Assembly: GCF_006345805.1 (NCBI RefSeq)
Contig: NW_021834864.1
Location: forward strand, 1-44,982
DNA length: 44,982 nt
DNA from: Octopus sinensis
Taxonomy: Eukaryota
Reading direction: 5' to 3'
This document shows, one piece after another, positions 1-44,982 of the stretch. The notes under the pieces are model-generated. The model was given only the letters and a program-made list of their open reading frames with translations. It was not told the origin of the DNA and made no database searches. How positions within the stretch are numbered: the stretch's first letter is position 1; each line of letters starts with the position of its first letter. The position numbers and the translations under genes were made by a program.

Positions 1-700
1 TCCCAAATGCAAAGTAACGATTCTGCCAATATCAGCAGCACCAACAGAATTATCACGTGACCAATAACATCATCACATAACCAGAACCAACATTACATCA
101 CAAGCTCCATCACGCCAGCATAATCCAACACTCGCCACAATTGCCACCCCACCCCTACCCTTAACCCCCCCACCATATTCATCACACGCAAGCACAAACA
201 CATATACCCACACCTTCACCACCGTCAACACCGCTAATTACATTGCTATTTCTACAGCCAATCAAAATCAAACTGGAGAGCCACGAGTAGAGAGCTTCTC
301 TGGTCATCATACATCAGTCCAACACAACTGACCGGGACTAAAGAGAAACAGCAAGAATAAAAAAACAAAGGTGTTTTTGACATCACCCTGCCCACCCACA
401 CCCTCATACCCTTTTAGCAGCTACCCAGGATTAGAACTGTTGGTCCACACCTCTAAGCCACAATCATACTCTCCTACATAGCTTCCTTGCATGATGCTAG
501 ACTGTCTGTGGGTCGGTCGGTCCGTCTTTCTATCTGTCTGCTTATTTATATCTTTCAGCTTATCTGTTTATCTGTCTGTGTGTCTGTCTGCCTCTCTGCT
601 TATTTATCTATCATTTTCTTTTTCACACGATCCCTTTTGATCAGAAATATATTTTCTATTTTCTTCCATTTCTTTCGTAAAGAAAAGCTCTTCATTGTAT

Positions 701-742
701 TTTGTCCCCTCTGTCTTGACACTGTGTGGCTAATAAAGAAAG
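701..742 (+). mobile_element. Possible SINE family A tail remnant
   Basis: TTTGTCCCCTCTGT..GTGGCTAATAAAGAAA resembles 36925-36966. Confidence 0.4.
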
Positions 743-756
743 TTATCTACCTGCCT

Positions 757-878
757 ATGTATGTATGTATGTATGTATGTATGTATGTATGTATGTATGT
801 ATGTATGTATGTATCTATGTATCTATCTATCTATCAATCAATCAATCTATCAATCTGTCTGTCTGTCTGTCTATCTGC
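757..878. repeat. (TATG)n-(TCTA)n-(TCTG)n compound microsatellite
   Basis: Direct reading. Confidence 0.95.
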
Positions 879-1024
879 CTGACTGCGCAAACACACATCC
901 TTAACCATTCAAGAATTTGTGTGTGCATGCGTATATTATGTCGTTTTTGAAAAAAGGAATTCGAATTCGAAAATAATAATAACAATAATAATAGTATTAA
1001 TAATAATGTAAATGATGAAATAAG

Positions 1025-1105
1025 AAAAAAAATCCCTCTTGGATGGTAAAAGTGGAATGCTGCCCGCGAGACTTGTTCCACTTTTATCCATTCAAAGATT
1101 TTTTT
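1025..1105. repeat. Imperfect inverted repeat of about 80 bp (pre-miRNA size)
   Basis: TGGATGGTAAAAGTGGAA pairs with TTCCACTTTTATCCATTCA across an 18-nt loop; outer A and T runs also pair. Confidence 0.8.
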
Positions 1106-1212
1106 AACCCAATATTTACTCTCCATTTATTAATAAATTTATCTGCTTCGAGTTTCAACGTGGAAAACAATTTCAGGTCACCCGTTGTTTCTAAATTTTT
1201 ATGTTGTAAGCA

Positions 1213-1301
1213 ATGTGTGTGTGTGTGTGGTGTGTGAGTGTGTTTGTGTGTGCGTTTGTGTGTGTGTTGTGTGTGTGTGTGTGTGTGTGTGTTTGGGCGT
1301 T

Positions 1302-1340
<39 letters not shown>

Positions 1341-1395
1341 TGTTTGTGTGTGTGCGCGCGTATATATTATATATATATTATATATATATATATAT

Positions 1396-1433
<38 letters not shown>

Positions 1434-1450
1434 TATATATATATATATGG
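1213..1450. repeat. (GT)n-(AT)n compound microsatellite
   Basis: Direct reading; one of dozens of similar tracts across the window. Confidence 0.95.
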
Positions 1451-1543
1451 TATGGATAATGCTTAGCATAGTTACAAGGCATGAATTGAATAGGGAAGAG
1501 TGTTAGTCGACAATGTCAGCATCAGCATGCGGCTGCTTCCCTG

Positions 1544-1662
1544 TTTTAATCGACCCTGGATTGATGAAAGGCAGCGTTGATCTCAGCGGGATTTGAACTC
1601 GAACGTTAAGAGCGGAAGAAATACAGTCCGGCATTTCATCCAATGTTTTTACGATTCTGCCA
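1544..1662 (-). mobile_element. SINE family A fragment
   Basis: ATCGACCC..ATGAAAGGCAGCGTTGATCTCAGCGGGATTTGAACTC..ACGATTCTGCCA is the reverse complement of the family A head and centre. Confidence 0.7.
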
Positions 1663-1671
1663 ATCCAACAA

Positions 1672-1727
<56 letters not shown>

Positions 1728-1825
1728 CGATCTATCTATCTGTCTATCCGCCTGCCTGTCTGTTTGTCCGGCTATTTGTCCGTCTATCTATCCGTCTGTC
1801 TGTCTATCTGCCCTATCTATCTATC

Positions 1826-1869
<44 letters not shown>

Positions 1870-1906
1870 GCTATCTATTTTTCATCTGTCTATCTATCTA
1901 TCTGCC

Positions 1907-1963
<57 letters not shown>

Positions 1964-2235
1964 ATTATATACGATCTACATATTTATGAATCTCTCTTTC
2001 ATCCACCTATCCTATCAATCTAAGTATTTATATCTGCCCATAACCGTCTCTCTCTCTCTGTCTCTCCCTTCCTGCATACGTATCTATCCTTCCTCCACTT
2101 CTCGCCCCCCTCCACCATCAGTTAAACATTAAGATTTAAGCCAACAACATGGCTTCCAATCCCCCTGTTCTTTGTTTTATGATTTTGTGACATTCCTCTA
2201 TAACTGCACCGACTTAATATCCACATGTGCGCGAT

Positions 2236-2270
<35 letters not shown>

Positions 2271-2335
2271 ACATACAGATGTATATGCATATATACATAC
2301 ACACACATTGCTGTGCATGTGTGACTGTTGCTGCG

Positions 2336-2365
2336 AGTGGGTCTCAGAGGTGCGCTTAACTGTGA
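2336..2365 (+). repeat. 30-bp exact dispersed repeat, copy 1
   Basis: AGTGGGTCTCAGAGGTGCGCTTAACTGTGA, identical to 12152-12181, with unrelated flanks. Confidence 0.97.
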
Positions 2366-2607
2366 AATACATCTCGATGACAACGGCGATGACGTCAACG
2401 AGAGTGACTTAAGACCATCATCTCCCACCACTACTACGCCTGTACCTCTCCCTCATCCTCTCGCCATTGTCGTGCCCCTCCTCCTCCTCCTTCTCCTCTC
2501 CCGCCTCCCGTGTTTGGGAATTAAGTGTCAGGGGTGAGAGGTCAATGTCTGTTAGATTACATTGTTACAAGTTATTTTTGCTGCTAGTTACTTAAACACA
2601 CGCATTA

Positions 2608-2641
<34 letters not shown>

Positions 2642-3307
2642 CGAGTATATATTTACACATGCACACACAAAGTTCGTGCACGTACACGCGCGCATACACG
2701 GGCTTACAAACATAAATATGCGAAACACACACGCACTTACATCGACTTGATGCGAATATACATATACATGTGTGTTTGTATATTCATCTAGCCTATCTCT
2801 AGGGCTATATGTTTATACTATCCATATGTGTATATATATATGTGTGTGTGCGCGCGCGTGCATATATGTATGTTATATATATATATATATATATATATAT
2901 AGATATATATATATATATATATATATATTATTATCATATCTACTTACACACATTCACATATTTAGACAATGGCATAAAGCTCACATACGTATACAACACA
3001 CACACATATATATTATGCATATCTGTATGTGCCTGTGTACACATGCACACAAACACATCCACACCCGCCCACACGCACATGCTTATGTATACATATCGAC
3101 ACAAGATGTAGTTGTGTGCACGCATACGTATGAGTATATTTCGTGCATATTCATATAGACACACATGTACACGCATGTAGCCGAAATTACTACGATGATC
3201 CGGTTCTTGACTGAAGACTGAGGGGTTCGAATGTCCTGTCCATGTTTATTGTATCGTCTTCTATGAGTTATACGTTCTTGTCCATGGTGTATTTTTCTAC
3301 ATACCTT

Positions 3308-3340
<33 letters not shown>

Positions 3341-3868
3341 CGTTCATATGTGTATATATATATATATTCACATACATACGTGAAACCATAAGCTTATAGA
3401 GACACAGAAGTGAAGAGTCATATACATACATACATACAGAAACCCGTCATACCCTGGAATCTGACGTACACACGTCAATCTTCGCATGTATATATACACG
3501 CACATGCGTACGTGTACAAGTATGCATATACATATACCCACACTGGAGCATAATCTTACACATAATTATCTCTCTTTTTTCCCAAATACACACACGGATA
3601 ATTTTCGCTGCAGCACTCGTATCATTCAGTGCACATACAACACGCTCACACATGCACAGAAACAGATGCAGTGCTCTAACAACATTACGGTCAAAGAGAC
3701 CACCAACACACACACACACACACACACACACGCGTACACACACACGTACACACACACACACACACACACACATTGTTTCAGTCCTTTTCCTCATGAATTT
3801 TAAATATACACCGATAAAGATATCTGTGTAGAAATCTCTCTTTCTTCCCCACTTTCTCTCTGTCTCTG

Positions 3869-3930
<62 letters not shown>

Positions 3931-3990
3931 GTGTTATTCTTTTATACAGTTATTCTTTTACTTGTAGCCACACTACTTTAATGTTTTAAA

Positions 3991-4100
3991 AGCCTGGTAT
4001 TTATTCAGTTGGTCTCTTTTGCCGAGCCACTAGGTAAAATTTCAGCAAAGAAGTAACGGTAAACGTACCACCACTGGTTGTCAAGTAGTGGTGAATGACA
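3991..4100 (-). mobile_element. SINE family B 3' fragment
   Basis: GGTCTCTTTTGCCGAGCCACTAGG..CTGGTTGTCAAG is the reverse complement of the family B 3' half. Confidence 0.65.
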
Positions 4101-4149
4101 CACACCACACAACACACACCACACCTGCGCCTATTGTATATATACATGC

Positions 4150-4189
<40 letters not shown>

Positions 4190-4196
4190 TATAATA

Positions 4197-4237
<41 letters not shown>

Positions 4238-4350
4238 TATAAGAATAATATATGGCGTTGTACTGGTACACCGGCGATTATAATTAATTTTATTGTATCG
4301 CATTTAACTTTGTTTATATATATATATATTATATATATGCATATATACAA

Positions 4351-4490
4351 TGTATGTGCCTGTTTTTGTGTGTTTGTCCCCCACCACCGCTTGACAACCG
4401 GTGTTCGTGTGTTTACGCTCCTGTGAGTAGTTCGGCAAAAAAAGTGACCTATAGAATAAGTACAGTGAAAATGACTGAAACAAATAAAAG
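4351..4490 (+). mobile_element. SINE family B 3' fragment
   Basis: GTTTGTCCCCCACCACCGCTTGACAACCGGTG..GTTCGGCAAAA..ATGACTGAAACAAATAAAAG matches the 42270 copy. Confidence 0.75.
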
Positions 4491-5335
4491 AATAAAAGAA
4501 AAGAATATCTAATATGGAGTTGATTTGGCCAACGAATGGAACTCCCGATGCTGGCTAAACATCGCAAAGCAATTTCATCCTAGCTATCGATTGTTTCCTC
4601 TATGGCTTACCATATAAATATCAAGAAGAATATTAATAAAGTTTGGTAGTAATTGCTATTTAAGAGGAATCCCAATTCAATAGAGCGCTTATTGAGTTTT
4701 CCTTTCCGCTGCTACCTTAGCTACAAACAGTTACCGTCTTCAAAATATGTAGATTCTCTTTAAATACCCACAATATGGAGATTAAATTAATCTGAAACAG
4801 ATTTCTGAAGCTATTCTATACAAATATCTGTCTACCAATAATGGTTCCATAATGAGAAAAAGAAAACAAAAGTAATTAAAGAAATAAAAAAAATATTCAG
4901 AATTACCAGCAAAATGGTTGTACTTCAAAAATTGCAGAGCTGTTTATGCGTTCAGGTTGTTTAAAGCTATATCTGGAGTCACAAGTACGCATACTTTAGA
5001 CTATAAAGAGGTTATAAATCGTAGCCAATCTGTATTCATTGCGGCAGCGCTACATGTCTACGTGTGTGTGTGGACTTAGCTACCTTTGTGTAAGTGAGTG
5101 TGTTTGTGTGTGAGTGGATGCGCATGTACGTATGTGTGTGTGTCTTTGTGTGAATTTTTATGTCGTGTGCTAATGGGTGTGCATAAGAAATATAACGCTG
5201 TGTTTCTGCGTGTGATTTCATCTGCATTCGTGTGTGTGTGTTGTGTGTGTGTGTGTGTGTGTGTGAGTGTGAGAGAAAGATTTATAATTTCATACAGCTC
5301 TGTAAGTAAATACATGTACATGTAGGCATATGTAT

Positions 5336-5446
<111 letters not shown>

Positions 5447-5863
5447 AATATATATATATATATGTGTGTGTGTGCGTATATATATATATATATATATATA
5501 AGGAGTGAAAGAGGGAGAGAACAATTTGCTTTTATGTTATATACATAAAAGAAATATAACATTAACTCGAAGGTATTAAATTTTACAATTAAAAGTTTGA
5601 TTGTGACTTCGAAGTTGCGGCTTGCTCACCTGTGTGTGTGCGGCGGGGAGTATATATACTGATCGTAGTGGATAGTCGTTAACTGGAATAATATGAATGT
5701 GTGCTAGTGTATATATGTGTCTCTGTGTGTATATACGTGTGTGAATGTGTGAGACTGGTATTGTGTATTTCCCTCCTCTGTGTGTGTATGTGTATACATG
5801 TTTTTATGTATAAGTATTTGCATGTATGTAGCCATGTACATATGTATGTGAACACATTTATGT

Positions 5864-6300
5864 ATGTATTTATGCTTCAGTGTATATAAATGTGTGTGTA
5901 TGTGTGTGTGTATGTATGTATGTATGTATGTATGTAATGTATGTATGTATGTATGTATGTATGTGTGTCTGTATCCGTATGTACATATGTACGTATGTAT
6001 GTATGTATGTATGTATGTATGTATGTATGTATGTATGTATGTATGTATGTGTGTCTGTATCCGTATGTACATATGTACGTATGTATGTATGTATGTATGT
6101 ATGTATGTATGTATGTATGTATGTATGTATGTATGTACATATGTATGTATGTATGTATGGGTATGTATGTATGTCTGTCTGTATGTATGTATGTATTATG
6201 TATGTATGTATGTATGTATGTATGTGTGTATGTATTGTATGTATGTATGTATGTATGTATGTATGTATGTATGTATGTGTGTATGTATGTATGCATGCAT
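5864..6300. repeat. Long (TATG)n microsatellite
   Basis: Direct reading; source of the 282-aa pseudo-ORF. Confidence 0.95.
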
Positions 6301-7162
6301 TACGTATGTGTGTGTGCTTTTTGAATGTAAGGCTATAATTTTACTCTGCAACCGGTTTAAGAGATTCAGCAATGGCGCTACCCGGGGTAGATATTTGCAT
6401 ATCACGTGTACATGTGTGTATAGATATATGTGCATGAATGCTACTAAACGCACACACACATTCATATACATAAATGCATATTCATTCATGTGTGTATGTG
6501 TGTGTGTATGCGTGCGAACATATATACATATGTATGGATATGTGACTATGCGTATATGTGTATGTGTTTATATACGTCTATGTGTGTGTTTATATATATG
6601 TTTGTGTGTGTGTGTGTCTGTCTCTGTCTGTGCGTATGTATGTGGTGCGCGCGCACTAATGCCTAGAGTGAAACAGTCCGGCTTTGCTGCGCTTACGGCT
6701 GGAAAATGGTGATGACTGTGGGATGATGGGAAGGCAAGTGAATGCTGGGAAAGCATATATGGTAATGCAGTAGAAGACTGATTCTAATTGATGGCCAGTT
6801 TTGGCAAGCCGTCTCAGACTTTATAATTAAGGATGACATATTCATCCTCGTTGTTCCGGCCAAAACAGTCACGAAGATCTGCATACGCAAGTGTCCGTGG
6901 CCATAGGTGCGTGTGTGTGTGTGTGTTTGAATATGTATGTGCTTGTATTTGTCTAACTTTAGCAATGCGTTTGGGTGTTCATTTCTCTGTGCGAGTGGCT
7001 CTGTATCTTTGAACATGTGTCTATGAATGTGCGTGAGACTGAGCATTGTATGTGAGTGTGTGTGTGTGTGTGTTTGTTATCAGATCAGTACACATATAGA
7101 AAAAGGGAGGATGATAAATGAGAAGAGCGAGGAAAGTGTTTGCGAGTGTATCTCTTTTAGCC

Positions 7163-7512
7163 TTTACTTGTTCCAGTCATTAGACTGCGGCCATGCTGGG
7201 GCTCCACATTTTTTTAAAGTCTGGCACTTATTCTATCGTTTCTTTTTGCCGAGCCGCTAGGTTATGGCTGGTTGTCAAGCGGTGATGAGGGGACAAACAC
7301 AGACACAAAAGACACAGTTATGTATATATATATATACATATATATATATATACGACGGGCTTCTCTCAGTTTCCGTCTCCCAAATCCACTCATAAGTCTC
7401 TGATCGGCTCGAGGCTGTAGTTGAAGACATTTGCCGAAGGTGCCACGCAGTAGGACTGAACCCAGAACCATGCGTTTGGGAAGCAAGCTTCTTCCTGCAC
7501 ATCCACGCCTTC
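7163..7512 (-). mobile_element. SINE family B, near full length with internal deletions
   Basis: Reverse complement aligns to 42270-42744 across head, central domain, TA tract and tail. Confidence 0.85.
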
Positions 7513-8110
7513 GTCTAACCATACAGCCACGCCTATCCTTATATATACCCCACACACACACACACAAACACACACGCATAGGTGTCAGTGACTCTTATGC
7601 AATTTTTCTTGACTTTCTGTTCCATTATTCATTTCCAGCCCTTTCTTTTTCCTCTCTCTTCACTTTCAACTCTGTATCCGACGCAGTGCTTTGCCCGAAG
7701 CTCTTTCATTTTATAACAAGTTTCTTCGAGCGTCAAACTAAATAATATTCTCCGTAAACGTCGTTTGAACGTTTGTTGTTTTTCTATTTAAATTGGTCCC
7801 TTCCTATTGATTTGCTTATACATGTGTGTGTGTGTGTGTGGTGGTGTGTGTATGTGTGTAGTAAGAAGAGGAATGTAATATCCAGACAAGCTAATAACTG
7901 GGGAAAGTTCTCCGAACAATGCCATACTTAAATGACCTGAAGAGTTCGTACCAATAATGCAGAAATGGCTGCATATGAATATACAACAGGACGCAGTCGG
8001 TGCGATCGAAACACGTGTCGGACTGTTATTATGAATAAAGCAACTGGAAATGAGCATAACATTTGAAATTCAAATTATCATCCCCTTATTATCAATATAT
8101 ATGTATATAT

Positions 8111-8157
<47 letters not shown>

Positions 8158-8164
8158 CATATAT

Positions 8165-8365
8165 TCAAAATAAGCAACAGGATATCAAGAAGTGATGCAG
8201 TACGACGAACCGTTTCAAGCGTCTCCATTTAACTGAACAATCATTATATCAATTTAAATTTGATGTGTAAATTGAATTGATGTAATGATTGCATTGTTCA
8301 ATTAAATGGAGCCGCTTGAAACAGTAGTACTGCATCACTTTTGGATATCCTGTTGCTTATTTTGA
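8165..8365. repeat. Fold-back palindrome of about 200 bp
   Basis: The terminal 22 bp TCAAAATAAGCAACAGGATATC are perfectly inverted, and matching blocks continue to a short loop near 8262-8268. Confidence 0.93.
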
Positions 8366-8776
8366 TTTTATTCACCTTATTTTGAAGTTGTACGGATTAT
8401 ACCGCACTAATTTTTGGTGCTTCACCTGAATCTCAGTTATTTTGCTCTCTCTCTTTCTGTATATATATATATACATACATACGCGCGCCCTCACACACAT
8501 ATACATGCGTCGTTTATGTGTGTGCATGTTTATTTCGTTTAATATTGCTGGATAGGTTGCTGCGTGACACATTTCAAGAGTATGGTGAGAAGTGTGAGGT
8601 GGGATGCGAGACATCTTCAAAGCAGAGGCCGGAACAAGTCCTTTTAAAAGAGTGAATTCTCTTAAAGGCACATACAATGACAGGTGTTGCTTTTAAACCG
8701 TATGAAGAATAAAGTCTAGCAACCAAGTAGGCAGTGGCGTCATTCGAACTCAGAACGCAAAGCGGGTCTCAAGTAT

Positions 8777-8900
8777 GGTTAAGAAGTTAGCTATGTAGAC
8801 ACGTGAATTAAGGTTCAGTCCCAGTATGTGGCACCTTCGGCAAGAGTCTAGCAATTCCCTGGGAGATACTTTTGTTGACAGAGACTGTGGAATCCTGTTG
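8777..8900 (+). mobile_element. Degenerate SINE family B fragment
   Basis: GGTTCAGTCCCAGTATGTGGCACCTTCGGCAAG matches the family B head/core junction. Confidence 0.5.
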
Positions 8901-9404
8901 TGTGTGTATAATTATTTGGCAAAAAATAAAGACAACATGAACAATATCGAACATTTGAACTATCGATTAATTGTTTGACCAGTGTGTTTAACAAACTAGT
9001 TAGAAAAACTAGTAAAAGAAAACGGTTGATCGATAGATTTGTTAGTGGAGTAAGTAAGCCATTAACTAACAATAGCAATAAAGGGCCGAACCAGTGCGTG
9101 GGTTTCTTATTACCAACATAATGCCCCTCCCAAGGTTCAGTAGTATATACATATGTGTGTGTTTGTGTGCTGTGAATTGATATATCCACGTTGATTGATA
9201 ACACATAGGTAAATTCGATTACGTAATTACAGTGCAGTAATACCGTTAGAATACACTTAGGTGTTCATACACAAACGGCTAATACGAGTATTGCGAACAA
9301 CACATTTAGAATACGATGCACAAAAGCATGAATTTCACATAATTTTCATATGTAATTAGATTATGAATTATATTTGAAATTTATGCTTTTCTGCTTTATA
9401 ACCC

Positions 9405-9499
9405 CATACCACCGACACCATTGGAAGACCCGTAATACCTCGTGTAATCTCATACCACCGACACCATTGGAAGACCCGTAATACCTCGTGTAATCTCAT
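9405..9499 (+). repeat. Perfect 46-bp tandem duplication
   Basis: CATACCACCGACACCATTGGAAGACCCGTAATACCTCGTGTAATCT x2, plus CAT. Confidence 0.97.
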
Positions 9500-10549
9500 G
9501 CAGTCTTAGCCAAAATGGAAAGAGATTACCAAGATTTCTTCCAAGTGGAACGCTTGGAACTTGAGAGTTTTTCACCTGATATCATACAGAGTATAGATAA
9601 CCCACAGATAATAAATATATTTAGTGTAAATGAATCAAGTACAACTTTTTAACATAAGCAGTGAATAATTTTATTCTGCGTTTGTATTTACGGAATATAA
9701 AAATATAAAGATACGTTTCCACAGTGTAAATGTTTTGGGATAGCAATATAATTTCGTTCATCTGAAACTATATTAATTTCTATAAACATATATAGCGAAA
9801 GTGGGAGAGGTGGAAGATACTATAAGAGTCACACGTTGAATCTAGTCATCTATACCAAAACGGTGCTACTATATACATTTCTTTTAGTTTTAGTATTAAA
9901 AAGTTTTCTTTTTTTCTTTCTTTTTGTTTTTGTTTATTTTCTTTTTTTGCTGTATATGAACAAAGTCATATTTATCTGACCCGGATCCGGTTTTGTTGAA
10001 TTTAGCCGGCGAAGGTTATGTAATTTTTCCATATTTAAAACCATGTACGGTTTAATGATTTTACACACACACAGTATTTCCTTTTTTTCTTAGCTCTTCA
10101 TGCTTAGATTGAATCTTCACCTTGAAACAAAGAAAACTAAAAGGATTCATTAAATATCGTCTTTTGGTGCCATTAGAATGACATGATGGTGTAACTTGCA
10201 AAACTTTCGATCATAGTGTTTCTTCCTCAAGGTTGACCTGGAACTAAATAGGCGCAACAACAATAACAGCATCAACTACAATCGCAAAATGTTGTCTGAT
10301 TTTTGTGGTGATTTTTTGTGGGGCACAATTGCGTGTATTGTCTGTTAAGCCAAGAATGATGAGACCCAAATAGGTTGAAATTGCGACGCTTCGACCATTC
10401 TTACATGCTTTTATCTCTTTCCCGTTGGCTTCTTTCTTTACAGCACCTTCACACTCATATATACATGCATACAACATGCACACAACATGCATACATACAT
10501 ACACACATATATACATACATACATACATACATACATACATACATACATA

Positions 10550-10580
<31 letters not shown>

Positions 10581-11859
10581 GATACATACATACATACATT
10601 TGCCTGTGTGTGCACGCGTGCGTAAGACAGAAAAGTGTGTCTATGTTTTGATGTATATGAATATATATATTTAAATATAGTATTGGAGTGTAAATAAGCG
10701 AGAGCGAGAGAGTAAGTGTGTGTGAAAGTAAGTGAGAGAGAAAGAGAGAGAATACAGACAGAGCAGTTGTGTGTGTATATGTCCGTAGTTTGTTGTATTG
10801 TATAGCCGGTGCGCGTTTGTTTGTTGTTATTTGTGTGTGTTTTCTAAGTGCGTTCGCGTTTGATATGTGTACGTCAGTTCGCGTGTGTATGTCTATGTGT
10901 ATATGTGTTTGGATCTTACCCTTAGTGTGTGTGTGTGTATGTAGGCGAATATGTCCGTACATGTTTGTGTGTGTGTGTGTGTGTGTGAGTGTGTGTGTTT
11001 GTGTACGAATATTTCGCACGCATGACATCCTCTATCAATCAAGTGTGGAGAAAATGCGTGTGCAATTTGGCAAACACGCGTTTTCTGTTGAAATGAACAA
11101 AACAATGAGAACCCCCTCCCAACGCCCTCGTTCCTCCATCTCTCTTCCCCTCCCACCCACACACCTTCTGCCTCCACCAGCACCGAACCCTTAACCCTAG
11201 CTTTCACCTCCCCCCCCCACTACCAATCCATACCACATTTGCATCTACTTCATATTCATATATGCATATTTTCTTGCTTCTTGTTTCTGCTCAGCTTCAA
11301 AGCCTCGAAATAGATTCCTCGCCCCCGCCATATTGCATTAAGCAAGTTATTGTCGACACCCCCACCCCTGCTGGCACCCCCGCTGCCACCCCCGCTGCCA
11401 CCCCTGCTGCTAACCCTGCTGCCACCCCCTCTGCTACACCCGCTACCACCACTGTAACGACTACTATTTCTCTTACCACTAACAACTTTTGATGATGATG
11501 TTGTGGTGATAGTGATGTCGCTAATGACAAAATCACTGGTGGTGGTGGTGGTGCGGCGGCGGCGGTGGTAGTGGTGATAATGTTTTTATGAAGACGATGT
11601 TGAAAAAGAAGGAGGAGGATAAAGAATTCTAACTTAGGCACCGGGCCTCCTTGGTTTTCTTTTTCGTGTCATGAAAGACATTCGATTGTCACGCAGTGTA
11701 TGACTGGTACTTGATATACTTGGCTGATATCGGCGAGGTCGATAGTGATGAGGCTGAGAAAGATAACGATAATAAAGGTGATGATGATTTTGATGATGTT
11801 AATGATTTCTTTGACTTGATCACGGGTGCCCAAGACATTGCTGACAATCCTGGGACAAA

Positions 11860-12600
11860 ATAGAATCCACAAAGATTAGGTTCACATTGAGAAAAAAGAA
11901 AGCAGAAAAAACAAAAGATATGAAGGACTTCCGCAAGCTCCCTAAACGAAGAAGAAGGCCATGTAGCGTTAGGCCCGGGTAGCACCTGTCAAAAGCCCAG
12001 ATATTTTGTAACACTCAAGGCATCTCCGTTTCATCCCCTTTAGAAGCGTATTACCCACTCTCGATCTATTCAGCTTTTACCGTTCTTAACCACAATTCGT
12101 GGAACATAACAAGAGGCATCACCCTTCTCTCTACTATCACTTTGGTCTTCAAGTGGGTCTCAGAGGTGCGCTTAACTGTGATATTTGAAGAATTTCATGA
12201 GGGTGTGGTCAAAGAGGAAAATACCTGTCTTCAAACTTAACAGACGAACCCACTGCACAAATTCTTTTGCCATAGCCGTCTAACCGACATCGAATAGCCA
12301 CCTTCCCTTGCCAAAGGAAAATGGCGCATCAATCTTCACTCAAGACTCAACAGACACCTGAATTCGTCTCATACTTGACAGCAGATGTCTGGCAGAAGAC
12401 TGATGTACGGACATTGGTCGATAACGTGTAGGGAAGTTTCTTCGCCCTGTGCACATCTGTTGGCAAATCCATACCTGCAGACTTAATTTCAAATAAATGT
12501 CATCTACGTGTAGTATTTCCACGCCAAGGACTTTTGGAAGTTGTCAATAGCCTCCAATCTAAAAAAAAATACCCCGCCAAAAATCGATCGCTTTGACTTT
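11860..12600 (-). mobile_element. Decayed L1/Tx1-like non-LTR retrotransposon, ORF2 C-terminus and 3' UTR
   Basis: Minus strand reads NFQKSLAWKYY..(stops)..RCAQGEETSLHVIDQCP (12458-12408), a C-x-x-x-x-E-T-x-x-H-x-x-x-x-C zinc knuckle as in L1/Tx1 ORF2. It continues MAKEFVQWVRL..LMKFFKYH / LKTKVIVERRVM, with multiple stops. Clade call is from motif recall. Confidence 0.7.
12152..12181 (+). repeat. 30-bp exact dispersed repeat, copy 2, inside the Tx1-like LINE relic
   Basis: Identical to 2336-2365. Confidence 0.97.
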
Positions 12601-12971
12601 CTCGACGACGCTCAGTCTGTCATTATTGATAATCTACATTAACCCCGTCTAAAATGCAAAAGTTGTTTTGCTGCCAACGGTCTTTTCCAGTTGGCACATT
12701 ACTGTGAACGTCTGGCAACATTCTCGATGTCGGACGTCGATCTTATCCTGACCTGTGATTGCAGCTCATTCAAAGACACGAAATTTAGATTTTACTCTTT
12801 CATTCTGTTTACTAATTTCACTCACGAGGCTCGGGCGGACCCGTGACTCTAGTAAAAGCCGTTTGTCCTAGACGCTACGTACTGGGATCCGATCGAATGT
12901 TGGGCTTGCGTTTGCATAAACGAACGTTGTTAACTATTCAATCATACTGTGTCCATATACTCCTCCACGTG

Positions 12972-13010
<39 letters not shown>

Positions 13011-13213
13011 TCACACACACACACATTCACACACACACACACACACGTACCCACGCCAGCATGGATGCACATTTTGTGCTTTTTTCTATATTTTAAGGGG
13101 TTATATCATTATTCTTCGTGTAACGATAAACCGTGATGTTGTGGTGTTCATGTCCTCGTTCCATAAATATAATACAATACGCCTAGTATAGTTGAAATGC
13201 AGTGAATCTAGAA

Positions 13214-13515
13214 CATAGGTTCTCAAAGTAGGCGCTACCGCCCTTCCCCGGTGGGCGCTGGTGCCTAAGGGGGGAGGTGCGGTAAAGAAGAAGGTGGCGT
13301 TGGGAGGAAGGCAGTGGATTGAGGTACGCTATGAATTCATTATAATATTGTTAAAGTATTGTATACAGATTATATAATATTATATTAAATATCAAATGAT
13401 TCATAGTGTATGTAAATTAGTAAAATATAAAATATATATTTATACATAAAAATAGGGGGTGGGGATATTATGTGGCCATGAGGGGGCGGTGACTCAAAAA
13501 GTTTGTGAATCTTTG
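13214..13515. mobile_element. hAT (Charlie-like) non-autonomous DNA transposon
   Basis: Degenerate TIRs CATAGGTTCTCAAAGT and AAAGTTTGTGAATCTTTG. The 8-bp flanks ATCTAGAA and TTCCAGAT (5/8 identical) both fit the NTCTAGAN target preference of Charlie elements. Confidence 0.6.
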
Positions 13516-13529
13516 TTCCAGATTAAAAG

Positions 13530-13612
13530 ACTCTTGCACAGAACACCGCGCAGTGGGGTCGAACCGAATACTTGCTGATTGCGAAGCGAACTTGTTAACT
13601 GTTAGGCCATAC
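13530..13612 (-). mobile_element. SINE family B tRNA-head fragment
   Basis: CACCGCGCAGTGGGGTCGAACC..GCGAAGCGAACTT parallels 7440-7495. Confidence 0.5.
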
Positions 13613-14802
13613 TTTCTATTAACTGTACTTTATCAAGGACGGCCAAGGGTCAATTAGTGCTGTAGGGGTCAGTAAGTGCTGAATGTAGGACAAAACATGG
13701 TGTCACATGCGCATGTCAGTATGTAGCTATGTTATGTGAAAAGATTTTTACAAAGTAGAGAGACAGCGGGGGGAGTGGGCGAAGATGGAAGGGTGGGGTG
13801 GAGTGTCTGTGGTTGGGCGGGGGGAAGGGGGTCTAAAGAACGGAGGTGGTGGTGTTTGATGGGGGAAGTGTTGGAGAAAGTGGGATGGTAGAAAGGCAGG
13901 CAGGAGGCGGCGGGAGTAAGTGGTGCCGATGGCGGAGAGTGGAGTGGGAATGGGGTGGGGTGGGGTGGGGTGGGTAAGGAAAAAAGAAAGACGAAGAGGT
14001 CGAGGAATGAGGGATGTGGTGGAGTGCAGCTTGTAGGGGGAGCGTGGGGGTCAACTGAGGGTGAGTGTTGAAGAAATAAAGGGACGGGGGGGAGTTGGTA
14101 GAGAGGTGGGGGTCATTCGGAGTGTGAGATGTAGGAAAAGAGTGGTTAAGATTTGGATTGAGAAGACGAATGGAAGAAAGTTGAGTTCTTGGAGAATGTG
14201 GTGTGTGGACAGTTGGGTGTGGGCGTGGGGTGGAGAGGGCTGGAGTATAAGAATAAAAGACGATGGTTAGTGGTGAGGGTGGTGAGTTTTGGTGGAGGAA
14301 GCGGTCTGTAGGGTGGTGAGGTGGAGATAGGGAACAAGAAAGACGGGAGTAGGAAGAAGCCGGAGGAGTAGGGGAGGTGGGGTAGAGTGAAGAAAGAACA
14401 AGGATGTGGTACTGGGGCGGGGTGGGGCGGTTTGAAGACCGGCTGGACGGTCGGTGGTTCTCCGTTAATGGACTCCACCATTAACAATCATTATTCGTTC
14501 CTCACCAACGAACCGATGTTCATCGTCACCGTCCAGTCGAACGACGCGACCACCACCGCCGCCGCCTCCATATTATCATCTTTACCGATGTCACAGCCAC
14601 CGACGACATCATCATCATCGTCATCAGTGTTGCAGTATCAACGAAAATCAATACCACTACCATTGCCACTACCATCACGGTTCCATAGACACCATCGCAA
14701 TTGACATCAACACCACATCACCATCTACACCAGCATCATCACCACCAATACTGACTCCACCACCAACATCGTAGATAACACCATCACTAAGATAACGAGT
14801 CC

Positions 14803-14932
14803 GATGTGCTAGAAAAAACAGCTAATACTCCCTCAAATAACAACCTAAAAGTAGGATACTTGGGATAACTTGGCCCTGGTTACTCTTTGTACAAGTTGTA
14901 GAAGACGGGATGGTCACGGCCGGAATGCTTTC
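14803..14932 (-). mobile_element. Dispersed repeat family D fragment (class unknown)
   Basis: Reverse complement contains CCAAGTTATCCC and TTTGAGGGAGTATTAGCTGTTTTTTCTAGCA. The first is shared with the copy at 15745; the second resembles all three other copies. Confidence 0.55.
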
Positions 14933-15162
14933 ATCATCATCATCACCACTATAACCACCGTGACCACTACAACGATGATTTCAACGCGGTCATTCTACTT
15001 GCTGGTAAGACCCACGAACAACTTTCAGATTATAAATTAATGTCCTAAAGAAAGGAACGACAGAGTCCTAAAGAAAGTGGTAGTCACGTTTGGAGGATCT
15101 GTGATCATATGTGTGTCAAACCCCCCCAATTACTATATCGTCATCAATCACATCACCAATAT

Positions 15163-15188
15163 TACTACTACTATAACTACTACTACAG

Positions 15189-15284
<96 letters not shown>
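15163..15284. repeat. (ACT)n-(GCT)n-(ACT)n trinucleotide tract
   Basis: Direct reading. Confidence 0.95.
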
Positions 15285-15744
15285 TTTTAATTTTGACCAA
15301 ACCATGCTTATGCCGTAGGCTCTATAATTTTCATTGCGTACAATTTTAAAAACAATTTGTCGTGATTTGAAACAGGCATTTATGGATGTTGTTTCTACCT
15401 TGTCAAACGGACAGGAAGAACAGAAGAGAAAATATATTTGGGCATTCGAGATTTATTAAAAAAGAAAATACAAAGCTTTTTGAAGCTATCACAAGCAACT
15501 TCTGTCTGCTGCAATTTCAGTTTTAGTAACTTATATATTTCTAAAAAAAAACATTGTCAAACATGTTGTTTGGAAGTCTTGTATTCTAAATATAATAATT
15601 AATAACAAATTATACATTGCTTGCTTTTTGGGGGAGCCATAAAATGGTACCCACCTTCTTTAGAAAGAGTACGCTAGCACTGCCGATAGTACAAGGCAGA
15701 AAAGTCTAGTAAAGGGATTCTGCATTTGCTACCGTATTATTGTT

Positions 15745-15890
15745 GTTATGGAGCCCCAAGTTATCCCTGATCAAACAGATCTATGATCAAAGACATTCAC
15801 AAATCTATCATTTATTTCTGCGCAGGCGACAAATCTGAGACCATGTTCTCAAATGGGTTCTTTTGAGATTTGGCTACTATTTCTCGCAAA
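15745..15890 (+). mobile_element. Dispersed repeat family D fragment
   Basis: CCCCAAGTTATCCCTGATC..CTATGATCAAAG..GAGATTTGGCTACTATTTCTCGCA. Confidence 0.55.
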
Positions 15891-16973
15891 CCTAACGATA
15901 GAGCCCATTTTTCTCAGAATGGGGCGTGATAGCGATAAGAGTCAGCTTTCGCTAACGAACAAAATGGCTGCCGTATATTTTAATTCGACGCTCAAACACG
16001 ATGTGCCATGGCTGCCCAGCCTCACTTTTATTGCCTTATAATTCATCCTTTACTGATTCTCTTTACTTTGCGCCGCCCACACAACCCCCAACCCACACCC
16101 TTTACTATAAATTCTGGTCACAAAGGTTTCCTTTGAACACATGGCAGCATACCATTCCAGATGCCGAAGAAATCTGAAGACATAAAATTCTTATAAATTT
16201 TTGCCCTCTTCTTACGTGTTTACCGAAATATCTGGAAACTTTACAGCTTGTGTGGTGGAGGTGGTGGCGGAGGCGGTGGTACGTGTTTTCGTGGGGGAGG
16301 TGGAGGTGGTTATATGTATGGTGGCGATGGTGGTGTATGTGTGTGTGTGGTGTTTGTGTGTACGGTGATAGCAATGATGGTGGGCGTAAGAGGGGTGCAT
16401 GTATGTTTGTAGTGAGTTTGTGGGTGTGGTGTTTGTGACGCTGTGTGTCATTGTGAGACTGTGTGTGTTTTTGTGCTTGTTTTCTGCGTACATCTCATTA
16501 GTAATGCTAATGGTGTGTGTTTATGTGTGTGTGCGTGTGTATGCGTATATGTTAGTCTGCATTATGATAATCGATGTATGGTTTGTGTGTTTAGTGTTAG
16601 TGTGCGTGTGTGAGTGTTGTGTCTATGTTGTTTGTATGCATGTGTGATCAGTATTGGCTGTATGTGTGTGTGTGTGTGCGTGTGTCTAGTGTGTATATCC
16701 ACGTAAGTGGTTTTACATGTGTGTTAAGCTGTGGTATGTTAGTAAGGTCTGTGTGTGGTTTACGTGTGTCAAGTGTGTGTGTTTGTATTTTGTTTGTGTG
16801 TGTGTGTGTATGTTTGAGTATATGTATGTTATGGTAGTCTAAATGAGAGTCCACTGAATATCTGTAGCGTGTGTGTGGGAGACTATATACTGTGGTTATG
16901 GTGATATGTGTATATGTGCTGTGTGTTTATATGTGGAGAATCAGCTTCTATTTCTGTATGTTTACGGGTAATG

Positions 16974-17036
<63 letters not shown>

Positions 17037-17740
17037 TATATATATGTGTGTGTGTGCTATACGTGTGTGGTTGTGTCTAAATGCGGTATATCAGTGAATG
17101 TATGTATGCCAATGTGTGTTTTGTGTATGTATGTATGTATATATGTATCTGTGTGTGTGTACCACTGTGTAGTATCTAATTTGAGTGTCTCTCCTCCGTA
17201 AATTCGGTGTTGTGTGCGGTATGTGGTGAGGTGTAGGAAGAGGTGGACAGAGAAATAGGGAGAAGCTGGAGAAGGAGACATGAGGTAGGGGGGGGAACTT
17301 GTAGAGGCATAAAGTAGAGTGAGGTGAGAGATAACGAAAGGAGAGCAAAGAGTCGTAGAGATGGTGGCGGCAGTGGTGGTGGTGTGGAAAATGGTTTTAG
17401 TAGGGATGGTGGTGGTGGGATAGGTGTTTCTAGTGTTGATATAGATCTTGCATGTGTGTGTATGTGTGGATATACACATACATGATTACACATCGTCAAA
17501 TACACACAGTGTGTGTATATATATATATGTGTGTATTTATATATATACGCACACATAATGGTAATATATAAACAGAGAGTTTGGTTAAGGAGTTCAACCA
17601 TTGCCAGAGGCCATTACGACGATAGGCCCTCCTCAACTTCTACAACACGTGTTTCGGTGTCACAGAATAGCGCCCGCGGCTCAGTGTCTGGGTGGAGTCA
17701 AGATTTATATACGGCGGTGCATGGCCATAAATATATATAA

Positions 17741-17771
<31 letters not shown>

Positions 17772-17923
17772 TGTGCATATGAATGCGTGTATAAAAATGT
17801 ATGTGTGTGTGTGTGTGTTTGTATGTATAAGCAAATATACGAGTATGAGCATATACACCGGCACACACACATTCGCATATATATATATATATGCATACAT
17901 GTGTATGTGTGCGTATATATATG

Positions 17924-17960
<37 letters not shown>

Positions 17961-18552
17961 CTGTGTGTGTACACACACACACGCACACATATATGAAATA
18001 GAGGAATAGATACTTGCGGACACACATTTAAAAAGGGGCTGGAATAGTTAGACATAAATAAATCTCTTACTAATAGTGGTGGTGGTGGTGGTGGTGGTGG
18101 TAGTGGTGGTAGTGGTGGTAGTAGTAGTAGTAGTAGTAGGAGTAGTAGTAGTAGTAGTAGTAGTAGTAAACTTTTGACAAGCGAATAACCTTCGCTGCTC
18201 GTTTCAGTAAGAACCCTTCCATGTTTTGTGAATTTTCATATAATCATTGCTGGAAAGTATTTTATTGTTATGGTTTAATCTGTTATTTCGTCTCTCAACG
18301 TTTCTTCGATAAATCAGTGAAAATCTGTAGAGAGAGCAGCGGTGATGCGAAGCCCTTGATGATGGGGGATAGGGAGTTGTTGAACTCTGGAAGGCAAAGT
18401 GTGGGAGAAAAAAACGGGATGAAATTTTGCAAACTCATCAAGAATTTTCAACGCTTCCGCTTCAATACCACCACCACCACCACCACCACCAGCATCTCCA
18501 CTACCCTACAATCTTAAAAAATATAAAGAAAAAAGGATCAATTGAAAGTTCT

Positions 18553-18815
18553 GTTGTGTCTGGGGAGAGTCATTCTCTTTTGGTGCCTTATAATTTGACA
18601 CACCGGTAAAATTTCCACTTATTACTTTTTTATTTTTCTAAAATTTTCGTTGCGTCTTGCAACCTTGTCAATAGTTTTGAAAGTCAAAGCTATTGAAAAG
18701 GCTGCAAGGCGCAACGAAAAGTTTAGAAAAATAAAAAAGAAATAAGTGGAAATTTTACCGGTGAGTGAGTTAAATTATAAGGCACCAAAAGAGAATGACT
18801 CTCCCTAGACACAAC
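18553..18815. repeat. Fold-back palindrome, arms of 128 and 132 bp, 3-nt loop
   Basis: 18553-18680 is the reverse complement of 18684-18815, with about 9 substitutions and one 4-nt indel by manual alignment. Confidence 0.95.
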
Positions 18816-20230
18816 TGAATATGCTTCAACACTCGAACACACACGAAGAATCTTACAAACCAAATCCAAAAACGAAATTAAATGAAAAATTAAGAGAAAA
18901 GACATTATCTCTGATGATATTCTGATTGTCATAATATGTGTTCGGTTGTTACGCCTTCACCAGCGTTAAGTAGAGAGAGAGAGTAATCAATGGACATATT
19001 TAAGATAATGAGTCAAGTCTGAGTGTTACGCCTTTCAGAAAATTTAACCATGGATCGAAACCAAAGACTCGATACGGCTTTAGCATTTCGAAACTTTGTT
19101 ATACACACAACCCAACAGAAATAGGGTCTCGTTAGTTATAATAGATATTTGGGGAGTTTATTAACTGACGAAACCATTTGAAAATGAGTTAACAATGTGA
19201 CGGAGAGGAATGTATTTGAATATGTTTATTTTTGGTCGGAACCAACTCCAGCATCCCTGGATGGGACAAATATGCAAGCGGAAAGTATATAATTCAGTAC
19301 TGTCTGACCAGTGTCCGGTGATTGGTTATAAAACCTGACCCCTGTTGGGATTACCCCGAGTGGAGTGTGTAGAAGTCTTACAAGTTAAAAACAAACAACA
19401 TAGAACCTATCAAAATTGGATGAGTGGCTTGAGGGCCAATGCTGGCCATTCGTAATCTGGTGAGATGAACATCACCTGAGTTACCAAACCCAAGAGATAC
19501 TTTAAAGGAAGTTACGCCAATAATTAATTCTACATTGGACCAATAAAATATATATAATGAAAACCGGATGTGAAGAAAAGTTGGAAAATATTGCTTAAAG
19601 AAAAATGGACTTGTGTCCCAAAGGCAAGAATATTATGAGAAAATGGAAGCGGAATTATTTCAAAATTTGGAATAATTCAGATGAAAAATGAATAATCTAA
19701 AACGTCATCAGATTTGTAGAATTTAGCGTTTTGAGGATTACCTTTAGTCCAAAACTGAGTAGAAGACTTAAGAACGAAGAATAAAATCCGAAATGCTGGA
19801 TTAAATTAGCCAAACGGCAATTGAAATTATGCAAGTCGCCGATGTACAATTTTTACCGTGTCTTGGAATTAATAGAGTCATTTAAAATTCAACAATTTCT
19901 GGGTCTTAATTCGTCTTAATTCCATTTAAATCTTCTTAAATCGTCTTCAGTCTTACGTATATAGCCTAAAATTTTCTTAGAATTTCAATCGGGAATTACA
20001 AATCAGAACAATAATCTCAAAATACACTCACGAGGAATCGATTTTGATGTATATACGTGTAGCCTATATGTGTGTGTATACGTGTGTGTACAAGTGTGCA
20101 TGTAGGTATATATATATATATATATATTGTGTGTATGTGTCTATATATAAATGCTTGCATGTGTGAGTCTATATGTATATGTGTGTGTGTGTGTCTATAC
20201 TATATACATATTTGTATCTATAAATATATA

Positions 20231-20279
<49 letters not shown>

Positions 20280-20829
20280 ATACATATATGTATCTATAAA
20301 TATGTGTTTCTATAGATGTTGTATATATATATGTGTGTGTGTATTGTGCGTGTATCTATGTATGAATATCTTTTTATCTGTGTGATTCTATACATCTGCA
20401 TAATGGTATGTAATTATGGCATGTACGTGTAAATGTATGCCAGTAGGTATTCAGGTATACATGTGTATGAAGGTGTATGCGATTCCATACATACATGTCT
20501 ATGAGAAATGAATTTTACCATAACTGGAAAGAGACTGCATTCCTTAAAATGCGAACTGTTATTGGATGTCCTGTATATATGTGTGTGGGGGAGACGGGGA
20601 ATGGGTGGATTTTGTCGATGGTCTTCGGCCATTCCAGTGCCAACACCCTCCAGTGTTTTTTTTCGCAGTTGACCTCATCTAATCCCCCCACCCACATTGT
20701 GTAGTAGTTTAACACGATCTCCTAAGGGATGTAACTCAGACGGAACTAACACAACTTCACCTTCTCATCATGAAAAACACCCGCTCACAAACATATATAT
20801 GTTTATATACGTACATATACATAGTTATA

Positions 20830-20897
<68 letters not shown>

Positions 20898-21195
20898 GTA
20901 TATATATATATATAAATACTCACACATATATATTTATACTAATGCATACATTATATAAATATATATTTATATAAATACACACATATATAGTTATATATAT
21001 ATAACTGCACATACATATATGCATATATATATATGCACACACACATTCATATATATATATATATATATTATGAGAGAGAAGACGAAGGTGTAAGAGTGAG
21101 GGTAAACGGAAGAAACACTACATCATCCATTAGAAAGAAACAATATTAAAGAAAATGGGAGAAAGTTAGGGCGATTTAGATAGGTAAATAGGAAG

Positions 21196-21252
<57 letters not shown>

Positions 21253-22296
21253 CTGTTGATCGTACAAACCTAACATTTAGCATTATTTGATGTGAGAGCA
21301 TCAAGTGTATTGCAGAGTTGGTCAATATATCTTGAAAAACCCTTCACCCGTGAGGTCGAGATAAGCAACGAATAACATATTAGCTGTGATGTCTGTTGGT
21401 GGTGTTGGTAGATATGGCAAGACGGTTGTCGAAGAAGAAGAAGTAGGAGGAGGAGTTAGAGTAAGAGTACGAAAAGTGGTGGTAGTAGTAGTGGTGGTGG
21501 TGGTGGTGGTGGCCGTTGATATATTTTCTCGTTTCAGTACAAACTCTCTTTGCAATAGTTTTGTTGCAACACCTATTAACACGAATCTGTGATTGGACAT
21601 CTATCAAAGTCTCTCTCTTTCCCTGTTAACAAACGCACTCACACACGTCTGTGTATATGTTCGTGTGTGTAAGCGTGTGCGTACGTGTATATACCTACCT
21701 GTGCATACACAGGCAAAATGCTCTCTTCTTCGATCGTACCTATAGAAGAAAATTTCTTCGTTTCAGTGAGTTGTTAATTAAATATTACGTATGTTTACGA
21801 TACTCTTAACAAATATTAGTCCCTTTTTACAGATCATCATGGTGTCAGCCGTTCGACATCAAATGACAATTCTTAAGGGGCATCAGAAACGGAAGGTGTA
21901 TTTGCCTTGTCGTCCCATCAATCGTAACTCCTCCCAGTACCCCTACATTCTCAGCGACCCCCACATCAATCAACAATGAAACTATCCAAATGATGAGATT
22001 TCCTTGTCGCGTAGGTGTTTGAGACCCTGCTATCGTAACGAAAAATTTGCTATATGTTTGTATTTCCAAAAACTTTGCGTCTTAATTTTCGCAGGATTTG
22101 GATAAAAGCGCTGGGGAGGAACTCAATAGGACGACTAGCTTCATTCATTCGCCCCTGATTTTCTAGACGAGTAGCAAAAAGGGTCAGGACGCTTGAGGCT
22201 ACAACAGGTATGCAATGGTATACCCAGAGCAAATCACCATGTGTCACCACGAACGGAGCTATATATTTCACCCAGTATTTATTATTATTATTATCA

Positions 22297-22350
<54 letters not shown>

Positions 22351-22813
22351 TTTTATTTTTTTTTTTTTTTTTTTCATTTTTCTGCCCGTGAAAACCTCAA
22401 CAACTGAGGGTTAAGTTTTCTACAGAAGATCCGTTAAAAATCATCTCTTCAAATAAGTAAAGAGATAATCTTTTGAATTTTTCTGCGAGTGTAAAGAATC
22501 GTCAGGTGCGACGATATTTCTTGGCCTGCAGATATCATTTGACCAAAGTGTAGCGCACTGTGGCATGTAGGTAGTTCGTAAAACTACAGCAGGTAACTGC
22601 TGGCGGGGGGGTGGGTGCAGTTTAGTGTCAACGGCATTTGAGCTATATGTGAAAAGAAATAGGCAAAGCCACTGTCATACTCACCTGACACCTCAAAACA
22701 GAATGACGATGTCATAACATGTATGCTTGTATAATACTAAGAATATTACAGAAAATACTGGAAGCATCACATAGCAGTATAAAATATAATACTTATACAC
22801 ACACACACTCACA

Positions 22814-22889
<76 letters not shown>

Positions 22890-23113
22890 TAAATGTTGAA
22901 TGGTGAAAATGAGAGCTCAACACCATATTAGTGAATATAATTTCTTTATTTGTAAAATAAGGCTACCATTGGTTTCATATTAAGAAAACTAGGAAAATAT
23001 CCGAGTGTCTTAACAATTTTTCAAGACAATCACTTGGAGAAAGGTGTTCCATGTTTCCATTTTTGGAAACATAACCTATACACTTACACACACACACACA
23101 CACATATATATAC

Positions 23114-23156
<43 letters not shown>

Positions 23157-23167
23157 ATCTCTGAACG

Positions 23168-23205
<38 letters not shown>

Positions 23206-23480
23206 GTGTGTGTGTGTGTGTACACGCACACACATACACACACACGTGGTAGATAGCAGATGAGCTTCAAAGCTAGTACTGGCCGCTAACTTTGAAATTC
23301 TTAGTGTCCATATACTCAGCTAGCTTAACAATTCTTAACCACATATTCAGCCTAGCGCACACATGCACGCATACACACACACACTCTTACATGTACACAC
23401 ACATGCACACACACTCATACACATATATACATAGTGATTTCAAATTTGGGCACAAAGCCAGCTATTTCGGGAGAGGTGGC

Positions 23481-23612
23481 TAAGTCGATTACACAGACCC
23501 CAGTTTCTAACTGGTACCTTATTTTATCGATCCCGAAATGATGAAAGGCAAAGACGATCACGGTGGAAACTGAACTCCGAACGAAATGCCATTGAGCATT
23601 TTATCCAATGTA
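23481..23612 (-). mobile_element. SINE family A fragment
   Basis: TAAGTCGATTAC..CCCCAG..AACTGGTAC..ATCGATCCCGAAATGATGAAAGGCAAAG..TGAACTC. Confidence 0.75.
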
Positions 23613-25102
23613 CTGTCTGTCACACACACACACACACACACACACCACCACACACACACACATGTTGACATATTTTCCTTCCACTCATCACACGCCATTC
23701 TCTTCTTTTTACAGAAACGTCTTGTAGTCTATTGAAATTCTATAATTTCTTCTGTTCGTTAGTGCGAATATGAGTAGTTGGCTGGCTGGGCGGTTGGGTG
23801 ACGTGTTTTAATACCTTCAGAGAGGCAGGTATCATCTTCATGCATCTGTGTCATTACCAACACCACATCACCCGATCACCACGGCAACGCCAGCTTGACA
23901 ATTACCATCACAACAAAAATCCTTACCATCCCTACACCACCTCAAAAGTGGCCACCACTACAATCTCCAACACCTGAGCAACACCAATGCATAATACCAA
24001 AATCACCAACACTGCAAACAACAACAGCAAAGAAGCAATAGTGACCACCACCACAAGAGTACCATAGCATTAGTACTCCTAACGCCACTAGCGACATCAC
24101 CATCTTTAACACCTGAATACCACCACCACGATTACCATCATCACCAACACCCAAACTATAACATATCTAAAAATTTACACATTTATATGGAGCAAGATTT
24201 ATGGTTCTTTACGGTGAAGTATGGTGTGCAGAAAGAAAAGTTAAGAATTAGGGGATGAGCATGTGTGTAAAGGGTAATTGTACACGGAGGCGGGCATGTC
24301 TTCGTTGCTTCTGTGAATCGTGCCATTTGTGGAATTGCTGTGACAGTGAGGAATTATGGGAAAGCATTCTTTTGTGAAGAAATTGCTAAAAAGATTAAAG
24401 TACTAAAACTGTATGAATATGTGGGTAGGAAGGTGCGGGTGAAGGGTGTGGGAAGCAGGAAAAAGAAGGGGAAGATTCAGGAGAAAAGACGGAGGAGGAA
24501 AAGGGGGAATAAAACGCCTACAATAACAACAACAGCAGCGACTACAACAAGAACATGAACGATAAAGCGAACATCAATAACAGCTTGAAAATAGTGTATA
24601 TATGTGTGTGTGTGTGTAATACACACGCACGCAAACACACACACAATTCCATATACATAAGCGCATTCATGTGCATGCACATATGTGTGCATCTGTCTAT
24701 CACGTTACATGCGTACATAAATACATACATTCATATGTACTTATACTCATACATGTGTGTGTATGTATGTGTGTGTGTGTGTGTGTACATATATTTAGTC
24801 GTATACAGAAGCATAAACTACAAGTGGCGAAAAGTTCTCTACAGTACGACCTGCAAAAGAAAGTAAAAAAAAACACACACACACACACACACACAAGCGT
24901 ATATATCGAACTTTCCTCCATAGAAGTGGGTTCTTGTTATCAAATATTCAGATATTCTTTCAAGTTACGTTGAAGGTTGTATCTAAAAGATATTTGGTAA
25001 TGGCCTGAAAGAGAGAGGGCGTTTTTTAAACAAAGGTGACATGCCGAAGCAATAAAAAATATATCGGTTTAGTGGTATTATTATTATTATTATTATTAGT
25101 AT

Positions 25103-25157
<55 letters not shown>

Positions 25158-26554
25158 TTTTGCCTATATATAGGCCGACATTTCTTTCTAAACTGACTTC
25201 TTATCTTTTTGCTATTTTCATCTTTTGTCAATATTTTTTCCTTTTTTCCTTTTTTTTTTTCAATCTTTTCTTTTTGTTGTTACACTTTTAAACCTGAGCA
25301 TGTTATCTGTTGTTGCTAAAAATAAGGAATATGAAAGAACGCCATTAGTCTGCTGAATTGTGGAATTTTGGTCTCTGCTTTGCTGGCATTTGCTATGAAG
25401 ACTTTTGGCCATTCGCTGTCTATAGGTGATAGCAGAAAATGTAGTTCCGAGTGATGCTCATTGTTCAGGAGACGTGGAATATTTCTGGTGAACTCCAAAA
25501 CATTGAATAAACACACACACACATACACATATATTCACCTCCCACACATATATTTACAAAGGGATTTATTTAGTTCTATATTTATTAGTTTCGTAGACGT
25601 TGGGCTCAAGTTGTACGAATCTGCACCTGCGAAACTACGAGTAATGTCGAAATGAGCTAATTCGTTATGAAATACTTAAAACTAAATGTGAGACGCGTGC
25701 TACATTCTTTCCTCCTTTTTTTTTCTCCTGCCTGAAACAGAGAGAGAGAGAGAGAGAGAATGAAAGACTGAGACATACGAAGCAGCGCCAAAAACGTATA
25801 CAATCATATTCAAGACGATCGTGTACATTTGGACTTTTTGAAGACTTTTTGCTGTGAAGACTTTTTGCTGTGAAAGTATTCCCAGTAGAAAGTTCTCCTC
25901 ACAGGTTTTATGTAAAAGACATAATTATATATTCGAAAACTAACATCAGGGCAGCATAGATATACCTGCATACATATTCATGTATAAATATGTATCTAGC
26001 TATATATACCAAGTAGATATTATGTAGGTAGGGTTAAAATGTGCTGCAAGCTGTATCCTCTTGAAGCACATTTGCGTATTCTAGTATTCCAAATCCGTAC
26101 GTAGATATTATATTTTTGTGAGGTACCTACAAGCGTTGAAAATTCCGGAAATATTGTTTGCAGAGGTATTACGTATGAAGACAGGAAATAGGGAAAACAT
26201 TTATTTTGGTATTATTTTTTCACCATTACACACGTTTCATTACGAAATTGTAAAGTTATTCAGACAGAGAATCAAATGGAACATATGTAATGGTAAATGA
26301 ATGATAGATAGATAGGTTGTAAATGGACAGGTCGATATTGGAAGAAGGTAGAAAGAAACAGGAAATTAAATATATATATTTAAAAAAAGTCCTTCTCAAA
26401 TACCGATTCTAATCAAACAATACAACACTGAGCGAAACTAGTGGTGAAACTTTATTCCTAACATAGCGAAAAGCTTATTTCGTAACCATTAACTGCAAAT
26501 TTTACAGTTCGAGTAAATATATCTTTGTTAAAACACCTAAGTACAACTCTGAAT

Positions 26555-26612
<58 letters not shown>

Positions 26613-27249
26613 ACACACACACACACACACACACACGCGCACACACACACGCACACACACACAAACATACGCACACAGTCATTTGCAACTCTATTCAACT
26701 AACAAAAGATGGAGTCAAACAACCAAAACTCACGCGCAGAAGAAAAGTATCACAGGAGAGATAATGAAATAAATAAATAAAACATTCCACTCAATATGCT
26801 ATATTTTCAATAAGGTCACATGATAAGTGCTTCTTTCTGCGCAAGAGAATATATATATACATACATACATACATACATACATACATACATACATACATAC
26901 ATACATACATACATACATACATACACGTGATAAGATGCAAGGGAAAGAGAAAATCGATAGAGAAATAGATTATATGAGATAGAGGCAGATAGGTAGATAA
27001 GGAGAGAGAGAGAGAAACTGTGTGTGTGTGTGTGACAAAGGGGATTCCTAAACGGCTAGAAATGACTTAGTGAAAGAGTGTAAAAATCCAATTACAGCTC
27101 GATAGAATTTTGTCCATGGAGAAAGGAATGTTTGAGTAAAGTATTCGAAGAACTTTAGTGAAAGCACACACCAGCATCAGTTTAGAATTGGTTACTTCTT
27201 GAAGATTTATGCGGAATTTAGTTGTTTCTCGCACACCCCACCACACACA

Positions 27250-27280
<31 letters not shown>

Positions 27281-27487
27281 CACAGCATATGCATGCCCAA
27301 ATTTATGTATGTATATGTATATACGACGCTGGCTGGGAAGAAAAGGACTATTTCATATTTTTAAGTGAACTGTTTATTTAATTCGATCGACTGAGCCCAA
27401 CAGCGTCAACCGTTGGCGTTTGGCTTATACGAAAAGTTCAGATCGCCATATTGGAATATATATTGTTACGTGCTTCCGTCTTCTCCT

Positions 27488-27528
<41 letters not shown>

Positions 27529-28132
27529 TGTGTGCGTGGTGGTGATGTCCTTCCAGCAAGTTGAATGTAGAGATTTCTTTGGAATTGGAAAAGATGTATT
27601 ATAAGACTATTACCAGCTTTATATTGGGAAACGACAACTAACTGTCATTTGTGTACGCCATCTTCACCGATGCTATTCACATTTAATCTTTTACCACTAC
27701 GCCTCCACCTCCTTGTTCATCTCCTCCTCCTCCTCCTACTGCTACTGCTGCTGCATGTATGCTTTCCGTTTTCATGGACTACCACAAAATAGAGCAGGAT
27801 TAACGGTAAGATAGACGGATAGAAGGATCGTTGGATGGATAGAAAGACAGAGGGTGAGAGGCGCAGTAGAAAACGTCATAGGGCGGGATGTTAGCTTTTC
27901 CGGTTGTTTTCGTGACATGGTCGGTTTTGTGTTCGTGACATTCCGGTTAGTTTCGTGACGTTTACATTGACTTCATCTATTAACATCCACTCCACTCCCT
28001 TCGTCAACTAGTTTCCGATGACAGGGTTCAATTCTCCCTTCTTTATGCTTTGTGTCTTTTTTCTAAATTTTATTTAATTATTTATTCAACTTAATTAGTT
28101 ATTCGTTATTCTTTTTGTTGTTGTTGTTGTTT

Positions 28133-28290
28133 CGCCCTTGGTCAGACTTGATTCGGAATACCTATGGCCAAATTTAATCTCATAACAGTTTTGTTCAGAC
28201 CCAGTGTATTAAGGACTACATTATCCGATGTATCCATGAAAACCATGTAAGGTTTGGATTTGTGCGAAATTTGGCTGCTATTTTCCAGTC
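28133..28290 (+). mobile_element. Dispersed repeat family D fragment
   Basis: GCCCTTGGTCAG..CCTATG..GGACTACATT..ATTTGGCTGCTATTTT parallels the other copies. Confidence 0.5.
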
Positions 28291-28567
28291 ACGTGGACGG
28301 ATCCTCATTTACGGAATGCTATTAATTTTTGTTGGTGGAAGTGATGTTGATTGTGGTAATGATGATGATGTTGGTGGTGATGATGACAGTGGTGATGATG
28401 ATGATGATGGCAGTGGCAATGACGATGATGATGATGACAATTGTGATGATGATTCTCTTCTTCCTCTGGACCTTCTGAACCTAATTGTTGATCTCCTTTT
28501 TATTGTCATTTTCATTGTTGATGTTGTTGTCATTGTTCCATTTTCTTGTCGCTGTTATAGTTGTAAT

Positions 28568-28770
28568 CAGTGGTGGACTGGGTCTAAAAATATTGGTTGC
28601 CAGAAGACTAAGGGGGCCCACCCGCAACTACAATGTTATCATTTAATTTTATTTTTTGTTAAAAGTATTCTTTTCAACTGTCTACAAACACAGCCAGGCT
28701 GAAATAAAGCATACTAACATGGGCCCCCATATATGAATTCTAATAGCGCATGGGGGCCCACTTTCAGTCT
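28568..28770. mobile_element. Possible DNA-transposon remnant cut by a SINE
   Basis: TIR-like start CAGTGGTGGACTGGG and repeated GGGGGCCC / GGGCCCCC motifs. The right end runs into SINE B. Confidence 0.3.
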
Positions 28771-28772
28771 AA

Positions 28773-28867
28773 GTGCGTGGCACCCTGAGCAAGTATTACC
28801 TTCTATAGCCCAGGGCAGATCACTTCCTTTTGAGTGAATTTAGCGGACAAAACTGTGTGGAAGCCAG

Positions 28868-28920
<53 letters not shown>

Positions 28921-29035
28921 TGACAATCCAATGCTGGTTTGTTTATAACACGGGACCTGAGCGGTTCAGCAAAAGAAAACCGATAAGACAAATACAAGAC
29001 TTCGAAATAATAAGTACCAAGGTTGATTTCATTAA
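28773..29035 (+). mobile_element. SINE family B, diverged copy
   Basis: TGCGTGGCACCCTGAGCAAGT..(GT)n..CTTGACAATC..GCGGTTCAGCAAAAG follows the family B layout. Confidence 0.7.
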
Positions 29036-29459
29036 GTAAATCATTGGAGGGGCGTCAGGACCATAGCCGCATCGCCATCACTGAAACGAATAAAAGTGTA
29101 AAAGACAAAGGAAATATTGAATTCGCACTTGGGGGTCTTTATAAAAAAAAAATGTTGCATTTACTTTACCGGTTTCATAATTTCTTGATTTTTAATAGTA
29201 GTGTGAGATGGAAAGCCCTGACGCTATGCTTCACTGGTGCTATGCTGTACTAGCGTTATATCGTATTTGTCTCGACTACACACATACTCTCACACACATA
29301 CACACACGCTTAATATCATGGGTGAATCTAGACTTCAATCAATGTTTATTATGAAACCTGCGTCGAATACAAATACCCAAGCACACGCATTTACACACAC
29401 GGAGACCCAATACATGCAGAAACACACTTATACCCAAATTCTGTCACATGACAGAATCA

Positions 29460-30121
29460 AATAAGTAGTACAGACATTAGGAATGGCAAAATACAAGATA
29501 GAAAAGACAGGTGCGGCAATTTTTCTACTAACATCAAAGATAGATGCAATCAGAATACGGTAAATGGGAAGCCGAAATCGAAAGAATTGAGTCAGATGGA
29601 AGGAGGTCAGTTGAGAAAACGTCGACATCAAAAAATATTAATAATGAAGCCAAAAAAAAGAAGAAAGAAAAATTATTGAAATGTTATGCAAGGTCTGCTA
29701 TATGTTGGAATTATTGGTATGTGGAACCGAAATAAGAACATTAACCAAACTATTATCAATTATGGAATCTGTTAGAAAAGCTTTGCGGTGGAGAGTTTTA
29801 GAATACTTTTGAGAATATCATGGACAGAAATGAAAACCAATGATGAACAACTAAGAATGGTAAAAATTAAGAAACTTTTATTTGAGATCATCAAAGAGAG
29901 AAAATTGAAATATTGTGGACACTTAATTAGGGAAAAATAGCTTAATGGGTCTGTTAAAGGAAAAATAAAATGAATAGGAGATGGGGACCGAGAATTAGGT
30001 GAATGGATAATGTGAAGAATTGGACAGACTTTAAAAAATGAAATGAATGTACAAGAATGGAACCAGAAATATCAAGGTTGCTATTCGTGGTATTGAACCA
30101 ATCGAGAGCAGATGCTAACCT
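29460..30121 (+). mobile_element. Decayed RTE-clade LINE 3' end followed by a (GAT)n tail
   Basis: Fragments read KLLKCYA..CGTEIRTLTK, then RILLRISWTEMKTNDEQLRMVKIKKLLFEIIKERKLKYCGHLIR (29800-29931), then RRWGPRIR*MDNVKNWT. These resemble the RTE post-RT region (RRILRISW..TNEEV..LKYFGH..RGRP..RWMD). (GAT)n runs 30122-30222. Confidence 0.82.
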
Positions 30122-30162
30122 GACGATGATGATGAAGATGACGATGATGAAGTTGATGACTG

Positions 30163-30196
<34 letters not shown>

Positions 30197-30396
30197 GATG
30201 AGGATGATGATGATGGTGATGATATCAAAGATGAGAGGCAGGAGCTAATATAAATGAGTTGGATGCGGGAGTGATGTACATACATAGGCAGACGAACAAA
30301 CATATATTAGACAGCCAGCGACAAACAGACAGACAGATGCAAAGAAACATCCATTCTGTGTGTTTGTTATTAATGACTGAAATTATTATTATTATT

Positions 30397-30478
<82 letters not shown>

Positions 30479-32091
30479 TTGAATTCGTTAAAAGTCTGAT
30501 CAACGATGTCTAGTTTGACGCATGCGTATATTTGACCAGCACTGATTAGACAGCTTATTTTCACAAAGATTAAATTCACACCACAGTCTCGCACTCAAAG
30601 AAAATAATAAAAAAAGAACAAGAAATATATAACCCCCCCCCCCCAATAAAAAACAAAATAAGCAATAAAAACAACTACATAAAGTTATTCCAAAAGCAGA
30701 AAAAAAGAAGATAAAATTAATACGATTTATCAAACCCTGAACGGATTAAACTAATATAAATTTCAACATGATTTCAAAATCTGTTGAACAGCTCTCATCA
30801 CTATTATTCCAGCATTCAACGACCCCACCACACACACACACCGTCCATTTATTAAGCAAATATATTCGCCATGATTACGTAACAGAATCGAAGAAGGGGG
30901 AGAAACAGGTGGTTGATATACTCCGATTCTTAACCATTATTGCAAGCTTTCGTCCTTTTTGCCTTCTTTTGTTTCTGCGTTTTATCTCCCTTCTTTTTAT
31001 AATGAATTATAATTGAGATAACTAATTAAAGGGGGTTTTTTGTACTTGGTATTTTGAAAATATTTTTTTTTTATTTGACAGAAGACGAAGACTGATTGGT
31101 CGAAGCATAAAAACGGCTTACCTCAGTCTCTTCTTCTTCTTTCTTTACTTCGCTATTATCTCCTCCTTTTCCCCCTTCTTCACTTTGTTAGTATCTCCTC
31201 CTCCTCCTCTTTCACCTCCTCCCTTCTCTTTCTCAGTGTCATCGTTATCGTCGCCGAAATCATTGCTGTTTACGTGAGACTACATCTATCCCTAACCACT
31301 TGGACGCTGAATATTTCCCCTGTTCCTTTCTATTTATGCCCACTCTCTCTCACTCTCTCAGTTACACACTCTCTCAGTCGTTCTCTCTCTGTCTCTCTCA
31401 GTCGTTTTCTTTCTCTCTCTCTCTCTGTCATTCTCTCTCTCACTATTCTTTCGGTCTCCCTGGGGTGTCTGACGTGAATTGCAATGTTTCGGTGTAATCT
31501 TAACACACGCCCAAATGCACACAAACCCATCACCTACACACTCAACCACATGTACACACACATACGCACACACACGCACACTTTTATTTGCCTGCATACA
31601 TGCACACACAATATGCGTGACTGTACAGACAAACATATAGACATACATACGCAGATATGTACATGATTCTACTCCTAGCCACCCTTACATAAAACTCCAC
31701 TCCCCATCCTCGTCGATGAGAGCCTATTACAGATACTCCAGTCTTTCGATACACTTTAGCACCACTCTCAGACAGGGTGCAATCCAAAATTACGAAGAAT
31801 ATTTTCTCTGTATAAAAGACGTCATCGAGTCATTCCGAAGCGAAGTATCTTAGATTCAAAACGTGTCACAAAAACCGAAGAATGGGGATTAAAATCATTC
31901 TGAAGAAAGGAAATGTTGCTAGTCTATAAAAACCAAATGAAATTACTTGACTTTCTCATCCAAAGTGCTTTCGATATATCTATTGGAAGTTGCACAGTCT
32001 AAATAAGTAACTTCTTGGGAATAGGAAGGGTTTCCACGTGTGCGCGGGCGTGTATATTGTCAGGTGGAGTGTAAAGTTGGGGTATTTTCAG

Positions 32092-32160
32092 AGAAGCAGT
32101 CGACCTGAATATTTAGCTATCAATACTGCCGGGTTCCAAGCCAAAGCCGGAAATCCTCAG
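32092..32160 (+). CDS. Possible upstream 69-nt phase 0-0 exon (RSSRPEYLAINTAGFQAKAGNPQ), product unknown
   Basis: Acceptor gtattttcag| and donor CAG|gtgatg. Only one frame is open, and its end phase fits the 37988 exon. No recognisable motif. Confidence 0.25.
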
Positions 32161-32530
32161 GTGATGAAAATCCAAGTCTCACGACAATTACACCGTAAAG
32201 AAAGTTTGGCGAAGAGTAAAGAATCTAAACGACAGGACAAAGAAAATTCTTTAACACATCTTTAATGATTCTTTACAACTGTTTCTGCCCCATCTCTATT
32301 GGCAACGGCAGTTTACACAAAAATTTACGTAATGTTTGTGGTTTTTTGACGTTAGGGAGGCCGTTCAAATTTCTATCAAAGGTCTGCTGTCACACGATGC
32401 GTCTTTCAGATCTAGTATTTTGGTTTATATCGAGTGTGTATATATAATATAATCAGGTAGAAAGTATTTTAGTAGGGAAACACACGTGATGGATATATAA
32501 AGAAAGAGAAACGACGAAAAAATGCACACT

Positions 32531-32854
32531 ATTTGTTTTACAGGATTTAATAGTATATTATTGCCATGATAATAAAGATTATACAATTTTGTATAAAATA
32601 AGGTTTTGTTCTTTCAACATAATTGAAGTAAGGACCGGTTTCGCATTGCTCATCAAGCTGAGAGTTGAAAAGGATATATTGCTAGGGGGGGGGGGCCTCT
32701 AGAAATTTATCTTTTTCAACTTTCAGTCTGACTAGCAATGCGAAACTGTTCATTTCTGCAATTATATTGAAAGAACAAAACCTTATTTTATACAAAATTG
32801 TATAATATCTTTATTATCATGGCTCTAATAGACTCTTAAATCTTGTAAACAAAT
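32531..32854. repeat. Fold-back palindrome of about 324 bp with a G-run loop
   Basis: Arms include a perfect block of about 38 bp, TATACAATTTTGTATAAAATAAGGTTTTGTTCTTTCAA, plus TTTCGCATTGCT / AGCAATGCGAAA. Confidence 0.93.
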
Positions 32855-32868
32855 CTGTTTTTTCATTT

Positions 32869-32904
<36 letters not shown>

Positions 32905-32946
32905 GTATATATATACATACATATATATATATATATATTAATATAT

Positions 32947-33000
<54 letters not shown>

Positions 33001-33001
<1 letters not shown>

Positions 33002-33078
33002 GGAAAGTTTACGAGAATAAACAAAAGACGAAGGCAGTCGGTGTACAAACAAACAGATGTATTAGTACAGCGCTCAGA
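33001..33078 (-). mobile_element. Fragment of a short dispersed repeat (possibly Penelope-associated)
   Basis: Reverse complement aligns to 41039-41105 (TAATACA.CTG.TTGTT..CCTTCGT..GTAAA). It is truncated where the 92-bp duplicated segment begins. Confidence 0.5.
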
Positions 33079-33527
33079 ATTAAAATCATTCTGAAGAAAG
33101 GAAAGGTTGCTAGTCTATAAAAACCAAATGAAATTACTTGACTTTCTCATCCAAAGTGCTTTCGATATATATTTATATATATATGGGAGGGAGAGATATA
33201 TAGATAGGTAATGTGCTCATATAAATACACAACCTGATATCTGAGTATTCACTCATTCAGTCACCTTTGTATAGACATGCACGCATATTTCACGATGATG
33301 TATTCGGGAGAAACAAAATAGGATGGAATCGAAATAACCCCCCCTCTTTCTCATTCACACATTCACACAGGCAGATATATGATCTATTCATTAAGTAGTT
33401 AAAACAAAAACGTTCTCATAAAATTTCCGATTGTAATAAAAACATACTCTAGAAACCTATTGGAGTATAATAGAAAAAGAAAACGAATTATATTCACTGA
33501 TCTCATTGAAATTTGCATTAATTCTGT

Positions 33528-33597
<70 letters not shown>

Positions 33598-33624
33598 ATA
33601 TATATGTGTGGTGTGTATATATAT

Positions 33625-33665
<41 letters not shown>

Positions 33666-34180
33666 TATATATATATGTTTATATATATATATGTTTATAT
33701 ATGTTTATATATATATTTATATATATATGTTTATATATATATATGTATGTTTATATATATATTTATAAGTTCTTGTCACCATTTGTACCCCTCTGCAAAA
33801 AATCCCAAATTTTATTTAATTTGCTTTGCGGGAAGGACTATTTCAACTAAGTCCTGTCTTGCCCTTACCTTCGAAACACGGAGTAGTCGAAGCAGGGGCA
33901 GCTGAAGAAGGGGAATGTTCCTTGTGTTGTATGTCTTGTTCTCTGTTTTTTCGTTGTTTGAAAAGTCCGTTTCCATGTGTTTGTTTTTATGTCTTAGTTT
34001 CTCGCTATGTTATACGTTTTTTTCGGTGTCCTGTACCCATATATGGATGTATATATACATGTAGATGTTGGTACGTACATATATGTATGTATGCATATGT
34101 TTTATTTATTAATTTTTTATTATATGATCGAACGCCACGCATCCACTTCCAAGTATATATGTGTATATATATATATTTAC

Positions 34181-34244
<64 letters not shown>

Positions 34245-34305
34245 GCGTGTTTATATATATATATATTATATTGATATATATATATATATATATATAATAT
34301 ATATG

Positions 34306-34340
<35 letters not shown>

Positions 34341-34698
34341 GTGTGTTTATATATAAATATTTATATGTTTATATATATATATAATCTACTATATATATAT
34401 ATACACACATGTATGTATATATGTATATAGCAGGTGGCTTTCTATTATTTCTATTATAACTATAAAATTTTCTGTTCTGAAATCATAAAATCTTAACGAA
34501 AAAAGAAATATTTGAAAAGTACAACAAAACAAAACAAGAAGAAAAAAATCTCACTACAGACGCTTCATTTCTATTTTTCATTTGTTTTTAAAACACGAAT
34601 GATATCACATGACCAATTTTTAATTATTCCATCCTGAATATAAATACACAGTAGATACACGTATCTGTGCCTATAAATTCATATCAATGTGCCCCTAA

Positions 34699-34735
<37 letters not shown>

Positions 34736-35309
34736 TATAGATAGATAGATAGATATATATGCGTGTGTGTGTGAGGGTGTTATATCTGATATATATTTTC
34801 TTGCATATGTATATATGTTTACATATATATATATATATGAGTTAGTTTCAGTGCGATTATAGACATGCAAATATATATCTGTTAGTTTTAGTATATATAT
34901 ATATATATAAGGTATGTATATATATATATATATACACACACACAAAGACAACCACAAACATTCAAAGGGGAGAAAATGCCCACAGAAATCCTCTTAAAGT
35001 TCTTATTTAATAACTGAATCGGTCTTGTCACTCTTGTCAATATTTAAAAAAAAATATTAACTCCATCTTTATGATTAATTGCTTTGGTTGGCATGTTTTT
35101 GAAATACACACACACACACACCTCCACATCAACGCACACATATACATCTCCCCCACACACATACACAAACAAGATTTCGACAAAGCTCCACTTGAAATTG
35201 TCAATTCGAGCAGACACGTTTTTCACTCTTCCTGTGTCTGTGTGTGTGCTTATGTATGTATATGTGTGTATTTCAAAGCGAACGTATTGAAGTACATCGT
35301 AATCTATAG

Positions 35310-35344
<35 letters not shown>

Positions 35345-35703
35345 TAATTCCAAGGAGAGAATAATATCCGCGCCACCTTTTCCAACGCATGACCTCCATC
35401 CCTATCAATAAAAATCCGATTATTTTTTAGAAATCTTCTTCAGATCTTCACTAAAGGTCTGGGACTAAGGGACAGAAAGGAAAAGAAAAAGAATGAAAAA
35501 GAATTTCAAAAATATATCTATGGATTTGGAGACATTTTAAAATTGAGAAAGTGACATTTTTGGAATTCAGGAGGAACGCGCGCATACACACACACATACA
35601 CACACCTATGTATCGAGTGTGTGTTTATAAGTATAAAGATGCTTTTTTTGTATAAATGTAAAAAGGTTATGCATAAGTATAAATATGTCAATATATTTGC
35701 ACG

Positions 35704-35742
<39 letters not shown>

Positions 35743-36297
35743 TTTTATATAGGTTGTTTGCACTTGATATGAGACAGAGCGAACGAGACCGTGATTCACT
35801 GACACACTCAAACGGGGACACACACATACACACAAAAAACATAATCAGACTAAGAGACTCGACAGTAGACAGACAGTTATTTGATAGAGAGGCAATTGTA
35901 TATTTCAGAGTATATCCAACACATGACTGAATTGTTCTAAATTCAAGGGACGCTACTCGTAGTGAGATAGCTAAACAAAGGCGCCATTGTTTACGCTTTT
36001 AAGTGTAAGGGTTCAAAGCCTATCTTGGATTTGAAAGAGATGACAAGCCAAGTTCTGGTGAATAAAGTGAAATGTCTTATAGAGAATGAAAGAACAAGAG
36101 AGAAAATTTATTTACAATTTTGTGGAATTACTTCTTGTTTTCTTATAGTGATTAATGTTGTTGTTCTTGTTGTTATGTAGACTTATCTCTCATCCGCTCC
36201 TCAAGACTGTTCTAGTGATTGGTGTGTAAATTCATCATTATTGCTTGAGAACTGGCGCTAACACGCGACCTCTTAAAGGTAGCGTTTAGAAAGTGAA

Positions 36298-36354
<57 letters not shown>

Positions 36355-36700
36355 AGAGGTAGATAGGTATATATATATTATATATAGGAATATATATAGA
36401 AATAGATAGGAATATATATAGAAATAGATAGACACACACACACACACGTATACACACACGTGCGCTACTTCGCCGAACGAATGAGAAAGGGGTACTCAAT
36501 ACACGTTGCAGGGATATAGGTTTATTTACTTAAACTGACGATGAAATTTTATTTCGAAATTATTGTTTCATGCATGTGTGATCTTCAAGCAAACATTTCG
36601 TTCCGAGTTTCGCTTCAAGATTGCAGTTGCGTGAAACTTGAGTGGCCACAAACACACACACACACACACACACACCACACATATATATATATATATTATA

Positions 36701-36748
<48 letters not shown>

Positions 36749-36752
<4 letters not shown>

Positions 36753-36970
36753 GAAGCGTTAGCGCGCTGGGCGAAATGCTTAGCGGTATTTCGTCTGTCG
36801 TTACGTTCTGAGTTCAAATTCTGCCGAGGTCGACTTTGCCTTTCATCCTTTCGGGGTCGATAAATTAAGTACCAGTTACGCACTGGGGTTGATGTAATCA
36901 ACTTAATTCCTTTGTCTGTATTTGTTTGTCCCCTCTATGTTTAGCCCCTTGAGGGCAGTAAAGAAAAAAA
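36749..36970 (+). mobile_element. Near full-length tRNA-derived SINE (family A)
   Basis: GGCAGAAGCGTTAGC..GAGTTCAAATTC (B box), central GCCTTTCATCCTTTCGGGGTCGATAAATTAAGTACC, tail GCCCCTTGAGGGCAGTAAAGAAA. Several homologues occur in this window. Confidence 0.88.
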
Positions 36971-37125
36971 ATATATATATATATATATATATATGATGCA
37001 TTTTAAATATTTTCTGAACACTTGTGGATAGGAAGCAGTTGGTATTAAGTGCAACTGCGATTTTGCATCTATTAAAACATTTATACTTCAAATCAACGCA
37101 TCGAAATCAATAGAATAAAATACTT

Positions 37126-37255
37126 GAGTGGCAGAATCGTTAGCACGCTGGATGAAATGTTCAGCGGCATTTCGCTAGTCTTTGCGTTCTGAGTTCAAAT
37201 TCTGCCGAGGTCGACTTTGACTTTCATCCTTTCGGGGTCGATGAATTTAGCACCA
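37126..37255 (+). mobile_element. SINE family A, 3'-truncated
   Basis: Aligns to 36749-36870 and runs into the (ATT)n tract. Confidence 0.85.
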
Positions 37256-37286
37256 GAAAGGATTATTATTATTGTTATTATTATCA

Positions 37287-37322
<36 letters not shown>

Positions 37323-37714
37323 TATGTTTGACTTTTGCTTTATGTCTGTATAAGTTGGCTCCAAGTCTCACCCAGAGACCTCAAGAGACAACAGGTTGGA
37401 AGTTCACGTTGTTGTTATGCCTAGTGTGCCATATATTTGGGGGGTTTTTTTGGTGTTGTACTAGTGAATGTCTAATACATAAATTAAAAAAAAAGTTTGT
37501 TTTAAACCTTGGGATTACATAGAGAGTATTTTGCGTAGGATATGAGCAGTTCCCATGAGTACTATCTTTTGAATTTCTGCCATTTTGGGGTTTCCTGGTA
37601 TCTGAGTTAGGTAGCAATCAGCCCCTTTCGCTATGACAACAGGTATTGTTTTAGTTTTCAGGTTCCATAATTTTGCTGATTTCTATTTCAAGATCTTTAT
37701 ATTTGCTGTTTTTG
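37323..37714 (-). mobile_element. 5'-truncated RLE-type (R4/Dong-like) non-LTR retrotransposon 3' end
   Basis: Minus strand reads KYKDLEIEISK, then after a +1 frameshift WNLKTKTIPVVIAKGADCYLTQIPGNPKMAEIQKIVLMGTAHILRKILSM*. This is the K-Y-x-D-L..W..IPVVI tail of restriction-like endonuclease LINEs, followed by a 3' UTR and (TAA)n. Confidence 0.75.
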
Positions 37715-37719
37715 GTAGG

Positions 37720-37723
<4 letters not shown>

Positions 37724-37772
<49 letters not shown>

Positions 37773-37791
37773 GTTATTGTTATTGTTATTA

Positions 37792-37845
<54 letters not shown>

Positions 37846-37868
37846 CATTATTATTATTATTATCATTA

Positions 37869-37904
<36 letters not shown>

Positions 37905-37909
37905 CATTA

Positions 37910-37969
<60 letters not shown>

Positions 37970-37970
37970 C
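37724..37970. repeat. (ATT)n tract just upstream of the FAS1 exon acceptor
   Basis: Direct reading. Confidence 0.95.
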
Positions 37971-37987
37971 GTATCTCTCTTTTGCAG

Positions 37988-38156
37988 ATTTCCCAAAAGT
38001 TATCAAAGGAATTTCTAACACGAATGCTCCAAGCGAAAAACATAACGGCCTTTCTACCGTCAAACAAAGCTTTTCAAAATTTCAAGCCCGAAAAATATGG
38101 CTTCCCGTCTGTCTTGGACTACGATTCTTTGAGAACGATAATGAACTATCACATAG
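37988..38156 (+). CDS. Internal coding exon of a FAS1 (fasciclin)-domain protein of the fasciclin I / TGFBI-periostin / stabilin family
   Basis: Acceptor tctctcttttgcag| at 37987 and donor CATAG|gtaagt at 38157. The 169 nt (phase 0 to 1) are open and read ISQKLSKEFLTRMLQAKNITAFLPSNKAFQNFKPEKYGFPSVLDYDSLRTIMNYHI. NITAFLPSNKAF fits the FAS1 H1 motif (T-x-F-x-P-x-N-x-A-F) and LRTIMNYHI fits the L-x-x-I-L-x-Y-H motif at typical spacing. Confidence 0.82.
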
Positions 38157-38362
38157 GTAAGTTCCACTTCATGGTTATAGGTGTTCGAGTAGTGTGGAAG
38201 TGACGGTCAGCAGGTGAGGGCCAAGTTCTGTTTGAATTAACTTTCATGAAAGGTTTTTAAGCAATAACTTCAAATATCTTAGGACTCTTTCCTTGTAAAA
38301 TTCACACACACGCAGACGCACACACGCGCATACAACCAAACACACACATACATATATTTATT

Positions 38363-38539
38363 GAGAAAAAGGAGGTAGTCAGTTAATTCTTTATTAGCGC
38401 TTTCTTTCGTTTAACCAAACTATTCAGGACAAGATTTAAAATCAAATTTTGGTTTTAATTTTTGTCTTGAAGAGTTCGGTTAAATGAACGAAAGCGCTAA
38501 TAAAGAATTACCCAAAATTCTGACTACCTCTTTTTTCTC
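38363..38539. repeat. Fold-back palindrome of about 177 bp
   Basis: GAGGTAGTCAG / CTGACTACCTC and TAATTCTTTATTAGCGCTTTC / GAAAGCGCTAATAAAGAATTA pair, with a minimal central loop near 38446. Confidence 0.92.
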
Positions 38540-38849
38540 TATATACAATATCTGTAAACTACTTCAAACACTATATATGTGTGTGTGTATAAAAAAATGT
38601 CTGTCATTTTATTGCTGCGAAGATATGTTTGAAAATTAGCTTTAACGAACACCAAAAGTTAAGAAACAAAATAAATTGGAAATAGAAAAAACAAGAGAAA
38701 AATAATGCAAAGGAAAATAAATAAAACGAACAAACAAAACGGTAAAACTCTGAAGCGAAGTTCAATGATCTTTGGTGATTCAGTGTAAATAGTACAACAC
38801 TAAACAGGAAATATAGTAACAAAGAGGCTAATATATAAGTGAACGGGGA

Positions 38850-38895
<46 letters not shown>

Positions 38896-39069
38896 CACAC
38901 GATATGCGTGTGTGTATATACTTACAGAATATAAGCATTGTCTGTATAAATATTAAAACACAAACGAATGGGGCGATGTTATATGTATACAACTCTAAAT
39001 GTGCGAGTAGATATTTCTTATGCAAGTGCATATATATGTATGTATAAGTAGGTGTACATGCATACATCC

Positions 39070-39118
<49 letters not shown>

Positions 39119-39654
39119 CGTGTATATGTAAATATAAGTGTGTAAGTATATATGTATTTATATATATGTATGTATACATATATACTTAAAATCTAGATAT
39201 ATAGATACAGACAGACCTACGTGTTTATGCGTATATGCATGTGTGTGTTTACGTGTACACACACACTCATATATATATACACTCACATACATATGTATAT
39301 GCTTCTATGCGTGCATGCATGTATATATATATATGTGTATATATATATATATAATGTGTGTGTGTGTGTATATACACACAAACACACAAACTGAGAGAGA
39401 GTAGTAGAAGTGGCGAGAGACAGCACTGCAACTGCTGGATAATGACAATTGGCGTTTCCGGTTATCATTTAATTCCAACCTCTTAAATAACCATTTATTC
39501 CAAAGTTGACAATCCTAAAGCAGAACAACAAAGAATTCTTTGAAACATTCCTGCAATTACTTGTTGGAAACAGTAAAAGAGTTAGACAACATTATTTTCT
39601 CTTCATGCGGTTAATGCAAACAGAAATACGCATACGCCGCCACACACACACACA

Positions 39655-39705
<51 letters not shown>

Positions 39706-39844
39706 GCGCACACACACACTCACACACACACACACACACATCTGTGTATGTGTATATATATGTATATATATACACATACATACATGTACAATCTTCCTCT
39801 CTCCCCTACACTTATACTTTCATACACACACACACACACATATA

Positions 39845-40055
39845 CGAAGGGTTGCTGAAAAGTTCCTGGCATTGGCTAAAAGAATATACAAGAAGATCAG
39901 TTTATTATTTTATTCAACATAATGCCCTCTCAGATACACTTATTGCATCAGTCCTTCAGTTTTTCGAAGCCCTTTAAAAGAACCCGGACGTTTGAGCTTC
40001 CAAATCAAGCCTTTCCGGATACCTTTAAAGCCAGGAACTTTTCAATACTCTCTCG
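39845..40055. mobile_element. Tc1/mariner-type MITE
   Basis: 26-bp imperfect TIRs CGAAGGGTTGCTGAAAAGTTCCTGGC and GCCAGGAACTTTTCAATACTCTCTCG, with the inner 15 bp perfect. TA precedes the left end and TG follows the right end. No ORF. Confidence 0.78.
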
Positions 40056-40467
40056 TGTGTGCGTGTGTTTGTGTGTGTGCGTATTAATTTATAATTATGT
40101 AATATAATTATATTAAAATGAGTGAATAAATCACACCAAAACGCTAGAAATAGACGCCAAATGGCTTCAAAAACCACATCTATTCTCCGTTCGAACAAGT
40201 TCTTAATGGGCAGACGGAAAAAATATGAATAATATATTTTGAAAGAAGATCGATTTCCGGCTTAAGACCCTTTGCTGTCTTCAGTATAATATTCGAAAGT
40301 ATACAGATGCAAATATTTATACATACACATACGAAGAACATTTCCGCACGACTATATATAGATATACATTTACATTTATACACCAGTAAAAATCTATTTT
40401 TTCTTATCTCAACCACGTGCTTTTATTCTCAAATAATCTCGCAGCGAATGCAATTTGATCAGGAGCA

Positions 40468-40538
<71 letters not shown>

Positions 40539-40710
40539 CATTATATATTATACAAAATTAGGGATAAAACCACTTTAATGACTTTATCAGGTGGCCAGCG
40601 TGAAATAAAATTCTTGTAACAATTTATATTCATTTATAATTATATAATATGATTATATTAAAGGGTGCAGATAGACCCCACCAACTCGCCAAATGGCTTT
40701 ATATATATAT

Positions 40711-40856
40711 GGTGCAGCTAAGCTTGCTTCTCATCCACATGGTTCCGGGTTCAGTCGCACTGCGTGGCACCTTGTACAAGTGCCTTCTACTACAGCCTCG
40801 GGCCGACCAAAGCCTTATGAGTGGATTGGGTAGAGGGAAACTGGAAGAAGCCTGTC

Positions 40857-40862
<6 letters not shown>
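40711..40862 (+). mobile_element. SINE family B, 5' half
   Basis: CCACATGGTTCCGGGTTCAGTCGCACTGCGTGGCACCTTG..GGGCCGACCAAAGCCTT matches the 42270 copy and ends in a TA tract. Confidence 0.85.
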
Positions 40863-40911
<49 letters not shown>

Positions 40912-40974
40912 CATATATATAATATAATCCCGACACGCTTTCTCGGTTTGTTTGTTTTCGTTCCCTCTCCATCT

Positions 40975-41105
40975 CTTTTCTCTCTCGATCTTTTCTGTCG
41001 AAGGACATAGGCTCGAAATGTCAAAACTTTTCCATTCTTCCCGAACGTCAAAATAATACAGCTGCTTGTTGTTTCCTCACCTACCTTCGTTCAATTTTTT
41101 TTTTG
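40975..41105 (+). mobile_element. Short dispersed repeat carrying a degenerate minimal hammerhead-like motif
   Basis: Homologous to 33001-33078; contains CTGTCGA-AGGACATAGGCTC-GAAA-TG-TC. Confidence 0.45.
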
Positions 41106-41710
41106 TAAATTTGCTCTACCCCCCCCCCCCCCCCACCACCACCACGTATGCATATTTAGTGGTGACTGTCTGGAGAAAGGAGTACTCAGTGTGGTGATTA
41201 ACAATAAAGTTATTGGTCGAAGCAGCCGCTTGCTGCTCTGATTTTCGCCTGTGGTTACACGGTGTTTCCGCGCAATCTATTACTGACAAATGGATGAAGC
41301 TTGCACATCTGTATACGGGGTTCCTGTTACAGCGTTTAATGGCCGAGAGAAAATATAAGGAAAGGAGAAAAAGAAATAATAATAAGAAAAAATGGAAGAG
41401 AAAAAGGAAAAGGTGAGATGAGGAAGAGGAACTGGAGCGAGTGTTTTGATAGAAGAGAATGAATTTGGGATAAGTAGGTATCAGAATGGTCAAAGAATAC
41501 AATGGAAGAGAATGCAATAGAAAATATAAGCAGATGAATTAACTCAGGGACCAGTGACGTTCTTTCTTTCTTCCTCTTCTTTCTTCCTCTTTCTTCTTCC
41601 TGTTTTCTTTTCTTCCGTTTCCCTTTCTTTTCTTTCTTTCTTTCTTTCTTTTTGTTTCTTCCGTTTATCACATTTTTTTCTCTACCAGCGCACGTGAGTG
41701 TGTGTGTGTG

Positions 41711-41750
<40 letters not shown>

Positions 41751-42269
41751 GGACAGTTGTCCCTTTCAGTGTCTAACAGTATCTAGCACAACACACGATT
41801 TCACATCAAATATCTTGCGAATCAAATACAAAATTCTTATAACAATAATATCGATTAATCACATCGATATAATACCCAACATTTAATGGATCAGTAAAAT
41901 CGATTAAATCGATATAAATTGTGCTGAATGGCTTCGTTGGTTCCAGGTTGCCAGTGAGGTAATCAGTGGATCATTAAATTTTCGGCAGAGAGGGTGACAA
42001 GGGATGTCTTTTTAAATCGATGCAACACAAATATCACATGGGATTTCAATGGAGGAGCACTGATTTCTTGTTTCCTCACTTTTCGCGCGCGCACGCGCAC
42101 ACACACTACGCAATAGCGCCCTGGTGAAGCGAAATTCTTATCAAATCCAGAGTTCGCCCATACTTGTGAATAATTCTTTCTCCTATAGGAGACAAGTCTT
42201 GGAATTTGGAGTTCGGTGCCCATCGATTACATTGATGATATGATAGTATGATATGATATAATGTAATAT

Positions 42270-42431
42270 CAGGAGTGGCTGTGTGGTAAGTAGCTTGCTT
42301 ATCAACCACATGGTCCCGAGTTGAGTCCCACTGCGTCGCACCTTGGGCAAGTTTCTTGTACTATAGCTTCGGGCCGACCAAAGCCTTGTGAGTGGTTTTG
42401 GTAGACGGAAACTGAAAGAAGCTCGTCGTAT

Positions 42432-42512
<81 letters not shown>

Positions 42513-42744
42513 TGTGTGTGTTGTGTGTGTGTGTGTGGTTTTGTGTGTCTGTGTTGTCTGTCCTCCCACCTTCTCTTGACAACCAGTGTTGTGTGTATAC
42601 ATTTCCGTAAATTAGCGCTTCGGCAAAAGAGATCGATAGATTGAATACTAGGCTTACAAAGAATAGGTCCTGGCGTCGATTTGTTCGACTAAAGGCGGTG
42701 CTACATCATGGCCGCAGTCAAATGACTGAAACAAATAAAAGATA
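42270..42744 (+). mobile_element. Near full-length tRNA-derived SINE (family B) with an internal TA/TG microsatellite
   Basis: Head GGAGTGGCTGTGTGGTAAG..GAGTTGAGTCCC, central CACCTTGGGCAAGT (resembles the CORE-SINE core), tail ..GGCCGCAGTCAAATGACTGAAACAAATAAAAG. Homologous to other copies in this window. Confidence 0.88.
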
Positions 42745-42853
42745 TAATATATATATATATAATACATTATGTGTGTAAGTGTCTTATCGCATTTAATTAC
42801 ATGAAATTTTTCATCTTTAGTATGGTAGTTGTAATTTTAATATTGATGACGAA

Positions 42854-42905
<52 letters not shown>

Positions 42906-43192
42906 TAATAATAATAATGATAATAGCAACAACAATAATAATGCTATTATTGTTATGGATTTTTGTGTTGGGATGCTGTAATGCGACGGATAGAGGAGAT
43001 ATTCATTACAAGACAAACTACAAAACGATGGAGTATGGTCGGCAACGAGGAGGAAGGTGGAACGCTGGATTACATAATACGAAGGACATAAAATTGAAAT
43101 TATGCGGCAAATCTTTAGGTTAGATCATTTGGTCATAAATCTTCATAAAAGAGGACGTAATTCGTTCACAGAGAGGGAGAGAAATCCATACG

Positions 43193-43233
<41 letters not shown>

Positions 43234-44185
43234 ATGCCTCTTTCGTCAGTGTCAACGCTGCGCATTAAACTGTACGCCCAACCAAACTACCTTCTCGTTA
43301 AAGTCCTGTGTAAATGGCGATCTATTTCGCAGATATTTGTCCCCTGAACGTGTTTCTCAGACAGAATCTTCGTAACACAGTGCGTGACAAAGACGATGCT
43401 TTTGAGCTATTGTCAGTCCTTTTGGAATTATTATGTCGCTTATGAAGGAAGAACAACGATTAACTACAAGGCAAAGTGGCAAGAAAGACCCGTGCCAGGA
43501 CCACCATTACGAGAGCGTAAAGGGGGTAATTCGGGTGCGGAATGGAGTGAAGAACGTGATCACTGAATACCGAAAGTACAAGTCCTGCTCTACCAGACAC
43601 CGCAAGGTTCACAGACAGCAGCTGGACCTGAGCTGTGGGCGACTGAAATACAAGAAGACAGAAATGGCCAGTCAGGAGGTCTCTTTAATGATAAGAAGAT
43701 AATTTAGATAAACGATATTACCCAAGATGGGAAAGAAGGACGCAATCAATTGGGAACTGGGAACGCATTGTGACAAGCGATGTATAACATACGACAGCCT
43801 GGTCGATAGAGTGATTCAGCGATGTCCCTTTATGTACCCCGTAGGCACTTGTGTCCCTTAACGTATATCTAAGTCAGAATGTTTCCAATATGGAGTAAGG
43901 AGTGCTGACAAGTCTCACCCTTAAATTAGGGGTGGAATTCATTGAACATGCTCTTACGCAGTTTATGGTCTTGTTTTACTTACAAATTTTGGGCCGACCT
44001 AGGGACTACTATAAATAGCCCTTGACCAGAACGCCAGGCACTGAGATCAAATCAAGACTTTTCAAACGGAAATTGACTTTATTAACCATTCGACTACACT
44101 GTGTCCATGCTTGATAACATTAATCACACTATAACAAGGATTAGGCAGGGGTCAATTGGCAACATTAGCTTTGCGTCTGTTGGAT

Positions 44186-44569
44186 GGGATGATGGTAGCA
44201 CTCCGTCGGTTACGACGACGAGGGTTCCGGTTGATCCGATCAACAGAACAGTCTGCTCGTGTTATTAACGTGTAAGTGGCTGAGCACTCCACAGACACGT
44301 GTACCCTTAACGTAGTTCTCGGGGATATTCAGCGGACACAGAGAGTGACAAGGCGGCCCTTTGAAATACAGGTACAACAGAAACAGGAAGTAAGAGTGAG
44401 AGAAGTTGTTGGAAAGAGTACAGCAGGATCACCACCATCCCTGCCGGAGCCTCGTGGAGCTTTAGGTGTTTTCGCTCAATAAACACTCACAACGCCCGGT
44501 CTGGGAATCGAAACTGCGATCCTACGACCGCGAGTCCGCTGCCCTAACCACTGGGCCATTGCGCCTCCA
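44186..44569 (-). mobile_element. Full-length tRNA-derived SINE (family C) with a 12-bp target-site duplication
   Basis: Minus strand starts GGAGGCGCAATGGCCCAGTGGTTAGGG (A box) and has GTTTCGATTCC (B-box-like). An exact direct repeat CGTCTGTTGGAT lies at 44174-44185 and 44570-44581. Confidence 0.9.
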
Positions 44570-44699
44570 CGTCTGTTGGATATAATGCAATACAACTCCG
44601 TTAAACAACCCCGAATCACATAGATGATACACACACAATAACATGCGCCTGCACGCACGTTCTTATGTGCTTGGGTAAGCGGGTTTTGTATAAAAATAA

Positions 44700-44832
44700 A
44701 CATAGTAATAACACAATAATCCCAACACCTTGTATATTGAGGACTATACTTTCGGGTGCGTACTTTGCTTTTTCAGACAGTAGGATATGATTTGAAGGAG
44801 ATTTAGTTGCTATTTCTAGCATTTCGAGCAGA
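44700..44832 (+). mobile_element. Dispersed repeat family D fragment
   Basis: GAGGACTATAC..TTTGAAGGAGATTTAGTTGCTATTTCTAGCA. Confidence 0.5.
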
Positions 44833-44982
44833 AAGGCATACTCTTCTCATGATATATTCTCGAACATTTAATATTGATTTTTAAATTATTCTTATTTTTA
44901 ATTAGTTCTTCACAATTTTCCAAACCACATTTAAATGTCAAGATGGTGTATATAGACTTTTATAGTCTTGTCTGAAAGAAAG

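What the first reader, a model, noticed from the sequence alone, without database searches (positions are those of the whole stretch)
12152..12181. 22-bp cassette with GTG duplication at two AGTGA sites 9.8 kb apart, one copy breaking a LINE reading frame
Seen: the identical 30-mer A-GTG-[GGTCTCAGAGGTGCGCTTAACT]-GTG-A occurs at 2336-2365 and 12152-12181 with unrelated flanks. At the second site the minus-strand LINE frame reads FFKYH then S*AHL*. Deleting 12153-12177 (22 bp plus one GTG) gives an uninterrupted FFKYH-LKTKVIVERRVM, so this copy looks like a secondary insertion. Inference, two models: (a) a polymerase-theta-type templated insertion copied from the 2336 locus using 4-nt microhomologies (AGTG / GTGA); (b) a very small mobile or duplicated unit with a 3-bp target duplication and an AGTGA target at both sites, with no TIRs or tRNA head. 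I cannot place it in any family I recognise.
Basis: partly seen in the sequence, partly recalled or inferred. Interest (0 to 1): 0.75.

Follow-up and report, generated by a model that had tools for sequence, protein, structure and literature searches.

The report
Short copied DNA patch at hairpin site
A 25-base stretch identical to sequence 9.8 kb upstream was pasted into a small hairpin-prone spot of non-coding animal DNA, which looks like an ordinary scar of error-prone DNA repair or replication template switching rather than a new kind of mobile element.

Summary
The 30-mer AGTGGGTCTCAGAGGTGCGCTTAACTGTGA occurs exactly twice, at 2336-2365 and 12152-12181, in the same orientation. The flanks are unrelated, and the window holds no diverged or partial copies.

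The new evidence is frame-independent. Removing 12153-12177 recreates two overlapping perfect inverted repeats across the junction (8-bp and 7-bp stems). Only 0.025% of random 25-bp deletions give that result. Neither repeat exists in the filled sequence, and nothing comparable appears at site 1. So site 2 is the recipient, a quasi-palindromic site, and site 1 or an identical sequence elsewhere was the template. The junctions have 4-nt microhomology (AGTG, GTGA), which explains the apparent GTG "target duplication".

The best reading is a single templated insertion. Whether polymerase theta end joining or replicative template switching made it cannot be decided.

The "LINE" argument is weak. 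Pfam, solved structures and protein searches found nothing. Only a post hoc BovB similarity (p about 0.007) exists, and it scores the same with or without the 25 bp.

The micro-transposon model has no support here, but it cannot be excluded without the whole genome, which these tools could not reach. This is a known kind of event and of low interest.

The parts
2336..2365 (+). Template-side copy of the 30-mer (AGTG + 22 nt + GTGA). Presumed donor, or identical to the donor.
   Evidence: Exact match. The reconstructed 'empty' version of this site has no inverted repeat better than a 4-bp stem. The unit's GC content and CpG fit this site's right flank.
12152..12181 (+). Recipient-side copy of the 30-mer.
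   Evidence: Exact match. A gapped extension gives 35/38 over 12147-12184 against 2331-2368, that is CTnCn-AGTG...GTGA-nAT.
12153..12177 (+). The net 25 bp inserted (GTG + 22 nt). It can equally be written 12156-12180, because placement is ambiguous over the repeated GTG.
   Evidence: Removing it restores two perfect inverted repeats across the junction and joins the two minus-strand open frames.
12135..12142 (.). Left arm TATCACTT of inverted repeat 1. Its partner AAGTGATA is 12151-12152 plus 12178-12183, contiguous only in the empty site. Stem 8 bp, loop 8 nt.
   Evidence: Absent from the filled sequence.
12146..12152 (.). Left arm TCTTCAA of inverted repeat 2. Stem 7 bp. In the empty site the loop is GTGATAT.
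12185..12191 (.). Right arm TTGAAGA of inverted repeat 2.
11943..12230 (-). Possible heavily decayed LINE-like (RTE/BovB-like C-terminal) remnant surrounding site 2. Its status is only suggestive.
   Evidence: The frameshift-tolerant alignment to the real BovB protein P0034 scores 47 against a null of 34.5 +/- 4.2. Pfam, the Protein Data Bank, the protein database and RTE protein P0261 all found nothing.

Best explanation
A single, fairly recent templated insertion. The ancestral sequence at site 2 was ...TATCACTTTGGTCTTCAAGTGATATTTGAAGA..., a small quasi-palindrome able to form either of two hairpins.

Inferred steps: a break or a stalled or dislodged nascent strand arose at this structure. 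A 3' end finishing in ...AGTG paired with the complementary AGTG at the 2336 locus, 9,816 bp away on the same strand orientation. Imperfect pairing extended this to 7 of 9 bases. A polymerase copied about 22-26 nt (GGTCTCAGAGGTGCGCTTAACT-GTGA). The extended end then returned to its own locus by pairing through GTGA, 6 of 7 bases counting the next three positions.

Shown: the net result is +25 bp, and GTG appears on both sides because both switch points lie in microhomology.

Not determinable from sequence: whether the enzyme pathway was polymerase-theta end joining of a double-strand break or a replicative template switch (FoSTeS/MMBIR type).

The insert has no function of its own. It lies in non-coding, microsatellite-rich DNA, possibly inside an old LINE-like remnant.
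For: - There are two exact 30-mers in direct orientation, far beyond chance.
- No flank similarity exists on the shared diagonal, so this is not a relic of a larger duplication.
- There are no diverged or partial copies in 45 kb, so this was one event and not a family.
- Perfect 4-nt microhomology lies at both junctions, with imperfect extension to 35/38.
- The empty-site reconstruction gives two distinct perfect inverted repeats spanning the junction. In 20,000 random 25-bp deletions, at least one occurred in 0.79%, a stem of 8 bp or more in 0.15%, and two distinct ones in 0.025%. Both are absent from the filled sequence, and none appears for an empty site 1.
- The insert is not templated from the local flanks at either site.
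- The unit's composition fits the site 1 neighbourhood.
- The minus-strand open frames join when the 25 bp are removed. This carries low weight.
- The size agrees with published templated insertions: generally under 25 bp, occasionally more than 20 consecutive bases (PMC12426944). Germline templated inserts contribute to natural variation (PMC4490562).
Against: - The template distance of 9.8 kb is atypical for polymerase-theta insertions, which use sequence flanking the break.
- No empty-site allele, orthologue or raw read could be examined. Public collections gave no match to the 22-mer or to the filled-or-empty site pattern. Twenty-two window ORFs are absent from the protein and contig collections.
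- I found the inverted repeats after looking for something special at the site, so the p-value is post hoc.
- The true donor could be a third identical locus outside the window.
- The LINE-based argument does not discriminate direction.
Confidence: 0.7

Rival explanations
1. Same mechanism but a different donor. Site 2, and possibly site 1 too, was copied from a third locus or from an abundant repeat or RNA carrying this sequence elsewhere in the genome.
For: The genome outside the 45-kb window could not be searched (searches cover only prokaryotic, metagenomic and viral collections). Nothing proves that site 1 is the original.
Against: A reconstructed empty site 1 shows no insertion signature. 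The unit's GC and CpG content fit the site 1 flank. A donor in cis 9.8 kb away is the simpler explanation than an unseen locus. No Rfam family, tRNA or other repeat in the window contains the unit.
Confidence: 0.1
2. Opposite direction: the 25 bp are native to site 2 (for example, original LINE sequence read as ...ITVKRTSETH-LKTKV...) and were copied into site 1.
For: In the intact sequence, the frame that reads LKTKVIVERRVMPLVMFHELW stays open through the 25 bp. BovB aligns through it as well as it aligns to the deleted version: tblastn gives 19.2 against 18.1 bits, and the frameshift-tolerant score is 47 for both.
Against: The double inverted repeat appears only when the 25 bp are removed from site 2 (p about 2.5e-4). 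Nothing comparable appears at site 1. The LINE identity itself is unproven.
Confidence: 0.05
3. A very small (22-bp) non-autonomous mobile unit that inserts at AGTGA and duplicates GTG.
For: Formally, both copies are flanked by GTG within A-GTG...GTG-A.
Against: The unit has no terminal inverted repeats, no hairpin and no tRNA or RNA-family signal. There are no diverged or partial copies in 45 kb. Site 1 shows no empty-site signature. The flanking GTG is what microhomology at both switch points produces. From my own knowledge, 22 bp is well below the size of any described transposable element.
Confidence: 0.04
4. A conserved functional block kept identical by selection. One example is a duplicated 24-nt micro-exon with its splice sites, AG|TGGGTCTCAGAGGTGCGCTTAACT|GTGA, which is open in two + frames (WVSEVRLT, GLRGALN). 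A regulatory or small-RNA site is another.
For: The identity begins exactly at AG and ends at GTGA. A pyrimidine-rich tract precedes site 2.
Against: 100% nucleotide identity, including synonymous positions, next to fully randomised flanks does not fit an old exon duplication. The donor sites are weak by consensus: ACT|GTGAAA and ACT|GTGATA. The window holds no other detectable coding sequence. There is no RNA structure. This model does not explain the palindrome restored by deletion.
Confidence: 0.04
5. An assembly, polishing or adapter artefact.
For: No raw reads could be checked. The unit contains a GGTCTC (BsaI) site.
Against: The 22-mer is absent from 185,579 prokaryotic genomes, from metagenomes and viral contigs, and from the full text of 8 million papers. 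The two flanks of site 2 belong together, because inverted-repeat arms and open frames continue across the junction. A chimeric join or adapter would not give that. The microhomology at the junctions is a biological signature.
Confidence: 0.05

Closest known systems
Polymerase-theta-mediated end joining (TMEJ/MMEJ) templated insertions
   Same: A small insert (22-25 nt) identical to a template elsewhere, with microhomology at the junctions. These are germline-heritable scars seen in natural variation (PMC4490562; PMC12426944).
   Different: Published templates lie in the sequences immediately flanking the break. Here the template is 9.8 kb away, and the local flanks show no similarity to the insert. 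No accompanying deletion is evident.
Replicative template switching (FoSTeS / MMBIR templated insertions)
   Same: Two switches at 2-5-nt microhomology or 'microhomeology'. The template lies at a distance in cis. The event is associated with a secondary-structure-forming site (PMC8421209 for the insertion signature; the link to palindromes is from my own knowledge).
   Different: These events are usually described at the junctions of copy-number changes or complex rearrangements. The MMB-TI class in PMC8421209 is defined by inverted copies within 100 bp. Here the event is a clean, direct-orientation insertion with no other rearrangement.
'Filler DNA' at non-homologous end-joining junctions in plants and animals (my own knowledge, not checked in the literature tools)
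   Same: A short patch copied from an ectopic genomic site, bounded by a few bases of homology.
   Different: Filler DNA is usually found at deletion or transgene junctions and is often a patchwork of several sources. Here there is one source and no deletion.
Miniature transposable elements with target-site duplications
   Same: A short unit flanked by a 3-bp direct repeat at two unrelated sites.
   Different: The unit has no terminal repeats, no family and no structure. It is an order of magnitude smaller than known elements. The flanking repeat is explained by microhomology.

Membership tests
Templated insertion (generic: DNA-repair or replication copy of an ectopic template) | The inserted bases are identical to a sequence elsewhere that can serve as template | tested here: met
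   30/30 identity with 2336-2365.
Templated insertion (generic) | Microhomology between recipient and template at the switch points | tested here: met
   AGTG on entry and GTGA on exit, extended imperfectly to 7/9 and 6/7.
Templated insertion (generic) | The recipient flanks are contiguous in the ancestral state (an empty site exists) | tested here: inconclusive
   No real empty allele was available. The reconstructed empty site restores two perfect inverted repeats (p about 2.5e-4) and joins two open frames.
Polymerase-theta end joining (TMEJ) | The template lies in the sequence flanking the break (tens to a few hundred bp) | tested here: not met
   The template is 9,816 bp away. The insert has no similarity to +/-100, 300 or 1000 bp of local flank beyond shuffles. 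The criterion comes from PMC12426944 and PMC4490562.
Polymerase-theta end joining (TMEJ) | Small insert size (generally <25 bp, occasionally >20 consecutive bases) | tested here: met
   The copied tract is 22-25 nt.
Polymerase-theta end joining (TMEJ) | Dependence on Pol theta | not testable with these tools
   This needs genetics.
FoSTeS / MMBIR template switch | Switches at 2-5 nt of microhomology to a template at a distance in cis | tested here: met
   4 + 4 nt of microhomology, 9.8 kb away, same orientation.
FoSTeS / MMBIR template switch | Association with a larger copy-number change or complex rearrangement | tested here: not met
   The event is a simple 25-bp insertion, and there is no other similarity on the diagonal.
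Transposable element with target-site duplication | Defined termini (inverted or long terminal repeats, poly-A, hairpin, tRNA head) | tested here: not met
   No inverted termini are present. The folds are no better than shuffles. No tRNA or Rfam match was found.
Transposable element with target-site duplication | A multi-copy family with diverged members | tested here: inconclusive
   None in 45 kb, with 0 hits at 1-6 mismatches. The rest of the genome could not be searched.
LINE (RTE/BovB-type) remnant around site 2 | A recognisable reverse-transcriptase domain | tested here: not met
   Pfam found no hit in any of the three minus frames of 11.5-13.0 kb, even at E<=10. The Protein Data Bank search found none.
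LINE (RTE/BovB-type) remnant around site 2 | Significant similarity to real RTE-clade ORF2 proteins | tested here: inconclusive
   BovB P0034 scores 47 against a null of 34.5 +/- 4.2 (p about 0.007, reference chosen post hoc). RTE P0261 scores 33 against a null of 36.4 (p = 0.77).

The most novel reading that the evidence does not exclude
The 22-nt unit is a real micro-mobile sequence. It could be an ultra-small element that targets AGTGA and duplicates GTG. Or it could be a small-RNA-sized (22-nt) RNA copied back into DNA at breaks. In either case many more copies with the same flank pattern would exist elsewhere in this genome.
Probability: 0.04. Interest if true: 0.8.

Novelty: new member of a known kind. 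Interest (0 to 1): 0.25.

Why it matters
If the reading is right, this is a clean natural example of a templated insertion. Three features can all be read from the sequence: the template lies kilobases away in cis, microhomology is visible at both switch points, and the recipient was a small double hairpin. Most catalogues of such events search for templates only within about 100 bp (PMC8421209), so cases like this one are missed. A genome-wide screen for isolated exact repeats of 20-40 bp with microhomologous borders could measure how often distant-template events occur in this microsatellite-rich animal genome. On its own, the event has no functional consequence. It shows nothing new about mechanism.

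Tried and rejected
- Other copies of the surrounding repeat in the window, to use as an internal empty-site reference: none found.
- Pfam on stitched and three-frame translations: nothing.
- Protein database search with the stitched peptide: nothing.
- Solved structures: nothing.
I ran it with the real BovB protein P0034, and it returned almost only BovB fragments plus one full-length RTE, P0261.
- The last protein search used the clearer RTE remnant at 29.8 kb, to fetch host-lineage LINE proteins: nothing.
- Exact look-ups of 22 window ORFs in public contig and protein collections: none on record.
- The 22-mer in prokaryotic genomes, metagenomes, viral contigs and paper full text: no match.
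- A pattern matching site 2 whether filled or empty, in metagenomes: no match.
- Local templating or slippage from the flanks: rejected.
- Relic of a larger duplication: rejected.
- miRNA-like or other structured RNA: rejected. Folds are no better than shuffles. The weak Rfam hits lie on the neighbouring microsatellite, far below threshold, and do not overlap the 30-mer.
- tRNA-derived head: none.
- My own initial reading of 'LHVDDIYL' as the RT YxDD box was not supported by any alignment, and I dropped it.
- The SINE-like sequence was searched in the literature to test the 'octopus' origin: no match. The host lineage remains unverified.

Full report
**1. The observation**

The window reads ...GCTGCG-AGTGGGTCTCAGAGGTGCGCTTAACTGTGA-AATACA... 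at 2336-2365 and ...TCTTCA-AGTGGGTCTCAGAGGTGCGCTTAACTGTGA-TATTTG... at 12152-12181. Both copies are on the + strand.

- The 22-nt core has exactly two matches even when 3 mismatches are allowed, and no shuffle produced two.
- A Hamming scan finds no copy with 1-6 mismatches on either strand. No sub-word of the unit of 10 nt or more occurs anywhere else.
- Among all exact repeats of 16 bp or more outside low-complexity sequence, this pair is the only one that is not part of a longer diverged repeat.
- Identity on the shared diagonal (+9816) in the 200-1000 bp on either side is 0.24-0.29, the same as on unrelated diagonals (0.26). So the pair is not the remnant of a larger duplication.
- Just outside the exact block there are extra partial matches (CTnCn before, nAT after), giving 35/38.
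Deleting 12153-12177 joins FFKYH to LKTKVIVERRVM.

**2. Is the surrounding sequence a LINE, and does the frame argument work?**

This part of the finding is weaker than stated.

- Pfam finds no reverse-transcriptase domain in the stitched peptide or in any of the three minus frames of 11.5-13.0 kb, even at E<=10.
- The Protein Data Bank search and the word-indexed protein search find nothing.
- From memory, the motif order resembled the RTE/BovB clade. I used a remembered BovB stretch only as bait and retrieved real ruminant BovB proteins. Through the exhaustive search I also retrieved one distinct full-length RTE protein, P0261.
- Plain tblastn of these real proteins against the region is not significant (E 0.04-0.8 in a 3-kb search space).
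- I then wrote a frameshift-tolerant protein-to-DNA aligner. BovB P0034 gives a colinear alignment of about 85-90 residues (LKTKV-IVERRVMPLVMFH-ELW ... KLNRSRVGNTLLKGMKR ... PGLTLHGLLLRL). It scores 47 against a dinucleotide-shuffle null of 34.5 +/- 4.2, and 2 of 300 shuffles reach it.
- That reference was chosen post hoc. The independent RTE P0261 scores 33 against a null of 36.4 (p = 0.77).

So "decayed LINE-like remnant" is suggestive only. More importantly, the alignment scores 47 both with and without the 25 bp. In the intact sequence it simply reads through the insert in the other frame (VKRTSETH-LKTKV). A restored frame would also occur for any 3n+1 indel. The frame argument therefore cannot tell which copy is the insertion.

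**3. Evidence that does identify the recipient**

With 12153-12177 removed, site 2 reads TATCACTT-TGGTCTTC-AAGTGATA and, overlapping it, TCTTCAA-GTGATAT-TTGAAGA. These are two distinct perfect inverted repeats, with 8-bp and 7-bp stems, and both span the junction.

- Neither repeat exists in the filled sequence.
- In 20,000 random 25-bp deletions at non-microsatellite positions of the same window, 0.79% gave a junction spanned by at least one inverted repeat with a stem of 7 bp or more and a loop of 3-10 nt. A stem of 8 bp or more appeared in 0.15%, and two distinct repeats in 0.025%.
- The same reconstruction at site 1 gives nothing better than a 4-bp stem.

I found this after looking for something special, so the probability is post hoc. 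It is still small enough to carry the argument. The two flanks of site 2 belonged together as a quasi-palindrome, and the 25 bp interrupt it.

The unit's composition (56% GC, one CpG) also fits the GC- and CpG-rich right flank of site 1 better than the AT-rich, CpG-poor immediate flanks of site 2. This is weak support.

**4. What the unit is not**

- It has no similarity to its own flanks at either site beyond shuffles, so local slippage or snap-back synthesis is out.
- It does not fold, alone or in context, as DNA or RNA, better than shuffled sequence.
- No tRNA and no Rfam family covers it. The weak miRNA-model hits near site 1 sit on the adjacent (CA)n/(TA)n repeat, far below threshold, and do not overlap the 30-mer.
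- It is absent from 185,579 prokaryotic genomes, the metagenome and viral collections, and the searchable literature. That argues against a contaminant, vector or published adapter.

**5. Mechanism**

Shown:
- There are two identical tracts in direct orientation, 9,816 bp apart.
- Perfect 4-nt microhomology lies at both borders: AGTG on entry and GTGA on exit.
- The recipient site can form hairpins.
- There is no other rearrangement.

Inferred: a break or a dislodged nascent 3' end at the hairpin-prone site paired through AGTG with the upstream locus, was extended by about 22-26 nt, and returned through GTGA. The GTG on both sides is then not a target-site duplication made by a staggered cut. 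It is the overlap of the two microhomologies in an original AGTGA.

The size fits published templated insertions, which are generally under 25 bp and occasionally exceed 20 consecutive bases (PMC12426944). Such inserts are known to enter the germline and contribute to natural variation (PMC4490562).

The distance does not fit the usual polymerase-theta picture, in which the template is the sequence flanking the break. The MMBIR-type insertions catalogued in PMC8421209 are also defined by templates within 100 bp, and its authors note that more distant templates are not searched for. A replicative template switch of the FoSTeS/MMBIR type accommodates the distance and the structure-prone site, but it is normally described at larger rearrangements.

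I therefore commit to [quoted passage not shown] at a confidence of about 0.7. I leave the polymerase pathway open.

**6. Rivals**

- A third, unseen donor locus (about 0.10).
- The opposite direction (about 0.05).
- A 22-bp mobile unit (about 0.04).
- A conserved micro-exon or regulatory block, since the identity runs exactly AG|24 nt|GTGA (about 0.04).
- An artefact (about 0.05).

Each is set out with its tests in the structured fields. None explains the restored double inverted repeat as well as insertion at site 2 does.

**7. Limits**

No sequence from this genome outside the window, from relatives, or from reads could be reached.

- Twenty-two window ORFs are absent from the contig and protein collections.
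- A pattern matching site 2 whether filled or empty has no metagenome match.
- The host-lineage LINE search from the better RTE remnant at 29.8 kb returned nothing.

I recognise the SINE-like repeat only from memory, and no tool verified the origin.

**8. Verdict**

The sequence observation is real. The LINE claim is unproven, and model (b) is unsupported. This is an instance of a known mutational process, with an unusually distant template and a legible hairpin context. Interest is low.

Noticed in passing
window 29700-30090 (+): A decayed RTE-type LINE C-terminus (…GLLYVG…RILLRISWTEMKTNDEQL…KLKYCGHLIR…). The real RTE protein P0261 matches 29779-29931 at E = 0.002, 35% identity. This LINE remnant is better supported than the one around site 2.
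   Followed up: partly
window 1546-1662 (-), 23481-23586 (-), 36749-36875 (+), 37130-37256 (+), fragment near 8746 (-): Several copies of a SINE-like repeat about 130-190 bp long (…TGGCAGAATCGTTAGCACGCTGG…GAGTTCAAATTCCGCCGAGGTCGACTTTGCCTTTCATCCTTTCGGGGTCGAT…). Copies are 72-87% identical. ARAGORN calls no tRNA, and the literature search found no match. From memory it resembles cephalopod SINEs, but this is unverified.
   Followed up: partly
window 18549-18819: A near-perfect 271-bp palindrome. Its arms are about 135 bp, 92-93% complementary, with a 3-nt spacer. It looks like a foldback or MITE-like element.
   Followed up: partly
window 31888-33170: Two 92-bp direct repeats (31888-31979 and 33079-33170) are 99% identical and 1191 bp apart. 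They bracket a palindrome of about 310 bp (arms 32578-32688 / 32696-32806, 86% complementary) and a long (TA)n tract. This could be a recent local duplication or an element with terminal direct repeats.
   Followed up: partly
window 7353-7510 (+), 40720-40858 (-/+), 42271-42429 (-/+): Another dispersed repeat family of about 140-160 bp, 80-85% identical, present in three places and in both orientations.
   Followed up: no
window 9405-9499: A perfect tandem duplication of a 46-bp unit: 2.1 copies, 100% identical. It looks recent.
   Followed up: no
window 8165-8186 and 8344-8365: A perfect 22-bp inverted repeat (TCAAAATAAGCAACAGGATATC), with arms 157 bp apart, directly next to an (AT)n tract. 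These could be the termini of a miniature inverted-repeat element.
   Followed up: no
whole window: Microsatellite density is extreme: 124 Tandem Repeats Finder rows in 45 kb, mostly (CA)n, (TA)n, (TATC)n, (TGTA)n and trinucleotide runs. GC is 37%. No ORF has a convincing coding character, and no Rfam family reaches its gathering score.
   Followed up: partly
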